In this document: positions 1-64,000 of the stretch, piece after piece
Layout of the letters: the number at the start of each line of letters is the position of its first letter
Position numbering within the stretch: the stretch's first letter is position 1
Made by a program: the position numbers and the translations under genes
Virus record (IMG/VR): IMGVR_UViG_3300013296_000013
Coordinates: 29,312 to 93,311 of that record
Length of the DNA: 64,000 nt
Reading direction: 5' to 3' (one strand)
Source of the DNA: a virus
Taxonomy: Duplodnaviria; Caudoviricetes
The notes under the pieces: generated by a model
Databases searched by the model: none
Told to the model about the DNA's origin: nothing
What the model saw: only the letters and a program-made list of their open reading frames with translations

Positions 1-1
1 A

Positions 2-232
2 CAAGCACGAGTCACTATTGCTGTTCTGGAAATCCTAGAGGAGAGCCTCGGCCAACAGATCGATATAGATGATGAACTCGAAGATCTGAACCTCGATTCT
101 CTGGATCTCGTGGAGATGACCATGGAGATCGAGCAGCACTTCAATCTCGATGAATTTAGCGACGAAGAACTCGATAATTGCATCACGGTCAAAGACCTAG
201 CCATGCTTGTGTCGGACAAAGTTCATTTCTAA
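2..232 (+). CDS. acpP: Acyl carrier protein (5' partial)
   Basis: Not in the ORF track. Frame 2 reads QARVTIAVLEILEESLGQQIDIDDELEDLNLDSLDLVEMTMEIEQHF...ITVKDLAMLVSDKVHF*, with the LDSLDLVE phosphopantetheine motif and acidic composition. Confidence 0.85.
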   Translation, partial: QARVTIAVLEILEESLGQQIDIDDELEDLNLDSLDLVEMTMEIEQHFNLDEFSDEELDNCITVKDLAMLVSDKVHF

Positions 233-677
233 GATCATCTATAAGAAGGGAGACCTTCTTCTGTCTAGTGAGCGTCATATCGCTCACGGGTGTAATGCGC
301 AAGGAGTGATGCGCAGCGGCATAGCTAAATCTATTCGTGATAGATATCCTCAAGCTTTTGAAGATTATTACGCCGAATACGTGTCTAATGGCAATAAGCT
401 CTATCTAGGCGAAGTAGTCATCACGAAGTATCCAGAGAGGTGGATCTTCAACTGTATCACCCAAGAGTTCTACGGTAGAGACACGTCTGTTGTTTATGTT
501 AGCTACGAAGCTATTCATGACATGATAATCGCTCTTAATCTTATCTGCACGTGTAAAGGAATCGACAGGATAGCTTTCCCTAAGATCGGAGCTGGCCTAG
601 CTAATGGCGATTGGTCTAAGATCGAAGCTATATTCGAAAAGCATGCAGATTTTGAAGTCGTTGTTTATGAGCTCTAA
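207..677 (+). CDS. Macrodomain ADP-ribose hydrolase (Appr-1-p/DarG-like)
   Basis: GDLL..IAHGCNAQGVMRSGIAK and IAFPKIGAGLANGDW motifs; start uncertain. Confidence 0.9.
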   Translation: MCRTKFISKIIYKKGDLLLSSERHIAHGCNAQGVMRSGIAKSIRDRYPQAFEDYYAEYVSNGNKLYLGEVVITKYPERWIFNCITQEFYGRDTSVVYVSYEAIHDMIIALNLICTCKGIDRIAFPKIGAGLANGDWSKIEAIFEKHADFEVVVYEL

Positions 678-749
678 TCTACCAACATATCTTTACATAA
701 TTGGAAGCTTGTTCTTTCTAGCTGGAAGTGTAATCTCGCTGTTGATCAG

Positions 750-1040
750 ATGAATAAGAAACCAGATCTAATTAAGCTGTTCGATCTAGAAGGAATGGTC
801 GAACCTAGGAGAATCTATGATGAGACTACTGACGACATTAGTCGAAAGACTCCTTATGTCATCTGTGGAGAGATCCATCTGCTCCTTGACATGCTTAATA
901 TCACGTTCTTTCAGTGTGATCTAGAAACATCACTTAAAGTTCTTCAAGCGATAACTCTGCGTACGGCTTTTCTGCAGGAACGAGTTATCGATGTTAAGAA
1001 CATCATCGATCTACGGAGAAAGAACAAGAGTGATGATTAA
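750..1040 (+). CDS. Hypothetical protein
   Basis: ORF in an operon-like run. Confidence 0.55.
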   Translation: MNKKPDLIKLFDLEGMVEPRRIYDETTDDISRKTPYVICGEIHLLLDMLNITFFQCDLETSLKVLQAITLRTAFLQERVIDVKNIIDLRRKNKSDD

Positions 1041-1488
1041 GGGCTTCTTTGGTGAGTATCGATGGCTATCGAATTTCTGGTATTCAAAATTCAATGTGCA
1101 CGGGCTCGAATATGAAACTGTCGAACACTACTACCAATCGCAAAAATCGATACATCCCGATGAACGGGAAGAGATCCGTCTTTGTGGTTGTCCTAGCAAA
1201 GCAAAGTTTCTGGGTCGCAAAGTAGTCGATATAGATCCGACTTTCATGAAGAATCGGATCTTTATCATGCGAATGGGAATCGAGTGTAAGTTCGACCAAA
1301 ATTATGAACTGCGTGATCGACTTATATCGACAGGATATCAACACCTTGAAGAAGCCAACACATGGGGCGATACTTTTTGGGGAACGGTTGATGGACAAGG
1401 AACCAATCATCTCGGTAGGCTCCTGATGGAGGCCCGTGCCGGACTTATCTTGGAACAGCAATTTTATGGCAATCAAAATTATTCATAA
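1030..1488 (+). CDS. NADAR family protein (YbiA-like; T4 gp30.3-related)
   Basis: WLSNFW, TVEHYYQSQK, KFDQN..L...L.STG..LEEAN.WGD.FWG...G.NHLGRLLM motifs. Confidence 0.9.
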   Translation: MMIKGFFGEYRWLSNFWYSKFNVHGLEYETVEHYYQSQKSIHPDEREEIRLCGCPSKAKFLGRKVVDIDPTFMKNRIFIMRMGIECKFDQNYELRDRLISTGYQHLEEANTWGDTFWGTVDGQGTNHLGRLLMEARAGLILEQQFYGNQNYS

Positions 1489-1723
1489 GGGCGTCCCGCC
1501 GGCTTCGATCAAGTACGAGTGTACGTGTTCTAACTGCAGCACCGTTCTTGAGTTTCAAAAGAGCGATGCTCGTGTAGTCGATGATCGCACCGAGACCGCT
1601 TACATCGTCAACTGTCCTGTATGCTTCAAGGACATCTATAACGCTTCTTTGAAGCGCGCGAGCAACTTTCGCAGTGCTACTGCGAACCATCCAGACTTCG
1701 GGCCTACCTGGCTAGATCGATAA
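1466..1723 (+). CDS. Zinc-ribbon protein (CxxC...CPxC), similar to 40490..40675
   Basis: CSNCSTVLEF...CPVC. Confidence 0.7.
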   Translation: MAIKIIHKGVPPASIKYECTCSNCSTVLEFQKSDARVVDDRTETAYIVNCPVCFKDIYNASLKRASNFRSATANHPDFGPTWLDR

Positions 1724-1732
1724 TAAAAGTGG

Positions 1733-1762
1733 GTTGACATTTATTCCCACTTATAGTATAGT
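1733..1762 (+). promoter_or_regulatory. Sigma70-like early promoter
   Basis: GTTGACATTT...TAGTATAGT upstream of 1792. Confidence 0.65.
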
Positions 1763-1791
1763 TTACTTATCTTAAGAGGATCTCCTACATC

Positions 1792-2280
1792 ATGAAAGCT
1801 TCATTGAAGCAAAAGTGGCTTGAAGCCCTTCGCTCTGGAAACTACGAGCAGGCAATAGGTCTGCTTTGTCAATACGAAATGAGAGAAGGCCAAGTTGTTC
1901 CTCGGGGATATTGTTGTCTCGGCGTTTTGTGTGATGTCATGGATCCTACTAAGTGGAAACTCGACGGGGTTCGGCTTTCATCTGTGATCTATAACTTCTA
2001 TTCTCCAGAAAATGCTTCGGACAACTGGATGCAAAACAATGCTACATCTATTCCAGTCGACATCTGTGATGACCTCGGCCTGAATGGTATCAAGCGCATC
2101 GAGTGTTTCGACGAAGAGGGCTTCTTCTCTCACGAACAGGAGATGACTATCGCTAATGCTCTAATGAACTTCAATGATGAGCGTGGCTGGGATTTCAACG
2201 ATATCGCTGACTGGATCGAAGCTAACGTTCCAGAGGAAGATGATAGCATCGAAGAAACGATGCATCAGGAAGATTGTTAA
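1792..2280 (+). CDS. Hypothetical protein, W..ALRSG.Y/CCLGVLC family, copy 1
   Basis: KWLEALRSGNYEQ, CCLGVLC, FND...FNDIADWIE. Confidence 0.8.
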   Translation: MKASLKQKWLEALRSGNYEQAIGLLCQYEMREGQVVPRGYCCLGVLCDVMDPTKWKLDGVRLSSVIYNFYSPENASDNWMQNNATSIPVDICDDLGLNGIKRIECFDEEGFFSHEQEMTIANALMNFNDERGWDFNDIADWIEANVPEEDDSIEETMHQEDC

Positions 2281-2351
2281 GGAGACAGACATGCTGATCG
2301 CAGGTATTATTATCGGCGTACTCGGTTATCACCTCTTCAGGAAGTGATGCC

Positions 2352-2675
2352 ATGAGCTTGGTTCAGATCGTCGACATCTACTCTAAAAGAGTCCAAGATG
2401 GACGCACATGTAGAGACATCTTTCGGCATCTTGTCGGAGAGGTTAACGAGCTGAACCAGGAAATCATCTGGGAAGTCGAAGGTCTTCCGCCCGGAGATGA
2501 CGGGGTTGTCGGCGAGTGTATCGATGTGATAGCTTGCTGCATCGATATCATCCTTCAAAAGAACAAGAACGTGCCGTTAGAAGTGCTCGAGCCTATCCTC
2601 GAAGAACTCATGGCGCAGAAGTGCCAGAAGTGGGTCTATAAGACACTCACGGGCGCGTACGACCTAGGAAGATAA
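2352..2675 (+). CDS. MazG-like nucleotide pyrophosphohydrolase
   Basis: HLVGEVNEL...GECIDVI matches the ExxE/ExxD MazG pattern. Confidence 0.65.
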   Translation: MSLVQIVDIYSKRVQDGRTCRDIFRHLVGEVNELNQEIIWEVEGLPPGDDGVVGECIDVIACCIDIILQKNKNVPLEVLEPILEELMAQKCQKWVYKTLTGAYDLGR

Positions 2676-3074
2676 ATGCCAGTTGACTGGAAGAAGCCGC
2701 TCGAATGGAGCGATGGCACGCCTATCATACAAGTTGTAGAACTCAGCGGTTCATGGATGGACTATCACGTCTATCCTGGACGTCCTGGCACTGGCTGGGA
2801 GTACAGCGGTGCGTATGCTAACGGCACTACTGGTGCTGATCTATTTGTTCGCAATGCAAAGGTGAAAGAAGAAGTGGCTTACAACGAATCTCGCTTCCGC
2901 CATATGGAAGACCAAGACCTCGCCGACGAACTCAAGGAAGCCGAAGCTCAACTCGAGGCTATCAGTGAAGAGCTGATGAACCGTGAGTACGAGATCGATG
3001 GCGGCCGTTATGATGTTCCGAACGCGCAGAGCATCACCAAGACCATCGAGCTCGAGATCAACTGCCGCAGGTAG
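2676..3074 (+). CDS. Hypothetical protein
   Basis: ORF abutting the previous stop. Confidence 0.65.
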   Translation: MPVDWKKPLEWSDGTPIIQVVELSGSWMDYHVYPGRPGTGWEYSGAYANGTTGADLFVRNAKVKEEVAYNESRFRHMEDQDLADELKEAEAQLEAISEELMNREYEIDGGRYDVPNAQSITKTIELEINCRR

Positions 3075-3293
3075 TCTCTCCCATTCGGGAATTTTTCGAG
3101 GGTCCATTTTTGTGTCATCTACTACATGTACTTCCGAAGAAAGAGCAAGACAGATGTCTTGTTGGCGAGAGCTAACTTTGAAATGTCTTGGTAGTAGTTG
3201 TATGGCCTGGCAGAAGCTTCAGGTATACAACCATGAAAAGCGCGTTGTGGAAGACGATCCGGTGTGGGGTTTCTGTAAGGCTTTGAAATAGAT

Positions 3294-3543
3294 ATGATCT
3301 TCGTAAAACTACTGATCATCTCAATAGGTGTGATGAGTGGCGGATTTATCGCCCACTGTGTCTATCGAATCCATAAAGATACGGATATAATCGAATGATA
3401 TTCTATTTTGCAGGCATAGCGGTACTGTTCTTCGTGCTTACGCACACGCGACAGAGCACGTGATGTTTATTCTTTATTTACCGCTATTAGCGTTCATCAT
3501 ATTGATAGCTTGTGATGTGATCTTGGGAGACGATGATGATTGA
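3294..3543 (+). CDS. Three coupled single-TM micropeptides (3294-3398, 3395-3463, 3463-3543)
   Basis: ATGA/TGATG overlaps; hydrophobic 22-34 aa peptides. Confidence 0.55.
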
Positions 3544-3861
3544 GAGTACTCTCACAAGAGCTGAAAGAGACGACTGGGTAGGCGCTCTTCGTAGTGGTGA
3601 GTATCCTCAGTTTCACGGTGGTTGGGCACCGGCTTCAGAAAATCTGCGATCGCAGAAACTGGTTTCTGTTGTCTGAACGTTTTAGCTCATCGCCTCACTG
3701 GTCATGCTGTGTATGATATTATGGTTGATAATATAGCTGATATCGTTCTTAGTAAGTTTCCGAATGGATCTCCATTAGCTAGATATAATGATATCAACAA
3801 GCTGAGTTTCAAAGAGATCTCAGACATCATCATGAAAGAAGTGAGTGTTATCGATGGATAA
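3533..3861 (+). pseudogene. Frameshifted copy 2 of the CCLGVLC family
   Basis: DDWVGALRSGEYPQ is in the frame starting at 3533; GFCCLNVL...YND...SFKEISDII is in the frame of ORF 3622..3861. Confidence 0.7.
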
Positions 3862-4228
3862 AGAACTACTAACTAAGTGGCTCGCTGCTCTTCGTAGCGG
3901 TAACTATAAGCAGACCAAATACGCTCTACGCGAGATAGATAAGTGTGACGACACTAGTCACTGCTGTCTTGGTGTCCTCTGCGAGATCGTCGACCCAAGT
4001 AGGTTCGACGAAAGTGGCTGGTATAAGTTTCCAGACGGTTCTATTCATGAATCAGTTCTTAGCTCTACGTTCGCCCGTGATCTCGGCCTGGATGTTAAAG
4101 TCGATAAGATCGACGGAACACAAGCTACGATCGCCGAAGTGCTCATGGAGATGAACGATGATCAGAACATGACTTTCGCTGATATCGCTGATTTTATCGA
4201 GAAAGAACTGGGAGTTATCGATGCTTAA
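3854..4228 (+). CDS. CCLGVLC family, copy 3
   Basis: KWLAALRSGNYKQ, CCLGVLC, MND...FADIADFIE. Confidence 0.8.
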   Translation: MDKELLTKWLAALRSGNYKQTKYALREIDKCDDTSHCCLGVLCEIVDPSRFDESGWYKFPDGSIHESVLSSTFARDLGLDVKVDKIDGTQATIAEVLMEMNDDQNMTFADIADFIEKELGVIDA

Positions 4229-4793
4229 GAGTCTTCGTGATGAATGGTTAGCCGCTCTGCGTAGTGGCAAGTACGCTAAAACTACTGGTCAACTGCGCAC
4301 TACCAAGCATAGCGGCGAGCAGAGTTTCTGCTGCCTGGGCGTCCTGTGTAACGTGATGGATCCGAATCGCTATATCGCTGATAACGATCAATATCACTTC
4401 GCGAACGGTGATATTTCGGTTGCCGGTATCGTTCCTCCTGTAGCCGACGAGCTTCGACTGTCAGATCGTCGTGAGTACAGCTTCTATGATAACACTCCGG
4501 TTTCGGCGAGCATCGATGCTATTCTTGTCCATATGAACGACGGCGAGAGCAAGAGCTTCGCTGAGATCGCCGACTGGATCGAGGCTAACGTGCCGGTCGA
4601 GGAAGATCCCAACACGGATAAGCCTTCTCCGGTCATCGATCTCGAATATCTCGAGAGCATCCTCGACTCCTTCAAGAACGACCCTGCCGATACTCCCTAT
4701 CAGCTCGGTTACCTGATGGCTATCGTCGAGCTGTATAAGAACATCGGCGGTGATCTGTTCGCGAGGTACGGCAATGACTCTCTCCAAGGTTGA
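4221..4793 (+). CDS. CCLGVLC family, copy 4, with C-terminal extension
   Basis: EWLAALRSGKY, CCLGVLC, MND...FAEIADWIEANVP. Confidence 0.8.
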   Translation: MLKSLRDEWLAALRSGKYAKTTGQLRTTKHSGEQSFCCLGVLCNVMDPNRYIADNDQYHFANGDISVAGIVPPVADELRLSDRREYSFYDNTPVSASIDAILVHMNDGESKSFAEIADWIEANVPVEEDPNTDKPSPVIDLEYLESILDSFKNDPADTPYQLGYLMAIVELYKNIGGDLFARYGNDSLQG

Positions 4794-4974
4794 GAAGAAG
4801 TTCGATAAGCTTATCGAACGCTTCGCTTATAAACTCGAGAACTCAGTAACGCCAGTTCCAGGCCTGATCATCGGCCTGAGTGGCACCGATTCGATCGTGT
4901 CCTACATGGCCGCCATATGTGCTGTGCGAGTATCCGAACTCGAAGACCGCATTCCTATTCTTGGTGTCCACTAG
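4774..4974 (+). pseudogene. Truncated NAD synthetase (NadE)-like N-terminus
   Basis: GLIIGLSGTDS PP-loop-like motif and ILGVH, then a stop after 66 aa. Confidence 0.5.
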
Positions 4975-4993
4975 ATTTTCCGAAGGAAGTTAG

Positions 4994-5224
4994 TTGATCA
5001 CTGCTATCGTCATCATGTTGATCTGTTTCGGTCTCTTAGTCGTACTGTCGGAGGAATGATATGATCTGGGCTTTTGTTTTAGTACTAGTGATCGTTCTTA
5101 TCGTTAACGTCGAGGACCGATAATGATCGTACTCATCTTCATCATCATCCTGCTCTTCCTACTACCGATCGAGTACTGGCTAGTAGTTCTGCTGTTCTAT
5201 CTTCTACTGTCACACGCTGTATGA
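4994..5224 (+). CDS. Three closely packed hydrophobic micropeptides (4994-5059, 5061-5123, 5123-5224)
   Basis: AGGA/GGAGG SD-like sequences, TAATG/ATGA overlaps, 20-33 aa TM peptides. Confidence 0.55.
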
Positions 5225-5409
5225 TCAAGTATAACGCTATCTTCTATGAGTACGTATGTAATACTCTAATAGATTGGGAGAAGGACATCGTTAATTATCG
5301 TAATAATCCTACCGCGTACATCAAGATGTATCAGGATATCAAACTTCTGCGCGAGCTGAAAGAAGAGCTGAACTCGGCTCGTCCTGTATACGAATATCCG
5401 GACTTCTGA
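5221..5409 (+). CDS. Hypothetical protein
   Basis: Coupled ORF. Confidence 0.6.
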   Translation: MIKYNAIFYEYVCNTLIDWEKDIVNYRNNPTAYIKMYQDIKLLRELKEELNSARPVYEYPDF

Positions 5410-5410
5410 T

Positions 5411-5656
5411 ATGCTGTTTGTCTGTGTAAACGCTGGTCACTACCTGATTATCCTCAACGATACTGTCGTAGCTGAGATCGATCGCGTCTACGCTAACGAC
5501 AAGTACTACAAGTGGCCGAAGCAGATCTACCGAGTGAAGTGGCGGTCTGTTCTTCGTACTCTATACGAGGACAAAGACTTCGACACTCTCGCAGACATCC
5601 ACAAAGAGTATCACTTTCGTAACTACAAGGGATACAACAAGGTGCTAGCACGATGA
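5411..5656 (+). CDS. Hypothetical protein
   Basis: Coupled ORF. Confidence 0.6.
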   Translation: MLFVCVNAGHYLIILNDTVVAEIDRVYANDKYYKWPKQIYRVKWRSVLRTLYEDKDFDTLADIHKEYHFRNYKGYNKVLAR

Positions 5657-5865
5657 TCAAGATTCGAACCGACAAGCATCAGCGTCACTACGCTGTAATA
5701 GACACCGACAAGATCAGTCATATCAGCTACCACAACTCGAAGCTGCACAACGTTCACTTCGATAACGGTAGTCATATTCAGATCAGTGGATACGACATCG
5801 ACGAGCTGACCGAGATCTTAGACCTATACGTCGAAGACAACACCGGCGACAAGCTCGATCCATGA
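5653..5865 (+). CDS. Hypothetical protein
   Basis: ATGA overlap. Confidence 0.6.
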   Translation: MIKIRTDKHQRHYAVIDTDKISHISYHNSKLHNVHFDNGSHIQISGYDIDELTEILDLYVEDNTGDKLDP

Positions 5866-6098
5866 GCTATAAGCACAAAGTCGAGCTAGCGACTTTTCTA
5901 GATCCTGATAAGATCAGACGATATGCCGACGTCCAACACATCTGCGACGATGGTTACGTGATCGTTGTTTCGGACAATAAGTTCATGAGTATCCACATGA
6001 GCAAACTTACTCCATACGATCCTACTCTAATAGAGTATCGTAACATCGGTCAAGCTGACTGGCATCGATATGAAGAGTTAGGTATTCAGCTTGACTGA
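5862..6098 (+). CDS. Hypothetical protein
   Basis: ATGA overlap. Confidence 0.6.
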   Translation: MSYKHKVELATFLDPDKIRRYADVQHICDDGYVIVVSDNKFMSIHMSKLTPYDPTLIEYRNIGQADWHRYEELGIQLD

Positions 6099-6264
6099 AG
6101 AAAAGATGCTTCGCGATATCGCTTTTAATCTAGCGATGTGCGATATGGAATCTGGTAAAGACATCGACTACGCTCATCTAGATGATGCGAAAGAAATGGC
6201 TGACAAATGTGTCTAGAAATCGAGGGTCCTAGGAGATTTGAACGCCGTAGACCCATATTGAAAG

Positions 6265-6504
6265 ATGTTATCGATGGCAAAGCGTCTTGAGCAAGACGGA
6301 AAGTTCTTCCGTTTTCGTCGCGGAAAACTAGTGGAGATCCCGATGGAGTGGGTCGGTAATACTACTCACGCTCAGACTATCCGTAAACGACCAAGCAAAC
6401 TCACGCACAAGCGCAGACTCGCGGAGAAGTCTTCGAACAAGGTAAAACTAAGCAAAAGCAACTGCGGGAAAATTTTGAACGAGGCAATAGGGCCACTTCT
6501 GTAA
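6265..6504 (+). CDS. Small basic hypothetical protein
   Basis: FFRFRRGKLVEIP..WVG; last gene of the + strand run. Confidence 0.6.
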   Translation: MLSMAKRLEQDGKFFRFRRGKLVEIPMEWVGNTTHAQTIRKRPSKLTHKRRLAEKSSNKVKLSKSNCGKILNEAIGPLL

Positions 6505-6698
6505 CGCACTGTTTCACTACTGCGTTATACTGAAAACTTCTGCTTTACGCATTGAGTCGCGCGTTGAATAGTTCTGAAAAATTCTGACTCGAACGAAGGG
6601 ATCAATGGACCCTCATGGATACCAACAAAAGGGGAACCCAAGGGACCCTATCGAAAGGCACATGGCCCTTGTTCTGAGTCCCTTGTAATGCCTCGCAA

Positions 6699-6730
6699 TA
6701 GGGAGGCCACCCTCTCGAGCGACCTCCCTC
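6699..6730 (-). terminator. Hairpin terminator after 6737..7144
   Basis: AGGGAGG...CCTCCCT inverted repeat. Confidence 0.5.
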
Positions 6731-6736
6731 AGTGCC

Positions 6737-7144
6737 TCACTTCGCCTTGCGACCGGGCTTCTTCGGGCCTTCGATGGCGAGGACCGGAGCCGGTTCGACC
6801 ACCTCGAACTCCCCGTCGACCGATTCGAGTTGCTTCATTTCCATCTCGGCAAGGGCCTGCGCCTCGTAGGCCGCGACGGCATCGTCGCCCAGGAGAATGA
6901 AACGGTGGGCCGAATCGTGGCGAATATCGTCCTGGCGAACACCGTCCTTCATCACCTCGCCGATCGTACGACCACCCTCGAAGTAACCCTCGAACCGAGT
7001 GAACGACTGGGTGTTCTTACCCTTGGGGTTGTAGTCGATGTTGAGGAAGAGAGGCGTCGCGGCCTTGATCTCGTTCTTGGTGGGTTCCCGACCGTTGTTG
7101 GCCGAGGTGAAGGTCTCGATGAAAGCGTTCATCCACTTTGCCAT
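6737..7144 (-). CDS. NPK-motif hypothetical protein (paralogue of 18136..18711)
   Basis: NPKGK...RFEGY...GVRQDDIRHD...ILLGDDAV; GGAG SD; own promoter. Confidence 0.8.
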   Translation of the reverse strand: MAKWMNAFIETFTSANNGREPTKNEIKAATPLFLNIDYNPKGKNTQSFTRFEGYFEGGRTIGEVMKDGVRQDDIRHDSAHRFILLGDDAVAAYEAQALAEMEMKQLESVDGEFEVVEPAPVLAIEGPKKPGRKAK

Positions 7145-7316
7145 TTCGTATCTCCAATCGCATCATCCGGGAACCCCTTGTTCCCCTTTGATGTTACCAT
7201 TCTATCAAACACCTTGCACCTTGTAAACAAGTATTTTCAATCGAACCAAAAATAATTTGCATTGAAAATGGGTTGACATTTCGAACGGATCGTGTTAGGC
7301 GCGCGGCCCAGTGATA

Positions 7317-7562
7317 TCATATGGTGAAGGTGCCGTCGCCATGGTCGACCTCGCCACCATGCAGCATCTCGGCCTCGTCGGACCTCTCGACGTCGAAGCC
7401 ACGACAGAACGACTCCGTAGCGTCTCTCATGCGATCTGTGATGCCGAAACGACGCAGCCCGTAATCGACGCTGAGGCCGGCAAGATACGCCTGCCGGCCT
7501 GCATCGAACGGTGTGATATCTGGCTGCGGACCGATCGCCGGTTCCTTGCGTGCGACTCTCAT
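7317..7562 (-). CDS. Hypothetical protein
   Basis: ORF with GGAG SD. Confidence 0.5.
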   Translation of the reverse strand: MRVARKEPAIGPQPDITPFDAGRQAYLAGLSVDYGLRRFGITDRMRDATESFCRGFDVERSDEAEMLHGGEVDHGDGTFTI

Positions 7563-7626
7563 CGTGCTACTCCATTGTGTTCTGCTATAGCGAGCGCTAG
7601 CCACTCGGCCGTCTTCTGACTCACGA

Positions 7627-7773
7627 TCAGCCGATGTACTCGATCTCGGCCGCATCGACCTTCACGGTCTCGCCATTGTCCAGCCGCACGATAGCCAGAG
7701 GATCGCCGCCCAGTGCACCCTCGATATCCAGGAGCTCGCCGGTGTTGTTGTCCGATTTGATCTTGATACGCAT
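7627..7773 (-). CDS. Small hypothetical protein (48 aa)
   Basis: MRIKIKSDNNTGELLDIEG...EIEYIG*; AAGGA SD; promoter at about 7800-7830. Confidence 0.55.
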   Translation of the reverse strand: MRIKIKSDNNTGELLDIEGALGGDPLAIVRLDNGETVKVDAAEIEYIG

Positions 7774-8044
7774 GGTGTTGTTCCTTTCCACTATGATAAC
7801 AGTATATCACAGCAGATGGCGGTTGTAAACTAACAAATTTAAGCGAGATCGCGAACGCACGAAGATGATCGAACGCACGGACGGTGTCGATGTTGCCCAA
7901 TAAGCGCACATGGATAAGAACGTGCGCTTGGACTGGCGTTTTTCTGACAGGGATTTATCTATGCATTGCGCGCACGATCATATACAGCGCTCTGTTATAG
8001 ATGGTTGACGTTTCTAAGACGCCGATCTAGGATGGGTGTAGCTA

Positions 8045-8091
8045 TTACAGTACGAAGTACTCTTACAGTACGAAGTACTCTTACAGTACGA
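8045..8091. repeat. 18-bp tandem repeat, 2.6 copies (TTACAGTACGAAGTACTC)
   Basis: Exact units at 8045 and 8063, partial unit at 8081. Confidence 0.9.
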
Positions 8092-8284
8092 CGTCCTTCT
8101 GTTCTAGGATGTAAGTGATCTCGTCGGCTACGAACTCGCCTACGTGCATCGAGTCTTCGTCTATCTGTTCGTCGCAGTCTTCGGCTACAGCATTCCACGC
8201 TTTGTTTCTGTCGCTGAATATGCCGAGGCAAGTAACCTCGCCTGGATAGCCGCCCGAACAGTCGTGCTTCATCATAACGAACAT
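8081..8284 (-). CDS. Hypothetical acidic protein
   Basis: ORF. Confidence 0.6.
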   Translation of the reverse strand: MFVMMKHDCSGGYPGEVTCLGIFSDRNKAWNAVAEDCDEQIDEDSMHVGEFVADEITYILEQKDVVL

Positions 8285-8745
8285 CAGAACAGCTCCTTCG
8301 ATTCGATCTGTACGTAGAAGTGATTTTGGTGAGTGATCGAGCCGTAGCGACTGTGGCTCTTCTGATAGACGTTACCGTCGTACGAGTAGAACTCGGTAGC
8401 GATCTCGTTTGCCGTAGCCGATCGTTCGCGTACGTGTTGGCCGAGTGGGTTCTCCAGCACGATGGCGTGGGTGTGACTCTCCTCGTCGATCATCTGGCTG
8501 ATCGCGTCCTCGACACTGATGTCGAGTTGATCTAGAGTGAAGCCGGCCGGTTCGATGACCAGTTCGCCGATCTCGTCGAGGTACGGTTCGATCTGGTCGC
8601 GCATGAGGTCGGCGAGCGTCGACACGTTCTTCGCCTCGATGATGTCGAGTACCTGCCTCGACTCGTCATTGGCCTCGCTCTCGAACAGGACGACACGGAT
8701 CGCTTTGGGCGAGTGGCGATATGCGTTCATCGAGTAGCTTGTCAT
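8284..8745 (-). CDS. Hypothetical acidic protein
   Basis: ORF with SD and promoter. Confidence 0.7.
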   Translation of the reverse strand: MTSYSMNAYRHSPKAIRVVLFESEANDESRQVLDIIEAKNVSTLADLMRDQIEPYLDEIGELVIEPAGFTLDQLDISVEDAISQMIDEESHTHAIVLENPLGQHVRERSATANEIATEFYSYDGNVYQKSHSRYGSITHQNHFYVQIESKELF

Positions 8746-8770
8746 CGTTGGTTTCCCTTACCTTGTTAAA

Positions 8771-8803
8771 CCCATTATAAGGGAGTTTGTTCGAAATGTC
8801 AAC
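8771..8803 (-). promoter_or_regulatory. Early promoter, near-identical to 9292-9324
   Basis: GTTGACATTTCGAACAAACTCCCTTATAATGGG. Confidence 0.8.
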
Positions 8804-8811
8804 CGACTATC

Positions 8812-8997
8812 TCAGCTCCACATCACGTCGGGGCGGTTCGCTCGATCTCGAGCAGCATGGCCGGGATCGTTCGACGACAGGCCGATGTAGTGACCGTCGA
8901 CGTTGTGAGTCAGCGGGACGAACTGGCTGAAGAGACGTGCGTAGTAGTGTACGCGCTTCCTCCAGCGACGGACGCGAGCTCGCTTCTGCTTCTTCAT
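8812..8997 (-). CDS. Hypothetical protein
   Basis: AGGAG SD. Confidence 0.55.
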   Translation of the reverse strand: MKKQKRARVRRWRKRVHYYARLFSQFVPLTHNVDGHYIGLSSNDPGHAARDRANRPDVMWS

Positions 8998-9008
8998 GAC
9001 AGTGCTCC

Positions 9009-9266
9009 TTATGCGGGGCGATAACGGCCGACGAGCTCGTTCGCGTTCTTCGCGGCGACCTGCACTTCGTAGCGCTTGCCGTCGACTTCGATCTTGAACG
9101 TGAACGTCGCGCTAGACGATTCGAGAACCTTGACGCCGTACGTCTTCTCGAAGGAGGCGACGTAATCGTTCCAGTCCTCGTACTGCTTCTCGTCCTGCCA
9201 GCGCTCGTACAGGTAGAAGAAGTGATTGCTGTTGATGATCGTGGTGAGAACTGCAGGAACGGACAT
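9009..9266 (-). CDS. Hypothetical protein
   Basis: MSVPAVL start after AAGGA SD; promoter upstream. Confidence 0.65.
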   Translation of the reverse strand: MSVPAVLTTIINSNHFFYLYERWQDEKQYEDWNDYVASFEKTYGVKVLESSSATFTFKIEVDGKRYEVQVAAKNANELVGRYRPA

Positions 9267-9291
9267 CGTTTGTATCCTTGCTGTTGATACA

Positions 9292-9324
9292 CCCATTATA
9301 AGGGTGTTTGTACGAAATGTCAAC
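9292..9324 (-). promoter_or_regulatory. Early promoter
   Basis: GTTGACATTTCGTACAAACACCCTTATAATGGG. Confidence 0.8.
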
Positions 9325-9522
9325 TCACGTTTCGTACACGAGGAAGTAGTTATCGCCCTTCTTGAAGCCGTTGATGCGATCGAACTGATCGACCCAAATC
9401 TCGTCGCCGACCACGATCTCCTGATCGGCGGCGTTGCTGACGGCAGCGTACGACTCCTGTTCGGAGTGCAGCGCGGTCCACTTGAACCGGTCGTTCCAGC
9501 TGTCGAACTGCGTCTTCGGCAC
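9325..9522 (-). CDS. Hypothetical protein (similar to 11786..12034)
   Basis: Shared WVD.FD C-terminal motif. Confidence 0.5.
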   Translation of the reverse strand: MPKTQFDSWNDRFKWTALHSEQESYAAVSNAADQEIVVGDEIWVDQFDRINGFKKGDNYFLVYET

Positions 9523-9563
9523 TGAATATAGCGATGCACAGTGCTATACGTGGTCATAAAGCG

Positions 9564-9773
9564 TCAAAGCCTCTTCTGCTCGAGATTGTTATAGCGACGG
9601 AAACCGGTCTCTGCGCGAACGAGAATGTACTCCCATTCGCCCTTACCAGCGAGACCATTCATCCAGCGATGAGCGTTCTGTTCTGCGTCGTCAATGTCGC
9701 GCCCTTCGATGGTCTTGGATTTGTATCCGAACATGCTGCCGGCGACGGTGTAGAACAGGATGAAGCGCTCCAT
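9564..9773 (-). CDS. Hypothetical protein
   Basis: ORF. Confidence 0.55.
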   Translation of the reverse strand: MERFILFYTVAGSMFGYKSKTIEGRDIDDAEQNAHRWMNGLAGKGEWEYILVRAETGFRRYNNLEQKRL

Positions 9774-9906
9774 CAGTGCATATCCTCGAACGCGCAGATG
9801 ATAGCTGCGACAGCGGCTGGAATAACGAAGAACAAATACATCGTCCGTTTCCTTCCATTTGATATAGTGATACTAACACCATATGGAGAAAACGTCAACG
9901 GCTATA

Positions 9907-10134
9907 TTATGACTCTTGCGCCTTTCGTGCATGAGCGGTGACCCATCCGCTCATATAGTGCATCATCTTCTGCGTGTCGTCGTCACTCCCATTGTGCATA
10001 ACGTGACGAATGCACTGAGCAGCAAGTTCGTATTGGATGTCGTTCGGAATAGCGAGCCGACCGATCTCCTGGTTCTTGTCGTCATTGAGGTATATCGACG
10101 GCCCGGTGATTCCGTAGTGGACCTGCAGTTTCAT
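9907..10134 (-). CDS. Hypothetical protein
   Basis: GGAG SD, promoter. Confidence 0.6.
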   Translation of the reverse strand: MKLQVHYGITGPSIYLNDDKNQEIGRLAIPNDIQYELAAQCIRHVMHNGSDDDTQKMMHYMSGWVTAHARKAQES

Positions 10135-10193
10135 GACTTGATAACTCCGATTGATATAGTCAGTATACTACATCTCGGTATTGATGTAAACTG

Positions 10194-10625
10194 TTAATTG
10201 TTATTGTTTGGGAGATAGAAGTTGTTATATAGAACGCGTTCAGTATCACTCAGGTTAGTATGAATCGCCGAATAGTTCTCGATAGTAATATGATAACCAT
10301 CGCCGCTGTCTTGGATGAAAGCGCCGCCACTGGCGTACGAATATCCGCGCGCATCGTCGCCATAAACTGTCGCAAAGTCTTCATCACTCGAATCGATCTC
10401 TTGACGTGATGCGACGAACTGTTCGAACGTAAGAACTCCTGGTTTCAGCGCTGGCTGAGGGGTGATCTCATCGACGCGAAGAGCGAACATACGACCGAGA
10501 TATTCGATCGTGATCGGAGCATTGAAATCCGAGAACGAGATGTGATCGATCACACTTCTAGGCTTTTTCATCTCAAGCCGAATAAGATCCATCACCCATT
10601 CGTATAGAGGGCAGTCTTGCATCAT
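10194..10625 (-). CDS. Hypothetical protein
   Basis: ORF. Confidence 0.6.
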   Translation of the reverse strand: MMQDCPLYEWVMDLIRLEMKKPRSVIDHISFSDFNAPITIEYLGRMFALRVDEITPQPALKPGVLTFEQFVASRQEIDSSDEDFATVYGDDARGYSYASGGAFIQDSGDGYHITIENYSAIHTNLSDTERVLYNNFYLPNNNN

Positions 10626-10855
10626 TTCACCTCAGCTATCATACACCACACGATAAAGATGATCGCCATGATGACCAAGAAGGGAATGCAAAAGATAAGG
10701 AACTGCATCGCTTCAGGCTGATGGCGACTCATCACGTGTACGTACCACGACTTGATGAGTCTTGGAGCGATGATGATCGCTCCACAGAACCCAACGACTA
10801 TAGCGACACGATATATAATTCGCCGAGGCGAATTGTGTTTGTTTCGGATGATCAT
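10622..10855 (-). CDS. Hypothetical membrane protein (2 TM)
   Basis: Two hydrophobic segments. Confidence 0.6.
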   Translation of the reverse strand: MIIRNKHNSPRRIIYRVAIVVGFCGAIIIAPRLIKSWYVHVMSRHQPEAMQFLIFCIPFLVIMAIIFIVWCMIAEVK

Positions 10856-10856
10856 A

Positions 10857-11327
10857 TCAACCGATCCGAATAATATGGAGATCTCCGATGTCGATCATCT
10901 CGACATCTACGAACTGTTCGATAATCTGCTGCTTGCGCCGGAGAGATCGATCCGTATTATGAATTCGCCCAGCTAGATCGCTGAACATCATCTCGAGGAA
11001 TTCCATCGATTGAATAGCTTCCTCAGTAGTCGAATGAGAGTGAACCATCATGCGCTCAAATAGCGTGACTACCATCTGAATGCTGCATCCGTCGCACATC
11101 GTCTTAGCGTCGCTTATCGAGATGCCGTTCTGTTTGGCGACCTCGGCGTACATCGTCTCGAGCATCGCATCGGCGATCCGAGCTTTCTCAGGCGACCGGT
11201 CGCCGAACCGAGCACCAGTAGCAGTGAGAATATGCATCTCGTCTTCACCGGGAGTGTGTTGGTTTGATATGCGTTGTGGGATGGTGGGTTCGCGATGTTC
11301 ACTGCCGATGAAACGATGGTCATCCAT
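10857..11327 (-). CDS. Hypothetical protein
   Basis: GGAGG SD and promoter upstream. Confidence 0.65.
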   Translation of the reverse strand: MDDHRFIGSEHREPTIPQRISNQHTPGEDEMHILTATGARFGDRSPEKARIADAMLETMYAEVAKQNGISISDAKTMCDGCSIQMVVTLFERMMVHSHSTTEEAIQSMEFLEMMFSDLAGRIHNTDRSLRRKQQIIEQFVDVEMIDIGDLHIIRIG

Positions 11328-11399
11328 GTACTACCTCCATTTGTAGGTATACTATAACCCATGATGGGAATAAAGTAAACCTCTATTTTAGAGCTTACT

Positions 11400-11738
11400 T
11401 TATTGAACCGTCTTCGGTATCGGTGCGAGCTTTCTGCAGTGTTCGAACATGCGTGTTGCCACGAGCGGCGTGATGCCAGCATCAGTCTCGTCGGTCGTGA
11501 TCGCAAAAAGCGCCGGGAGTGGTCCGATGGTGAAGATACCAATCATCTGCTCGTTGTCGAACGTTTGCAGTTCGTATCCGTCGTTATGCTTGAAGAACTG
11601 CTTGACCAACGGGAACATGTCGTCCAGCGAGTTCGGCCTGATCTCGCCGGTCCAGATGTCATTGCCGGTGCTGACGTTATAGAAGTGGATGAACATCGGG
11701 CCAAGCGTAGTCGGCATGTTCGGATTCAGCTTGCTCAT
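11400..11738 (-). CDS. Hypothetical protein
   Basis: GGAG SD. Confidence 0.65.
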   Translation of the reverse strand: MSKLNPNMPTTLGPMFIHFYNVSTGNDIWTGEIRPNSLDDMFPLVKQFFKHNDGYELQTFDNEQMIGIFTIGPLPALFAITTDETDAGITPLVATRMFEHCRKLAPIPKTVQ

Positions 11739-11785
11739 AACATCTCCAATCCATTTGAATAGTTTATTCTATCCACACCAAATGA

Positions 11786-12034
11786 TTAGGATTCGGCGCT
11801 ATAGAAATGGTTAAGCTTCTGAAAGACCATGACGATGTCGAACTCGTCGACCCACACCAGATCGTTCAGAACGAGATTAACAGGTTTGTCATCGTCGCCG
11901 GCGAGTTCGAACTCCATCGAACGCTTGATAATTCGGCTATCGAGCCCCTTGCGAGCGATCCGACCGAAGGCTTCAGCTTTCGTGAAGTCACGAAAGCTCT
12001 TAGCTGTTCTCAGGCCTGTAAGAGTCGCTACCAT
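11786..12034 (-). CDS. Hypothetical protein
   Basis: Own promoter. Confidence 0.6.
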   Translation of the reverse strand: MVATLTGLRTAKSFRDFTKAEAFGRIARKGLDSRIIKRSMEFELAGDDDKPVNLVLNDLVWVDEFDIVMVFQKLNHFYSAES

Positions 12035-12099
12035 CGAGTGTTCCCCTTTCCATTGATAGGATTATATTAACACGTCTAATAAGCATTGTAAACATTCGT

Positions 12100-12363
12100 T
12101 TACAGGTCAACATCCTTCCATGGTGTCCCATTAGCATCGATCGCTAATTCATGGAGATTGAGTTGTTCTCCAATCCATTGGACCATGTCGAGATGCTTGC
12201 ACGGCCGTTTGTACGAGAGACAATTACAGCTCTTGCGCCCGGAGGTAAGCACCGTGTAGGTGACCTCGGGCGTCATCGAATAATAGTCCCATTTCGACAC
12301 CTCGAACCAGTCGTACCGTATACGACGAAACGTATAGTAAGGCGCTGGAACAACGAGTTCCAC
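12100..12363 (-). CDS. SWIM zinc-finger protein
   Basis: CNC.....PCKH. Confidence 0.65.
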   Translation of the reverse strand: MELVVPAPYYTFRRIRYDWFEVSKWDYYSMTPEVTYTVLTSGRKSCNCLSYKRPCKHLDMVQWIGEQLNLHELAIDANGTPWKDVDL

Positions 12364-12768
12364 CTATCTCGCTTTCGTCTTCTCGATAATTGGATCGAGC
12401 ATATTCGTCCATATATTAGCCATCATACCGGTCGATGGATGTGGCATGTTATTTTCTCGAGTATGCTTGAGAATAGCATGCACGATACCAGCTTCGGAAG
12501 CGGTCAGTTCAGTTGGCTGATGGAGTGGTTCGCGAAGTCTGATCGGCTCTTTGTTCTCGACCCAGAATTCATAGTCTCCTACGATGATGTGGCTACCATC
12601 CACGATCGCTAAAATCGTATCAGGGTCGATAGTTACGTCGGTGTCGAACAGCTCATCAAGATTGCCAAGACCGTGAATAAGCGATTCTTTGTTCGCGAAT
12701 GGAATGACCATGTCGTCATTATCATCGTTGACCGGATCGCGAACCCAGAGAAGATAAACCATTGACAA
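12364..12768 (-). CDS. Hypothetical protein
   Basis: AGGAG SD, promoter. Confidence 0.6.
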   Translation of the reverse strand: MSMVYLLWVRDPVNDDNDDMVIPFANKESLIHGLGNLDELFDTDVTIDPDTILAIVDGSHIIVGDYEFWVENKEPIRLREPLHQPTELTASEAGIVHAILKHTRENNMPHPSTGMMANIWTNMLDPIIEKTKAR

Positions 12769-12811
12769 TCTCCTGTTGATGGTGTTAGTATAACACGATC
12801 AGGTTAAAACG

Positions 12812-13291
12812 TCAACGGTCATCCACTCGGCGCAGATAATAGTAGTCGGTGCTTGGTCGATGATACTCGCCATGCTGACCGAGCCGCGCAACCATCTCCT
12901 TGATCGTGTCAGGTCTCATGTCGAACGATTCGATGTGTTTGATCGCCTCGTTCTTGGAGTCGAAGTGGATGATCGTCGGCAGCGACATATCGGTGGTGAT
13001 ATGAATGAACACCCAGCGCTCGTTAGCGTCAAGTGGACCATCGGACTGAAGCGTACCGTCTTCATTATCGAACACTGCGACGCGACTGGACATATAGACT
13101 CCCATGTAGTTCCAGCGATCGTAGACGACCACGATACCGGCATCACGCTGGTGGATTGATGGAGATGAACGAGCTACACCATCTTCACGGGAGAAGAACG
13201 CTACGATCGCTGCTTGACATTCTTCGGATGCATCGACCGCATTATTCTTAAAACCCTCATCGAGCCACAGTTGGTCTTCGAAATCGATCAT
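12812..13291 (-). CDS. Hypothetical protein
   Basis: GGAG SD. Confidence 0.65.
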   Translation of the reverse strand: MIDFEDQLWLDEGFKNNAVDASEECQAAIVAFFSREDGVARSSPSIHQRDAGIVVVYDRWNYMGVYMSSRVAVFDNEDGTLQSDGPLDANERWVFIHITTDMSLPTIIHFDSKNEAIKHIESFDMRPDTIKEMVARLGQHGEYHRPSTDYYYLRRVDDR

Positions 13292-13320
13292 ATGTTCTCC
13301 ACAACCTTACATATCGTACA

Positions 13321-13638
13321 TCAGGCCTGCATCATGTCAACGATCTGACCGGTGCTTCGATTGATGCAGCGAACTCTTCCCGTCGCGGACAGCTTTACAG
13401 CGCGCTCCATCGACTGTTGACGGCCGACATCGGTGTTCTGACACTGAAATCGCGTCCCCCACCAGCCGCCCGAGCTCTGAACTTGAACATCGAGCATCTC
13501 GCGCTTTCCATTCGGTTGATTAACAGAGCCGAGAAATGTGTTCCATCTCGGGAATCGCGACTTCATATCGCCCAAGCACCAAACGGTGACCACGATAAGA
13601 AAGAGCATCAGTTTGAATGGAAAGAGAACGTACCGCAT
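13321..13638 (-). CDS. Hypothetical protein with N-terminal TM/signal segment
   Basis: Hydrophobic N-terminus, promoter. Confidence 0.55.
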   Translation of the reverse strand: MRYVLFPFKLMLFLIVVTVWCLGDMKSRFPRWNTFLGSVNQPNGKREMLDVQVQSSGGWWGTRFQCQNTDVGRQQSMERAVKLSATGRVRCINRSTGQIVDMMQA

Positions 13639-13728
13639 TTGCTTACTTCCTATTGATATAGTCAGTATACCACATTCAGTAGAAGATGTATACTAACAAA
13701 CCAATCACTAGGAGCAAGAGCGTTGGAC

Positions 13729-13944
13729 TTACGTGAGATACGGCATCTCTTTCACGCTCCAGATATAGCCACCGACTGTCTGGGAGCCGCTGGTCTTGAG
13801 CATGAGTTCGTCGAGCTGAAAACCGAGTGTGTCGGCGACCTCGATGAGCTTCTTGATGACCTGGTCTGGGTCGAGGCCTCCGCCATGAATGCTGCATTGA
13901 TCGGTCCCGATGTCCTCGACTGCCGCGTAATAGATCGTCAACAT
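13729..13944 (-). CDS. Hypothetical protein
   Basis: ORF. Confidence 0.5.
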   Translation of the reverse strand: MLTIYYAAVEDIGTDQCSIHGGGLDPDQVIKKLIEVADTLGFQLDELMLKTSGSQTVGGYIWSVKEMPYLT

Positions 13945-13953
13945 ATGGTAAGC

Positions 13954-14148
13954 CTACAGTTCGAGTATGTCCGTCATCTTGAATATCGCGCGGTCGACAG
14001 AGAACCGCTGGTAGATGAAGTGGAAGCCGTTCTTCCGGATCACGCCGACACCGCCGACGACCTTCGGATCCAGTTCGACCGTATCGATCAGCACGTCCTT
14101 GTTGTCGTACAGTTCGACATTGACGGTCTGGGTGTTCGTATCAGCCAT
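13954..14148 (-). CDS. Hypothetical protein
   Basis: GGAG SD. Confidence 0.6.
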   Translation of the reverse strand: MADTNTQTVNVELYDNKDVLIDTVELDPKVVGGVGVIRKNGFHFIYQRFSVDRAIFKMTDILEL

Positions 14149-14332
14149 TAGTCTTCTCCCTATAGGCCTTCACCTCGGCCTGGACCTCTTCGACGGTGGC
14201 GCCGGACTCCTGGATGTCAGCATCGTAGTCGAGCATGTCGACCGCGATCTCTTCGTCGCTCCAATCGAGAAAGTTCACTTCGTTCTCGAGAGCGTTACGG
14301 AATGCTTCCTCGACTAGTTCCTTGAGCGCCAT
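14141..14332 (-). CDS. Small acidic hypothetical protein
   Basis: MALKELVEEAF..., own promoter. Confidence 0.6.
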   Translation of the reverse strand: MALKELVEEAFRNALENEVNFLDWSDEEIAVDMLDYDADIQESGATVEEVQAEVKAYREKTNG

Positions 14333-14387
14333 GTTTCCCTTCATTTGATAGAGGTATCTTAATCCAGTGACCGGAAAATGTCAACGG

Positions 14388-14618
14388 CTATTTTGGGCGC
14401 CAGCGCTCGAACTCCTCAAGGGCTTCCTCGCGGGTGAACGGCATTCCGGATCGCGGGTTGTTCGGACCGAGGTCTGGATTGCGATCGCGTTCCCAATGGC
14501 AGTCATCGTTCTGCCAGCACATGACTTTCCATCTGTCATGACCGTCTTTATGGACGACCATCTCGATGTGGTTGCCAGACATATCATCGAACTCGTACTG
14601 ATCGGTGTACGTAGGCAT
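14388..14618 (-). CDS. Hypothetical protein
   Basis: TAATG coupling. Confidence 0.6.
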   Translation of the reverse strand: MPTYTDQYEFDDMSGNHIEMVVHKDGHDRWKVMCWQNDDCHWERDRNPDLGPNNPRSGMPFTREEALEEFERWRPK

Positions 14619-14824
14619 TATGCGAACTTTATCTCGAGGGAGACCATATCATTCACCGGATCGAGACCGTCCGCCCACATCTTATTGATGCATTCGGTGA
14701 CAGCCTCACCCATAGCTTCGGACGGAAGATCGGTCGACATGACAGCGCTATGAAAGTACTTGTGTGCTTTCTGCCCGTGTATAGACGGCATGATCGAAAT
14801 GAGCGCGTTTGGTTGCTTGGCCAT
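14618..14824 (-). CDS. Hypothetical protein
   Basis: MAKQPN start after AAGGA. Confidence 0.55.
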   Translation of the reverse strand: MAKQPNALISIMPSIHGQKAHKYFHSAVMSTDLPSEAMGEAVTECINKMWADGLDPVNDMVSLEIKFA

Positions 14825-14834
14825 GCTCGGTCCT

Positions 14835-15063
14835 TCAGTTAAGCAGGAGATAGGTGATGATGACTTCATTCGGATCATCGCTATCGCGCTTGCATCCGAT
14901 CAAGCAGACATCATTCGGTTTGAAGCCCATGCGCTCGAGTTCGGTCTCAGCTTCAGCGGCGGTCAGCTTGAGATCGCCAATCAGAGTGGACGGCCCGATC
15001 TGACCAGACATATCGAACCGAAATTCGAGCTTCTTCAGGTTGATCTTCGGCTTGAACGACATG
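14835..15063 (-). CDS. Hypothetical protein
   Basis: MSFKPK start after GGAGG; promoter. Confidence 0.6.
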
Positions 15064-15138
15064 GTGTATCCTCCATTTGATAGGATGATCTTATCACCAT
15101 ACAACAGAAACGTCAACCCTAAAATAAGGATTGACGTT

Positions 15139-15405
15139 TCATTCTGTTGGTAATAGAAGCTGTTGGTAGACGAGGTCTTCTAGCTCGTGGAGTCCTTCAT
15201 CTCCATGTCGATATTCCATCTCGCCACCTATCGATGCGCAATAGAATGTCGGACCCATCTCTTCGATGTAACCAGAGAGTATTCCGTGTTCGTTAAAATA
15301 GATCAATCCCTTTGGAGTGACTTCTCCATCAGAGACTCCCAACATATCAGGAAGTTTGTCCGTGAACTGTCTCGTGCCACGCCAATCATGGATGTTAAAC
15401 GCCAC
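15139..15405 (-). CDS. Hypothetical protein
   Basis: GGGAG SD, GTG start. Confidence 0.6.
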   Translation of the reverse strand: MAFNIHDWRGTRQFTDKLPDMLGVSDGEVTPKGLIYFNEHGILSGYIEEMGPTFYCASIGGEMEYRHGDEGLHELEDLVYQQLLLPTE

Positions 15406-15419
15406 TCAACATACTCCCA

Positions 15420-15550
15420 GTTTTGGCCAGGATACTTCCCAACGATAGCACCCGGCTAAAGGTTGGTGTCGGTGACGATAAGTTTTGGAGGCTATCTCCA
15501 CACGGTTCCGACCAGCGAAGAGAAAGGTTGACTTATCGCCACCGACATAG
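15420..15550 (-). ncRNA. Structured intergenic RNA (multi-stem junction)
   Basis: 17-bp stem 15467-15483/15531-15547; its single mismatch is a G.U pair only on the - strand; inner hairpins. Confidence 0.55.
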
Positions 15551-15556
15551 GATCGA

Positions 15557-15745
15557 TCAGAGCGATCGATGTACGCTATTATTCGAATTATGAAAACGTT
15601 CGATCACCGACTCGTGGTTCTTCGACGGATCGAGAGATTTATTCTTGAACTTACTCTTACCAGTCGACATTGGGATACGTTGGACTCTGTGGTGTTTCCC
15701 GTCGATCTCTACCATCTTGATAGGACGACTGTCTCGCGCGCTCAT
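15557..15745 (-). CDS. Small basic hypothetical protein
   Basis: GGAG SD, promoter. Confidence 0.55.
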   Translation of the reverse strand: MSARDSRPIKMVEIDGKHHRVQRIPMSTGKSKFKNKSLDPSKNHESVIERFHNSNNSVHRSL

Positions 15746-15847
15746 CTGCTACCATCTCCAAGTGGAATTACACTCTAAACCAAAAGCTAAGCCGTGTAAA
15801 GGGCTATTTTTTTGGATGAATTAAATTTTAGTTAACGACGGATAACA

Positions 15848-16111
15848 TTATGCGAGTGGCTGTCTATATGAAAAGACGCTTTGAGGATTGGCTACAGTAT
15901 AGACCGTGGAATTAATCGTCACGGTCTTAGCAACTCGATTAGTTGGCTCTTCGGAGATGTTCTCGAGCTTATTCAGCTGATCAAAGAACATATAGCCGTC
16001 GTTATCTTCAGGTTGGAAGTCTTGAATGAAGATTGATTCGTTGTTTGTTGTGTACGTCATCGTCCATACTAAACCGTCAGACATGCGCATCACTGCTTTT
16101 TGTGAGTTCAT
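15848..16111 (-). CDS. Hypothetical protein
   Basis: ORF, weak SD. Confidence 0.45.
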   Translation of the reverse strand: MNSQKAVMRMSDGLVWTMTYTTNNESIFIQDFQPEDNDGYMFFDQLNKLENISEEPTNRVAKTVTINSTVYTVANPQSVFSYRQPLA

Positions 16112-16124
16112 AGCTATTCATTAT

Positions 16125-16318
16125 TTTGAGGAGGATGACGGGCCGTCGGCTGTGCGGGAAGAGATGTTAACCCCACCATGGGGATCTCTTCGAGCCGACG
16201 GCCCGTGACCGCCCCCTGGAAAAAGGGGAGAGAGGGCGGTGTTCGAAGGACAACGAGGGGCTAGATTGCGACCGCGATTGGAGATAGTAGAGGCAATCCA
16301 ATGCTATCCTTCGAGTAC
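16125..16318 (-). ncRNA. Putative ~190-nt structured sRNA with its own promoter
   Basis: Three GC-rich stem domains (14-bp perfect stem 16138-16151/16193-16206) downstream of GTTGACATTTT..TATAAG at 16319-16348. Confidence 0.65.
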
Positions 16319-16355
16319 CTTATATAATAGACACTAGAAAATGTCAACTAATTTT

Positions 16356-16574
16356 TTAAGCTGTTGTTAATTCACGCAACGTAAAATTATCTTGATGGAT
16401 GACGTTGAGCTTAACGAGACGTAGATTTCCACCGTGCCAGTCACGAGTGAACACATCGTAGAGCATCTTAGCGTCTTCATCGGATCGCGCTCTAAATGGC
16501 TCAGCGATACGACTCTCCCAACCAGTGGGATGAACGTATTCTTGGATGTCGTATTTCAAACAACCCTTAGCCAT
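16356..16574 (-). CDS. Hypothetical protein
   Basis: GGAGG SD. Confidence 0.6.
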   Translation of the reverse strand: MAKGCLKYDIQEYVHPTGWESRIAEPFRARSDEDAKMLYDVFTRDWHGGNLRLVKLNVIHQDNFTLRELTTA

Positions 16575-16631
16575 TTAATGTTTACCTCCATTCGTATGTT
16601 TGTTATAACACGTCAATGATGGAAGGTAAAC

Positions 16632-16670
16632 AAATAAAAACGGCCGAGGATGATGAGTCCCCGGCCGTTT
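16632..16670 (-). terminator. Intrinsic terminator after the PEP-CTERM gene
   Basis: AAACGGCCG..CGGCCGTTT followed by a U-tract. Confidence 0.7.
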
Positions 16671-16687
16671 CTGTGATCTGTTCGCTG

Positions 16688-17212
16688 TTAGGAGAACGAG
16701 ACCTGCTGTCGCCGGCTGCGCATCGAATAACCGATGCCAACGAACCCGATCATCATGAGAGACCAGGCCGCCGGTTCCGGAACCGCCGGAGTCGAATTGA
16801 TCGTACCGGCATAGGCTGCCGTCACGTACGAGTGGCCGCTGATGAACAGGCTGTAGTTTCCCGCCGCAAAATGCACCGGGTTTCCGATCGAATCGATCAA
16901 AGACCAGACATCGGTCCAGCCGTTGAGGTGAGATTCGGTCGTGGTGTGCGTGAACGGAACGCCGCCGAGCGTGATGGATGAGAAGTCGATATCACCCAGA
17001 TGATTATTGCCCAGCAAGCTGATATTGATCACCGAGCTCGTGACTTCGGAATCAGAAAGAGCCACCGAATAGACATCGGTAAAATTACCATTGCCGTGAC
17101 CATTTCCAAAATATCCGACACCACCACCGGTGAGATCGATGTCTACGGCTGATGCCGGCGCAGCCATCATGGCTGCAGCGGCAAGAACAGCCATCGCAGT
17201 AATATTACGCAT
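16688..17212 (-). CDS. Secreted FxDxF-type PEPxxWA-CTERM protein (exosortase substrate)
   Basis: Signal peptide AAPASA, GNFTDVY, C-terminal VPEPAAWSLMMIGFVGIGYSMRSRR. Confidence 0.9.
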   Translation of the reverse strand: MRNITAMAVLAAAAMMAAPASAVDIDLTGGGVGYFGNGHGNGNFTDVYSVALSDSEVTSSVINISLLGNNHLGDIDFSSITLGGVPFTHTTTESHLNGWTDVWSLIDSIGNPVHFAAGNYSLFISGHSYVTAAYAGTINSTPAVPEPAAWSLMMIGFVGIGYSMRSRRQQVSFS

Positions 17213-17335
17213 TAACGCCTCCATACCTTCCAATGGGTTGTACGCTACACTACAAATACAGGATGTTACTCAACCTGTATTATGAATACAGTAACCCACT
17301 TGATCTAAAATGTCAACGGCAATTTTCAAACTACA

Positions 17336-17755
17336 TTATCTCAATCGTGTGAGTTGAAGATAACCGTATTTTCCTTCGGGATAATATCTCGTAAACACTT
17401 GATATTTTCCCTCAACGTTTGCTTTGTAGATCTTCCGACGGTGAGACTCGGCCTCGCTCTTGGTGCACCATATCAGATTGACATGAGCGAGCGGCTGGTC
17501 TCCAATGTAAGAGAGAATATCTTCCCCCTTCTGGAGCGTTATCTTGTGAAGGGTTTCTATGCCACTCTGAGGAGCCAGTTGGCCTTGGACATGGTTACCC
17601 ACCATACCGGTGAACCATGGCTCTCTGGTCTTCCGAGATGGACGGTTTTCTCGTTCAGCTTTCAGCTGTTGTAGGGGAGTCGGTTTTAGAACTCGCTTCC
17701 GAATCGGCCGAGAATCTTTACCAAACCGAACTCGCAATACGTTGGATCGTCCCAT
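17336..17755 (-). CDS. Basic hypothetical protein
   Basis: GGAG SD, own promoter. Confidence 0.65.
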   Translation of the reverse strand: MGRSNVLRVRFGKDSRPIRKRVLKPTPLQQLKAERENRPSRKTREPWFTGMVGNHVQGQLAPQSGIETLHKITLQKGEDILSYIGDQPLAHVNLIWCTKSEAESHRRKIYKANVEGKYQVFTRYYPEGKYGYLQLTRLR

Positions 17756-17858
17756 GTACTATCTCCAGATGTAGACATGTTCATATTAATCCAGTGACTA
17801 GAAAATGTCAAATACACCCTTGACATTTTCTAGGAAATGGTGTAGAATGCTTATGGGC

Positions 17859-18053
17859 TCAGTGATGTAAGAGCTTATTAAGCACTCTTTTATAGCCTGG
17901 CTGATAGACCGATTCTTTCTCGATGTAGAGGATCCATGGCATGCTGTTTGCGCTTACTCGTATGCTTAGTATGTTCCCATCACGCTCTACACACGCTCCG
18001 GCGGCTTCCAGTCCAGCTATGGCTGTATCAGCATCGATACGATTCATAGCCAT
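17859..18053 (-). CDS. Hypothetical protein
   Basis: MAMNRID start after GGAG. Confidence 0.5.
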   Translation of the reverse strand: MAMNRIDADTAIAGLEAAGACVERDGNILSIRVSANSMPWILYIEKESVYQPGYKRVLNKLLHH

Positions 18054-18135
18054 CTTCTTCTCCATCAAAAGAACAAACAAAATGGGGGAGACCGGTTTCC
18101 CAGCCTCCCCCACTTCGCCCCCAATGAACCGCGTA

Positions 18136-18711
18136 TTAGGCAGTCGCCGCCTCGGGCTTCGCAGCAGGTTCCTCGGGCTTGGCCGGCTCGATCCAGAGAC
18201 CGGCCTGCTTCAGCACGTAGGGCAGCATCTTGTCCTTGGTGCCGATCGCCGGCTTTGCCTTCAGCTTCGCGTCGAGCAACTGCTCGAGGAAGGCGCGCCG
18301 CTGATCGTCGTTCTCGAGCGCCTGATAATTGACCGCGTCGTCGCCGACCAGGATGTGCATGCGGTCCATATCCCAGCTGACGTCCTTGCCGCGCACGCCG
18401 CGGTCATAGGCATCATTCAGTGTGGTGATCTGGCGGTGCGCGCCCTCGTCCTTCGACGGGTTGTAATAGTGCTCGAAGTGCTTGGGAGCGATCGAGCCGC
18501 GCTTCGGGTTCTTGACCGAAAGAACGAAGAGCGGCCGGATGACCGGCCCTTCAGCAGCGGGAGCAGCATCCGAGGTAGCAACGCCTTCGGGCATCAGCTT
18601 GTCGGCCGCGGCCGAACCGGAAACCGTGCTTGCGGCCTGGGTTTCGGCGGCCTTGCGGGCGCGCGAACCGGAACGGCTGGCACTCGGGATATTTGCAACG
18701 GAAGCAGGCAT
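18136..18711 (-). CDS. NPK-motif hypothetical protein (paralogue of 6737..7144)
   Basis: NPKRGS...HFEHY...GVRGKDVSWD...ILVGDDAV; Ala/Pro-rich termini; promoter and terminator. Confidence 0.8.
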   Translation of the reverse strand: MPASVANIPSASRSGSRARKAAETQAASTVSGSAAADKLMPEGVATSDAAPAAEGPVIRPLFVLSVKNPKRGSIAPKHFEHYYNPSKDEGAHRQITTLNDAYDRGVRGKDVSWDMDRMHILVGDDAVNYQALENDDQRRAFLEQLLDAKLKAKPAIGTKDKMLPYVLKQAGLWIEPAKPEEPAAKPEAATA

Positions 18712-18953
18712 GATAAAAATCTCCAACGATATGTTTCACCAAATCGGAGAGGATCCATCCTTCCCGATGAACCCTATGTAATACAGGTATGCACCCTTGT
18801 AAATACCTTTTTCACCATTTTAATACGATAAAAATTATCCGTCATATCACGCCCTATAATATACACGCGTGCGGGAGATAAAATGTAGTTTACTTCGAAT
18901 ATTTTTTGTATTATAAGGTCTCACTGAGTGGGCAACTTTTGATTGGAGACAAA

Positions 18954-19835
18954 ATGTCAGCAAACCTGCATGAGATGAACCTCTCGAAGCGGGCCGTGAC
19001 GCCCAGTTCTATCACCGCGATGAACGTTCTCCAATACAACTCGGCTAATATGCCTGATTTCGATCCAAAGATGAACGATGAGATGATCTATAATCATCTC
19101 AGGAAGACGTTCGAGCGCGTTGAGGACTATACCAGAAAAGCGTTTGATGGTCGTCTACGATCTCTCATCATACCAGGACCAGCGGGTGTTGGTAAGACCA
19201 CACCGTTGGAAAATATGAAGGAAGAGGAAGACCCTGATAACCTTCGGTCTAGTATCATGTCAGGTTATGTTCGTGCTCCTTACCTCTATCGCAACCTATA
19301 CAAGTATCGTAATAGAGGATCTCTATTAGCGTTGGATGATGCTGATAGTGTCTGGAAGGACATGCAGTCGCTGAACCTTCTGAAGAAGGCGACCGATACT
19401 ACTCGAGAGCGCTGGATCACGTATGGTTCGGACTACAAGATGGAGGACGAAGAGACCGGTGAGCAACTCCCCAAGCGCTTTTTGTTTGAGGGTGGGGTGA
19501 TGTTCATGACAAATATGAACTTCGAAGCAGCCAAGCGCAATTCATCTCTTCAACCCCACATCACAGCGATGGAATCGAGGTCATTTGTATTTGATCTCGG
19601 CATCAAGACCAAGCGTCACCTTCTTCTCTGCATATATTACTATGCTAATGAGAAGGGTTTGTTTGACCGATTTGGTCTGTCGAGAGAAGAATATAAGCCT
19701 ATCCTCGATTTCATTACCAAGAACATACACCGACTTCGGGAGATCAGTCTTCGCACGGCTGTAAAGTGCGCACAACTGATGGAGCTCGAAGGTGACAACT
19801 GGCAGGATGCTGCTGAATTGATGTTATTCCAATGA
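18954..19835 (+). CDS. AAA+ ATPase
   Basis: Walker A GPAGVGKT, Walker B LALDDAD, sensor TN, SR arginine finger. Confidence 0.85.
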   Translation: MSANLHEMNLSKRAVTPSSITAMNVLQYNSANMPDFDPKMNDEMIYNHLRKTFERVEDYTRKAFDGRLRSLIIPGPAGVGKTTPLENMKEEEDPDNLRSSIMSGYVRAPYLYRNLYKYRNRGSLLALDDADSVWKDMQSLNLLKKATDTTRERWITYGSDYKMEDEETGEQLPKRFLFEGGVMFMTNMNFEAAKRNSSLQPHITAMESRSFVFDLGIKTKRHLLLCIYYYANEKGLFDRFGLSREEYKPILDFITKNIHRLREISLRTAVKCAQLMELEGDNWQDAAELMLFQ

Positions 19836-19926
19836 GTAATAAACCATCTGACCGAGATATCGCTGAAGCTATCGCGATCATCATATTGATAATGGTGATC
19901 GTTGGGTTCGCCTGTTGGAGATGATC

Positions 19927-20145
19927 ATGCGTGAAAAGATATTGTATGGCGTGTGCATATTCTTATTGCTTATCGCCGCTACTGCCGCTATAACTGCTCT
20001 CTATGAGAACTATCAAACATATTCGGATATTCGTGCTATGCGTATGAATAACCAGATGATCGCTGATAATATCAGAAAGACCAGCGGCGCCTGGCTCGAT
20101 AAGACGTGTCGTGAGTATGACACCAAGGTACTTCATAAACATTGA
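19927..20145 (+). CDS. Hypothetical membrane-anchored protein
   Basis: N-terminal TM segment. Confidence 0.55.
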   Translation: MREKILYGVCIFLLLIAATAAITALYENYQTYSDIRAMRMNNQMIADNIRKTSGAWLDKTCREYDTKVLHKH

Positions 20146-20157
20146 GGAATTCGTCCG

Positions 20158-20385
20158 ATGGGTTTGTTGACTTATCTCAAGAAGCGCGCTGCTGAACGAC
20201 AACAGCGCGACTACGACAAGGCCAAGAATCGTTCTAATCTGATGGCTCGTGCCGACCATATTATGAACAAAAATGGTTGGGAAATCGAGTTCTTACCTGT
20301 CGACATCATCGGTGATCTATATGTCTTCGAAGTCTACCTCGGTGGTCAGTACATGGGTAATGCCGAACTCCACATGCCGAATTAA
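20158..20385 (+). CDS. Hypothetical protein
   Basis: GAGG SD. Confidence 0.6.
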   Translation: MGLLTYLKKRAAERQQRDYDKAKNRSNLMARADHIMNKNGWEIEFLPVDIIGDLYVFEVYLGGQYMGNAELHMPN

Positions 20386-20524
20386 ACCGTTTAAATCTGA
20401 GACCTTCTGAGAGGGATTTCTCCGGAACAATGTATCCTTCCATATAACTCGATTAGCCTCTCTGCATGGCCTAGAATAACAACCAGTTGACATTTCTGGC
20501 CATATAGGGTATCCTATAATAAGA

Positions 20525-20713
20525 ATGGATAATCATCTAAATACGATCGCTCTGAAACTCGTTGGAGTCGGAGGGCTGATCGTATTTGGTCTGCTTCTGC
20601 TTCTCATCGGTCTCTTCATCAAGATCTTCATAGTCGTTTGTCTGTTATCACTAAACATATGGCTCATAGTGCAGATAATTCGAGTCCACAAACGTAAAGC
20701 AATAACTAAATGA
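20525..20713 (+). CDS. Hypothetical membrane protein
   Basis: Hydrophobic; promoter at 20486-20520. Confidence 0.6.
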   Translation: MDNHLNTIALKLVGVGGLIVFGLLLLLIGLFIKIFIVVCLLSLNIWLIVQIIRVHKRKAITK

Positions 20714-20849
20714 ATGAACGACTTCTAACACGTGACGAGTTCAGGCGAGGTGTTCACACTCGAGCGGCAGAGTCGTCTGCTAATTTTGCCTTGACATTTC
20801 CTGAACAGTAGTTTATAAGTGGCTCTTAGGTTCAACTTAAGAGTTATAA

Positions 20850-21137
20850 ATGATAGGTCACGCGTTTGACGGTACATACGGTCTTCAGGGTAAGACGTCT
20901 ACCGGCACTACAGTAGCTTTCGCAGTCGGTCATCTGACCATCACCGAAGGCGCTACTCCGATCGAAGCTTGCTACGTCAAGATCACCGATCCAGCCGGTA
21001 ACGTCACTCTGGAGTCAGCTCTGAAGACTGAAACATTCGGTCTTCTCATGACACTCATTCACGAAGTATTTGTGGACGCAGTTCCACAGCCAGGCGAATC
21101 GCTGCCAAAATCAAAGATCATTCTACCAGGGAAGTAA
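20850..21137 (+). CDS. Hypothetical protein
   Basis: Promoter upstream. Confidence 0.6.
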   Translation: MIGHAFDGTYGLQGKTSTGTTVAFAVGHLTITEGATPIEACYVKITDPAGNVTLESALKTETFGLLMTLIHEVFVDAVPQPGESLPKSKIILPGK

Positions 21138-21141
21138 TACG

Positions 21142-21987
21142 ATGCGCTCCGATATGAAGAAACTCCTGTGCGAAGAACCGCGCCGAGGTGGCGGTAACGC
21201 GCGCAAGGGACGCGACTATCGGAGCTATGACGACATGCCTTTCCGCGAGGGTATGTCGATGCGTAGTCGTCGCTTGAAGGGTGCCGGCAAAGAGTTCGGT
21301 GAACACCTTCAGCCGCTTAAGCGCTACATCGAGAAGCAGGTTGGTCGTCCTTGGGACAAGGTCTACTCTGAGATCAAAGAGTCGATGGGTTCTGGACAGA
21401 CCCCAGTCGAGTCGCACATCTTCGAGCACCTCGAGGGTTACATCGCGATTAAGGTCGTCAAGTGCGATATCAGCGAGTCCAACACCGGCATGGTTCATCA
21501 CTACGTCCTCGGATCGTGTGGCTATGACTATCGTCGTAAGGTATATCCTGGCGATCTCTTCGTCGATCCCGCGAGCGGCATCATCAAGCGCGCTAAGTCA
21601 CTCAAACCACAGCCTAAGAAGCTTCCGCCTCTTAAGGACTGGCGCGATATCAGTGACAAGCTCTTTGTAAACAAGATCGATGGAATCTGGTACGGCTGGG
21701 ACAAGTACGCGGTCACCACCACACACCGATGGATGTGGAATTCTTCTACGCCTAAGGAAGATCGTAACGGTGCAAATCACAGCAACGTCGACTACGGTCA
21801 CTGGATTAAGTTCTTCGTTATCAATGGCAATGATCACCTGAGCGTGCCTCAGCATAACGGCCCTGGTCCCAATTCGGATTACATCCGTCGTTGGCCGTAC
21901 ACCAGGATCTATAAGACGGCTTACATGAATAAGCGTCAGCTGAACGCTACTGAGCTTCGAAAGTATAATCTGAAAAATGATAGATAA
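21142..21987 (+). CDS. Conserved basic hypothetical protein
   Basis: L.PL.RY...QVGRPWDKVYSEI motif recalled from uncharacterised bacterial and phage proteins. Confidence 0.75.
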   Translation: MRSDMKKLLCEEPRRGGGNARKGRDYRSYDDMPFREGMSMRSRRLKGAGKEFGEHLQPLKRYIEKQVGRPWDKVYSEIKESMGSGQTPVESHIFEHLEGYIAIKVVKCDISESNTGMVHHYVLGSCGYDYRRKVYPGDLFVDPASGIIKRAKSLKPQPKKLPPLKDWRDISDKLFVNKIDGIWYGWDKYAVTTTHRWMWNSSTPKEDRNGANHSNVDYGHWIKFFVINGNDHLSVPQHNGPGPNSDYIRRWPYTRIYKTAYMNKRQLNATELRKYNLKNDR

Positions 21988-22240
21988 ACTGAAGATCATA
22001 GCTGGTGCTTCTATATTAGCGCACATTATTGCTTGCTTGTCGATGAATTTGTTCTATCGCATAGACATCCATAACACTCAGTGGGACTACTTTGCGTGTT
22101 TGATGGGAGCGATCATCGCTTACGCATATTTCGAGAAGAGGGGATGGACTAATGACGATGAAGAGAGTTTATCTGAAATCAGCTCCCTCGAATCACGATC
22201 AAATGAAACCGAACCTCTGGATACACATCTGGGAAGCTAA
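21977..22240 (+). CDS. Hypothetical membrane protein
   Basis: Two hydrophobic segments. Confidence 0.5.
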   Translation: MIDKLKIIAGASILAHIIACLSMNLFYRIDIHNTQWDYFACLMGAIIAYAYFEKRGWTNDDEESLSEISSLESRSNETEPLDTHLGS

Positions 22241-22362
22241 GCGATTTCATCGATCGCGCATTCCACAGAGGATGTGGTCATTCAGTTATTCATGGACTGG
22301 TCGATGGCACAGGACTCGCAAGATCGACATTCCAGCAATGAAGAATAAACCAATAGGTGGAT

Positions 22363-22632
22363 ATGGAAGACGACCTAATCGATGATCTAATCTTAGCGTT
22401 TCTACTACAAGAAAATGATCACATCGAGACGCGCCAAGATCTGGAGACATCTAAGCAGAGCGTAGCTTGGTTTACGAATGGCCTAAGTGAAATTCAACGA
22501 GAAGCTAACAAGCCTATTGGTGATATTAGGTGGACTAGAATGTTAGTTCGTTCGATGGGTGAGACAGCCGACAATACTATAAAGCGCGACGCTGATAGTA
22601 CAGCTCCAATCATCATTCGAAAGGAGAAGTGA
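22363..22632 (+). CDS. Hypothetical protein
   Basis: ORF. Confidence 0.55.
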   Translation: MEDDLIDDLILAFLLQENDHIETRQDLETSKQSVAWFTNGLSEIQREANKPIGDIRWTRMLVRSMGETADNTIKRDADSTAPIIIRKEK

Positions 22633-22701
22633 TATGAACTTTCTTCGTCAATATCCAGAATTTTATCCGATCTATTTCTGCGTTCTAGGATTAGCATTGG
22701 T

Positions 22702-23073
22702 ATGGTTATTGTTCTAATACTGCTTCTGTTTACGAAGCACTTCATATTCGACTTTGTATACCAACCACCATACCAGTGGCAGAACAAAGGCACCTATGGA
22801 CACTGGGGCGGGCTTGTCCATGCTCTGCAACATGGTATTGCCACATGGCTAATCCTGGCCATTTATATTCCGTGGTACTCAGCCGCCCTTCTCTGTGCCC
22901 TAGAGATGGCATTCCATTACCACATAGATTACTTCAAGATGAATATCAATAGAATCTATGGATGGAAGTGCAATACGCACAATGAGTTCTGGATACTGAC
23001 TGGGGCTGATCAGTATCTGCATGCTCTTACGTATATCTGGATCGTTTGGGAGGTGACTCGTGTACACGTTTGA
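22702..23073 (+). CDS. DUF3307 family membrane protein
   Basis: KHFIFDF..Q, H...HG, HYHID..K, GADQ.LH. Confidence 0.8.
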   Translation: MVIVLILLLFTKHFIFDFVYQPPYQWQNKGTYGHWGGLVHALQHGIATWLILAIYIPWYSAALLCALEMAFHYHIDYFKMNINRIYGWKCNTHNEFWILTGADQYLHALTYIWIVWEVTRVHV

Positions 23074-23722
23074 CAGCAAGTATAAGGTCGGTGCTTCGTT
23101 TAGCGAGGGATATCATGAGAACCACGTGAAGAACGAACCAATGTTCTTCAATTCGTCTATCGAATTCGCGATCACACGAGGAGGACGAATCACTAGAGAT
23201 TTCCTCACGACTTTCTTAAACGACAATCCATATTACGATGAAGACCGTTATGTCTTCGACAGTCGGGTGCATATGCTGATGCCCGGTTGGTTTCCGTGCA
23301 TCCCGGGTTTCCATCACGATGACGTTCCTCGACAGACTAGCAATGGCCAGCCAGATTACGACAGCCCTTCTTATCGTGCTAACCATTGTCTTGGGTTGGT
23401 CAATGGCGATATTTGTCCTACTCAGTTTGCTACTGGTCGTGCCGATTTTTCACGCGTTCCGGACGATGTGATCGTCTATAAACAATGGCATCTAGAAGTA
23501 GAAGAGAAGATTAAGAATGGCGAACTTGAAAGATCTAGCGCGCCGAGTAATAAGCTCGTCTACTTCAATGATCGGACATGGCATCAAGGTGTACGCACCA
23601 GAGCTGGCGGTTGGCGTTGGTTTGGTCGTGTCAGTTGGGATACTGACCGCGTTAAAAGGATCTCTAACGAGATCAGACAGCAGGTCCAAGTCTACCTTGA
23701 GTTCCCACTCGAAGGATGGTGA
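23060..23722 (+). CDS. Putative 2OG-Fe(II) dioxygenase-like protein
   Basis: HHDD (HxD) ... WHQG ... GWRWFGR arrangement. Confidence 0.5.
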   Translation: MYTFDSKYKVGASFSEGYHENHVKNEPMFFNSSIEFAITRGGRITRDFLTTFLNDNPYYDEDRYVFDSRVHMLMPGWFPCIPGFHHDDVPRQTSNGQPDYDSPSYRANHCLGLVNGDICPTQFATGRADFSRVPDDVIVYKQWHLEVEEKIKNGELERSSAPSNKLVYFNDRTWHQGVRTRAGGWRWFGRVSWDTDRVKRISNEIRQQVQVYLEFPLEGW

Positions 23723-23724
23723 TA

Positions 23725-24291
23725 TTACTGAATCGGATATCCCGAAGTAATATCGATATTATTCAGCTGATCTAGGTTAGTAGCAGAATAGATCTGATTT
23801 CTAATGACTGATGCTGAGTATTGGCACTGCAATACGTATTTCGCAACTGTTGATCCTAATTGTATCGCATCATTGGCATTTAGATCTGCGATACTATTAT
23901 CTTCCATCGTAAACTTAACATCAAACTGATCATTATTCATTAATGACGCTATAGCTGATGTTGTTATGATATTGATATTATTACGATCAGATAGAGAAGT
24001 TTGAACGCGACCGAATGGTGTCATACAACCTATAGATTTACGCTGTTCACGATAATCTTTGGCTCGAGCCCAGAGTTTATCTCTTTCATCGTCGATATTG
24101 ATATGATATGAAAAACTAGTTCCACCGTGCCATATCATACCGATGTCACAAAACATATCGTCTGGAATGATGACAGCTGATCCAACATGTGGATCGTTTG
24201 GTAGGTCGATTGGGTTATTATTTTCATCTACGTCTATTAGTCGTATTGAAATTACGGTTTGCCCATCACTGTCTATTAACGCTTGTCTCAT
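23725..24291 (-). CDS. Tail fibre assembly-associated protein (DUF4376-like)
   Basis: Follows the fibre gene; QT...DR.NI, F.MEDN....L, I..A...L..IDI..GYP. Confidence 0.7.
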   Translation of the reverse strand: MRQALIDSDGQTVISIRLIDVDENNNPIDLPNDPHVGSAVIIPDDMFCDIGMIWHGGTSFSYHINIDDERDKLWARAKDYREQRKSIGCMTPFGRVQTSLSDRNNINIITTSAIASLMNNDQFDVKFTMEDNSIADLNANDAIQLGSTVAKYVLQCQYSASVIRNQIYSATNLDQLNNIDITSGYPIQ

Positions 24292-24300
24292 TTTAATTCC

Positions 24301-26613
24301 TTAGAAAAATTCGGTGATGAACGCATAGCCGGCTCCGCCTGTACCGCCGCTTCCTGCTACAGCTGTTCCGAATACTACAGGGCCACCACCGCCGCCACCG
24401 CCACCGCATATCTGGCCGTTTCCGCCGTTTCCGCCGTTAGTAGTACCGTTGATGGTTCCTCGGCCACCTCCACCTCCACATCCTAGTAAGTTAGTGGGAG
24501 TTCCTGATATCGTTCCGCCGTTAGCTCCTAGAGTACCGGCGCCAGCTCCACCGGCTATCGAATTAGATCCACCACCAGCTGCTCCTGATGAGGCTGTTGG
24601 AGTTGTAGACATTCCGCCACCGGAACCGCCTCCAGCACCGCCAAACAAACCGCTATAACCACCGCCTCCAGCACCGCCAGAGATACATCCGCCTCCAGCA
24701 CCGCCCATAGTTCCAGCGGATGATGCACCACCATTCGTTCCAGCTGTACCACCGCCTAATCCAGCGACGCTGTTTGATGTTCCTCCGTTTCCTCCAGCAC
24801 CACTGTATCCAGCAGAAGCACCGCCAGTAGCGTTGTTAGCTCCAACACCTCCTCCGCCGCCTCCGCCGCCGCCGTATGCTACTAGATATGTGCCAAACGA
24901 CGTAGATCCACCAGTTGCTCCAACAGCACCATTTGCCGCTGTGGCACTTCCAGTTCCGCCAGATCCTCCAGCACCAATAGTGACTGTTACTGGAAATGAT
25001 AATGACGCTACGTCAAAGAACATAAGAGCTTTAGCACCACCGCCACCGCCACCGCCACCGGTTCCAGCCGTTCCAGATGCTACGGTAGCTCCAGCTCCTC
25101 CGCCGCCACCAGCTCCGACTATAGAAACACGTATAACTTTAGCGCCTGTCGTTGGTGTATAACTTTGGGTTGATGTAATGGTAACATCATTAGTTGATCC
25201 ACCACTTCCACCACCAGCCGATCCAGTGTAACCAGTAGCACCGATAGATCCAGTAAAACCAGCACCCTGCGATCCGGTGTAGCCGATGCCTCCAATAGAT
25301 CCAACGTATCCAAGAGCGCCAATAGATCCAGTAAATCCAGCTCCCTGCGATCCCGTGTACCCTAGATCACCGATAGAGCCTACGAATCCTGTAGAACCAA
25401 TCGATCCAGTGAAGCCTGCACCCTGTGATCCGGTATAACCCAGCGAACCTATTGATCCATTATATCCAGTAGCGCCCTGAGATCCTGTGTAGCCTAGAGC
25501 TCCGATAGAACCGTTATATCCAGTCGCTCCGATAGAACCAGTGAAGCCCGCACCCTGTGATCCGGTATAACCTAGAGCACCGATAGAACCAGAGAAACCA
25601 ATATTACCGATACTACCGGTGAAACCGGTGGTTCCAATAGATCCGTTATAACCAGTGATGCCTTGTGAACCAGTATAACCTATTGAACCGATGGATCCAG
25701 TAAATCCGATAGAACCAGTGTATCCGATACTACCTGTGTAGCCTAGAGCACCTATCGACCCGCTGAAACCGGCACCCTGTGATCCTGTATAACCTACACT
25801 TCCAGTATATCCTAACGATCCGATAGAACCGGCATATCCTAGAGCACCTATCGATCCGGTGAAGCCAGTCGAACCATTAAAGCCCGTAGTTCCGTATGAT
25901 CCAGTAAATCCGATACTACCAATAGAGCCGGTAAAGCCAGTAGCGCCGATAGAACCAGTATATCCGATACTACCTGTGTAGCCTAGAGCTCCGATAGAAC
26001 CAGTGAAGCCCGCACCCTGTGATCCAGTGTAGCCGATAGAGCCATTAAAGCCTGTCGAACCTATCGATCCGGTGAAACCAATAGATCCGGTGAAACCAAT
26101 AGATCCGATAGATCCATTAAATCCTGTAGCGCCGATAGATCCATTAAATCCTGTAGAGCCGATAGATCCAACGTAACCAATACTTCCACTGTAACCAAGA
26201 GATCCAGTGAAGCCGATTAATCCGATCGAACCATTAAATCCCGCTCCAGTCGATCCTGTAAATCCGATAGAACCAGTGTATCCGATAGAACCAGTTGATC
26301 CCTGTGATCCAGTATAACCTAGCGAACCGATCGAACCGTTGAAACCGACAGGACCAACAGGACCTATCGATCCACTATAGCCAATAGAACCAAACGAACC
26401 ATTATATCCTGTGGCGCCCTGTGATCCAGTATATCCGATACTACCTGTGTAGCCTAGAGCTCCGATAGAACCGTTATATCCAGTCGCTCCGATAGAACCA
26501 GAAAAACCGCGTAAAGCAGAAGCTACCACCGTAGAATATGTTGTAGATGCTGGAACAATCACTCTCTCATTTAAAGGAGTGATTGAAATGTTAAACGTAT
26601 TAGAAGATGTCAT
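24301..26613 (-). CDS. Collagen-like tail fibre with Gly-rich C-terminal domain
   Basis: About 430 aa of G-X-Y repeats (GYTGSI/GFNGSI) followed by a polyglycine-rich domain. Confidence 0.85.
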   Translation of the reverse strand: MTSSNTFNISITPLNERVIVPASTTYSTVVASALRGFSGSIGATGYNGSIGALGYTGSIGYTGSQGATGYNGSFGSIGYSGSIGPVGPVGFNGSIGSLGYTGSQGSTGSIGYTGSIGFTGSTGAGFNGSIGLIGFTGSLGYSGSIGYVGSIGSTGFNGSIGATGFNGSIGSIGFTGSIGFTGSIGSTGFNGSIGYTGSQGAGFTGSIGALGYTGSIGYTGSIGATGFTGSIGSIGFTGSYGTTGFNGSTGFTGSIGALGYAGSIGSLGYTGSVGYTGSQGAGFSGSIGALGYTGSIGYTGSIGFTGSIGSIGYTGSQGITGYNGSIGTTGFTGSIGNIGFSGSIGALGYTGSQGAGFTGSIGATGYNGSIGALGYTGSQGATGYNGSIGSLGYTGSQGAGFTGSIGSTGFVGSIGDLGYTGSQGAGFTGSIGALGYVGSIGGIGYTGSQGAGFTGSIGATGYTGSAGGGSGGSTNDVTITSTQSYTPTTGAKVIRVSIVGAGGGGGAGATVASGTAGTGGGGGGGGAKALMFFDVASLSFPVTVTIGAGGSGGTGSATAANGAVGATGGSTSFGTYLVAYGGGGGGGGGVGANNATGGASAGYSGAGGNGGTSNSVAGLGGGTAGTNGGASSAGTMGGAGGGCISGGAGGGGYSGLFGGAGGGSGGGMSTTPTASSGAAGGGSNSIAGGAGAGTLGANGGTISGTPTNLLGCGGGGGRGTINGTTNGGNGGNGQICGGGGGGGGPVVFGTAVAGSGGTGGAGYAFITEFF

Positions 26614-26923
26614 CTTCGACCTTTACATCGACTAGAGTGGTGAGAGTTAATGATCCATCGTTTTTAGATGCTCTGATTATTAGAACATATCCTGTTCCAT
26701 CTGTTCTAAGCATCGCGGTATTTTGAGAAGATATCTCAAATTGAGCACCATTAGCAGTTAATGATGTTGTTAGATCGAAAGGAGATGGCCCTCTATCAGT
26801 TTGATAACGCAGTGATGCTTGTGCATACCAAGTTCCATCTGATACATCTATCGTTGTTCCATCGTCTATAAAAGACACCAGGAAACCTATGTCTTGTCCA
26901 CGTATAAATTTTATTACAGACAT
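26600..26923 (-). CDS. Small virion/fibre attachment protein (BppU N-terminal-like)
   Basis: Late promoter, directly upstream of the fibre gene, beta-rich. Confidence 0.55.
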   Translation of the reverse strand: MSVIKFIRGQDIGFLVSFIDDGTTIDVSDGTWYAQASLRYQTDRGPSPFDLTTSLTANGAQFEISSQNTAMLRTDGTGYVLIIRASKNDGSLTLTTLVDVKVEDDIF

Positions 26924-26948
26924 AATCGTTCCCTAGTTATGTTTACAA

Positions 26949-26956
26949 TATTTATA
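26949..26956 (-). promoter_or_regulatory. T4-type late promoter
   Basis: TATAAATA. Confidence 0.75.
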
Positions 26957-26993
26957 AGTTGACATTTTAGTCATATTTTGATAGGATACATAT

Positions 26994-28148
26994 ATGCTAT
27001 ACGAAACTATCTATAAGCGCACTTCAAGTGGTAAGGTTCAAGTTTGGACCGCCGAAGTTGAAGGCGATAAGTACCGTACCATCTCTGGCCAAGAGGACGG
27101 AAAGAAAGTACCGTCCGAATGGACTATCGCTAAACCAAAGAACACTGGCAAAGCTAATGCTACGACCGGAGAGCAGCAAGCCGTCGCCGAAGTCGAAGCG
27201 ATGTATGCTAAGAAACTAGCTCGAGAATATCGTAAGACCAAAGATAATATCGACGAAAAATACTACACCAAACCTATGCTAGCTGACGGTTGGAAAGATC
27301 CAAAGAAGCGTCCAGCTATTGGTGTAGAGATAATAGTACAACCCAAACTAGACGGCATGCGTTGTCTCACGTCTGAAGAGCGTGGACCGCGAAGCCGTGA
27401 TGGCAAGCTCATTCCAGGCGCTCCTCATATCACTGATCATCTTCGTGAAAGCGGTATCTGGGAGATCGAAGGGCTAGAACTGGATGGCGAACTCTACAAT
27501 CATGAGTATCGTGAGAAGTTCGAAGAGCTTATCTCCGCACTGAAGAAAGAACCAGAGACCGAAGAACAATATGCTCGTGCTCGTAGTGTCGTTCAGTATC
27601 ATCTCTACGATATCGCATCATCTAAGAAAGACTATGCTGTCTACGATTCTAATGGAGCTCTGATTGATGGTCGTCTCTATGATCTAAAAGAGATTCATCA
27701 CAAATATCTGAGTGGATATGGTGATATGTTCCAGGTCACATATTCTGACTTCATTAAGATGAATGAAGAAGGTGTTGGAAATCTAACCGAAGAGTATTTG
27801 AACGACAAGTACGAAGGTGCTATGGTTAGAGTTGCTGCTTCTAAGTACGAGAACAAGCGCTCTAAGAGTCTTCTTAAGGTTAAGCCGATGGAAGACGGAG
27901 AGTTCAAGATCCTCGATATCGAGGAAGGTAAGGGTAACTGGACTGGATACGCTAAGGTCGTATACATCGAGATGCCAAACGGTCAGCGCTGTAAATCAGG
28001 TGTCAAAGGTAATCAAGCGTACTGTAAAGAGCTTCTCGAAAAGAAAGACGAAGCTATCGGTAAGCTTGGTACCGTAACTTACTTGCGTTTCACTAACGAT
28101 GGTATGCTGTATCTACCTGTTTTTAAAGGTGTACGCTGGGACGCGTGA
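26994..28148 (+). CDS. ATP-dependent DNA ligase (gp30)
   Basis: QPKLDGMRC, LDGELY, YEGAMVR, KRS..LLKVK. Confidence 0.95.
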   Translation: MLYETIYKRTSSGKVQVWTAEVEGDKYRTISGQEDGKKVPSEWTIAKPKNTGKANATTGEQQAVAEVEAMYAKKLAREYRKTKDNIDEKYYTKPMLADGWKDPKKRPAIGVEIIVQPKLDGMRCLTSEERGPRSRDGKLIPGAPHITDHLRESGIWEIEGLELDGELYNHEYREKFEELISALKKEPETEEQYARARSVVQYHLYDIASSKKDYAVYDSNGALIDGRLYDLKEIHHKYLSGYGDMFQVTYSDFIKMNEEGVGNLTEEYLNDKYEGAMVRVAASKYENKRSKSLLKVKPMEDGEFKILDIEEGKGNWTGYAKVVYIEMPNGQRCKSGVKGNQAYCKELLEKKDEAIGKLGTVTYLRFTNDGMLYLPVFKGVRWDA

Positions 28149-28155
28149 TATCGAT

Positions 28156-28581
28156 TTACGTGTGATTAGACTGAATCTCACAGTTCCAGTTATTACTAGA
28201 ACCGCCTGAAGAACCAGTGACGGTAAAAAGTACATCTAAGTCGATACTTTTACCAGCGCCTACTCGAAACTGAACTGCTGTTCCAGACCCACCGTTTGAT
28301 ATATTGGTTCCATAATTTATGCTATTAGCTGGAAAACCACTCCATGTCCAAGTAGCACTTTGAGAACAGTTTAGAGTTATATACGTGTTCCCTGTTCCAA
28401 TAGCTAGCTGATCACCAGTGGGACTAAATGTTATATTAGATTTGCCATAAAAATTACTAAAAGACAAAGGTCCTGTAGACGGTGTTCCACCCTTTCCTCG
28501 TAGCGGTGTCATATCGGTCGCTGTTCCGAATTCAGCAGCTATCTGACTTAACTTAATAGTGCCTGATGATTGAAGTGTCAT
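28156..28581 (-). CDS. Small virion/tail accessory protein
   Basis: MTLQSSG.I.LSQI..EFG...FSNFYGKS N-terminus typical of phage tail accessory proteins. Confidence 0.6.
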   Translation of the reverse strand: MTLQSSGTIKLSQIAAEFGTATDMTPLRGKGGTPSTGPLSFSNFYGKSNITFSPTGDQLAIGTGNTYITLNCSQSATWTWSGFPANSINYGTNISNGGSGTAVQFRVGAGKSIDLDVLFTVTGSSGGSSNNWNCEIQSNHT

Positions 28582-29000
28582 TATCGTATTCTCTTAAGAA
28601 CAGTTGAAAAGTTTAAAAGGTCAGACGGAGCATTTTTTAAAGCAAACGTGATAGTTATGTCGTAATGATTATTGTCTTCATTTGGAACAACCTGAGACAT
28701 GATAAGAATAACTCTCGGTTCGTGCTGTGTGACAGTAGTCTTTATAGCTTCTTTGATAAGATCGATAGTGACGTCATCCATCGGCTCAAATAATAGATGT
28801 CGAATCCGAGACCCAATATCAGATTGAAATGGGCGCTCTCCTAGATTCGTTAAGATTAAATTCTTCATGGCACGAATAACAGATCGCTCATTGACTACAC
28901 GCGCCAGTTCACCGCTGATCGGATTACGATCAAAATTAATCAAGAAATCTGAATAATATTCTTGTTGTTTAGTTCGTGGTGTAATACGATCTGCGCGCAT
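28581..29000 (-). CDS. Baseplate wedge subunit gp25
   Basis: NLILTNLGERPFQ..IGS...LLFE, EPRV. Confidence 0.9.
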   Translation of the reverse strand: MRADRITPRTKQQEYYSDFLINFDRNPISGELARVVNERSVIRAMKNLILTNLGERPFQSDIGSRIRHLLFEPMDDVTIDLIKEAIKTTVTQHEPRVILIMSQVVPNEDNNHYDITITFALKNAPSDLLNFSTVLKRIR

Positions 29001-29009
29001 TTAAATTCC

Positions 29010-29672
29010 TTACGCTGGTGGACCAGACGTGTCTGGTCCAGATTTAACAGCGGTATGAGTGTGATTATCAAGACTCTTTCCATTAGCAATAACATCACCC
29101 GAAGTTGTGATCTTTCCTGTCACATCGATGTCACAGCTAACTGTTAATTTTGATGCGTCGATAGTCATATCACCAGACGCAACTATAGATGCATCACCGT
29201 CGATATCTATCTCTACATCACCGCCTGTCGTAATATTTAAGTTTCCATCGATCTTAGCTGACATAGTTCCGTTAACCAAGGTTAACGAATCTCCTTCAGT
29301 CATGATAACACTGTCGCCTAGAGTGGCTATGGTGCTATCACCTTTAACAACTGTAGATAGATCACCTTGGACTTCAGCATATAGATCGCCCTGAACTACT
29401 AATTTAAGATTACCTCCGACCAAGATGTCTCCATTCTTGTCTATCGTCAGAGTTAATCCACCCTTAGTATATTTGTATTCGTCAGATACAACTAATTCTA
29501 CTTTACGCCCATCTGAACTTACTTCGAAAAATGTTCCAGATTTATGAGCTTGTCGTAGTCGTTCAGAGCCTGGTGTATCATCTATATGAAATTCATGTCC
29601 TGAACGACTAATACTAACTTGATTGAATGGATATTTTGCAGCAAATGTAGAATTTGGAAAACGTTCAGTCAT
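29010..29672 (-). CDS. Baseplate spike, gp5 C-terminal beta-helix part with HxH apex
   Basis: YPFNQV...SGH...DDTPG.ER...HKSGTF; VxGD repeats; LDNHTH. Confidence 0.85.
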   Translation of the reverse strand: MTERFPNSTFAAKYPFNQVSISRSGHEFHIDDTPGSERLRQAHKSGTFFEVSSDGRKVELVVSDEYKYTKGGLTLTIDKNGDILVGGNLKLVVQGDLYAEVQGDLSTVVKGDSTIATLGDSVIMTEGDSLTLVNGTMSAKIDGNLNITTGGDVEIDIDGDASIVASGDMTIDASKLTVSCDIDVTGKITTSGDVIANGKSLDNHTHTAVKSGPDTSGPPA

Positions 29673-29674
29673 AA

Positions 29675-30400
29675 TTAAGCTTTCAATGATTTAAGAGCGT
29701 CTTCTACGGCGCTCATTGTTGTGTTCATTTGAAATTTGCTTCCGTTTATTCTATTTATTGCTTGCGCTATACTCGTTATATTCTCTTTTGACAGCTTTTG
29801 AGCTATCGAAGATACGTTTTGATTAGCGGTTGTATACGTTGTTCCACCATCAGCTGTTTTACTCCCATTAATGATCGCGTTCAATTCGCTGATGTTAGCG
29901 TTCTTTAAAAGATCTCGTAATTCTTTAACTGTTTTAAGAGCGTTCTTCAATTTGTTAAATGGAGAGATCTTTTTTGTTGGATCTAATGGCCCGATAGAAT
30001 CTAGATTACGATACTGGAGTTTTTCGGTTGTTTCTCCTATTAAGTTCTTAGAAAGAACAGAATTAAGATCATCTCCTTTAGTTTGTGGAGAGAAATCGCC
30101 GTTTCCTCCATCTTCAGCCGTAGATCTACCAAGAGTTCCATCGATCACAGGAATGACCTCGAATGGATCAACCCATTCGCCTCTAACTATAGATCCGACT
30201 ACCAATCCAGTAGTCGCGCCAGATACTCCACCACTCATTCCATGCGTGACAGGAAATACACATCTCGCCCACGGCAAGTCAGAATCTGGAATACGAGCAT
30301 GATCATCATGATCTCCGAACACACGAATCTGAGCTCGTCCAGCTTTTTCTGGATCGTTTACGTTTACTACTTTAGCTATAAAGCGTTTAATATTTGTCAT
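29675..30400 (-). CDS. Baseplate hub gp5 N-terminal OB-fold part
   Basis: VVNVNDP...GR..IRVFG.H....P...LPWA. Confidence 0.85.
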   Translation of the reverse strand: MTNIKRFIAKVVNVNDPEKAGRAQIRVFGDHDDHARIPDSDLPWARCVFPVTHGMSGGVSGATTGLVVGSIVRGEWVDPFEVIPVIDGTLGRSTAEDGGNGDFSPQTKGDDLNSVLSKNLIGETTEKLQYRNLDSIGPLDPTKKISPFNKLKNALKTVKELRDLLKNANISELNAIINGSKTADGGTTYTTANQNVSSIAQKLSKENITSIAQAINRINGSKFQMNTTMSAVEDALKSLKA

Positions 30401-31620
30401 ACGTTCTGTTTATATCCACCCTTAAGTGCTTCGATAGAACACGTATAGCGTGGTGAACTTCCTTCTGGCATTATGATATGGCGAATAAATGCTACTAGAT
30501 ATTTACCACTCAGCTGTGGGTGGAGAGATGGAGCACTATCAGTTGATGTAGTATCTAATAGATCTACTTTAATCATCTGTCCCGCAGAGAGGCCAGAATC
30601 CCCTAAAACATGTAAATGGAGGAAACCCTGGCCCATTAGGGAAATGGTATTCTGGCGGGTTCCTAGGCCATCAGAAATAAACGTATCTGGATTACCAGAG
30701 TCTTTCATGACCCAACTATTAGATCCAGCATTACTACCCCATCTTTTTATCGTCTGATCGTTATCAGGATTATTCATTACCCCATCAGCTGCTTTTAATA
30801 TCGCTGGAGCAAATTTAGTGATAGCCGATTTATAGCTTAGTGTTTTAAAATCGAATGATTTGATCTCATGTGCAAGCCCACCATTATGTAAACGCTTAGT
30901 TAGATCGAACTGTTGATCTTGTTTGTAGTCTATAATATTTCTAAAGTTTGATTGAGTCATGTCGGTATGCATAGTTGGATTATTAGTGAACGTTCGATCA
31001 CTAATATCACCACTAAACAAACTCTCGATCGTTTTATAGTGTATACCATCAATATTCTCAAAGAATACAAACATCGAAGACTTATCATCTACAGATATCG
31101 ACTGCTTACGCATACGCTTTATAGCCTCTAAAGGAGGTTTACTAGCTATAATAATCTTTTGAACACCCTTTGTTTTTTGGATGTCTAATTTTTTATCCGT
31201 CTGAAGATAAGTCTTACACACGTCTTCGACCATATTAGATATGTTTGTGTTGTAAGATTTAGTAATTTGGCACGACTTAGCGGTAAGTACTTCAGGAGTA
31301 ACACACTGAAGAGTGTAATTTTTAGATCTCATATTGCTAGAAGGAATAGATTCTTTAACAGATGCTACAACTAACTCAAAAGTTCTAGTGTCTTTAGATG
31401 GAGATGAGATCTCGATAGTTATGCGCTCACCACCTAAGATCGGAAGGTTAGATAATAGATTACGAGTATCATCTATCGTGATCTCAGCTATGATACCTGG
31501 AGTTAAGATTGATTCGAATATGCTCATCATACGAATCAGTTCTACAACGTTCACTATTCCTTGATGAACGAAGAGACTAGCAGTTTTTATAGTGATATCG
31601 CCTGGTAATTGCTGTTTCAT
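30397..31620 (-). CDS. Baseplate hub protein (gp27-like)
   Basis: IFESI, LPILGGE, FFEN, SGKYLV..IRH; position before gp5. Confidence 0.75.
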   Translation of the reverse strand: MKQQLPGDITIKTASLFVHQGIVNVVELIRMMSIFESILTPGIIAEITIDDTRNLLSNLPILGGERITIEISSPSKDTRTFELVVASVKESIPSSNMRSKNYTLQCVTPEVLTAKSCQITKSYNTNISNMVEDVCKTYLQTDKKLDIQKTKGVQKIIIASKPPLEAIKRMRKQSISVDDKSSMFVFFENIDGIHYKTIESLFSGDISDRTFTNNPTMHTDMTQSNFRNIIDYKQDQQFDLTKRLHNGGLAHEIKSFDFKTLSYKSAITKFAPAILKAADGVMNNPDNDQTIKRWGSNAGSNSWVMKDSGNPDTFISDGLGTRQNTISLMGQGFLHLHVLGDSGLSAGQMIKVDLLDTTSTDSAPSLHPQLSGKYLVAFIRHIIMPEGSSPRYTCSIEALKGGYKQNV

Positions 31621-32246
31621 TATGATGTTAATAGTTTCTTTAGATTATCTGCCGCAGTCTGAGCTAAACGACTATCTAATAGACGTATATGTGATTTATC
31701 AGCATTAGCTTCAAGTTCAACGTCATATGCCGAAACTGATTCCCAATAAGATAACTCTTCGTCTACAGGCTGATTAGTAGATTTAATATCGATTTGTTTA
31801 CGAATATATGATGCTGGTGCGTTAAATTGATCCATTTGTGGATCCCAATATTTCTTTTCGTAAGATGGAAGATCATCATACTGATTTTTAGATAAGATTC
31901 GATCATCACCAGACCAATTGACTCGATAGAACACAATATGGTTCTGAGCATTAGTTATAGAACCATAGTCATCATTAATCTTTTGTTCTAATACTACGTC
32001 ACTTAACGGCCACTGATAATATGGGTCGATGATGTTATTACTCAGATATACTAGCCAAACAAAATCTGCATCACCATAGTATTTTTCAGCTACTAACCAT
32101 GCTGCCATACCATCTTTAACAGCATACGGATAGAACGCATACTTATCGTTAACTACACTGTTAAGAATAGCAGCACGATTAGTGATGTCTATCACCAGGT
32201 TGTTATTGTATCTGATAATAGGAAACTGAGAGAAATACGGATTCAT
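31620..32246 (-). CDS. Baseplate wedge protein gp53
   Basis: YFSQFP.I.Y, A.KYYGD....W...L.N.I.DPYYQWPL. Confidence 0.9.
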   Translation of the reverse strand: MNPYFSQFPIIRYNNNLVIDITNRAAILNSVVNDKYAFYPYAVKDGMAAWLVAEKYYGDADFVWLVYLSNNIIDPYYQWPLSDVVLEQKINDDYGSITNAQNHIVFYRVNWSGDDRILSKNQYDDLPSYEKKYWDPQMDQFNAPASYIRKQIDIKSTNQPVDEELSYWESVSAYDVELEANADKSHIRLLDSRLAQTAADNLKKLLTS

Positions 32247-33238
32247 TATACTGATCCTAGATTACGACCAGGCGGTCCATCGACATTATCAAAATCTCCA
32301 TTTCCTGCTTCGATTAACCCGGTTCCGCCATTACGCCATAGTTCTAATTCGATAAAATCAAGAGCAAATATGATCTCAACTGGATTGCTATCACTATGAA
32401 ATGAGGGACGATCAGGAGCCCAATCGATATGAACACCCGTGACAGCGCACGGCTTGAAGGTGTAAGTTGCATCACGTAGAGATTGTGGGTTTAGCTTTAT
32501 CCAACAGATATCTGGTATCTCATAGAAACCACCAACAGCGGCATTCAGTAATCCTGGTGCCGCTGTTTTTTTGAACGTATCTGTTATCTTTTTTATCGTA
32601 GTCGCTTCGTCGGCATTCCTTGGAGCTAGACGCCACTGAAAGCTATGAGTCTTGAAATTCGGTCCTTTAAAAAAGACTGTTTGAAATGGATTATCGGCTA
32701 CACCTAAAAATTGCTTTACGGCATTTAGACCTCCACCCGTAATTCCGTTTCCAACTTCAATAAGCTGTTTAATTCCAGACCCAAGTACTGATTCTCCTGT
32801 CTTTTGAATTAAACCACCAGCTGAATTAATAGCTGAATTAAACGAGTTAACAGAACCGGTCTTTAATCCATCCGATAGATTTTGAAGTTGAGGTCCGATA
32901 TTATCTGCGGCCATCCAACCGTCATCTGGATACCAGTTATAAGTGCTGCTGTCTCTAAGATTAGATGGTAACGGAAGAGCGATATAATCTTTAATTCCTT
33001 CGCTCGACAGTCCTTGATAGATGCTTGGCCTATGATATGATTCAAATCCAAATGATATATAATATTTGGGAAGATCGGCTGGATATTTTAAGATCGTAGT
33101 TTTATCGGTCTCATCTATCTTTACTGTTGGATCTGACGCTGAGATACGAGTACGCGTCGTATCTGGTTGACGCGTGTCAGGAGTAACTCCAGGAGCTAAG
33201 AAGTTAGTAACCGAGTCTACAAAGTTCATGAGACCCAT
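32246..33238 (-). CDS. Baseplate tail-tube cap gp48
   Basis: NP....F.GP.FKTHSFQW.LAPRN..EA, L.F.ELE. Confidence 0.8.
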   Translation of the reverse strand: MGLMNFVDSVTNFLAPGVTPDTRQPDTTRTRISASDPTVKIDETDKTTILKYPADLPKYYISFGFESYHRPSIYQGLSSEGIKDYIALPLPSNLRDSSTYNWYPDDGWMAADNIGPQLQNLSDGLKTGSVNSFNSAINSAGGLIQKTGESVLGSGIKQLIEVGNGITGGGLNAVKQFLGVADNPFQTVFFKGPNFKTHSFQWRLAPRNADEATTIKKITDTFKKTAAPGLLNAAVGGFYEIPDICWIKLNPQSLRDATYTFKPCAVTGVHIDWAPDRPSFHSDSNPVEIIFALDFIELELWRNGGTGLIEAGNGDFDNVDGPPGRNLGSV

Positions 33239-33284
33239 AGCGTTCCCCTATAAGTATTTGTTCTTATTATTTAGGTGACGATCG

Positions 33285-33725
33285 GTGGCATATAAAGGGC
33301 AATTCAAACCAAAGAATCCTCAAAAATATCGTGGTGATTCTAAAAATATCATATATCGCTCAAGATGGGAGGAACGATTTATGAGATTTTGCGATAATAA
33401 CTCAGCTGTTTTAGAATGGTCTAGTGAAGAGTTCTTTATACCTTATCGATGCAGAACTGATAACCGTATTCATCGTTATTTTCCAGACTTTAAGATCAGG
33501 GTAAAAGATGATAAAGGAAACGTTGTAACTAAAGTTATCGAGATTAAACCACGAAAAGAATGTTTTGCTCCAGTTAAACCGGCTCGTATGATTAAAAGAT
33601 ATCTTACAGAGGCTTTAACATACGCTAAAAATAAGAGTAAATGGGAACACGCCGAAGAATGGTGTTCCAATCGTGGTTACGAGTTCGTGATCATGACTGA
33701 AAAAGAGCTTGGAATAAAGTTCTAA
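33285..33725 (+). CDS. Head completion nuclease gp4
   Basis: YKG.FKPKNPQKY.GD...IYRS.WE, HRYFPDF, EIKP. Confidence 0.95.
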   Translation: MAYKGQFKPKNPQKYRGDSKNIIYRSRWEERFMRFCDNNSAVLEWSSEEFFIPYRCRTDNRIHRYFPDFKIRVKDDKGNVVTKVIEIKPRKECFAPVKPARMIKRYLTEALTYAKNKSKWEHAEEWCSNRGYEFVIMTEKELGIKF

Positions 33726-33732
33726 ATAGACT

Positions 33733-34362
33733 ATGGCAAATAGAATAACTGCGTCGATAGACTTTATATTTCAAAAGATCGCTAAAGGTTTACCACCAGA
33801 TCTGGAGGGAGCTCAACAGCGTAGACAGGCGCGCACTTGGTTTCGTAAAGCTGCATCTGAAGTAACTTCTATCGATGCAGTTAGAGCTATGAATCGAGCT
33901 GATCGTGAACGTAAATATAGTCGTATAAATCAAAATAACATCGGGCAGATGGTCATGTTTTGGTACGACGCTAAACTTAAAAATGAATTACCCTATTGGG
34001 ATCGTTTACCGTTAGTATTTCCGATCGAGATGTATAAAGATGGATTTCTCGGAATCAATTTACATTATCTCCCACCACGATATAGAGCTATTCTTATGGA
34101 TGCACTATATACGACTCTTAGTAATAAAAAATACGATTCTACTACTAGATTACGCATCTCCTATCAGATTTTAAAAAATGCTAGTAAGTTTAAACCATTC
34201 GTACCGTGCGTAAAGAGATATCTCTCTAATCACGTTCAGTCTTCATTTGTGGCGATTCAACCAGAAGAATGGGATATGTGTCTCATGCTGCCAACTGAAC
34301 GATTCCAAAAGAAGAGAAAGCAGACCGTTTGGAATGAATCTATCAAGAAGATCAAAGGATAA
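33733..34362 (+). CDS. DNA end protector protein gp2
   Basis: F.YDAK.K..LPYWD..PL, GINLHYLPP. Confidence 0.95.
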   Translation: MANRITASIDFIFQKIAKGLPPDLEGAQQRRQARTWFRKAASEVTSIDAVRAMNRADRERKYSRINQNNIGQMVMFWYDAKLKNELPYWDRLPLVFPIEMYKDGFLGINLHYLPPRYRAILMDALYTTLSNKKYDSTTRLRISYQILKNASKFKPFVPCVKRYLSNHVQSSFVAIQPEEWDMCLMLPTERFQKKRKQTVWNESIKKIKG

Positions 34363-34365
34363 TGA

Positions 34366-35001
34366 ATGCCTAATTTCAACATCAATGAGTTCAAATCGAT
34401 CATTGAAAAAAACGGCGAGCTTCTTCATCCAAATAAATTCATGGTTCGATTTCCTACGCCTAACGGTCTAGCTAACTCTACAACATCTAGCGTTACTTCT
34501 GATGGACGACTCTCAGTGGGAATCACTGGGGATGACAAGACTATGTCTTATTACTGTAAGTCAGCGGTAGTTCCTGGTATTGGTATCGATTCAAACACGA
34601 TATCAAAATATGGATATGGTCCACTAGAACGTTTCGCTAAAGGAACTCTCGTTAACGACGTTATCTTCAATTTTTATGTCGATGCTAATAATCAAGTCAA
34701 GACATTCTTTATCAAATGGATGCGTTTAATAACTGGAGCGCATAGTCAGTATGGAATGACTACAGATCTTGGTAATGGACGAATGCCATATGAGATCAGT
34801 TATAAAGAAGATTACTGTGTTGACTTATCAATAAGTACGTATGATCAACAAGGCACAGAGATCAACAGAACGACGCTGATCGATGCATGGCCGAATTATA
34901 TCGGAGATGTTAGTGTTGATTGGCAAGATAAGAACAATTTTATGCTACTTCCAATAGCATTTACATATCGTGATTGGTACGAAGATACCATTCCACTATA
35001 A
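34366..35001 (+). CDS. Tail tube initiator (gp54/gp19-like)
   Basis: N.F.V, DAWP, F.YRDW; synteny. Confidence 0.75.
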   Translation: MPNFNINEFKSIIEKNGELLHPNKFMVRFPTPNGLANSTTSSVTSDGRLSVGITGDDKTMSYYCKSAVVPGIGIDSNTISKYGYGPLERFAKGTLVNDVIFNFYVDANNQVKTFFIKWMRLITGAHSQYGMTTDLGNGRMPYEISYKEDYCVDLSISTYDQQGTEINRTTLIDAWPNYIGDVSVDWQDKNNFMLLPIAFTYRDWYEDTIPL

Positions 35002-35010
35002 GGACATATA

Positions 35011-35709
35011 ATGCCGCTTCCTAAAGCAAAATTCGCGACGTTCGAAACACAAATTCCTTCGACTAAACAAAAGATTCAATATCGTCAATTCCAGGTAGCC
35101 GAAGAGAAGATTCTTTTAATGGCTAAATCTTCTGAAGATGAAGGAGATATCTTCAAAGCGATCAAGCAGATCGTTAATAACTGCGTATTAGATGATATTG
35201 ATATCGATGAGCTTTGTACGTTTGATATAGAATACATGTTTATCAAGATACGTGCTGTATCTGTTGGAAACGTAATCGAATTAACTTTTCAAGAGGGTGA
35301 TGGAACATACAAGTTCTTCGTTGATCTCGATGAAGTAAAAGTCACATTTCCAGATAACACGACTAACATCGTTCAAATAACAGAAGATCAGGGTATCGAA
35401 TTACGTTATCCACCGGCATCTCTGTTTGATAGTAGAAACACGGTAATGACCGGTGTAGATGCTTATGAGTACTTGGCGGCTAAGTCTATCGTTAAGATAT
35501 TTGATGGCGATGAGGTGTTTCTTGCTAAAGATTGCTCTGAACAGGAGCTATTAAGTTTCATCAACACGCTTGATAGCGCATCATATCAATCTGTCAAGAA
35601 ATTTCTGTCATCTATCCCACGAATTCAACACACAGTAGAATACACTGATAGAACAGGAGTTCAGCGCAAACTAGAACTAAATACGTTAACAGATTTTTTT
35701 ACGTTTTAA
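35011..35709 (+). CDS. Baseplate hub subunit gp26
   Basis: MPLPK, EEKILLMA, FDIEY.F.KIRA.SVG. Confidence 0.9.
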   Translation: MPLPKAKFATFETQIPSTKQKIQYRQFQVAEEKILLMAKSSEDEGDIFKAIKQIVNNCVLDDIDIDELCTFDIEYMFIKIRAVSVGNVIELTFQEGDGTYKFFVDLDEVKVTFPDNTTNIVQITEDQGIELRYPPASLFDSRNTVMTGVDAYEYLAAKSIVKIFDGDEVFLAKDCSEQELLSFINTLDSASYQSVKKFLSSIPRIQHTVEYTDRTGVQRKLELNTLTDFFTF

Positions 35710-35879
35710 TGAGTCATAATAGTCTCGAGGACTATTATGCTCTAAATTTCGCTCTTAAGAATAATCCAGATCACACGTGGACTATACAAGAGATCGAAGA
35801 ACTTGTTCCATTTGAGAGGGACATTTACGTCGATATGCTTATACAATATCTGGAGATGAAACGAAAAGAGAGGGAATAA
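35709..35879 (+). CDS. Baseplate hub assembly protein gp51-like
   Basis: Not in the ORF track: MSHNSLEDYYALNFAL...IEELVPFERDIYVDML.QYLE. Confidence 0.75.
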   Translation: MSHNSLEDYYALNFALKNNPDHTWTIQEIEELVPFERDIYVDMLIQYLEMKRKERE

Positions 35880-35880
35880 C

Positions 35881-36195
35881 ATGAGCGATGATACCGATGA
35901 TGTAGACAAGCAACAGAAGATAGTTAATGGCATCTCAGATGCTATGGGGACTATTGACTCTCTTACTGGATTAGACAAAGAAGATCATGAACAAGTTTGG
36001 CGTAGCCGTACTAAGATGGCTTGGATCGCTCTATGGGCTATAATCCTTCCTACTATGTACATCGTTCTTAAAGTTAGCAATCCAGAGATAATCGAAAAAC
36101 TAGGTGTTATGTTGTCCTGGTATTATCTAGCTCTTGCATCTATAGTTGGTGCATATTTCGGATTTAAAGCTTGGGCGTCTATTCAAGGTAAGTAA
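35881..36195 (+). CDS. Two-TM membrane protein (possibly holin-like)
   Basis: Two TM segments, SIVGAYFG. Confidence 0.55.
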   Translation: MSDDTDDVDKQQKIVNGISDAMGTIDSLTGLDKEDHEQVWRSRTKMAWIALWAIILPTMYIVLKVSNPEIIEKLGVMLSWYYLALASIVGAYFGFKAWASIQGK

Positions 36196-36198
36196 TAC

Positions 36199-37905
36199 AT
36201 GTGGGAAGCATTATTAGGTCTTCTTGGTAGAGGAGCGGCTACAGCCGAAGGAGCTGTAATAGGAGAGGCAGCTGGTGGAGCAGCAAAAACTGCCTCTAAA
36301 GACGTGCCTGAACTTCTGAAGCATATGGCTTCAGCGACCGCGCAGAATTATGCTAAATCTCCTATTAAAGATCGCACCCAGTCTCCAGCTGAGAAAACAA
36401 TGGATCGCATCTCGGCTATGATGCGCCCTGAAAATTCTGAGATCGCTGACGCCAATAACGATACTGAATCTCATTTCGAAGGAAAATCACCAGTTTTTGA
36501 TCGACCTATTCATAATCCAATAGTAGATCGTGTGATGAATTTAGAAGGCGCTAAAAATCAAGCCGGGCCGGCGGCTAATGATCTTGTTCGTAATGAGTTG
36601 ATAGTTCATTTAGAGCCAGTTCTTAAAGACATATCTAACAATACTTTTAAAACTACCGAATATCTTCAAGAAATCGACTTTAAGATCAATAAGATCTTAG
36701 CTGATGGTGGTGTTAAGAGATTCGAAGAAAATCAAGATAATAAGAGTTCAGATAACGATAATACCGAATCAGATGATAAGCCGAATAAACCAAATGTTCT
36801 TAACCAAGATGATAAGCCGAATATCGTATCTGCTGTAAAGAAGTTAGCTATAGGTGGAGGAATGGCGCTTACTGGTAAGCTTATGAATTGGGCTACAGGC
36901 GGCGATCAAAGCACCGACAATACTCATTCAGGCGGATATGGCCAGGATAAACCAGTTGATCTTGGTAAGGGACTTGGCGCTCTATCTGAGAAATACGAAT
37001 CTGGTGGTTCCGGAGTGTCTACGATATCTTCAGGACAGAATGATCCAAAAGGTGGCGTTAGTTATGGCAAATATCAGCTAGCTTCTAGAACTGGTTCCAT
37101 GTCTGCTTTCATTAATAGTAAAGAGGGACAGCCATTTCAAAAAGATTTTCAGGGTTTGACTCCTGGAACAGATTCATTCAATGCAAAATATCGTGAAGTT
37201 GTAAAGTCGCATGGAAATTCTTTTGATAAAGCTCAACATGATTTTCTTGGTCGCACTCACTATAATGTAGCTCTACAAGAAGCTAAGAAAAATGGATTTG
37301 ACACAGGAGATCGAGCTATACAAGAAGCGATCTGGGCTATGGCTATGCATCTAGGTCCTGCTGGTGCTAAGAAAGCTATCGATTCGGCTTCTTCTAATGG
37401 TGTCTCTAAAAATAAGACATCACAGCTTAATGCTCTATATGAAGCACGAACCAGTTATTGGCAGAGTCACGGGGCTGCTGGTGGACAAGCTGTAGCTAGT
37501 CGCCTGGTGCGCGAGAGACGCGATGCTCTAAACATCGAGAATGGCAATAATATCCAGATGGCAGGTAACCAGGGTAAGGATAACAAAAGAGGCTCAGCAG
37601 GGCTCTCTGGCCACGAAAATCAAGGTAATCCAGGGCAAGCTCAGACTCTTGCTAATAATAATTTATCGGCATCTAGAATAAATCCATCCAATATAGCCTC
37701 AGGCAATAGATCAGGCCTGGGCCAGCAATTAACCCAAAACTCTGCTAAGGAAACCGCTAAGAGTTCTCAGGCTCCACACGTAACGGTTCACACTCCGCAA
37801 CAAACAGCTTCAACATCTCAATCTCCTAAAGCTCCGCCAAGAGGTATACCATCGGCAAGACCAGAAGATCAGAGCATCTGGGAAAAGTATTTCAGCTGGG
37901 CGTGA
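36199..37905 (+). CDS. Baseplate hub/tail-length protein with lysozyme-like muramidase domain (gp29 position)
   Basis: LSEKYESGG...D..GGVSYGKYQL catalytic motif; low-complexity flanks. Confidence 0.7.
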   Translation: MWEALLGLLGRGAATAEGAVIGEAAGGAAKTASKDVPELLKHMASATAQNYAKSPIKDRTQSPAEKTMDRISAMMRPENSEIADANNDTESHFEGKSPVFDRPIHNPIVDRVMNLEGAKNQAGPAANDLVRNELIVHLEPVLKDISNNTFKTTEYLQEIDFKINKILADGGVKRFEENQDNKSSDNDNTESDDKPNKPNVLNQDDKPNIVSAVKKLAIGGGMALTGKLMNWATGGDQSTDNTHSGGYGQDKPVDLGKGLGALSEKYESGGSGVSTISSGQNDPKGGVSYGKYQLASRTGSMSAFINSKEGQPFQKDFQGLTPGTDSFNAKYREVVKSHGNSFDKAQHDFLGRTHYNVALQEAKKNGFDTGDRAIQEAIWAMAMHLGPAGAKKAIDSASSNGVSKNKTSQLNALYEARTSYWQSHGAAGGQAVASRLVRERRDALNIENGNNIQMAGNQGKDNKRGSAGLSGHENQGNPGQAQTLANNNLSASRINPSNIASGNRSGLGQQLTQNSAKETAKSSQAPHVTVHTPQQTASTSQSPKAPPRGIPSARPEDQSIWEKYFSWA

Positions 37906-37914
37906 TTCAAACAC

Positions 37915-37943
37915 AAAAAAGGGGAGTCTGTTAGACTCCCCTT
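37915..37943 (-). terminator. Intrinsic terminator after gp32
   Basis: AAGGGGAGTCT/AGACTCCCCTT stem with U-tract. Confidence 0.85.
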
Positions 37944-37962
37944 AGTTATTTCATCTATATTC

Positions 37963-38913
37963 TTAGTCGTCGTCAGCTAATCTTTGAAAAAAGCCTAAAC
38001 TTTCATCTTCATCGTCAGATGATCCAAATGGACTCGGAGATGCAGATTTAGCTCCAGTCTGACTAATAGACGCTAAAGCAGAATCAGCGTCATCCTCCCA
38101 AGACGGACGCTTAGATTGACGCTGTGCTACTTCAGCGCGCGAATGAGCTGGAGTGCGCTCATCACCAAGTCCAAGAACCTGATCGAGCTTTTTCTTCAGA
38201 TCATCATAGCTCTTGAAGTTCTCAGGCGCTAGAATTGCGTCTAGCGAATGAGTCTGCTTCCAGATTTCTTCAAGATATTCGTCGTTGTCCGAGATAGGAG
38301 AAGCTACGTCGAACTCTGATTTATCGTAATTACGATAACCTTCTACCTGACGAATCTTTAGTTTGAAGTTAGCGCCTTCCCACATATCGAATGGGTTCAT
38401 TGGCTGCTCATCTTCGAACTGTGGGTTCATCTTCTCGTTAAGCTTGTCGAAGATCTTCTTACCGTACTTAAACTTAAAGACCTTACCATTGTTCTCAGGA
38501 TTCGAAGAATCGTTAAGAACTAAGATGTTAGAGACGAAGTGAAGGCGACGCTTCTGCTTACGAGCTTGCTTACGCTCAGAACTATTATCGTCCTGAGATA
38601 CGTTCCAAAGCTTACCGTTGAATTGCGCGACAGGATCTTCCTGTCCGATAGAGGTCAGAGAGTTCTCGATGTACCACTTACCAGTAGGCCCCTGAAAGCC
38701 GTGATCCCAGTAGCGTACATATGGAGAAGTTTCCGAACCGTGTGCAGGTAGAAATCGAAGAACTGCGTAACCGTTTCCTGCTTTATCAACGGTAGGGGAC
38801 CAGAAGGTCTCATCCTTGCTACGCTCATTACCCTTAGCGAGCTTATCTAGATCACTCGATAGCTTATCGAAACTAGACTTACGGTTCTTCTTTAGATCAG
38901 CAAATGATGCCAT
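37963..38913 (-). CDS. Single-stranded DNA-binding protein gp32
   Basis: DKAGNGYAV.RFLP, HGFQG..GKWYIENS, GANFKLKIR, acidic tail. Confidence 0.97.
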   Translation of the reverse strand: MASFADLKKNRKSSFDKLSSDLDKLAKGNERSKDETFWSPTVDKAGNGYAVLRFLPAHGSETSPYVRYWDHGFQGPTGKWYIENSLTSIGQEDPVAQFNGKLWNVSQDDNSSERKQARKQKRRLHFVSNILVLNDSSNPENNGKVFKFKYGKKIFDKLNEKMNPQFEDEQPMNPFDMWEGANFKLKIRQVEGYRNYDKSEFDVASPISDNDEYLEEIWKQTHSLDAILAPENFKSYDDLKKKLDQVLGLGDERTPAHSRAEVAQRQSKRPSWEDDADSALASISQTGAKSASPSPFGSSDDEDESLGFFQRLADDD

Positions 38914-39044
38914 GTTTGTATGTTCTTTCGTATTATTAATATGTTTTCATATGTTTCGTATCCCACATAGTTCATAACAAAGCAAATGTGAGCTTGACCA
39001 GCTCGTATGTCGTAATTCCTTACCGGTCAAGCTCTGTATTTATA
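38914..39044 (-). promoter_or_regulatory. gp32 leader: late promoter, hairpin and A-rich unstructured repeats
   Basis: TATAAATA 39037-39044; stem 38990-38999/39025-39034; ACATA(C/T) and ATACGA repeats. Confidence 0.6.
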
Positions 39045-39072
39045 TCACATTTTTGTAGAATTGTCAACAAGT

Positions 39073-40446
39073 TTATGCATTAGCCCGTTCACGGACTTCT
39101 GCAAGAGTGGTAAGATTGAAGAGCATACCATCAAGGAAACGCAACTTCAATTCACTGAAGACGCCATCTGGTTTATCTTCCATCCGGACGGTTTTGAACT
39201 CACCATCCACGAGGATAAGATCGAGACGACCCTTCTTCGACTTCTTACCACTATCTGTGATCGGGTCTTTGAACACATCGACCCACTCACCATCGATATA
39301 TGCAGCACTGCACTTCATCGCGAACTTCAGATCATCACGGTTATTGATCTGAAGTAGAGCGCCACCCTGGCCAAATACGACGTTATCAGCGCTGTACTTA
39401 GCGAGCATGAGCGTAAACAGAATAGAGCGGATACTCTGATGATTGATACCATCACCCCAGAGAACACGAACGTGATTGAGGACCTTGAAGCCCTTCTCGT
39501 TAGTGACCGAGCCGAAGCCTTCCTCGAGGATCTGCAGGCACTTCTTCAGAACGACAGAAGGATCACCCGAGTCAGGACGTACTACCAGAGTAGCTCCCGA
39601 GTCGATGATCTCTTGCTTGAGCGGACCGGCGTACATCTTGCACGCCTCGTAGATGTCATAACTATCGCTCACGATCGATACGATGCTGCCGGGCTTGCCG
39701 TAGATCTTGATCATATTGCGATAGCTTCCGATCTCGTTCTCCTTCTTCCAGGACGTGACCGTACTGTGTTCCATGGCAGGAACACTGAATGCCGGCATTT
39801 CCTCGGCGTCATAGAACTCTTCGGCGTACTCGAGAGCTGTGACGGTGTCCGTTCCCATGAAGTTGACCAGGTGAGCTAGACCACCGATGCCAGCCGACTC
39901 CCAGCTCGACACACCACGAGCACCGAAGTCGTGGAGCTTGAACGGAAGAAGAGCCTCATCACCACTCTCGCGAAGAGCGTGCTTGATGATCAGCTTGCTA
40001 GCGTAGCTGTTCGAAGCCACCGTGGTAGGATACCAGATAGCACGAAGCAGAGCCGTCTCGAGAAACGATGTGAGCCACCAGCACTTCGGGTCGGTATTGC
40101 GAATCCACAGAAGGATCTGACCAGGCTGAATGACTGTACCTTCGTCGACCGCATGTATCTTGACGGGAAGACGACCACCGTGCTCCTTCAGGATGTATTC
40201 CCATCCCTCACGGTAGAACGGCTCACCATGTTTAGTGATGAGCCGCTCTGCACGATCGATGTCCTTACGCTTGATCTTGCGCTTCAGGTAATCCTTTAGG
40301 AACATCTGAAGGCCAAAGAAGACCAGCTTGTCGTAGATACCGCCACGGCTCTCGATGTACGAGAACACGAACTCCGTCTTGTCGGGGTATTGACAGTACT
40401 GACTGAACTTGTAGCTGTCGCTGTTAAGAATGATGTTTTTACGCAT
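39073..40446 (-). CDS. nadV: Nicotinamide phosphoribosyltransferase
   Basis: SDSYK.S, LHDFGARG, PAMEHS, VSDSYD, VVRPDSGDP, GDGI. Confidence 0.95.
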   Translation of the reverse strand: MRKNIILNSDSYKFSQYCQYPDKTEFVFSYIESRGGIYDKLVFFGLQMFLKDYLKRKIKRKDIDRAERLITKHGEPFYREGWEYILKEHGGRLPVKIHAVDEGTVIQPGQILLWIRNTDPKCWWLTSFLETALLRAIWYPTTVASNSYASKLIIKHALRESGDEALLPFKLHDFGARGVSSWESAGIGGLAHLVNFMGTDTVTALEYAEEFYDAEEMPAFSVPAMEHSTVTSWKKENEIGSYRNMIKIYGKPGSIVSIVSDSYDIYEACKMYAGPLKQEIIDSGATLVVRPDSGDPSVVLKKCLQILEEGFGSVTNEKGFKVLNHVRVLWGDGINHQSIRSILFTLMLAKYSADNVVFGQGGALLQINNRDDLKFAMKCSAAYIDGEWVDVFKDPITDSGKKSKKGRLDLILVDGEFKTVRMEDKPDGVFSELKLRFLDGMLFNLTTLAEVRERANA

Positions 40447-40495
40447 TTGATAAACTCCTTATCAAAGATAGAGGTAGAGCGCCTATCGCTTACCT
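40447..40495 (-). promoter_or_regulatory. Two-hairpin RNA leader motif, copy B (nadV)
   Basis: GGTA-AGCG-ATAGG-CGCT-C-TACC, then TTTGATAA-GGAGT-TTATCAAA-TG. Confidence 0.75.
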
Positions 40496-40675
40496 GACAT
40501 TAATTTGTTTTGTACACTTTGGGCAGTCTATGTAATAGACTTCATCACATCCACCACCATAATCATAGTGGACGAATGATTGAACTTCTGACTGAGTGTA
40601 TTCCAGGATCGAAGCGCAGTTCTTACAAGTGACTCGTTTCACCCATCCTGGATCATGTCCAACGATACTCACCAT
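40490..40675 (-). CDS. Zinc-ribbon protein
   Basis: CKNCASILEY...CPKC. Confidence 0.7.
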   Translation of the reverse strand: MVSIVGHDPGWVKRVTCKNCASILEYTQSEVQSFVHYDYGGGCDEVYYIDCPKCTKQINVR

Positions 40676-41763
40676 TACATTATCAGATCGATGCTAGGAA
40701 CGAAAGACTGGATGATGTCGGCGTGATCGTCGAAGAGGTGTTCACGGCGGACATCGATGAATGGAACCCACTTAGCGGTTTCGGCGTCATCACATCCCTT
40801 CACTTTTGGGAGCTTCCATTCGCCGCCGTTGAGCACGATATGCGCTGCGAACGTAATTGATCGCCCAAGCAGTGAACGATTAGGATGGCAGAAGTCACGA
40901 ATAGATCGGATAGAACCGCGTAGAACCTTTTGCGGTACATCGATCATAGTCTCCTCTGATAATTCACGAAGTATTCCATCGGTCGGCGTCATATCAGGCT
41001 TGATAAAGGTCTTCTCACGATTGCTCCATCCGCCGGCGTTGAAATAACCGCCAGGTAGAGCCCATAGTCCTTTACCAGGACTCGACTTACGCTTGATCAG
41101 AAGGATATGGCCAGCCTGAACGACTACAGCGTCGACCGTGATAGCACAGCTGGGATAGTCAAGACTAGCATAGCTCTTCTTGCGATCATCGATGACTCTC
41201 TTCTCGGCCATAATGTAAGCGAACTCGGGAGTCTCGCGGAATTTCATAAGAAAAGAAACAACCGATGGACGCATGACTCCAGTCAAGAAGCTCGGATTGA
41301 ACTTCTCGCTGAAATACATGTCGCGGATCTGAGTGGCGTCGAGGATCTCGATGAGGTCTATGCCAACTCGCTCCCACTGAGGAAACATCTCGAGATATTC
41401 TTTCGTCTCGAGATCTTTCGCGTGGCCGATCAATCCAATGCGGTCGCTAGGAACAGTGTGTTTAGCGACGTGAGTCTGGATGCGAGCAACCCAGGCGTCA
41501 TAATCATAAAGGGTGTCATGAGTGCACTCGATAACGAACTTCGTTCCAGTGAACTCCTGGATTTTCAGAAGTTCAGGAGCGAGCATCTGCATTCGCTCAG
41601 CTGCAGTCCATGGGTGTTTGAAATCGCGAGGGCGATGAGCCGAACCGAGGATTACTACGACTTGGTTGGCGAGCTTTCCGGCACGTTCGAGTAGTTCGAA
41701 GTGAGCGTTGTGTGGTGCTTGAAAGCGTCCGATGACGGCGAGTGTGTCAAATTGCTTAGGCAT
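40675..41763 (-). CDS. nadM: Bifunctional NMN adenylyltransferase / Nudix ADP-ribose pyrophosphatase (NadM-Nudix)
   Basis: IGRFQAPHNAH; ATQIR; GLWALPGG...RELSEET Nudix box; DDA. Confidence 0.95.
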   Translation of the reverse strand: MPKQFDTLAVIGRFQAPHNAHFELLERAGKLANQVVVILGSAHRPRDFKHPWTAAERMQMLAPELLKIQEFTGTKFVIECTHDTLYDYDAWVARIQTHVAKHTVPSDRIGLIGHAKDLETKEYLEMFPQWERVGIDLIEILDATQIRDMYFSEKFNPSFLTGVMRPSVVSFLMKFRETPEFAYIMAEKRVIDDRKKSYASLDYPSCAITVDAVVVQAGHILLIKRKSSPGKGLWALPGGYFNAGGWSNREKTFIKPDMTPTDGILRELSEETMIDVPQKVLRGSIRSIRDFCHPNRSLLGRSITFAAHIVLNGGEWKLPKVKGCDDAETAKWVPFIDVRREHLFDDHADIIQSFVPSIDLIM

Positions 41764-41829
41764 GGTATCGCAAAACTCCTTTGCGTTATGTAATGGATGA
41801 GCGTCTATCGCTATCCGAGATTATTTATT
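41764..41829 (-). promoter_or_regulatory. Late-type promoter plus two-hairpin RNA leader motif, copy A (nadM)
   Basis: AATAAATA, then GGAT-AGCG-ATAGA-CGCT-C-ATCC, then CGCAAA-GGAGT-TTTGCG. Confidence 0.75.
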
Positions 41830-41872
41830 CGTCGAGATCTGGTTCTTCTGTTTCTTAGAGAAACTCACTCAG

Positions 41873-42091
41873 TCATCCGAAGAATGTACGACCTTGATAT
41901 GTCACTTTCATCGGCGTGATCGGAAGCTCTTTGATCAGCTTCTCTTTTCCAGTGTTCTCATTCACTTCGTAGAGCTGATATAGAGGAACATCTGGAATAT
42001 CATCACCAACTACTAAAGAGTTCCAACACTTCTTAGCGAACTGCCATTCAGTGCTATATCGATTATGTCGTTTTAAAGTCTCATTAGCCAT
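41873..42091 (-). CDS. Hypothetical protein
   Basis: Coupled ORF. Confidence 0.55.
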   Translation of the reverse strand: MANETLKRHNRYSTEWQFAKKCWNSLVVGDDIPDVPLYQLYEVNENTGKEKLIKELPITPMKVTYQGRTFFG

Positions 42092-42351
42092 TAAAAATCG
42101 AACCCCATCTCACGTCGTTGAGTAGTAGTCGTATAATACTTAATGACAGTTCGAAGAGCTTTAACAAATTTCTTCGAATGTTCATAGTTGGTATTAGCAA
42201 CAGCACGAAGATCATCAGAAATAAGATCGTTCTTAGATCTACGCTTTTCAAAATCACGTTCTTTTAACTGGATCTGATAAGAATCAATGAGACTGTTTAC
42301 AACTAGATCTTCAAAGATTTCTAGATCGATATCAATAACTACTTTAGCCAT
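42091..42351 (-). CDS. Hypothetical protein
   Basis: ORF. Confidence 0.6.
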   Translation of the reverse strand: MAKVVIDIDLEIFEDLVVNSLIDSYQIQLKERDFEKRRSKNDLISDDLRAVANTNYEHSKKFVKALRTVIKYYTTTTQRREMGFDF

Positions 42352-42359
42352 ACTATATT

Positions 42360-42938
42360 CTAACTCTGGAATTTGTCAAGGGTTATTTTTTTGAACTTGT
42401 CAAGGTCATATTTCATGAATGGCTGATACTTACGAATCTTTAACGACAAGTTCTTCCATATCGGATCATGTTCCATAACTTTATTCCATCGTGCATAACA
42501 ACCTGTTAGATGCATCAATATGATTAGAGTCTCGATACATATCTCTTTACGGAGATATAATTTGATTATTTCGGGATGACGCCCGTCACTGACTCTAAAA
42601 TTGTCATCGAATGATTGTTCCAGTTTAGAGAGATCTTGTGAGAAGTTGTAACTGAGAGATTGGTTTCGTTTAAGCCAATCTCTGTATTTCCTTTCAGCAG
42701 CGTCAGAGACAAGTTCTCCGGGCCAGATCCTGACATCATCGATAAGATTAGCGATGATATATCCTGTTGGATCTCTTTGTTTTGAAAGTTTTTCGAAGTA
42801 ATAACGATCTTTACGGGATTCGAACGTACTCGCTTTAGCATTTGTTCTACCACCGTATCTAGTAAAATCGTATCCTTCTTTTGTGAAGTGTTGTTTAAGT
42901 GCAAGATAAGTTCGGTAGACATCAAAACCAGTCATCAT
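42360..42938 (-). CDS. Helicase loader gp59
   Basis: YLALKQHFT...YDF..Y.G, RKDRYYFEKL. Confidence 0.9.
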   Translation of the reverse strand: MMTGFDVYRTYLALKQHFTKEGYDFTRYGGRTNAKASTFESRKDRYYFEKLSKQRDPTGYIIANLIDDVRIWPGELVSDAAERKYRDWLKRNQSLSYNFSQDLSKLEQSFDDNFRVSDGRHPEIIKLYLRKEICIETLIILMHLTGCYARWNKVMEHDPIWKNLSLKIRKYQPFMKYDLDKFKKITLDKFQS

Positions 42939-43159
42939 ATGTCTATAGGAAGTCTAGCGGATCTCTTAAGGATGTTCATGTTTTCGGCTTCGATCTGAAG
43001 CTTAGACTTTAAAGCAGCGTCTTTCTTAATGAGTGATGCTGCTGTCTCTATGTCGATATTGTATTTCGAACACACATGAACAACAGCATCGATAATATCA
43101 GATCCACTACGCGTGAGCTTTTCGATCTCTTTAGCCATTTCAAAATTGAATTTAGACAA
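42935..43159 (-). CDS. Late transcription coactivator gp33
   Basis: IDAVV..C....IDIE......LKSKL..EA...N.L. Confidence 0.85.
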   Translation of the reverse strand: MSKFNFEMAKEIEKLTRSGSDIIDAVVHVCSKYNIDIETAASLIKKDAALKSKLQIEAENMNILKRSARLPIDI

Positions 43160-43161
43160 GA

Positions 43162-43425
43162 TTAGCTTTCATTTAGATCTAGATATAAGAGATGATTGTA
43201 ATCCATCCAAAGGATGGTTATAGCTTTGGCCCCAGCAAAATAGAGCATGTATTGAGCAAAAGATAGATCGAAAAAATAAGCAATTCCGACGATGAACATA
43301 TCGGATGCTAGAACTGATAGGATGAACGCGCCTCTAGCAACAGGTTGAGGCGTATAATAGATAGCTTCAGCTACTATGATTCGCGCAAAATACCATCCAG
43401 CAAGAATTAAAATGAACAATATCAT
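43162..43425 (-). CDS. Hypothetical membrane protein
   Basis: Three hydrophobic segments. Confidence 0.55.
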   Translation of the reverse strand: MILFILILAGWYFARIIVAEAIYYTPQPVARGAFILSVLASDMFIVGIAYFFDLSFAQYMLYFAGAKAITILWMDYNHLLYLDLNES

Positions 43426-43637
43426 TTAAGAAATAGTTGTTTCGCGTTATGTGGGTCGTCGCCGTCAGAACTAACAACGGCTTCTAATTGTCTAGCATAT
43501 TCGACCAATATTAAAAGATCATCACTACTAACATTAACGTTTGATGCAGATGTCTTAAGAACTTTTAGTTCGAGATCATCGATGAGTCGTGTCATCTTTA
43601 TATGCTGTTTTGGTGGTGTAGTCTTCTTTGCGCTCAT
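43422..43637 (-). CDS. Hypothetical protein
   Basis: AAGGA SD. Confidence 0.55.
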   Translation of the reverse strand: MSAKKTTPPKQHIKMTRLIDDLELKVLKTSASNVNVSSDDLLILVEYARQLEAVVSSDGDDPHNAKQLFLK

Positions 43638-43741
43638 TTAGGTGGTTCCTTGTTAGAGACCACTTATTTATGTGCGACAACTACTTATGGCATGTTTATG
43701 CTCTTTTGAGAAAAGAATATAGTCTTCAATCAAAGTAAATA

Positions 43742-43816
43742 TGGCGCCCTCGGCAGGAGTCGAACCCGCACCTGATTGTTTAGAAGACAATAGCTCTTCC
43801 ATTAAGCTACGAGGGC
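43742..43816 (-). tRNA. tRNA-Arg (UCU)
   Basis: GCCCTCG acceptor stem, anticodon loop CT-TCT-AA, GGTTCGACTCC T-arm, encoded CCA. Confidence 0.95.
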
Positions 43817-43828
43817 ATGAGAATATAT

Positions 43829-44026
43829 TTAGGAGTTTTTGAACAGAAATTCTAGGATCTTTTCGGATTCTTTGATCACATCGTCCGTAGTGACGATGTG
43901 ATCGTCACTACCTTTATGATGGCCTAGACGCCAAGCTTCGGCTGTTAGTTTGTTTTTGCGATCTAACACATCTTGTGCGATCTGCAAAGCAAACATTTTA
44001 ACTCGGATAGTATCTTCAGTGTTCAT
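43829..44026 (-). CDS. Hypothetical protein
   Basis: ORF. Confidence 0.55.
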   Translation of the reverse strand: MNTEDTIRVKMFALQIAQDVLDRKNKLTAEAWRLGHHKGSDDHIVTTDDVIKESEKILEFLFKNS

Positions 44027-44262
44027 AATTTATTTCGTCTCTGCTTTTCTTTATTAATTTCGTATACTGTATTGCCAAGTTTGCATGTGAATAAGCACAA
44101 TAGCAATGTGATGAACATCGGCCAAAGCACAGCACCAAAGAACAAGACCTCATCATCGAAATTATCTATGCCGTACAGAGCACACGCGAAGAAAGTAGTA
44201 ATCATAGCGCCTAATATATACAGCGCCAAAATGATGATAAAGATCATTGTTTCTTTCTCCAT
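44023..44262 (-). CDS. Membrane protein (W-P motif)
   Basis: 2 TM, LWP. Confidence 0.55.
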   Translation of the reverse strand: MEKETMIFIIILALYILGAMITTFFACALYGIDNFDDEVLFFGAVLWPMFITLLLCLFTCKLGNTVYEINKEKQRRNKL

Positions 44263-44480
44263 GCTGCTTCCTCGGCTTCCTCGTTATGCTTAAGAGCTAG
44301 AGTCTTAATGATGCTAATGAGATAATACCAGAAAGTTAACGGCCAAAAAACAAAAACAACTCCTATTGGAGCATCATCGCTCCCTGGTTCTCCGAATAAA
44401 CGGATCCAACAATAAGAGATGATTAATCCTATGGTCGTATAGATCAGAACAAATATGCTTATGAAGCCAAGAAAAGTCAT
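44244..44480 (-). CDS. Membrane protein (W-P motif)
   Basis: 2 TM, FWP. Confidence 0.55.
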   Translation of the reverse strand: MTFLGFISIFVLIYTTIGLIISYCWIRLFGEPGSDDAPIGVVFVFWPLTFWYYLISIIKTLALKHNEEAEEAAWRKKQ

Positions 44481-44494
44481 AACAAGCCTTTAGG

Positions 44495-44672
44495 AAAAGT
44501 GACGGCTTTCTGTTCCACGGTAGCCGTCGACCGGTGCGGTAGCCGTAGCTACCAAACAGCATTACGCAGCTAGTGCGAAATCCTGTGCAAGGACACTATT
44601 GTCATTTGCATTTATTATGTCAATCGGTTTCAACAATTTTATATCTAGCCAGACGATTCCCAGTACGCCCAC
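44495..44672 (-). ncRNA. ssrA: Two-piece tmRNA, coding piece (5' acceptor strand plus tag ORF)
   Basis: 5' GTGGGCG at 44672; tag 44609-44562 reads ANDNSVLAQDFALAA*; terminal structure near 44500-44550. Confidence 0.9.
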
Positions 44673-44673
44673 A

Positions 44674-45264
44674 TCATAAAATATGATACGGATTAACTAT
44701 CTTCAAATCATTAAGATATAATAACCTACGACTTTGAGAATTTTTACCTTCATCTAAATTCGTAAGTTTTCCACCTTTTCCTATTACTCCAAAGATGTCT
44801 ATGAGTTTGCTCTCTAAAGCAAAAGCTTCGCTAGAAGTTAAATTGCTTTTAACAATAGACACTTCAACATCTTTTCCATGAGTATTAAGACGTTGTTTTA
44901 TTTTACGGTGTGTTTCATTACGATTAACATCATAAGCTCTACTACCAGTTCCCTTTCCAATGTAGAAAGGAAAATGATTTAAACCTAACGTAGCGGCAAA
45001 AGCTACTTTGCCATCACGTTTAGTTTTGAGCAAAACTTTAGATGTATCACAGTGTGCATACACATAATAGTTACGATTTTGATTAGATTTGTCATACAAA
45101 TGAGAAATATCTGTTTCAAGAATATTCATACAAGCATTAAATATTTCTGCCTGTCTCTCAGATGTAGTTTTTCTTTCGGTGTCTAACATTAAAGCTCTAG
45201 ATTTAGCACGTTGCGCTAATTTTCTAACAGCTTCTATATCATCCCAATCTATGTCAATAATCAT
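44674..45264 (-). mobile_element. GIY-YIG family putative homing endonuclease inside the tmRNA intervening segment
   Basis: YYVYAH...PFYIGKG.G.RA...EAFALE..LI..FG...LTN; AT-rich. Confidence 0.85.
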
Positions 45265-45270
45265 AATTTA

Positions 45271-45350
45271 TGGTGTAGGCGAGGAGATTCGAACTCCTGT
45301 GCTGTTCCAGTTTAGTATTGCATCATTAACCTTATGACTAGATACTTATA
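45271..45350 (-). ncRNA. ssrA: Two-piece tmRNA, acceptor piece (T-arm plus CCA)
   Basis: AGGAG-TTCGAAT-CTCCT-CGCCTAC-A-CCA; pairs with GTGGGCG to give G3.U70; 5' end approximate. Confidence 0.85.
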
Positions 45351-45352
45351 TC

Positions 45353-45703
45353 CTAGTCTTCTTCAAATGTCAAGGACTTTTTAATGATCTTTCCACCGAG
45401 TTGCTGGATTATTCCAAGCAGTTTGCTCTCGAGATCTGCCTTCTTGTTATTGCAACGACCACAGAGTAGGGTGAAGTTCTCTTCACTATCTGTTCCACCG
45501 AGTCCACGAGAGATAATATGATCAGTCGTACACTTGTTATTAGGGTCTGCACCAAATGGATCATTGTGTGTTAGTTTGCGGCACTTGGGATTACGGCAAC
45601 ACGGATCTTCACGCCATGCAGCCAGTCGCCAGACTAGCCGATGGTAGTTGCGCATCGAAGAACGACGGTGTCCTTCATTATCATAGACCGTAGGCATTAG
45701 CAA
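45353..45703 (-). CDS. HNH endonuclease
   Basis: C....C, TTDHI....GG....N...LC..CN..K. Confidence 0.85.
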   Translation of the reverse strand: MLMPTVYDNEGHRRSSMRNYHRLVWRLAAWREDPCCRNPKCRKLTHNDPFGADPNNKCTTDHIISRGLGGTDSEENFTLLCGRCNNKKADLESKLLGIIQQLGGKIIKKSLTFEED

Positions 45704-45924
45704 GGACCACAGCTGAAATGGCTATTACGATCTAGCAGATATTCGAGCATATCAGCGACTAGATAATCGCTACCGATGTTATTGCCGCGAAGTTTGGTGA
45801 TGTACTCTCTAAACTTCTTATCACAGAGCATGCGCTTGCATTCCATCATTCCAGCTCCGGTCTCTTCGCGCAGCTTTTTAACATCGGATGCTTGTAGATT
45901 AGCATAGATCAAATTGTTATTCAC
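45697..45924 (-). CDS. Small protein with EF-Ts N-terminal (UBA-like) domain
   Basis: ASDVKKLREETGAGMMECKRML. Confidence 0.75.
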   Translation of the reverse strand: MNNNLIYANLQASDVKKLREETGAGMMECKRMLCDKKFREYITKLRGNNIGSDYLVADMLEYLLDRNSHFSCGPC

Positions 45925-47117
45925 TTTACTGCTCTCATAATGATCGTATTCTCGTTCATACGTTCTTGAAGTCTCTGATCAGAGCCATTGATGGTCTCCA
46001 TCAGCTTACGAAGAGTGACCTTACCACCCTTCAATACTTCGTTAAGAACATTTTGAACATCCTTAGCTTTCAGTTTCTTAGTCATCGACTGCATTTCATC
46101 GAAATTCGTGATTGCTGTACGATGTACATCGAGACCTCTTGGATCAGACGATCTGAAAACCGTCAACTGGTTGTACTTAACGTTGAACACCCATAGTTCA
46201 GACGAGCCGAGTATAGATTCAGGACTGACCGAGACGAGCTTGTTCGCGTTACACGACTTCATGTACTTGAAGTCCTTGAGCTTTTTATCAGCAGTCACAG
46301 GTTTTGTGGCTCTTGGCTTACGAACCTTCTTCTCGTTCTGCTGATAACGCTCAGCATCATCGATGAGCATCAGATAGAAGTCATACAGACGTTCTAGATG
46401 ATCACGCTTGTATGATGTATAACCTTCGACGATCTCAGGATCTGTCTTGTTATAAGCGTGTTCGATTTCTACGAGCTGTGGTTCATAGAAATCGAATACA
46501 CGCTTGGCCTGAACCGGTGGGAGATTGTTTGCTTTCATATGTTCATACAGGTCGAAGTTGTTAACCTCACCCATGATGACCTTATCGCACTCTTCTTCGA
46601 TACCACCGATGAACTCACTGAGAGCCTCGCGCATACGATCTTGCACGGTCAGCTTACGAACTTCGACGACCTTCTTCTCTTCAGGTTCGTCATCATCTGA
46701 TGAGACAGACATACGAGCCTTCGAGTAGTCTCGATCAAACAGCTCGGTCATCTTCTCTTCGAAGAACTCTCGAGTTCCTTCAGGAAGAATCGCGCCTCTA
46801 GACCACATACGAGCGACCCAGCAGGCCGTCGTCGGCATCCACTTGTCTGGAATGTTTGAAGCCTTCTTAGCCTCATCGAAACGAGCTGAGCTCTTCAGAT
46901 ATTCGATGAGATACTCTTTAGCTTCCTTAACGGTGGTACCCATCGCGGTGTACCAGTAGAGGTTGCGAGTATGTTGGCTGAAGGTAACTGGCTTCGAGGT
47001 GAAGATCGGCTCCATGCCGAAGTGCTTCATGTTGTAGAGGTAAAGCTCAGACTTTGTCTTCTTAGGAACAGCTGGCTTCTTCGTTGTCTTTTTGATGAGC
47101 GAGGGACGGCGTGCCAC
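45921..47117 (-). CDS. Conserved T4-like phage hypothetical protein
   Basis: C-terminal LVSV.P..I.G..ELWVFN.KY..L...S..KKL...R.NENTII. Confidence 0.8.
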   Translation of the reverse strand: MARRPSLIKKTTKKPAVPKKTKSELYLYNMKHFGMEPIFTSKPVTFSQHTRNLYWYTAMGTTVKEAKEYLIEYLKSSARFDEAKKASNIPDKWMPTTACWVARMWSRGAILPEGTREFFEEKMTELFDRDYSKARMSVSSDDDEPEEKKVVEVRKLTVQDRMREALSEFIGGIEEECDKVIMGEVNNFDLYEHMKANNLPPVQAKRVFDFYEPQLVEIEHAYNKTDPEIVEGYTSYKRDHLERLYDFYLMLIDDAERYQQNEKKVRKPRATKPVTADKKLKDFKYMKSCNANKLVSVSPESILGSSELWVFNVKYNQLTVFRSSDPRGLDVHRTAITNFDEMQSMTKKLKAKDVQNVLNEVLKGGKVTLRKLMETINGSDQRLQERMNENTIIMRAVK

Positions 47118-47181
47118 GAGATACCTTGATACGAATTTTGTGATGAGAGACCATTATATATCGAGTAATGGTCGTTGTAAA

Positions 47182-47430
47182 CTAGTTTATTTTGCGGCGG
47201 CTCTGGCGCAGGCGAACTAGATCGCGTGATGTGACAACCTTAGCACCAGACATCACGGCATCGTGAAACTGTTCTGGGCTGATGTCGTAATGGTCCTTGT
47301 CGAACCAGTGGCGTCTTATGCCGATTAGTTGTGCGAAGTCATGAAGCTCGTTCAGGCAATCGGCCATCATATGAGTATATGACTTACGTTTGTGCGTGAA
47401 AGATCGCGGTGGATCGACGTAGATCGTCAT
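47182..47430 (-). CDS. DUF4031 family protein
   Basis: IYVD...HMMAD...ELH.FA..IG....WF..DHYDI. Confidence 0.8.
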   Translation of the reverse strand: MTIYVDPPRSFTHKRKSYTHMMADCLNELHDFAQLIGIRRHWFDKDHYDISPEQFHDAVMSGAKVVTSRDLVRLRQSRRKIN

Positions 47431-47615
47431 TTCGGATCCACCGACAGTCTGGCATTATCATCTGAAGATAAGACGTTTGATCTGATCTCAGGATATATGC
47501 TCTTGCCGCACTCAGGGCAGAACGATGGAAAGCGTGGGTTCACCCAACAGAGAAGCTGACCACAGCAAGGCGTCTGTAGAAGTCTGAAATGAACTCTCTC
47601 GAGACCGCGTGCCAT
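47427..47615 (-). CDS. Zinc-ribbon protein
   Basis: PCC...LCWVNPR.P.FCPECG. Confidence 0.6.
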   Translation of the reverse strand: MARGLERVHFRLLQTPCCGQLLCWVNPRFPSFCPECGKSIYPEIRSNVLSSDDNARLSVDPK

Positions 47616-47649
47616 GTCCTACCCCTCTATGAGAGAAATACTAACACGA

Positions 47650-47868
47650 CTAGCTTGAAATGTCAACCACATTTATCCCGCGCGCTTCAACGTACTGTAC
47701 GGCGCCCTCGATGTTAACATCGACCCATCGTTCGAATTTACTACGGCTGAGACCGAGTTCAGTGGCCCAGTGCTGCATAGTTCGTATGACTAGATCAGCC
47801 AACACAGGACGAGTTAACACTTTTTGCTTCTTGGCGAGTTGAATAAAGAGAGCGTCGTCGTATGTCAC
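47650..47868 (-). CDS. Hypothetical protein
   Basis: GGAG SD. Confidence 0.5.
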   Translation of the reverse strand: MTYDDALFIQLAKKQKVLTRPVLADLVIRTMQHWATELGLSRSKFERWVDVNIEGAVQYVEARGINVVDISS

Positions 47869-48162
47869 CGTTTCATCTCCATGTTCTTCAGATCGGTGAT
47901 CACCCGTTCGAGGGTCTTAGCCTCGTTGTGGAGTATCAGCCCTCCGACCATGGTCTCCATCTCAGCCTCAGCATTCAGCTTTTCGATCTCTTTCTCGTAC
48001 TTGACGATAAGATTATGAACTTTAGGTCTCATTCCGAATCCCGCAGAAGGCCAGAGAGATGGCCAATGTTTCTATGGTGGGCCATATGGCTCTTATATCC
48101 GAATTAACTCTGCTGGCCCTCTCTGGCCACGTATATGGCCACGAATATAAGGGACCGGCAGG

Positions 48163-48372
48163 TTAGAAATAGACCTCCTCATCGGCAGTATCCGCCAACG
48201 GCACGACCTTGGCATCACCCTTGTTGCTCTTGTTATAGAACGTAGTGCGACAGACGATGTTCGCCTTCTCTGCGGAGTCCCACGAGTACGGCTGCTTATC
48301 TTCTCGACGATGGATCTTCCAGGCGTCTGGCCCTTCGATCCTTGGCCAACGAGTAACAATAACGTACATCAC
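48163..48372 (-). CDS. Hypothetical protein
   Basis: GGAG SD. Confidence 0.55.
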   Translation of the reverse strand: MMYVIVTRWPRIEGPDAWKIHRREDKQPYSWDSAEKANIVCRTTFYNKSNKGDAKVVPLADTADEEVYF

Positions 48373-48608
48373 CCCTTCTCCTCTGCATCGATAAGCTGTT
48401 GTGCTCTTTCAGGATCAAACACCCAACCAAGACGATTCATCATCATGTTGGGAGTCATAGGATCGTTGTGGGTCGTGGTGCCAATGTAGAAAGACAGATG
48501 ATACCGTCCCCTCTCTTTCGGTCCACCATACGTGAGCTGAATGTTAGGATTTGGATGATCCTTGAGGCTCTTCTGCATCAAGCACACACCAGGTTTCAGA
48601 TCGATCAT
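48369..48608 (-). CDS. Hypothetical protein
   Basis: ATGA coupling. Confidence 0.55.
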   Translation of the reverse strand: MIDLKPGVCLMQKSLKDHPNPNIQLTYGGPKERGRYHLSFYIGTTTHNDPMTPNMMMNRLGWVFDPERAQQLIDAEEKG

Positions 48609-49573
48609 CGTGCCATCTCCACAGCGAGATCAAGAGCCTTGATCTTCAGTTTGCTATTTGAGTCGAACCACGCCGAGTGCAGCCGAGTCTCAGGACTGCG
48701 ACCGACGACGTGATCTGTCATGTAGGTGACCGCGTTAAACGCCTGCCACCAGGTTCCCTTAGCGCTCTCAGCGCCGGGCTGACTGTGGATGATCTTCAGA
48801 GCCGACTCATGGTTTCGGCTCCGAGTGTCATTGTCTCCGCTCTTGGGAAACACCTTCTGAAAGAACTGATCGAGCTCTTCCAGCGTATAGCGCCTGGATG
48901 CCATCAGCTCGGCCTGCTGCCGATACACATCGAGCTGCTGATGGGCGATCCCAAGAGCAGCTCTGGCGATATCGGCATCGAACTGTTTCCGATGGTTGAT
49001 CTTTACGACCTTCTCCTGCTCGAACGATCCCTTCTTGCCGAGAGGCCTGGTGAGACAGTTGGTGCAGAAGAAGCGGATCGGCATGAACCGAATGTCGATA
49101 GCCTTACCGAACTCGTGGGGATTGGTGAACAGCAGGAAGCTGTCGACCCTATCATCCCTGCCGATCGTAAAGCCGTCATCGACCTTGGCCAGCGCCCAGA
49201 CGAGCTTGCCCTCTTTCATGGAGCCGACCGTATCCATGTGCATATTGCCGGCCTTGACGAAGTCGGTGAAGAACTGAAAGGCCTCAGCGTTCTGCAGAGG
49301 AACCCAGTCAGGCGTCACGTCGGCGATGATCTTATTGTCCGTGCTACGAACCAGGGCGGCTCGGTTGATCGGAGTCTGCTTGACCTTATCGACGATGCTA
49401 CCGGACAGATCGTCATACTCTGGTTCAAGCAGATCGATAAAGGCGCGGTGCTTCTCGACCTCCCAGTCGAGTCCGGCGACCTTCAGCATCTCGGAAGGAG
49501 ACAGATCTTCATCCACCTTTATGGAGTTCGCACCCCACGGCGTATGAGCGGTTGCCACGACGTCAGCAATCAT
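48605..49573 (-). CDS. DUF932/DUF945 (phage/plasmid-like) protein
   Basis: AGLDWEV, LQN.EAF.FF, G..VWALA, P.R..CTN.L, GT.W.AFNAVT. Confidence 0.85.
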   Translation of the reverse strand: MIADVVATAHTPWGANSIKVDEDLSPSEMLKVAGLDWEVEKHRAFIDLLEPEYDDLSGSIVDKVKQTPINRAALVRSTDNKIIADVTPDWVPLQNAEAFQFFTDFVKAGNMHMDTVGSMKEGKLVWALAKVDDGFTIGRDDRVDSFLLFTNPHEFGKAIDIRFMPIRFFCTNCLTRPLGKKGSFEQEKVVKINHRKQFDADIARAALGIAHQQLDVYRQQAELMASRRYTLEELDQFFQKVFPKSGDNDTRSRNHESALKIIHSQPGAESAKGTWWQAFNAVTYMTDHVVGRSPETRLHSAWFDSNSKLKIKALDLAVEMAR

Positions 49574-49631
49574 AATCTGTCTCCTTCAGACCTATTATAT
49601 TATACTTGATGGGAAAAGTAAACCATCAAGA

Positions 49632-50411
49632 TTAGCCGTTGAAGTTAAGCTCCAAGTCGATAGCGGCTTGTTCTACTTGCCAACGACTGATAGTCTGGCA
49701 TCCGATCTTCACGGAGTCCGGAGTGATGACGAGATCATGGTTGTGATGTCGACGGTTCCAGCTAGAGCCGCTAGTGCGAGAGATCGAGCCGGCGAACTTG
49801 TTGTGAGTGTCTTGAGACAGCCAGTGGGGACGAGCCGCTTCCCAGATCTTCTCGACCTTCTTCATGCCGATCTTGTACTGACCGTTACCGACATAGCGCT
49901 CGCGCCCAATCTTGGTGATCTTCAGCTTGCTGTTATTGAGAGTGTTCTCAGCGAATGGATACTCTCCAGCCGCGAACTGCTTCTTGCCGTAGAAGGTGAA
50001 GAAGTCGACGATGCTCTTCTTGACCTGCTCGAAGCGAGCGATCACTAGAAGGTCATCCATCGAGATATTCAGACCGACCTTGGAAGCGAACTCATATGCT
50101 TCCACGATAGGCATCGCGCTGATAGCAGCGAACTGCGAAGCACCATTGAAGAAGTCCTCATAGACTCGGACATACTTCACCTTGACACTAGAGATGATGA
50201 AGCTGGCGATGATCTTATCGAAAACCTCGGCCGCATCCAGACTCAGGGTGTTGCGCACACTGTTATTCACGATAACAAGGGAACCAACCTGACGGATGAT
50301 TGAACGCTGGTTAATAAGAACATCAGCGTCAGATACGGTGAAGGGAGTCATGCCGTCGATGAAGGATAGCAGAGAAATAGGCGCGTCAACAACGGCCGGA
50401 GCAGCTGGCAT
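49632..50411 (-). CDS. Hypothetical protein
   Basis: Own promoter, C-terminal IGCQ.I. Confidence 0.7.
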   Translation of the reverse strand: MPAAPAVVDAPISLLSFIDGMTPFTVSDADVLINQRSIIRQVGSLVIVNNSVRNTLSLDAAEVFDKIIASFIISSVKVKYVRVYEDFFNGASQFAAISAMPIVEAYEFASKVGLNISMDDLLVIARFEQVKKSIVDFFTFYGKKQFAAGEYPFAENTLNNSKLKITKIGRERYVGNGQYKIGMKKVEKIWEAARPHWLSQDTHNKFAGSISRTSGSSWNRRHHNHDLVITPDSVKIGCQTISRWQVEQAAIDLELNFNG

Positions 50412-50544
50412 AATATAGATCGTCCTGTATGTAAGGGATAGACAACTACTCAGCAGAACATCTAATACTACTGCTGGAATTGGTATACCTCTTATATACT
50501 AATGCCGGTACCTTGTAAAGGCAAAAGTGGCACGAATTAGACAC

Positions 50545-50573
50545 AAAAAAGGGGCGCCCGAAGACGCCCCTTT
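50545..50573 (-). terminator. Intrinsic terminator
   Basis: GGGGCGTC-TTCG-GGCGCCCC followed by a U-tract. Confidence 0.85.
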
Positions 50574-50591
50574 GAGAGTGTTGGTATTGGG

Positions 50592-51611
50592 TCAGGCGGC
50601 ATGACGATCCGTAAAACCGACCCGAGGACGATAGCGAGTGCCGAGAGCCGGGCCCGGCTTCCGACGCGGTTGGCCGTCCTTCTTGGTAGCCTCTACAGTG
50701 CGCGGGCGTCCATCTTCCCAGGTCTGATGGTGAGCAGTCGCACCGCCGCCGCTTCCACTACCACCGGTCGACCGACCAGATCCGCCTGCCGGGCCGGCGC
50801 CACCGCCATTGCCACCAGCACCACCGCCATCGGGGCGATCGTCCGGGTTCGGTCGCCGCTCCGCGGTCGGTCGCCGATTGGCACGAGTTCGGCGATCGGT
50901 GAGCGGGTTAGCTACGCGGCCGCGGCGCCCCGACTGATCAGCCGATCGTGCAGCAACCGGTTCGCGGTTTTCCTGCAGTCGACCATCATTTTCGCTACGG
51001 ACATCACCCTGTCCATTCTCACCGCCGCCATTCTCCTTGAGACGGCCATCGGTCGTCGGATCTTTGACGCGCCCCTGACCACCGTTCTCACGATCATCGT
51101 TCTGATTATTGTCTTCGGCGCGTCGCCCGTGGGTGACAAGATCCTCACCAAGCCCCATGGTGAGGATCTCGATATCTCCGAGCATCACCAACGGACGTTC
51201 ACCCAGTGGAGCGCCGTCGAGAGTGACGGGATCATCCTGCTGCATGATGGTGACGACGCTGATATCATCAAGCCGAGGCTCGTTCTGATAATCCAGAGCA
51301 AGGACGATGTCGAACACCGTTCCCTGATCGTTCATCAGCCAGCTAGCCGTTTCGAGATGTGCGCCATTGGACGAACCCTCGTTGGTGTAGCTGGGGATCA
51401 GATCACCGTAGTTATCGGCGAGCTGAGCATACGCGATCGCCCGTTTGGAGACGTCGACATAGTCTTCCATATTGCGGACGGATTGATTGAGAAGAGCGTC
51501 GATCGCCGACTCCCCTTCAATGGTGATCCAGATCTTACTGAACCCACGACGGGTCATTTCGATCTGAGCTGGCGAGACTAGCAAGACTCGCTTGATACGA
51601 GAGGTCTGCAT
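50592..51611 (-). CDS. Hypothetical protein with D(G/R)R-L-xEN repeats and Gly/Arg-rich tail
   Basis: GRVKDPTTDGRLKEN, DGRLQENR, GRVANPLTDRRTRANR. Confidence 0.75.
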   Translation of the reverse strand: MQTSRIKRVLLVSPAQIEMTRRGFSKIWITIEGESAIDALLNQSVRNMEDYVDVSKRAIAYAQLADNYGDLIPSYTNEGSSNGAHLETASWLMNDQGTVFDIVLALDYQNEPRLDDISVVTIMQQDDPVTLDGAPLGERPLVMLGDIEILTMGLGEDLVTHGRRAEDNNQNDDRENGGQGRVKDPTTDGRLKENGGGENGQGDVRSENDGRLQENREPVAARSADQSGRRGRVANPLTDRRTRANRRPTAERRPNPDDRPDGGGAGGNGGGAGPAGGSGRSTGGSGSGGGATAHHQTWEDGRPRTVEATKKDGQPRRKPGPALGTRYRPRVGFTDRHAA

Positions 51612-51736
51612 TGTAACAACTCCAGGGTAAGAGGGCTAATCCCCTCTTACCCTGGCAGATATAATAGGTTGAAATAACTTTGTAAAGGCCTTTATTTCCT
51701 AAAAATGGAAAATAGCCTGGAACTTTTAAATTTCTG

Positions 51737-52291
51737 TTATAATTTTAATGGTTTAATAGTTCCAGCCATCGACGAAACGAGTAACTGAGTATCAGGAGAT
51801 ATATTCGGTAATGGCCTTATATCTTTACCATCGAACCATTCATCGAACCGAATATAAAGTCCGGCTTCGCGACCGTATGCGTCTATCTCCCATGGTAGAT
51901 CTCGGTAATGGTATTTGCTTACATCTATAAGCTGCCCGAGCCACCTGTTACTGGTTCCATGCTCATTCTGAGTCCATTCACCCAAAGCCATCTGCTTGAC
52001 GTGAACCAGTTCGTGAGCGAGCGACGTGAGAGTGGTGGCCCAATTACAACACCCATCGATCTCTATATCAAAATCAATAGGACTTCGGTAAGAATCCATC
52101 CACCATACGCCGCCCGTTCTATCCGAATTCTTAGCTAGGTTGTAAGCCATCTTGACAGAGACTTTCAACTTGGAGATCAGATCTTGATCTCCAGGTATCA
52201 TCAGCCCTAACATGAACTCGACCGCTTCTTTTATGGTAGACTTTGTAATCTCCTTACAAGTCCACCGCCCCTCGATTTTAGTTTGGACCAC
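51737..52291 (-). CDS. Zinc metallopeptidase-like protein
   Basis: LAHELVHVKQ, Y.DLPWE.DAY. Confidence 0.8.
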   Translation of the reverse strand: MVQTKIEGRWTCKEITKSTIKEAVEFMLGLMIPGDQDLISKLKVSVKMAYNLAKNSDRTGGVWWMDSYRSPIDFDIEIDGCCNWATTLTSLAHELVHVKQMALGEWTQNEHGTSNRWLGQLIDVSKYHYRDLPWEIDAYGREAGLYIRFDEWFDGKDIRPLPNISPDTQLLVSSMAGTIKPLKL

Positions 52292-52495
52292 AAACCGCTC
52301 CGGAATTAAATCCCCGAACTGTGGCTGGCTTGCTCCCTTAAATTCTTCCCCTTTCAGTGCCCCGGCGCAATCTCCAGTCTCGGCTGGCGGTCGGTGCCAA
52401 TCCAGCCTACTAGGCCTTTATATAAAGCCTATAATAAGTTGTAAACAGGTGTTTGGTTAACAACTAAATTTTTTTAGTGAACAGGTAGAGAACCT

Positions 52496-53161
52496 TTAGG
52501 AAACACTGTTCGCTAGATCAATGATATCCTCGCGCAGATCGTAAGATGATCTAACAAACACTTGAGCTTCTTCATTATCAACACCGATAAGAACTACGAG
52601 TTGAGGAACCTTTATTTCAGTGAGTTCTTCAACCATCATAGCATAGATAGTCGTTTGTTGGTAATAGCTTAAGATCTTCTTATCATCTTTCGGCCAAGCA
52701 CTGGTCTTGAAGTCGACGATCGACATGATACCGGCGTATTCAGCGAGTAGATCGCATCGTCCAGCCATCTTCAGATTATCGGACCACAGACCGAGCTCGA
52801 TACCTCGGATCGTACCGAGCTGCTCGTCTAACTTCTTTCTCATGGATGCGAACATCATCAGATTATTCGGCATCTGGCCACGAGCGAATTGTTTGTTGTT
52901 TAGAAGATACTGTTCGAGGATGCCATGAACAGCTGTTCCTCGCCTTTTGGCCTGAGTTGACCGTTTGTTTACTTCGTCTTCACCGACTCTCTCTTTCCAA
53001 GAGTCGAGCCAAGAGCTGTCTCCGATCTTTCCGAGAAAGGTTGTAACGCTCTGATAGCGCTCTCCGCTCGGTGTAACGTAATAGCGTCCATTTGGTGTAT
53101 CTTCAGATTCGATAGGCGGTAGATTAATGGCATCGTGTTCAAAATATCGTGTTGAAAGCAT
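52496..53161 (-). CDS. PD-(D/E)XK exonuclease (Cas4-like)
   Basis: Y.SVTT.L, RGTAVH...E, AGRCD, IVDFKTS, Y..Q...YA. Confidence 0.9.
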   Translation of the reverse strand: MLSTRYFEHDAINLPPIESEDTPNGRYYVTPSGERYQSVTTFLGKIGDSSWLDSWKERVGEDEVNKRSTQAKRRGTAVHGILEQYLLNNKQFARGQMPNNLMMFASMRKKLDEQLGTIRGIELGLWSDNLKMAGRCDLLAEYAGIMSIVDFKTSAWPKDDKKILSYYQQTTIYAMMVEELTEIKVPQLVVLIGVDNEEAQVFVRSSYDLREDIIDLANSVS

Positions 53162-53585
53162 TCCCTGGTTCTTGTATAACTGAACCGTCTGGATAGACGA
53201 TCGTGATTGGTAGACCGCGCTTACGCCCATAGCGTACCGTCGACCAAGTTCCAGATCTAAGGAACTCATACATCGTTTTCGGCGTGGCGAGCAGATAAGA
53301 TGAAGCGTCGACCATATCATGGTCTCGCTTGATGTATTCGCCTTCTGGCAGAAGAATGCCAAAATACATAAAGGCGCGATACTTCGGATTAATTGGAGGA
53401 TGAAGAATGATGTCGCCTTTTAGAGCATCCCATATAAGAGCTGCTCTTTCATCGGCGCCAACACAATCTCCATTATGCATCACCGTATATTTCTCACGAA
53501 GACGCTGGAGCTCAACGCAAGCAGATTTAGTCTGAGGCTCGGTCCAACCGTCTTTTGTTCCGGTAAATGCAAGATGATCGTTCAC
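53139..53585 (-). CDS. SLOG/DprA-like Rossmann protein
   Basis: AFTG, HNGDCVGADE, R...MVD, SGTWSTVRY. Confidence 0.65.
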   Translation of the reverse strand: MNDHLAFTGTKDGWTEPQTKSACVELQRLREKYTVMHNGDCVGADERAALIWDALKGDIILHPPINPKYRAFMYFGILLPEGEYIKRDHDMVDASSYLLATPKTMYEFLRSGTWSTVRYGRKRGLPITIVYPDGSVIQEPGNAFNTIF

Positions 53586-53623
53586 TATATGTTCCCTTTA
53601 ATCGACGCGTAGGGGGCGGCAGA

Positions 53624-53839
53624 TCACTTCTTGATCTCGTGTAGGATGTACATCGAGATCATCGCTGGCGTGATAGCCGCTTCGTTCTTCTCGACTTCCT
53701 TAGCCGAATAGAAACCCATCGAGGCCTGATGCTTCAGAGGAGTCCTCTTGAAACCATTCGGGCCACGGATCTCGACAAAACGCTTGCCGATCTTATATTC
53801 ATATTCTTCACCGGCTACGGTGATGTTGCGCATACCCAT
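53624..53839 (-). CDS. Hypothetical protein
   Basis: AAGGA SD. Confidence 0.55.
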   Translation of the reverse strand: MGMRNITVAGEEYEYKIGKRFVEIRGPNGFKRTPLKHQASMGFYSAKEVEKNEAAITPAMISMYILHEIKK

Positions 53840-53849
53840 TTAACGTTCC

Positions 53850-54050
53850 TTACACAAAACAGCAATTGATGATGTCATTGAGACATTCTTCGGTCGGATG
53901 ATAGACCGTCGTGAACCAACGGACCTTACCATAGACGACGAGACACAGCTGAATATAGCTGACTTCGTCGCCACCGCCCTTGATAATGATGAAATTGAGG
54001 ATAGCCGGTATCGCATCTTTCAGCCGAACAGTGAACTCACTCATTAGCAT
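53850..54050 (-). CDS. Hypothetical protein
   Basis: ORF. Confidence 0.45.
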   Translation of the reverse strand: MLMSEFTVRLKDAIPAILNFIIIKGGGDEVSYIQLCLVVYGKVRWFTTVYHPTEECLNDIINCCFV

Positions 54051-54052
54051 GA

Positions 54053-54307
54053 TTATGCTTTCTGAGGATAAGGTTCACCAACCAAAGCATTCAGCCTGTC
54101 GATATGACGCTCGATATCTTCATCGCTTGGAGTCATATCGACAGGAAATTGGCTATGCATAGCCAATGCAAATCCGCGGCATGAATGCAGGAGTTTGAAG
54201 ATCTCTTCGACATACTCTTGGTCATCTTCAGAGCACATCATGCGTATCTTAAAATCGTGAAGAGCATCTTCTTTCTGACGCTCATATTCAGCATAATCTA
54301 CTTCCAT
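54053..54307 (-). CDS. Hypothetical protein
   Basis: GGAG SD, promoter. Confidence 0.55.
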   Translation of the reverse strand: MEVDYAEYERQKEDALHDFKIRMMCSEDDQEYVEEIFKLLHSCRGFALAMHSQFPVDMTPSDEDIERHIDRLNALVGEPYPQKA

Positions 54308-54370
54308 GATCAACTCCAGATACAACTCGGGCTATGTAGCAAATATACCACATAGCCCGAGAAATGTCAA

Positions 54371-55144
54371 CTAAAGATTTAAGTCGCTCTTTGTTATGAT
54401 GTACGACTTAACTAGCGGTGATCTTACGATGTCGCTCTTCTCAAAGTCGATGAACTCAAATGCCTTCATTTTTTGAATGATCGTCATGAAGTTTTTGAGT
54501 CCGCTCCTCTCCTGCTCCTTGGTGAAATCCGACTGTCTGAAGTCTCCACAGAAGATGATCTTACTGTTCTTACCCAGACGTGTGATAATGCTGTCGAGTT
54601 CGTGGAAACTCATGTTCTGCATTTCGTCGACGATCACGATAGCGTCATTTATCGTAACGCCTCTGATATAACTGGTCGAGATGAAATCTATCGTACCTTT
54701 ATGCTTAAGTAGCGCATAGGCGTCGCCTCTATTAAACAGCTCAGTACAGATCTGTGAATATGGCGCTTCATATACCTCGGACTTCTGCTTCTCATCACCT
54801 GGAAGAAAGCCGATATCACGAGTAGGAACTACTGAACGTACTACGATAATTCTTCTGTAAGACGACAGACCTGAGAAGATCTCTTCGAGCGCTAGGGCTA
54901 TAGCTAGGAAGGTCTTACCAGTTCCTGCGATACCGTGCGCCATGAGGTTCTTACCAGCTCTGAAGGCTTCGAACATGTCACGTTGCTTTTGAGTCAGTGG
55001 CGAAAGGTTTCTCATCTCCAAACCGTGGTTTGGCTTTGCACCTTCAGTAGTCTTAGCCTGCTGTCTCAGTATTCTTTTTTCACGCTTAGATAGACGCGTT
55101 GTTTCTTGCATTGACGTTCTCTTAGAATAGAGAGACTCAATCAA
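54371..55144 (-). CDS. phoH: PhoH-like ATPase
   Basis: GIAGTGKT, IGFLPG, RGVT, DEMQN, GDFRQSD, DIVRS. Confidence 0.95.
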   Translation of the reverse strand: MIESLYSKRTSMQETTRLSKREKRILRQQAKTTEGAKPNHGLEMRNLSPLTQKQRDMFEAFRAGKNLMAHGIAGTGKTFLAIALALEEIFSGLSSYRRIIVVRSVVPTRDIGFLPGDEKQKSEVYEAPYSQICTELFNRGDAYALLKHKGTIDFISTSYIRGVTINDAIVIVDEMQNMSFHELDSIITRLGKNSKIIFCGDFRQSDFTKEQERSGLKNFMTIIQKMKAFEFIDFEKSDIVRSPLVKSYIITKSDLNL

Positions 55145-55368
55145 AATGTATTAATCGTATTCCCACGTCCCGATCCCTTCTTCATATCACGAAGAATGTC
55201 ACGGAAACCTTCATCCGGTTTCATACCGATTCCACTCACGAAACCGCAAGCGCTAATAACCGGCTGAAAATGTGGATTGTCAAGGAGATACTGCTCACGA
55301 TCACTGAACTTCATCAGTTCCTCGTGTTCCTCACCTGTCTCTGTGTTGATAAACGAATATAAAGGCAT
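55141..55368 (-). CDS. FmdB-like small protein conserved in T4-like phages
   Basis: MPLYSF.N.ETGE, GFRD.L. Confidence 0.7.
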   Translation of the reverse strand: MPLYSFINTETGEEHEELMKFSDREQYLLDNPHFQPVISACGFVSGIGMKPDEGFRDILRDMKKGSGRGNTINTF

Positions 55369-55488
55369 TAGTCGTAGTCATCAATCTCGTTGAAGTAACT
55401 TATATCCCGAGTTCGTAATGCTTTATCGAACTTCTTTTCCTTGGGATTTCGTCTTTCTAGAACGGCATCCTGACCTTCGTCCCAATGA

Positions 55489-55929
55489 TTATTCTTGCGG
55501 AACTTCTTCAGTTTGCTCATATGCTAGTAGACCTGGAAATGCTTCTTCGACGACAGATTTTGTGAGCCCCTTTGGCAGCTTACGATCCTTAATAAGGAGT
55601 AGTAGTTCTGCATCCTTGGGTGCAACGCATTCAAGAATTTGAAGAAATAGATTCTGAAGTTTAGTTGGGCTTAATCGACTACCGTTTCCATTGACGAATA
55701 GGTATAAACGTCTACACTCCCTAGGCAACATTCCTTCTTGGTCAAGATAGTCTGTTGGCTTGTAAGGAGGCGCTCCTGGTGGAAGATCCCAGGAGATCGC
55801 AGGATGATAAGCGTATTGAATAAGATCGAGAAGTTGTACACTTTGATATTGTTGTAGTACAGCGATCTTTTCAGCTTTAGTTTTCTGTTGAGATGCTTTC
55901 TCGAAGATCTCGCCCAGACCCAGCTTCAT
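55489..55929 (-). CDS. Conserved T4-like hypothetical protein
   Basis: W.LP.G.PPY, E.R.LY.F, F.Q.LE. Confidence 0.75.
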   Translation of the reverse strand: MKLGLGEIFEKASQQKTKAEKIAVLQQYQSVQLLDLIQYAYHPAISWDLPPGAPPYKPTDYLDQEGMLPRECRRLYLFVNGNGSRLSPTKLQNLFLQILECVAPKDAELLLLIKDRKLPKGLTKSVVEEAFPGLLAYEQTEEVPQE

Positions 55930-56048
55930 TAAGTATGTCCTTCATGGCAGACGTCCATTTACGTTGAAATTCACAGGACGTCTTATAGAAATTTGTATTG
56001 TACAATGAATGGTAGAATTTAGCTGCCATCCGATTGTATTTATCGTTA

Positions 56049-56357
56049 TCAGACGGGGACATATTCAGTTCTTTGCGTTCGGCGGACTTTTTGAAAGCGA
56101 GGAGTTCCATCTTCTAGTTTAGAAGCGAAGCTCGAGAGTGGACGAGTAAACGTTATCTCGTTTTCGTTGAGGCTAAACCCAGGGCCATCTACTCTACGAT
56201 ATTGAACGCCAACTTCTTGTTCTTCAGTCAACCAAGTGTGACCTACGATATCATAGACACCACCCTTGTAGTGTCTATAAAGTAAAACTTCGTGCGTTGG
56301 GTATGCTTTGTACGCTGCTTGTAGCGCTTCATTAAGTAGTATAGTCTTATCAGTCAC
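56049..56357 (-). CDS. DUF1653 family protein
   Basis: YRHYKGG.Y, RP...F, RF. Confidence 0.7.
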   Translation of the reverse strand: MTDKTILLNEALQAAYKAYPTHEVLLYRHYKGGVYDIVGHTWLTEEQEVGVQYRRVDGPGFSLNENEITFTRPLSSFASKLEDGTPRFQKVRRTQRTEYVPV

Positions 56358-56565
56358 GTCTAATCTTGTCTTCAAATTCGTAGAATGTTTCGATAGCGAC
56401 ATCACGAGGAATGTCGATGTGCGAGGTATGTCCACACTCACCATCAGTAGGTTCACCACGTACTATGATACGAATAGTGTCTTCATCTACGAAGCTGACA
56501 TTGATGTATGGAGGTGCGTACGTATAGCCAACTGGCGTATACGCTGTAATGTACTTAGAACTCAT
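56350..56565 (-). CDS. Hypothetical protein
   Basis: GGAG SD. Confidence 0.55.
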   Translation of the reverse strand: MSSKYITAYTPVGYTYAPPYINVSFVDEDTIRIIVRGEPTDGECGHTSHIDIPRDVAIETFYEFEDKIRRD

Positions 56566-57412
56566 TAATATTCTCCATAAGACCGCGCATGCGATTCTTC
56601 ATGAAATAATTGAATAGGTGTTGCCGACCTCTACCACTCTGCTCGTGATATTGAGCCATAACGCTAGCTCGATGATTTTCTGGAGTGTACGATAGATCGA
56701 TAAGCTGCCTATTGCGCGCATACCCGCGCGCGGCGATAGGGTCGATCCAGATGCCTGACTTAACTTGTTGTTTGATTGCTTCTACCCGACCTTTAGTCAT
56801 AGTGGTCTGACGGATCTTCAGAGCTCGGCTATTATCCGCCGAGAGGACATTGGGAATACCGTCACTACCATCTCCATCAATGATCAGTTCGATCAAGAAC
56901 TCAGCTGGATCGGCTACGTCCATTTTGCGTTTGCGCACTGGGTCATAGTGATCTATATTAAGATATGTCTGGAGCTGCTTGAAGTCTTTATCACCCGAGA
57001 GGATGAGGATCGGCTCACCACCAGGAAGCTGAGAGCCGAACTCATTAGCGATGACTCCGATAACGTCATCAGCCTCACAACCTTCTACCGAGATGCAACG
57101 ATACGGGAAATAATTCACTAAGTCAGAACGCAGAGAGTTCATACCCTCGAAAATTCCATCCCAATCTAGTGTAGACTCCTGACGGTCTTTCTTACGATTC
57201 GCTTTGTAGTATGGGAATGCTTCGTAGCGCCAATTAGAAGATGACTCACAAGCGATAACGAGTTCACCATATTTAGCGCCGAACTTGACTCTGTTATGAC
57301 GCAGAGAATCAAGGGCGATATGCTTGAACATGTTGACTTCGATCTTTTGGGACTTACCCATATGGACCATCATCGATGCGATCATAATTTGTTGTAGATC
57401 CACGAGGATCAT
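56555..57412 (-). CDS. rnh: T4-type RNase H / 5'-3' exonuclease
   Basis: ILVD, WR...FPYYKANR, EADDVI, SGDKDF.QL, GD.SDGIPN. Confidence 0.93.
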   Translation of the reverse strand: MILVDLQQIMIASMMVHMGKSQKIEVNMFKHIALDSLRHNRVKFGAKYGELVIACESSSNWRYEAFPYYKANRKKDRQESTLDWDGIFEGMNSLRSDLVNYFPYRCISVEGCEADDVIGVIANEFGSQLPGGEPILILSGDKDFKQLQTYLNIDHYDPVRKRKMDVADPAEFLIELIIDGDGSDGIPNVLSADNSRALKIRQTTMTKGRVEAIKQQVKSGIWIDPIAARGYARNRQLIDLSYTPENHRASVMAQYHEQSGRGRQHLFNYFMKNRMRGLMENINEF

Positions 57413-57416
57413 ATTA

Positions 57417-57794
57417 TCACTGCCTTTTTGGAGGATCAATCGTTCCGTCGAACTCGACCATAAGAGTTCTATGTGTAAACAGTTGACCTTCTTCATTATA
57501 TTCGAAGAGCTCAGCTGCTACCTCTTGCAGAGGATGATACCGACCATTACGTTTCATGACGTAAGATCTGATAGACTCTACAATAATTGCTAGATCTTTA
57601 GTATAATCTACATTGGAAGAAATGTCAAGGTCAAAACCTAAGTCGCTTAAATGATCGAATAGATCTCCAGACACCTCTTCGACTAGAGCTTGAGCGTGAA
57701 TGTCTCTGATAGTCGGATGCTGAAGAGCTCTTGCGTGATCTGGAAGACCGAGAGCCCATGGACCCAGAATGACGTTGTTCGTATTAGCTTCCAT
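57417..57794 (-). CDS. Conserved hypothetical protein
   Basis: D...I.ESIRS......HPLQ. Confidence 0.65.
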   Translation of the reverse strand: MEANTNNVILGPWALGLPDHARALQHPTIRDIHAQALVEEVSGDLFDHLSDLGFDLDISSNVDYTKDLAIIVESIRSYVMKRNGRYHPLQEVAAELFEYNEEGQLFTHRTLMVEFDGTIDPPKRQ

Positions 57795-58791
57795 AGCTAA
57801 ACACTCCCTTCGATAGAGTCTTAGATGGATTTTGAGCGATGATAGACTTCATTAGAGCTTCCCAATACTTACCGCGATCTGGCCAGTTGTGGCGCTCAAT
57901 AGCTCTATTAGCAGCTACAGCCAAACGGTAGCGAGTATTGCTCTCATTGACGATATTGATAGTATGATCGAGAACGTCAAAGAAGATGTTAGCATGAGTA
58001 TTCAGATCTTCGTGCCACTGGTACATCATCGTATCGCCACAAGCTGTCTCTGGCAGCGCTCCATAGTTAGGGTGGACGCACATCAGTCCGGCCTGCATAG
58101 CTTCTATCAGACATAGACACGACGTCTCCTGCCAGATGCTTGGGTAAGCAAAGATGTCCGAATCAACTAGAGCTTTACGAACTGTATGGTTATCGGCCGT
58201 TCCGTAGTAGTTGATCTTCGGATGGGCTTCAAGAGCATTAAACAGTTCTCTATACTGCTCGTCGCGCTGCTCCCAACCATATAACTTAAACGACGAATAA
58301 ACATTAAGCTCTAGATCTAGAACGTTCTCATACTTCTTGCAAAGGGCGTCGAAGACTGGATAGAGGATGTTTAGACCACGATGTGGTGTCGACGTATAGA
58401 TCAGTCTGATCTTGCCTTCAGGATCAGACTGAGCTAGAATATCGCGCGGATCGTATACACTGTTCTCGATGACGATACAGTGCGACCACGGGATGCCGTA
58501 GTAATTGATGTACGCCTGCATCTGCCAGTTGCTGACGAAGACGATCTTGTGGAACTTATTCCAGCCGCCGTTCTTTAGAAACTCTGACTCTGGATCGCCT
58601 GGTAGGTCATGAGCCCAGTATATCCTAAATTTTGTTTCGTCTAAAACACGAAGTCTAGAGCATACTATTTGAAATTGCTCTAAAAGTTCTCTTGGAACTG
58701 AACCATCATAAAGACGCTCTTGAAGAAGTTCAGTCCCCCCTTTAGAATTTTTATTTGTTTCGTTGCGTTCCATTAAATCAAAATTAGACAT
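57784..58791 (-). CDS. Glycosyltransferase (GT4/GT-B)
   Basis: W.HD, FVS.WQ, YTS.P.RGL, YPS.W.ETSC...IEAM.AG, GALPET. Confidence 0.9.
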   Translation of the reverse strand: MSNFDLMERNETNKNSKGGTELLQERLYDGSVPRELLEQFQIVCSRLRVLDETKFRIYWAHDLPGDPESEFLKNGGWNKFHKIVFVSNWQMQAYINYYGIPWSHCIVIENSVYDPRDILAQSDPEGKIRLIYTSTPHRGLNILYPVFDALCKKYENVLDLELNVYSSFKLYGWEQRDEQYRELFNALEAHPKINYYGTADNHTVRKALVDSDIFAYPSIWQETSCLCLIEAMQAGLMCVHPNYGALPETACGDTMMYQWHEDLNTHANIFFDVLDHTINIVNESNTRYRLAVAANRAIERHNWPDRGKYWEALMKSIIAQNPSKTLSKGVFSYGS

Positions 58792-58829
58792 ATCGTAATA
58801 AATAATCCACGATCTTCTTGGAGATAACT

Positions 58830-59438
58830 ATGATCTACTTATATGTTAAAAAGTGCAGTCACTGTGATAAGAAATACTTTGGCAAAACCTATGCTAAAGA
58901 TCCTTATTCGTATTCAGGATCTGGAGTGCATTGGAAAAGACATCTTAAAGCACATGATGCTTTTCATCAAACTATTCAAATTTGGAAGTTTTTGTCTCAA
59001 GCAGAAGCTACACATTTTGCAGAAAAATTCTCATCTTATAACAATATAGTTGAATCTAGCGAATGGTTCAATTTAATTCCAGAGAATGCTTTAGATGGAA
59101 ATCCTAAAGGAAATGTTCCATGGAATAAGGGTAGAGAGACAAGTTTGAAAAATATGACGTATGAAGAAATCTACGGAAAAGATAAAGCTATTGAACTTAA
59201 AGCCATGCGATCTAAATCTAATAAAAAACGAGGAAGTAGAGAGCAAAACACTAAAGATAAAATATCTGTCACACGCAAAAAACGAATAGGAGAAGGCACA
59301 ATTAAAATAGTACCGCCTCCTATTCGTCCTCAAAATTTAAATAAAGCTATGCGTAAAGTAAAGTGCGATCATTGTGACATTATTGCATCTTATTCAAACA
59401 TTAAAAGATGGCATAATAACAAATGCAAATCTAAATGA
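58830..59438 (+). mobile_element. Free-standing GIY-YIG (Seg-like) homing endonuclease with NUMOD-type tail
   Basis: YLYVK..H..KKYFGKT..DP..Y.GSG..W; PWNKG; C.HC...WH...CK; opposite strand, AT-rich. Confidence 0.85.
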
Positions 59439-59768
59439 TTATTCATACTTACCAAACATTACGGTGTTCCATAGACCATCGACTTCTTCGAAGCTATAGT
59501 CTGAACTCCATCCACCAACGTGACATGACTTAACGGTGTAAGCATTCTCTGTATCGAATACTTTAGCGGCTCGTTCACGCTCCATGTCGTATCCATTACG
59601 ATTAAGGAATCGTACCTTAGAGCCTTTGGTGATGAAGCCGCTGTCTTTGATATGATCGGCCGTGAAAGACGGTCTTATGACCTTATTCTTGTGATCGATC
59701 TGGATGTACTCAGAGACGAATCCCTGAGACTCGAGCTCTTCAAAGCCCTCGTACTGATATTCTTCCAT
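59439..59768 (-). CDS. Hypothetical protein
   Basis: NGYD.E, WNTVMF. Confidence 0.6.
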   Translation of the reverse strand: MEEYQYEGFEELESQGFVSEYIQIDHKNKVIRPSFTADHIKDSGFITKGSKVRFLNRNGYDMERERAAKVFDTENAYTVKSCHVGGWSSDYSFEEVDGLWNTVMFGKYE

Positions 59769-60064
59769 TACGGCTTTACCGGCTTATAGTCGATCGTAGT
59801 TACTTCGACAGGTTCTACCCAAACGCAGTCGATCTCATCGCCGTCGTATTCCCACGGCTGCTCGTCCTGACACTCAGTAGCACCACGAGAGTAAGTGACC
59901 TGAAAATACTGACCAGTCGCTTTCTCTTTGAAGATCAGCTCATGCCAAGTCGACCAGCGACTCGTATCATAGATCTCGTTCTTGATCGTTTCATAATCAG
60001 GATTGTCGCCCCAAAGGATCTCTTTGAGGACTTCTTTCTTAAACTTAAACGTAACGTGTGACAT
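59768..60064 (-). CDS. Hypothetical phage protein
   Basis: SRWS, GATECQDE.P. Confidence 0.65.
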   Translation of the reverse strand: MSHVTFKFKKEVLKEILWGDNPDYETIKNEIYDTSRWSTWHELIFKEKATGQYFQVTYSRGATECQDEQPWEYDGDEIDCVWVEPVEVTTIDYKPVKP

Positions 60065-60432
60065 TATATCTCTATTAGATCCGTAGATCGATCAATGAAC
60101 TTGTATACGATCTTTTTGACGTCAAAGTATTGTTTGATGAAGTCAATGACTTCATCAGGCGTATATGGAGCACAACTATAGAGGTCGAACTCGAATAAGC
60201 CGGTGTCGTTCCAGATATGGACGACTGAATTACTGGTTGTTAGGAGAATAGACGAGGTGATACCCTCGTTGCCAGGCTCATCACACCAAAGGGTGACTGC
60301 CGGAGAAAGAACCTTCATTCTTACGTGATCGACCAAGTTGGTCATGAAGGCATTAACATGGTCGACCTGATTAGGACCCGGAGGGTTCGCTATCTCGGCG
60401 CGCACCATGAGATGTAGATGAGCTGATGGCAT
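60064..60432 (-). CDS. speD: S-adenosylmethionine decarboxylase
   Basis: HLMV, GIT...L.TS...HIW, FDLYSC. Confidence 0.8.
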   Translation of the reverse strand: MPSAHLHLMVRAEIANPPGPNQVDHVNAFMTNLVDHVRMKVLSPAVTLWCDEPGNEGITSSILLTTSNSVVHIWNDTGLFEFDLYSCAPYTPDEVIDFIKQYFDVKKIVYKFIDRSTDLIEI

Positions 60433-60442
60433 CTCATGAAAG

Positions 60443-60484
60443 CTCCTGGGCTGATGGAAGATATGTTATTTATCAGCCCAGGAG
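60443..60484 (-). promoter_or_regulatory. SD-sequestering hairpin overlapping a late promoter
   Basis: 13-bp perfect stem; GATAAATA at 60467-60474; AGGAG in the 3' arm. Confidence 0.6.
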
Positions 60485-60495
60485 TTCAATGCTAA

Positions 60496-62040
60496 TTATG
60501 GTTTATACGTACCAGAAATAGGACCGCTGTTATTAGTTGATGTCACAGTTCCTATGCTAGGTTTAGATATAATCTGCGGAGATGAATGAACATATCCTGG
60601 AACCCAGTGTTCTAAAGGTTCACGTAGAAAATCATACATCGGATATGTTGCAATAGTGCTAGGGCGGCATCCCCACTCTCCCCACTGACTACCCTTACCA
60701 GCATGATCGAAGAAACATGCAACTGATACTCCAGCAGCAGCTAGATTAGTCGCATGCTGTTTGATCAGATCGGCAGCTCTCTTACTATGACAATATTTCT
60801 GCTGAAATGATACGAGAGCTGCTTTTTGTGCTAGATCAGAGACGCGCCAAGCGTCTACAGATATATTATACTCATACAAGAACAAAGGAACACCAAGACT
60901 ATCAGCATAAGCTTTAATGACAGGAGCCCATGGTTTCTTGTTATTCATGTTCGCCGTAAGTTCGGCGTGCATAGCATCATAATTGCTGGTCAGAGCCCAT
61001 TGGATCTGAGTCGATAGAGATGACGCGCACCCCAAATATGGTGCTTCAGCTATAGCGCCAAGCATGCTGTTTGTAGCGCCAGCTTCATGATATCCAGCTA
61101 GAATTCGTTCCCACTTAGATGTGGTGTTACCGAGCTGATTAGCTAAAATAGTCTTTGCTCTAGGTGAGATACTAGATGCGATCTTAGCCACCTGACCTGA
61201 ACGAAAACCATACCAGTTGTCATACGAATAATATGCTTTGTATGACGAACCATAATGGATCTTAGCTTGTTCATCGGCGTATTTAGATTGACTAAAAGCG
61301 TTATTCCAAACTTCATTAGAATATTCAACGTATAACGTTAACTTTGGATCTAGGTGATTTATAGCAACACTGATCATCTCTCTTATTAGATCATCAGAAG
61401 CCAGATGTGGAATGTTAATCCACATATCCGATCCAACAGTATTACAAAGATCTGCTGCTAGTTCTAAAGGACAACCATTAACGGTATCAAACATATGACC
61501 AGATGGTTTTGGTCTTGTGTTAGTTAGTGGCGAGTTATTAGTTCGCATCCAATCCATGAAGCGTAATGGTGAGAAACCTTTTACGCTCGCTAAGAAGTCT
61601 GGACACCAAGCATATTTGTTATTTTGAAGTAGAGCTTCGTGTTCAGTACGATATACTTCGATATGTCCTATCGTAGAATTAGAGCTAGATGGAACTATCG
61701 TAAGTAGTGCGTTTAATAAATTCGTATTAGATGGATCATGAGTGTATGTAAATTTGTACTTACCATCCGCGGTAGTTTTAGTATATCCACCAATCGGTGT
61801 GGCCGCGCTTCCAAATCGGACTGCACTAATAGGTGTAGATATCTTTACCGTATATTCGTGAGTTCCGTCGATAACAGGAACGATAGCCTGTAGGGTACCT
61901 GGTTGAGCTGGATCGCCTGAAACCGGGTCATATTTGACAGAAGGTGGATTATATGCCGCCAAAAGCATCGCGTTAACGAATTGATTTTCTGGCGTATAAT
62001 AATCAAAACTTGAAAGGTTCATGCCGTGTTGGAATGTCAT
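60496..62040 (-). CDS. Putative glycoside hydrolase / carbohydrate-active protein
   Basis: LRFMDW..TN, W.NIPH, YVEYSNEVWN, L.YE; late-type promoter. Confidence 0.65.
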   Translation of the reverse strand: MTFQHGMNLSSFDYYTPENQFVNAMLLAAYNPPSVKYDPVSGDPAQPGTLQAIVPVIDGTHEYTVKISTPISAVRFGSAATPIGGYTKTTADGKYKFTYTHDPSNTNLLNALLTIVPSSSNSTIGHIEVYRTEHEALLQNNKYAWCPDFLASVKGFSPLRFMDWMRTNNSPLTNTRPKPSGHMFDTVNGCPLELAADLCNTVGSDMWINIPHLASDDLIREMISVAINHLDPKLTLYVEYSNEVWNNAFSQSKYADEQAKIHYGSSYKAYYSYDNWYGFRSGQVAKIASSISPRAKTILANQLGNTTSKWERILAGYHEAGATNSMLGAIAEAPYLGCASSLSTQIQWALTSNYDAMHAELTANMNNKKPWAPVIKAYADSLGVPLFLYEYNISVDAWRVSDLAQKAALVSFQQKYCHSKRAADLIKQHATNLAAAGVSVACFFDHAGKGSQWGEWGCRPSTIATYPMYDFLREPLEHWVPGYVHSSPQIISKPSIGTVTSTNNSGPISGTYKP

Positions 62041-62092
62041 ACTCAGTACTCCATATAGTGTACTGATATTTATTCCCTTGCACTCATTAACC

Positions 62093-62308
62093 TTATATAA
62101 CGTGGTAGTTCTTTCCGGCAGGTAGATCTCTGATATATTCAGGATCTTGCGCTTGCATATACCAATATGGAGCAGTCAACGACGTATTTTTCGCATTGAA
62201 CTTCTTCTCAAAAGCCCATGCATCGGTGTCATTCTCGAAGTATAGAACTTTATCGATTCTTTGACGCCAGCCACGCTCAGATTCGATGATAACAACACGA
62301 AACGGCAC
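62093..62308 (-). CDS. Hypothetical protein
   Basis: ESERGW.Q..D motif. Confidence 0.6.
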   Translation of the reverse strand: MPFRVVIIESERGWRQRIDKVLYFENDTDAWAFEKKFNAKNTSLTAPYWYMQAQDPEYIRDLPAGKNYHVI

Positions 62309-62319
62309 TGATTTACTCC

Positions 62320-62931
62320 TTATAGGTGGATAGTTCTATCGATTCGTTGCATACGAAGGATGTCAGCTGCTACGTCGTGAACCGAATTGTGAGGGATGAA
62401 CTTCTTGTTCCAATCTTCTTCGTCGTCCTGAGGACAGAAGCCGTTGACCTTGTTCTTAAAATCAAACTGTGTATCTATGTACGTACGAATATCACGCACC
62501 TTCCAATACGGAAGGATCTTATCTAGCTTCTCGCGACTAGAGTGATCTCGAAAATTACGATGAAGAAGAATAGGATCGAAGGTGTTAGATCTCGACCACC
62601 AACGGTTTATCTTACACGGAAGAACGTAGTCGTACAAGCTATGAACGAAGTCTTCGACCGAGACGTCATCTTCGGATGGAAGACACTGACGAATCTCGCC
62701 GATGTCTTTCCAAAACTTTAGATCTTCATCTTTGAATTTGTAGCCAGCTTTGACCTGCTCTTCGAGCTTGAACTTAGTGAAAATGATCTCTTCGATCAGC
62801 TCTTCGAACGTGTATGGATTGGAAGATACGAATCGAGCCCAATCAAACAGAAAGACCGAGCAATTAACGACTGGTGCTTTGAATACATCTTGACCGATTG
62901 TTTCATAGTCTAAAATGAAATGGTAATTCAC
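62320..62931 (-). CDS. dexA: DexA-like 3'-5' exonuclease
   Basis: LDYET, WSR...FD, W..RDIRT, H.S.HD.A.D. Confidence 0.85.
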   Translation of the reverse strand: MNYHFILDYETIGQDVFKAPVVNCSVFLFDWARFVSSNPYTFEELIEEIIFTKFKLEEQVKAGYKFKDEDLKFWKDIGEIRQCLPSEDDVSVEDFVHSLYDYVLPCKINRWWSRSNTFDPILLHRNFRDHSSREKLDKILPYWKVRDIRTYIDTQFDFKNKVNGFCPQDDEEDWNKKFIPHNSVHDVAADILRMQRIDRTIHL

Positions 62932-63413
62932 AATACACCTAGTTTTGCGAGTTGTTCGAGCGAGTCTTCAACAGACGTGTGCATGACCCACGTACCACCA
63001 CGCTCCTCCCAGGTAGTTTGATGTTTAGGCCAATCATCTACGATGATGTTAACAACGTCTGGAATCATATAGAGCGACTTATCTCGCGACAGACAAGTGA
63101 TCATGTCGATGCCATGAAAGATATCGCGATGATTGTGCTTCCACAAGTGCTTCTGTGGAGAAGCCCAGCTGCCCTGAGGGACGCCAGTCAGAATGGTTGG
63201 TTCGGTATGACGCACGGCGTTGATAAGACGCTCGATATTTGGCATAAGAGGAAGATTGACGAAGAACTGAGGATCGCTCATTACGACCTTCCAGAAAGCC
63301 TTCGTCCCATGCTTATCTTCGTAACCGCGAGATGGTTCTCCAGCGAGGTTTTCAAAATGGGTGTCAAAGTCAGCGCAGACTCCGTCGCAGTCAAGCCACA
63401 GTTTGAATTTCAT
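62928..63413 (-). CDS. HAD 5'(3')-deoxyribonucleotidase-like protein
   Basis: DCDGVCADF, ILTG, K..W, IVDD...W...GG. Confidence 0.85.
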   Translation of the reverse strand: MKFKLWLDCDGVCADFDTHFENLAGEPSRGYEDKHGTKAFWKVVMSDPQFFVNLPLMPNIERLINAVRHTEPTILTGVPQGSWASPQKHLWKHNHRDIFHGIDMITCLSRDKSLYMIPDVVNIIVDDWPKHQTTWEERGGTWVMHTSVEDSLEQLAKLGVL

Positions 63414-63460
63414 GATGTGTTCTTTTCGGGTAGTTGGAGGGATGGTGCCCTCCAACAGCA

Positions 63461-63820
63461 TTACAGAATTTGCATGATTACTTTTGCATTTCCAGCCCTA
63501 ACCATACCGAGCTGCCTGGCAGCTCCAAGGCTAACGTCGAGAGTTCGACGCTTGTCCCACGGACCTCTGTCCGTGATGGTAACTACAGTCTTGAGACCGT
63601 TAGCTACGTTTGTAAGTAATAGACGAGTTCCCTTGGGAAGATGTCTATGTGCGGCAGTTAATGCGTTGTAATTAAACGGTTGCCCGTTTCGCATTCTACC
63701 TTTTGCATACCAAGAAGCAATAACCGTTTCAGGTTTGTTACTTTGAATTGCTGAACTCGCTGGAGTAGGTGTGAACACCATAGCCAGTGCGAGTAAAGCT
63801 GTGATCCACATTTTGTGCAT
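63461..63820 (-). CDS. rlpA: RlpA-like lytic transglycosylase (double-psi beta-barrel), secreted
   Basis: Signal peptide; ASWY, TAAHR.LP.GT, ITDRGP, LDVS..AA..LG. Confidence 0.9.
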   Translation of the reverse strand: MHKMWITALLALAMVFTPTPASSAIQSNKPETVIASWYAKGRMRNGQPFNYNALTAAHRHLPKGTRLLLTNVANGLKTVVTITDRGPWDKRRTLDVSLGAARQLGMVRAGNAKVIMQIL

Positions 63821-64000
63821 CGTTGTTGCCTTTCCTTGTTGAGGGGATTGGTACAACGCTCACATCGTGTGTGCTCTCAGCTAGCTATCAAATAGCTACC
63901 TTATCCGTTATCCTCTTCAGGAGTTGGGATGAGAACATACGTGACGTTTTCAATTTTAAATGAACGCCATTCGCTCTTGTCGAGATCCCAAACGCTTAAG

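Follow-up and report, generated by a model that had tools for sequence, protein, structure and literature searches.

Two classes of riboswitch, NAD+-I (the nadA motif) and NAD+-II (the pnuC motif), are cis-regulatory RNAs located before genes for NAD biosynthesis and transport, and in NAD+-II the Shine-Dalgarno sequence (SD) belongs to the regulated structure. Bacterial nadM-nadV operons are found under the control of NrtR operators; NrtR is a Nudix-related, ADP-ribose-responsive repressor that binds a sequence-conserved DNA palindrome. Outside NAD metabolism, the guanidine-II (mini-ykkC) riboswitch is formed by two small covarying hairpins with ACGR loops, which are joined by an unconserved, variable linker and close on guanidinium. 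CsrA and RsmA bind GGA in hairpin loops overlapping the SD. Autogenous operators include those of E. coli thrS (read by ThrRS), T4 and RB69 gene 43 (DNA polymerase) and MS2 replicase (coat protein), and the Bacillus PyrR binding loops.

In phages, nadV and nadM constitute NARP2, a pathway that rebuilds NAD+ after NAD-depleting bacterial immunity, and the KVP40 operon in E. coli was reported to cause excess NAD+ production, a cost in PRPP and toxicity (10.1101/2024.02.11.579819). Post-transcriptional control of the nadV/nadM pathway was mentioned neither in that paper nor in the other literature searched, in which NAD+-I and NAD+-II were not reported for nadV, nadM or phages. We analyzed a window of 64,000 nucleotides (the whole stretch of DNA under study) from a T4-like phage, in which nadM and nadV are each preceded by a leader of two hairpins. 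The data showed that this element is a structured cis-regulatory RNA, which is conserved at the RNA level and located almost exclusively before NAD-synthesis genes. No paper describing it was found in the literature search.

The nadM and nadV leaders of the window

The genes and features described here are on the minus strand. The nadM-Nudix gene (40675-41763, 362 aa; Pfam CTP_transf_like and NUDIX) encodes a bifunctional enzyme, NMN adenylyltransferase with ADP-ribose pyrophosphatase, and its homologues in cultured phages carry the NadM/Nudix annotation. The nadV gene (39073-40446, 457 aa; Pfam NAMPT_N and NAPRTase) encodes nicotinamide phosphoribosyltransferase (Nampt). Between them lies a 61-aa ORF (40490-40675), zinc-ribbon-like with two CxxC pairs, which matched phrog_2834 (unknown function) at 2e-14 and no Pfam family. 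The start of this ORF overlaps the stop of nadM (TAATG), and its UAA stop (40492-40490) falls within the 5' arm of nadV hairpin 1. Upstream of nadM, two small ORFs (42351-42091 and 42091-41873) lead into its leader. A megablast search of the locus against cultured phages gave no match.

Hairpin 1 of the nadM leader (41795-41816), GGAU-AGCG-AUAGA-CGCU-(C)-AUCC, consists of an 8-bp stem, from which a single C bulges, and a pentaloop, AUAGA (41808-41804), on a closing G-C pair. After a linker of 9 nt, hairpin 2 (41769-41785; -4.5 kcal/mol) carries the SD in a GGAGU loop on a 6-bp stem, CGCAAA/UUUGCG, and ends 5 nt upstream of the AUG (41763-41761). Hairpin 1 of the nadV leader (40473-40494), GGUA-AGCG-AUAGG-CGCU-(C)-UACC, is built alike, except that the outer pairs are swapped to GGUA/UACC and the loop is AUAGG (40486-40482). 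The linker that follows is 6 nt long, and UCUAUC in the nadV linker is complementary to the hairpin 1 loop. Hairpin 2 of nadV (40446-40466; -4.0 kcal/mol), UUUGAUAA-GGAGU-UUAUCAAA, has an 8-bp A/U-rich stem and a GGAGU loop, and the final A of this stem doubles as the first base of the AUG (40446-40444). The distance from the end of hairpin 1 to the AUG is 28-42 nt in the window. The minimum free energy and centroid structures calculated with ViennaRNA both consisted of exactly these two hairpins in each leader, with folding energies of -14.7 kcal/mol for nadM (z = -2.3) and -14.3 kcal/mol for nadV (z = -1.9). No U-run follows either hairpin, and a terminator scan was empty at both sites.

The core AGCGATAGRCGCT occurred exactly twice in the window, and likewise in the whole 93-kb record. 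The covariance model R1 matched the nadM leader at 41767-41822 (47.3 bits, E = 6e-7 in its own record) and the nadV leader at 40446-40500 (41.0 bits, E = 1e-5 in its own record). Even at E <= 5, the R1 scan of the 93-kb record returned nothing beyond these two sites, which bears out an earlier note on this DNA that had seen the motif before no other gene in the window. Rfam 15 at gathering thresholds returned only tRNA across the whole window, the sole tRNA of which is tRNA-Arg(UCU), and at E <= 10 the region 40300-42000 gave only three chance matches below threshold, to families of miRNA and sRNA. No family matched in this comparison, NAD+-I and NAD+-II included, on which the earlier note had made the novelty of the motif depend.

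Two promoter candidates were identified, each a consensus match only. The late-type (NATAAATA-like) candidate AATAAATA (41822-41829) would place +1 at G41816, the first base of nadM hairpin 1. ATAAATA was present eight times on the minus (coding) strand as opposed to a single plus-strand copy, and several of the copies lie 25-35 nt before an ORF; the frequency of exact TATAAATA was not above chance. With this strand bias and spacing, the suggestion that a late-type promoter starts the RNA at hairpin 1 is plausible. The sigma-70-like candidate TTGACA-16-TATAGT (42352-42379; 11 of 12 positions match) precedes the two small ORFs, and nadM may also be transcribed from this early promoter through them.

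Distribution and covariation of the motif

More than 100 phage contigs contained about 190 further copies. Synechococcus phage B23 and Xanthomonas phages LucasX and RTH11 are cultured carriers, and three of 16 sampled NadM-encoding Pseudomonadota genomes carry the motif before nadM and nadV. In the bacterial genome G024 the motif is flanked by chromosomal genes (HypF, HypB, an MFS transporter and an RNase D-like exonuclease), and one bacterial genome has an extra G+C-rich hairpin between hairpin 1 and the SD region. Wherever both enzymes were looked for in a motif carrier, be it a whole phage record, a cultured phage or a bacterial genome, NadM-Nudix and NadV were both encoded; the motif-bearing contigs apparently without nadV are only 4-40% complete, and the absence is uninformative. 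No motif preceded nadV in five loci from bacterial MAGs, the NadV proteins of which share 41-53% identity with that of the window, and a NadM query gave no clear homologue in the four of these MAGs that were searched (one weak partial match, 24 bits). The canonical AUAGA hairpin was absent from eight cultured phages (RsoM2USA, PVA23, VspSw_1, BUCT608, CcrRogue, leB, 50AhydR13PP and Ah1) and from ACP17.

The specificity for NAD genes that the earlier note had proposed was confirmed in whole records. Every solid match in 11 whole phage records (about 2.4 Mb) was in the NAD cluster; these records are the 93-kb record itself, with its two leaders, and ten others (2.33 Mb), in which all matches with E < 0.01 were confined to that cluster. 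When both strands of 80 nadM loci (877 kb) were searched, all 136 matches were on the gene strand. The downstream gene was nadV in 57 cases, nadM in 52 and another gene in 26, and one match lacked a downstream ORF. Of the 26, three represent start-codon miscalls at the beginning of nadM, and the remainder are mostly three small-ORF families heading nadM operons, plus nadA once.

We analyzed base pairing in family alignments, on which the evidence for covariation rests, the two copies in the window being insufficient as proof by themselves. All 15 base pairs showed double changes. Among 133 distinct sequences, 85.7% of paired cells were complementary in comparison with 53.9% in shuffles, and the covariation score was 0.742 versus 0.172. 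The corresponding ranges over all alignments were 83-86% of paired cells versus 54-56% when shuffled and 28-45% when the partners were slid, and scores of 0.69-0.75 versus 0.17-0.20. On the sense strand, 37 G.U pairs were counted against 19 A.C pairs. This excess and the double changes uphold the conservation at the RNA level claimed in the earlier note.

Hairpin 1 has a median stability of -7.9 kcal/mol, and hairpin 2, which is A/U-rich, one of -3.0 kcal/mol. In 56 leaders the linker was 1-12 nt long, with a median of 7, and contained few G residues (20 in 388 nt), and hairpin 2 ended between -3 and +5 relative to the AUG. An invariant AGCG-ATAGR-CGCT core with a bulged C had been described from the window; this holds for the two window copies, but only the G-AUAGA-C loop is fixed in the family, in which about seven nucleotides are conserved apart from the SD. 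The alternative pairing of GCUC in hairpin 1 with GAGU of the SD loop, proposed from the same two copies, found no support in the 56 leaders, as the 3' arm of hairpin 1 paired with the SD region no better within a leader (-2.45 kcal/mol) than in permutations between unrelated leaders (-2.78 kcal/mol). A complement of the loop was present in the linker of only 2 of the 56 leaders, with no conserved loop-linker pseudoknot, and no alternative fold or pseudoknot was conserved in the family.

The loop was AUAGA in 124 of the 136 matches. The variants AAAGA, AGAGA, AUAAA and GUAGA are tolerated, and position 2 of the loop most often changes from U to C. Loop variants tended to match between the two leaders of one genome (permutation p = 0.0006 in the viral set, a signal that comes from few events): both leaders carry AUAGG in L003 and AGAGA in L174, and two bacterial genomes each have ACAGA in both leaders. 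Mixed loops were found in the window (AUAGA and AUAGG) and in L104, L105, L164 and L177. The concordant variants hint at a co-evolving macromolecular reader. A tRNA-Arg(UCU) reader was also considered, as the loop holds an AGA codon, and was rejected; the loop has only 5 nt, the codon is lost in AUAAA and AGUGA, and the idea has no logical connection with NAD.

Possible readers of the leader

The leader most likely sets the translation level of the NAD-synthesis enzymes. Since no mutually exclusive fold is conserved, we tentatively favor a cis-acting operator of translation to which a trans-acting reader, probably NadM-Nudix or NadV, would bind. Hairpin 1, a stable stem displaying the near-invariant A-U-A-G-A pentaloop, would be the recognition site for this reader. 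Because the A/U-rich stem of hairpin 2 is weak, the GGAG of the SD is in its loop and its 3' arm lies at or over the AUG, this hairpin would have a stability that the 30S subunit can just open. A reader on hairpin 1, 5-12 unstructured nucleotides upstream, would stand at the 5' edge of the ribosome footprint, and once bound it could block 30S binding or stabilize hairpin 2, reducing translation. The only feature that points to repression as the sign of the regulation is the weak hairpin masking the SD and the AUG. A hairpin with a sequence-specific loop does lie inside the 30S footprint of the start codon, as in an operator. Ribosomes ending the 61-aa ORF would have to melt nadV hairpin 1, which would couple translation of nadV to the nadM operon.

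The reader is not a host-specific or an extra phage protein, as the motif is present in Synechococcus and Xanthomonas phages and in bacteria. We infer its identity from the company of the element: NadM-Nudix and NadV, the enzymes that always accompany it, would be the likeliest readers. In the data analyzed here the motif always came with both enzymes together, so comparative genomics does not tell which of them reads it, if either does. Comparison of NadM from motif-bearing and motif-free genomes, which is confounded by phylogeny, revealed no distinctive basic insertion or patch and only scattered, mostly hydrophobic differences. An enzyme as reader would provide feedback on a costly, PRPP-consuming pathway, possibly tuned by substrate or product. 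The excess NAD+, PRPP cost and toxicity of the KVP40 operon fit a need for such feedback control (10.1101/2024.02.11.579819).

Autogenous operators resemble the leader in being short hairpins with a specific loop and a free stem just 5' of or over the SD, in being gene-specific, and in needing no alternative fold. Unlike them, the leader precedes two or three cistrons (nadM, nadV, nadA and small ORFs), has a second conserved hairpin presenting the SD, shows no sequence similarity to them, and has a reader that is so far a candidate. CsrA/RsmA sites share the two-site layout and the A-GGA-G that hairpin 2 shows in its loop at the ribosome-binding site. However, the leader is confined to NAD genes, in phages of cyanobacteria and proteobacteria, and a CsrA-type reading was rejected as the hairpin 1 loop has no GGA.

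It is rather unlikely that the leader is a riboswitch, in which the AUAGA and GGAG loops would close on NAD+, NMN, ADP-ribose, nicotinamide or PRPP and lock the SD loop. It would then be a third, structurally new class for the NAD pathway, similar to guanidine-II, and, with the same modest likelihood, would allow phages and some bacteria to translate their NAD-rebuilding enzymes only upon NAD+ depletion (for example by Thoeris, DSR or other NADases). The restriction to one metabolic pathway, with the motif placed singly on nadM, on nadV and once on nadA, suits such a sensor, and a loop nearly invariant across cyanobacterial and proteobacterial phages and bacteria is also expected from an unchanging small-molecule ligand, which counts against the operator. 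As in guanidine-II, two covarying stems with conservation limited to the loops are joined by a variable, unconserved linker, and the ribosome-binding site is at the second hairpin. However, the AUAGA and GGAGU-type loops are mutually different, non-complementary and not ACGR, the conservation of the second loop is explained by the SD, the genes are those of NAD synthesis, and the Rfam models gave no match. NAD+-I and NAD+-II have internal-loop domains or a pseudoknot, whereas the leader consists of two simple hairpins with no Rfam 15 match at E <= 10. The U to C change at loop position 2 would preserve a pair with the G of the GGAG loop, although the two loops lack Watson-Crick complementarity. 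Cellular NAD+ is millimolar, and a small, low-affinity pocket could suffice at that concentration. On the other hand, some seven conserved nucleotides besides the SD are few, and the family has no conserved alternative fold or pseudoknot to act as an expression platform. The extra G+C-rich hairpin in one bacterial genome, the tolerance of the four loop variants, and the joint change of the loop in both leaders of some genomes, which is unexpected for a fixed ligand, also argue against a metabolite.

A constitutive element that serves general host machinery and gives a fixed level, either as an mRNA stabilizer or processing signal, in which RNase E would cut the A/U-rich linker between two hairpins that protect the RNA, or as a 30S/S1 enhancer or standby site, is unlikely. 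It would be consistent with an A/U-rich, G-poor linker, which resembles RNase E and S1 sites, with function in very different hosts, and with several phages that have no AUAGA hairpin and still loop out the SD of nadV or nadM as GGAGU. Hairpin 1 would be at the 5' end of the transcript where a promoter sits just upstream, but not in 13 of the 57 nadV leaders, in which the upstream stop codon is inside hairpin 1. An invariant pentaloop is needless for a general stabilizer or enhancer, and confinement to NAD genes is unexpected of one; the 93-kb record holds just two copies, and about 2.3 Mb of other phage genomes gave none away from these genes. A feature of the DNA, that is, an NrtR-type operator, an intrinsic terminator, or a chance or mobile repeat, is very improbable. 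At the DNA level hairpin 1 forms an inverted repeat, one bacterial nadV locus has a perfect NrtR-type palindrome, and NrtR has the same target genes; its logic would also be the same if NadM-Nudix reads the leader through its Nudix domain. In contrast with the NrtR palindrome, the arms of the leader covary rather than keep their sequence, and the signal is strand-specific, with all matches on the gene strand and G.U exceeding A.C pairs on the sense strand, so the leader acts as RNA. This covariation pattern and strand bias contradict the DNA-level reading; moreover, there is no U-tract after either hairpin, and a genome holds just two copies, before the same genes each time.

Implications for NAD+ rebuilding in phages

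The element is widespread and matches no Rfam family and no paper found. It is short (about 55 nt) and present in the cultured phages LucasX, RTH11 and B23, and is therefore directly testable at the bench. Its presence on each gene singly shows that this NAD+-rebuilding route of counter-defence comes under post-transcriptional control. If the reader is NadM-Nudix or NadV, as tentatively favored here, that enzyme would be a new addition to the metabolic enzymes that repress translation by binding RNA. If it is a metabolite, the element would represent a new class of riboswitch that senses the immune state of the host directly.

The NAD operon of the window

The two NAD genes lie on the minus strand of an uncultured viral contig (93 kb, estimated completeness 55%). 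A sigma-70-like promoter (42379-42352) precedes two small ORFs, which are followed by nadM-Nudix (41763-40675), a 61-aa zinc-ribbon-like ORF with two CxxC pairs (40675-40490; phrog_2834, function unassigned), nadV (40446-39073) and gene 32, which marks the phage as T4-like. The two leader sequences quoted in an earlier note were found where it had placed them, all on the minus strand: hairpin 1 and hairpin 2 occupy 41816-41795 and 41785-41769 in the nadM leader, and 40494-40473 and 40466-40446 in the nadV leader. The MFE and centroid folds of both leaders consisted of exactly these two hairpins.

The start of the 61-aa ORF overlaps the nadM stop (TAATG), which points to translational coupling to nadM. 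Its UAA stop falls within the 5' arm of nadV hairpin 1, and an upstream stop codon was located inside hairpin 1 in 13 of the 57 nadV leaders; ribosomes terminating there would have to melt the hairpin, so that nadV translation would be coupled to that of the upstream operon. Most relatives do not have the 61-aa ORF, so its product is an improbable candidate for a universal reader of the leader RNA. A similar C-terminal CxxC peptide was seen 5' of the nadV leader at one relative locus (L008). The sole tRNA of the window, a tRNA-Arg(UCU) (43742-43816, minus strand), lies 2 kb upstream of nadM. The AUAGA or AUAGG loop of hairpin 1 ends in the Arg codons AGA or AGG read by this tRNA, a match that is probably coincidental, since many phages encode tRNA-Arg(UCU) and the loop is just five nucleotides long.

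A late promoter had also been proposed to start the transcript close to hairpin 1. The candidate AATAAATA (41829-41822, minus strand), which fits the NATAAATA late-promoter type, would make the first transcript base the first base of hairpin 1; the consensus fit holds, and the start itself is predicted from the consensus only. The minus (coding) strand of the whole window contained eight copies of ATAAATA and the plus strand one; several copies stand 25-35 nt 5' of an ORF, and this distribution suggests NATAAATA-type late promoters in the phage. In other phages ATAAATA recurred 5-7 nt 5' of hairpin 1, in leaders of nadM and of small ORFs. The gene 32 leader (38914-39070, minus strand) contains a TTGACA-type hexamer, an exact TATAAATA at 39044-39037, and, 5' of the start codon at about 39029-38990, a long inverted repeat with imperfect arms that recalls the autoregulatory leader of T4 gene 32.

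The RNA family and its distribution

A covariance model of the two-hairpin leader, R1 (54 positions, 15 pairs), was built on 41 leaders 5' of nadV or nadM in related viral contigs. As the earlier note had noticed, the motif stood before no other gene in the window: R1 matched the two sites only (47.3 and 41.0 bits), and across the full record it matched these same sites and nothing else, even at E <= 5. Two copies of the 13-nt core were counted in the window, and the whole record contained no others. The same architecture was present in nearly all relative loci, obtained with NadV (38-67% identity, 41 contigs) and with NadM (80 more loci); R1 gave 51 matches in the first set, 15 in a second one and 136 in the third, that of the 80 nadM loci. 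No Rfam family matched. In the literature searched, no riboswitch, leader or hairpin was described for nadV or nadM, and the paper on the NARP2 pathway (10.1101/2024.02.11.579819) mentions none.

Covariation was analyzed on 133 distinct sequences. Paired cells amounted to 85.7%, compared with 53.9% after shuffling and 32-45% when partners were slid; double changes were present in 15 of 15 pairs, and the covariation score was 0.742 against 0.172. Covariation in the family alignment is strong and extends the compensatory change first seen between the two window stems to every pair. G.U pairs exceeded A.C pairs (37 vs 19) and all 136 matches at the 80 nadM loci were on the gene strand, which shows that the structure acts as a sense-strand RNA and bears out the proposed RNA-level conservation.

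The stem of hairpin 1 has 7-11 bp of free sequence (median dG -7.9 kcal/mol) and is at times interrupted, 3-4 pairs away from the loop, by a bulge or small internal loop. The AGCG/CGCU stem and bulged C, listed as invariant in the earlier note, proved peculiar to the window phage and its closest relatives. The pentaloop was AUAGA in 124 of 136 copies (rare variants AUAGG, ACAGA, AGAGA, AAAGA, AUAAA and GUAGA) and, in the 124 copies that have letters at the closing pair, was closed by G-C in 120. A G-poor linker (20 G in 388 nt) of 1-12 nt, median 7, leads to hairpin 2, whose A/U-rich stem of 5-8 bp has a median dG of just -3.0 kcal/mol. Its loop keeps GGA invariant (GGAGU, GGAUU, GGAAC and others), and its 3' arm terminates at -3 to +5 relative to the AUG.

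Three cultured phages carried the complete motif 5' of both genes: Synechococcus phage B23 and Xanthomonas phages LucasX and RTH11, the nadV loop of RTH11 being GUAGA. The AUAGA hairpin was not found in nine others, yet in several of them the SD still lies in a GGAGU loop. In Ralstonia phage RsoM2USA the leaders of both NAD genes (L064:3890-3982; L097, reverse complement, about 1410-1503) retain two hairpins and an SD within a GGAGU loop, while the loop of the first hairpin contains CGAA, not AUAGA; these leaders may represent a divergent form of the element. NadM-Nudix was encoded in 16 of 401 sampled Pseudomonadota genomes, and three of the 16 carried the motif 5' of both nadM and nadV, with AUAGA in one and ACAGA in two. 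In one motif-bearing genome the neighbours were ordinary chromosomal genes (HypF, HypB, an MFS transporter and an RNase D-like exonuclease). Both leaders of one bacterial genome (L186:1423-1511, 2750-2820) have an extra G+C-rich hairpin (GGGGAUUCC) inserted after hairpin 1, ahead of the SD region. No motif was found 5' of nadV in five bacterial MAG loci (NadV 41-53% identical to that of the window), and a search of four of their genomes with the window NadM gave no clear homologue (one weak partial match, 24 bits). At one of the five loci, in an alphaproteobacterial MAG (L054:2400-2445), nadV is instead preceded closely by a perfect DNA palindrome, TAAGTCAAATA...TATTTGACTTA, which looks like an NrtR-type operator.

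Reading of the leader

The alternative GCUC-GAGU pairing suggested for the window was not a family feature: the 3' arm of hairpin 1 paired with its own SD region at -2.45 kcal/mol versus -2.78 kcal/mol with unrelated leaders, and 99.6% of permutations were at least as good. A complement of the loop was present in the linker of only 2 of 56 leaders, the window's nadV leader being one. Both tests being negative, neither an alternative fold nor a pseudoknot is conserved. This leaves a layout in which a stable recognition hairpin is followed by an unstructured spacer and then by a marginally stable hairpin masking the SD flanks and the AUG, as in protein-read translational operators.

The host range and the bacterial copies exclude both an extra phage protein and a host-specific one as the reader, and the only genes always accompanying the element are nadM-Nudix and nadV. 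An autogenous operator read by an enzyme is our leading explanation, a tentative one; nothing distinctive was found in NadM of motif-bearing compared with motif-free genomes. Within a genome, the two leaders tended to share their loop variant (permutation p = 0.0006, viral set), with few events and with mixed genomes, the window included; two bacterial genomes, each with a pair of ACAGA leaders, are consistent with this concordance, which hints at a co-evolving macromolecule as the loop reader. A riboswitch resembling guanidine-II ranks second and is unlikely, and a constitutive stability or translation element, ranked third, is slightly less probable again. Explanations at the DNA level come last and are very improbable, being at odds with both the covariation and the strand data.

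Genes behind the leader

R1 was also run on 2.33 Mb from ten other whole phage records, where all matches at E < 0.01 were in the NAD cluster; two weak matches outside it (E 0.17 and 0.36) were without hairpin 1. The gene 3' of the 136 leaders was classed automatically as nadV in 57, nadM in 52 and other in 26, with no ORF in one; three of the 26 were start-codon miscalls at a nadM start. The others include three small-ORF families (phrog_37251, phrog_12218 and phrog_33851), whose proteins matched no Pfam family and whose operons continue into nadM, as well as one phrog_1843 protein and two more small ORFs without a family. In large phages, many nadM operons have a member of one of the three families (88-136 aa, function unassigned) as the first gene after the leader (L107:5467-5820, L118:5673-5996, L114:5627-5998). 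At another relative locus (L006:2432-2911), a gene for an ADP-ribose-binding Macro domain separates nadM from the nadV leader, and ORFs of its BLAST cluster were present in 13 of the first 42 loci.

One leader precedes nadA, encoding quinolinate synthase (Pfam 1e-83), on a viral contig (L150:4851-5792) where nadM and nadV, each with a leader of its own, come after nadA. NadA belongs to de novo NAD synthesis. Its presence among the leader-bearing genes indicates that the element marks a small NAD-synthesis regulon, not salvage alone.

Follow-up and report, generated by a model that had tools for sequence, protein, structure and literature searches.

A GIY-YIG nuclease gene fills the intervening segment of a permuted tmRNA gene in phage DNA

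Sequence comparison confirms that a locus on the minus strand of the 64,000-nucleotide stretch of viral DNA analysed here (the window) is a real alpha-type permuted tmRNA gene, the intervening segment of which is filled by a gene for a GIY-YIG nuclease. We base the identification of the tmRNA on the match of the acceptor half to an independently defined coding piece, on compensatory base changes in three lineages and on orthology to an intact tmRNA gene in a related locus, L104. The same arrangement had been put forward in a preliminary description of this DNA, and both the covariation of the separated stems in the three lineages and the L104 orthology bear it out. We consider it probable that the locus specifies a functional two-piece tmRNA of an uncultured T4-like phage and that the gene occupying its segment is a free-standing homing endonuclease gene.

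Results

Layout of the locus

Read on the minus strand, the locus comprises a promoter, the tmRNA acceptor piece, 6 nt, an ORF of 196 amino acids, 1 nt and the tmRNA coding piece (Table 1). In our reading of the sequence the T-arm, the CCA, the ORF, the spacers, the coding piece and the tag all lie where the preliminary description had placed them. Its size for the intervening segment is likewise correct, with the ORF accounting for 591 of the 598 nt. The terminal strands of the two pieces also pair in the way it had claimed, GTGGGCG and CGCCTAC forming an acceptor stem of 7 bp that includes the G3.U70 pair.

The sigma-70-like promoter overlaps the 3′ end of an HNH ORF and lies upstream of the acceptor piece. 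It was missed by the promoter scan because position 6 of its second hexamer is a G. A further element, CATAAATT, had been suggested to resemble a late promoter. This suggestion did not hold up, as the element is not conserved (L013, a locus with the same layout, has CCAAAAACT) and TATAAATA is not enriched in the window.

The neighbouring HNH gene is likely a second mobile nuclease. Its nucleotide sequence is 80-88% identical to that of the copy in L104, while the other flanking genes are ~35-50% identical. The 93-kb record from which the window is taken holds a single tmRNA locus and a single copy of the ORF. An independent Logan assembly contains an identical ORF with the gene order unchanged, and an assembly chimera is therefore unlikely.

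Table 1. Features of the permuted tmRNA locus and its surroundings, in window coordinates
Feature	Position	Strand	Remarks
HNH endonuclease gene	45353..45703	-	Pfam HNH, E 7e-9; directly upstream of the tmRNA promoter
Sigma-70-like promoter TTGACA-17-TATAAG	45373-45368 and 45350-45345	-	Read from the sequence; presumed function
tmRNA acceptor piece	45271..45340	-	Homologous to the L104 acceptor piece; presumed 5′ end, placed from the promoter
T-arm AGGAG-TTCGAAT-CTCCT	45298-45282	-	Within the acceptor piece
3′ acceptor strand CGCCTAC	45281-45275	-	Discriminator A at 45274, CCA at 45273-45271
Intervening segment, 598 nt	44673..45270	-	591 nt of the segment are ORF; presumably removed at maturation
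Spacer TAAATT, 6 nt	Between the CCA and the ORF	-	
GIY-YIG nuclease ORF, 196 aa	44674..45264	-	Read as a free-standing homing endonuclease
Spacer, 1 nt	Between the ORF stop and G44672	-	
tmRNA coding piece	44495..44672	-	alpha_tmRNA match, 41.5 bits, E 1.2e-9
5′ acceptor strand GTGGGCG	44672-44666	-	Start of the coding piece
D-loop-like CTGGGAATCG	In the coding piece, after GTGGGCG	-	
Tag reading frame	44562..44609	-	GCA resume codon, ANDNSVLAQDFALAA with a hydrophobic C-terminal degron, TAA stop
UNCG hairpin	44553-44538	-	Coding piece
3′ hairpin, loop ACCGTGGAACAGAA	44528-44501	-	Coding piece

Identification of the two-piece tmRNA

Against the window, the Rfam model RF01849 (alpha_tmRNA) scores 41.5 bits on the coding piece alone, with a gathering score of 50, and RF04321 scores 31.4 bits against a cut-off of 47, again on the coding piece only. 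The scores stay below threshold because the models cannot bridge the 598-nt insert. A weak match to RF00023 (tmRNA) ends exactly at 45271.

ARAGORN called no tmRNA in the native region and found nothing in 70 versions shortened in silico, in which 0-150 nt and 0-60 nt of the segment were retained. Running this program after removal of the ORF was one of the checks that the preliminary description had advised; it returned no tmRNA. As ARAGORN likewise fails on intact relatives for which Rfam gives scores above threshold (L012, L018), its failure on the window is uninformative. A scan for the bare T-arm and acceptor half gave 4 matches in the window compared to 1.3 in shuffled sequences, and this pattern is therefore non-specific by itself.

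The stems can be compared with those of two further lineages that carry the ORF inside the segment, represented by L013 and L019. The acceptor stem reads GTGGGCG/CGCCTAC in the window, GTGGGTG/CACCTAC in L013 and GTGGATG/CATCTAC in L019, and the T-arm stem reads AGGAG/CTCCT, GGGAG/CTCCC and GGGGG/CCCCC, respectively. Across 598-691 nt, the separated halves of the acceptor stem covary in the three lineages, and the changes in the T-arms are compensatory too. Covariation is also seen for the hairpins of the coding piece in a four-way alignment, where the 3′ hairpin encloses a conserved loop. When the two pieces were folded together with RNAcofold, the inter-piece acceptor stem formed in 4 of 4 cases. 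The T-loop is canonical in the window (TTCGAAT) and non-canonical in L013 (GGCAGAA) and L019 (TGCAATT).

Direct searches for the locus gave no blastn match among deposited phages, and an exact-pattern scan of IMG/VR with a 27-mer of the acceptor piece gave no match either. The 10 matches of an 18-mer of the tag in IMG/VR were rejected: Rfam finds no tmRNA in any of the nine that were searched, and the tenth, L004, looks like coding sequence by eye.

An ORF-free relative and the mosaic flanks of the ORF

The closest relative found is L104, in which the 398-aa neighbour protein is 76% identical; a search of IMG/VR for related loci by means of this neighbour found none. L104 shares the promoter of the window, and its permuted tmRNA is detected by ARAGORN, with the tag ANDNTVLAQDFALAA, and scores 96.5 bits with RF04321 and 77.4 bits with RF01849, both above the cut-offs. 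Its intervening segment measures 207 nt, is bounded by terminal inverted repeats (TCAACACAGAT / ATCTGTGTTGTTGA) and has no ORF, and remnants of the ORF were found neither in the L104 nor in the L105 locus. The window and L104 hence differ in the presence of the ORF at the same locus, and L104 supplies the orthologous tmRNA gene with an empty segment that the preliminary description had suggested looking for.

Identity between the window and L104 varies along the locus. It amounts to 79% over 34 nt in the promoter, 52% in the 5′ part of the acceptor piece and 64% in the T-arm and acceptor strand; beyond the ORF it is 57% in the 5′ part of the coding piece (63 nt compared to 83 nt) and 90% between the resume codon and the 3′ end. 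Neighbouring protein genes share ~35-50% of their nucleotides. As a rule no part of a tmRNA is better conserved than the tRNA-like domain; here this domain has diverged on both sides of the ORF, as would be seen in a replacement tract associated with homing. Of the co-conversion tract that had been anticipated, the dip in identity around the ORF was found and sharp ends were not: the mosaic rests on one sequence pair, and its boundaries, including the 5′ boundary, are blurred. Some of the difference from L104 in the tRNA-like domain could have built up by ordinary divergence and not by conversion.

The GIY-YIG protein

PHROGs places the ORF product in phrog_314, 'homing endonuclease'. The Pfam model PF22945 (LEM-3-like GIY-YIG) scores 24 bits on the ORF against a cut-off of 27 and matches 12 of 22 family members at E ≤ 0.01; NCBIfam has no match to the protein. 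In a search of 5.8 billion proteins at least 518 homologues were found with E ≤ 0.001, and among the homologues listed identities range from 43 to 59% and nearly all sequences are full-length. Seven residues (Y67, Y69, Y101, R109, H119, E151 and N169) are invariant in 22 aligned members and, by analogy with the Tyr, Tyr, Arg, Glu and Asn positions of the motif, may have catalytic roles.

The AlphaFold (AF2) model of the protein has a pLDDT of 93.7. Aligned with VIA-align, residues 62-172 of this model give a Z of 7.1 with PD-T4-3 and of 6.4 with the catalytic domain of I-TevI (rmsd 2.3 over 81 residues), followed by UvrC (4.5) and T4 EndoII (4.4), with unrelated structures at 3.4 or less. A Foldseek search against the PDB gave E values of 0.01 or worse, with GIY-YIG proteins in all top positions. 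According to the model, the ORF product has the GIY-YIG alpha/beta fold. A long C-terminal DNA-binding domain is typical of I-TevI and the Seg enzymes; the protein encoded in the window is without such a domain and has just a 60-aa N-terminal helical part in addition. The GC content of the ORF is 33% compared to 38-47% in its flanks.

An origin as a group I intron-borne homing endonuclease gene was considered and rejected, since there is no ribozyme core and the ORF takes up 591 of the 598 nt. Between positions 43000 and 47000 Rfam gives no intron family match at E ≤ 1, and neither a group I intron nor an intein signature was found there, in agreement with the earlier claim that the gene does without either.

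Genomic contexts of the family

The surroundings of the family were taken from three sources, namely homologues looked up by identity, 23 full-length IMG/VR loci and 51 metagenome loci, and were searched for tmRNAs with ARAGORN, Rfam and a custom scan. A permuted phage tmRNA lies directly beside the ORF in about 60 of about 75 sampled loci. For the IMG/VR loci the count is about 20 of 23, and for the metagenome loci about 44 of about 48 that were assessable. In most of them an intact permuted tmRNA follows on the same strand, its 5′ end coinciding with the end of the ORF or lying a few tens of nt or less beyond it. These downstream tmRNAs are alpha-like or beta-like and have intervening segments of 5-92 nt. 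Elsewhere the tmRNA is found just upstream of the ORF (L042, L045, L046, L152-L156) or is divergent from it (L024, L040). One lineage (L021-23) has the ORF between tRNA-Ala and tRNA-Ser with its stop codon 1 nt before the tRNA, and at L027, L041 and L043 there is no tmRNA near the ORF.

Among the sampled loci the ORF lies inside the intervening segment in three lineages only, namely the window, L013/L014 and L019/L020, and the 51 metagenome loci yielded no further case. The ORFs of these lineages are 46-54% identical. The segment of L013 is 598 nt long with spacers of 6 nt and 1 nt, as in the window. That of L019 is 691 nt long; here the ORF is preceded by a 72-nt spacer with a Shine-Dalgarno site, unlike the nearly leaderless mRNA that, according to the preliminary description, may be released in the window, and its last 33 nt lie within the coding piece. 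L013, with the ORF inside, is the sister of L012, with the ORF upstream, in the protein tree (support 96/85), and both come from syntenic phages. At L147 and L139 the ORF is preceded by a truncated tRNA-like domain and followed by a complete tmRNA. What the truncated copy retains is the acceptor piece, the intervening segment and 14-40 nt from the start of a coding piece, and these remnants look like footprints of the invasion of a resident tmRNA gene.

Judged by these contexts, phage tmRNA genes are the speciality of the family, its usual seat being the tmRNA 5′ leader and the seat inside the intervening segment a rarer variant. Its distribution is sporadic: not one full-length member was found in 50,697 deposited phage genomes, though two-piece tmRNAs occur among phage genomes, where 53 have been reported (PMC9004378). 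The association of the family with tmRNA genes, its usual upstream seat and the precedent of T4 segB had not been recognised in the preliminary description.

Transcription across the segment

No promoter or terminator of note was found between the two pieces. Co-transcription of the pieces is consistent with this lack of internal signals, with the ORF stop abutting G1 and with the L019 ORF entering the coding piece, and we infer that both are transcribed together. A single nucleotide separates the stop codon from the predicted RNase P site in the window, and the same holds for L013 and for L021, a member from a tRNA cluster.

Discussion

The arrangement suggests how a nuclease gene may reside in a tmRNA gene and be removed from its product. 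Starting at the single promoter, transcription would yield a precursor of ~850 nt with the acceptor piece, the ORF and the coding piece. The tRNA-like domain, whose halves lie far apart in this precursor, would then be closed by the 7-bp acceptor stem with its G3.U70 pair, beside the T-arm. As in bacterial permuted tmRNAs, RNase P is expected to cut 5′ of G44672, 1 nt past the ORF stop, and 3′ trimming to expose the CCA at 45271, by which the ORF-bearing segment would be discarded without an intron or intein. By analogy with SegB, the protein may cut phage ssrA alleles that lack the ORF, at a site within or close to the DNA of the tRNA-like domain, and repair would copy in the ORF along with flanking tmRNA sequence.

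The closest published precedent is segB of phage T4. Its mRNA is part of a tRNA precursor, and the enzyme recognises GGTTCRANTCC, a T-arm motif, and CCAR at the 3′ ends of tRNA genes; close relatives lack SegB, which shows preferential inheritance (PMC2330249). The T4 layout is tRNA-Ile, 41 nt, segB, 5 nt, tRNA-Arg. In both systems a GIY-YIG gene is wedged between tRNA-like modules on the same strand, the order in the window being CCA, 6 nt, ORF, 1 nt and G1. In contrast to T4, the flanking modules of the window are halves of one RNA, so that the ORF lies inside a gene, and the putative target gene is, by analogy, the tmRNA. Membership in the SegB sequence family was rejected, as there is no detectable similarity (BLASTP E 5.9, hhalign probability 0.25%), and what the present family has in common with SegB goes no further than the superfamily.

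Circularly permuted two-piece tmRNA genes occur in Alphaproteobacteria (Keiler et al. 2000, as cited in PMC9004378), and their precursors reportedly mature through RNase P cleavage and 3′ trimming, which yield the two pieces (Keiler et al. 2000, as cited in PMC9004378 and PMC11915505). The locus in the window resembles such alphaproteobacterial and phage genes (RF01849, RF04321) in the order of acceptor piece and coding piece, the G3.U70 pair, the encoded CCA, the ANDN...ALAA tag and the loop ACC.UGGAACAGAA of the 3′ hairpin. It differs in its segment, which is 598 nt long and holds a protein-coding gene, whereas the segments of the sampled relatives range from 5 to ~207 nt and are non-coding. 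The 2025 tmRNA database lists 97,179 sequences, 79 of them from phages; the unusual contents of permuted segments in it are a tRNA-Ala and a repetitive element only, and homing endonuclease genes are found only in T-loop group I introns (PMC11915505). The LAGLIDADG genes of these introns likewise lie inside a tmRNA gene and are removed as RNA (PMC11915505), as would be the case in the window. The window, however, has no ribozyme, and removal would make use of host tRNA-processing enzymes; the nuclease belongs to another class, and its ORF follows the CCA instead of interrupting the T-loop. Full-text literature searches found no published description of a nuclease gene in a permuted tmRNA segment, in line with the remark in the preliminary description that none was known.

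The tight linkage to tmRNA throughout the family would also fit a functional partnership. The GIY-YIG protein might be a non-selfish accessory of the tmRNA module, e.g. a nuclease that destroys the ssrA gene, the tmRNA or a tRNA of the host, for which the phage tmRNA takes over, and the ORF would be kept beside the tmRNA for co-expression. Such a role is in keeping with a linkage that holds across members 36-59% identical and with alpha-like as well as beta-like tmRNAs, with the location of the ORF within the tmRNA transcription unit and with a small protein that lacks the classical DNA-binding domain of homing endonucleases. We nevertheless regard it as unlikely: the tmRNA of L104 is intact although no ORF accompanies it, deposited phage genomes contain no full-length member although many of these have two-piece tmRNAs, and some members reside in tRNA clusters or away from tmRNA (L021, L027, L041, L043). 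In addition, the shift in position between sister genes and the truncated tmRNA remnants are signs of mobility.

Quite improbable, in our judgement, is a locus in which each piece is transcribed as a unit by itself or transcription of the coding piece starts independently, so that the ORF would be an ordinary gene and no excision would take place. A mature two-piece tmRNA is bimolecular anyway, and a weak TTGAAG-17-TATTTT in the 3′ end of the ORF would place a start near G44672, but this element fits 8 of 12 positions, falls below the scan threshold and is not conserved in L013. L104 and known permuted tmRNAs have a single promoter, ahead of the acceptor piece, the ORF stop is 1 nt from G1 in both the window and L013, and the extension of the L019 ORF by 33 nt into the coding piece implies read-through transcription. 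That the tmRNA lost its function through the insertion and persists as two decaying relics, as could be read from the sub-cut-off Rfam scores, the failure of ARAGORN and the non-canonical T-loops of L013 and L019, is very improbable in view of stem halves that keep pairing through compensatory changes in three lineages with ORFs 46-54% identical, a tag and 3′ structure 90% identical to L104 compared to ~35-50% for neighbouring protein genes, and the canonical T-loop (TTCGAAT) of the window.

If the segment is occupied by a homing endonuclease gene, as we prefer to read the locus, the new element would be an endonuclease that exploits tRNA-type processing inside a permuted tmRNA, the position of segB between tRNAs being already known. 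Besides introns and inteins, this would be a third way in which a selfish nuclease gene can be harmless inside an essential-type gene, namely by borrowing the cuts of tRNA processing. A broader proposal, which we offer tentatively and consider rather doubtful, is that the discarded parts of tmRNA precursors, i.e. the 5′ leader and the intervening segment, are a general splicing-free safe harbour for several unrelated nuclease families that colonised it independently, GIY-YIG enzymes among them, with nuclease expression possibly wired to tmRNA maturation.

The large unnamed GIY-YIG family (>500 members) marks phage tmRNA genes and probably drives the exchange of tmRNA between phages. The arrangement explains why ARAGORN and the Rfam cut-offs miss such tmRNA genes, and it offers a natural system in which RNase P recognition can be related to the distance between the halves of the tRNA-like domain. 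In L019, provided that the proposed maturation takes place, the RNase P cut would turn the ORF transcript into a non-stop mRNA, the product of which would be tagged for degradation by the tmRNA itself.

Nuclease genes at the borders of tmRNA and tRNA genes

In two loci of nuclease family members, L147 and L139, the nuclease ORF is preceded by a truncated tRNA-like domain and followed by a complete permuted tmRNA. The truncated domain comprises the acceptor piece and the intervening segment, plus 14-40 nt from the start of a coding piece. These remnants resemble the traces that a nuclease-plus-tmRNA cassette would leave on invading a tmRNA gene already in place, and they hint at how an ORF might come to lie within the intervening segment.

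L019 is a relative in which the ORF does lie in the intervening segment. The first 33 nt of its tmRNA coding piece (GTGGATG...) are also the last 11 codons of the nuclease ORF, stop included. RNase P cleavage at the coding piece would yield a nuclease mRNA without a stop codon. Ahead of this ORF is a 72-nt spacer that contains two hairpins and a Shine-Dalgarno site.

The ORF-free intervening segment of L104, the closest relative found, is unusually long and its ends form an 11-14-nt inverted repeat. It matched no Rfam family, and a search of the segment for a nuclease remnant found none.

The L021-L023 nuclease ORF ends with its stop codon 1 nt ahead of a tRNA, and an identical abutment is seen in the window. 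With its location within a tRNA cluster and its stop codon abutting a tRNA, this family member resembles T4 segB, a free-standing GIY-YIG homing endonuclease gene between tRNA genes. ARAGORN also calls a CTA-anticodon tRNA ('Pyl', amber suppressor-like) at 684-759 of L021-L023, and another in L037.

Coordinates of features at tmRNA and nuclease loci
Feature	Locus	Position	Strand	Remark
Overlap of nuclease ORF end with tmRNA coding piece	L019	2619-2651		33 nt
Family member in tRNA cluster	L021-L023	1847-2683		between tRNA-Ala and tRNA-Ser
Truncated tRNA-like domain, then complete permuted tmRNA	L147	817-966 and 1731-1997		
Truncated tRNA-like domain, then complete permuted tmRNA	L139	981-1150 and 1806-1944		
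ORF-free intervening segment	L104	6019-6225		207 nt
HNH endonuclease gene	window	45353-45703	-	directly upstream of tmRNA promoter
HNH endonuclease gene	L104	5426-5725		
tRNA-Arg(TCT)	window	43742-43816	-	~680 nt downstream of tmRNA

Neighbourhood and occurrence of the tmRNA gene

In the window the 3' end of the HNH gene overlaps the tmRNA promoter; in L104 gene and promoter are separated by an additional ORF of 60 aa. The HNH gene shares 80-88% nucleotide identity between window and L104, compared to ~35-50% for the genes around it, and looks like a second mobile nuclease that was recently exchanged. The tRNA-Arg(TCT) copies of window and L104 are nearly identical and share their relative position.

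The tmRNA itself may be sporadic within this phage group, since an ARAGORN scan of the 9-kb locus of the more distant relative L105 (neighbour protein 54% identical) called no tmRNA and three protein genes follow the HNH gene in its place. Many phage permuted tmRNAs scoring above the Rfam RF04321 cut-off (L012, L018, L026-L038 and others) are missed by ARAGORN, and ARAGORN-based phage tmRNA counts are therefore probably too low. Several of the missed tmRNAs carry non-canonical T-loops (GGCAGAA, TGCAATT, AGCATAA).
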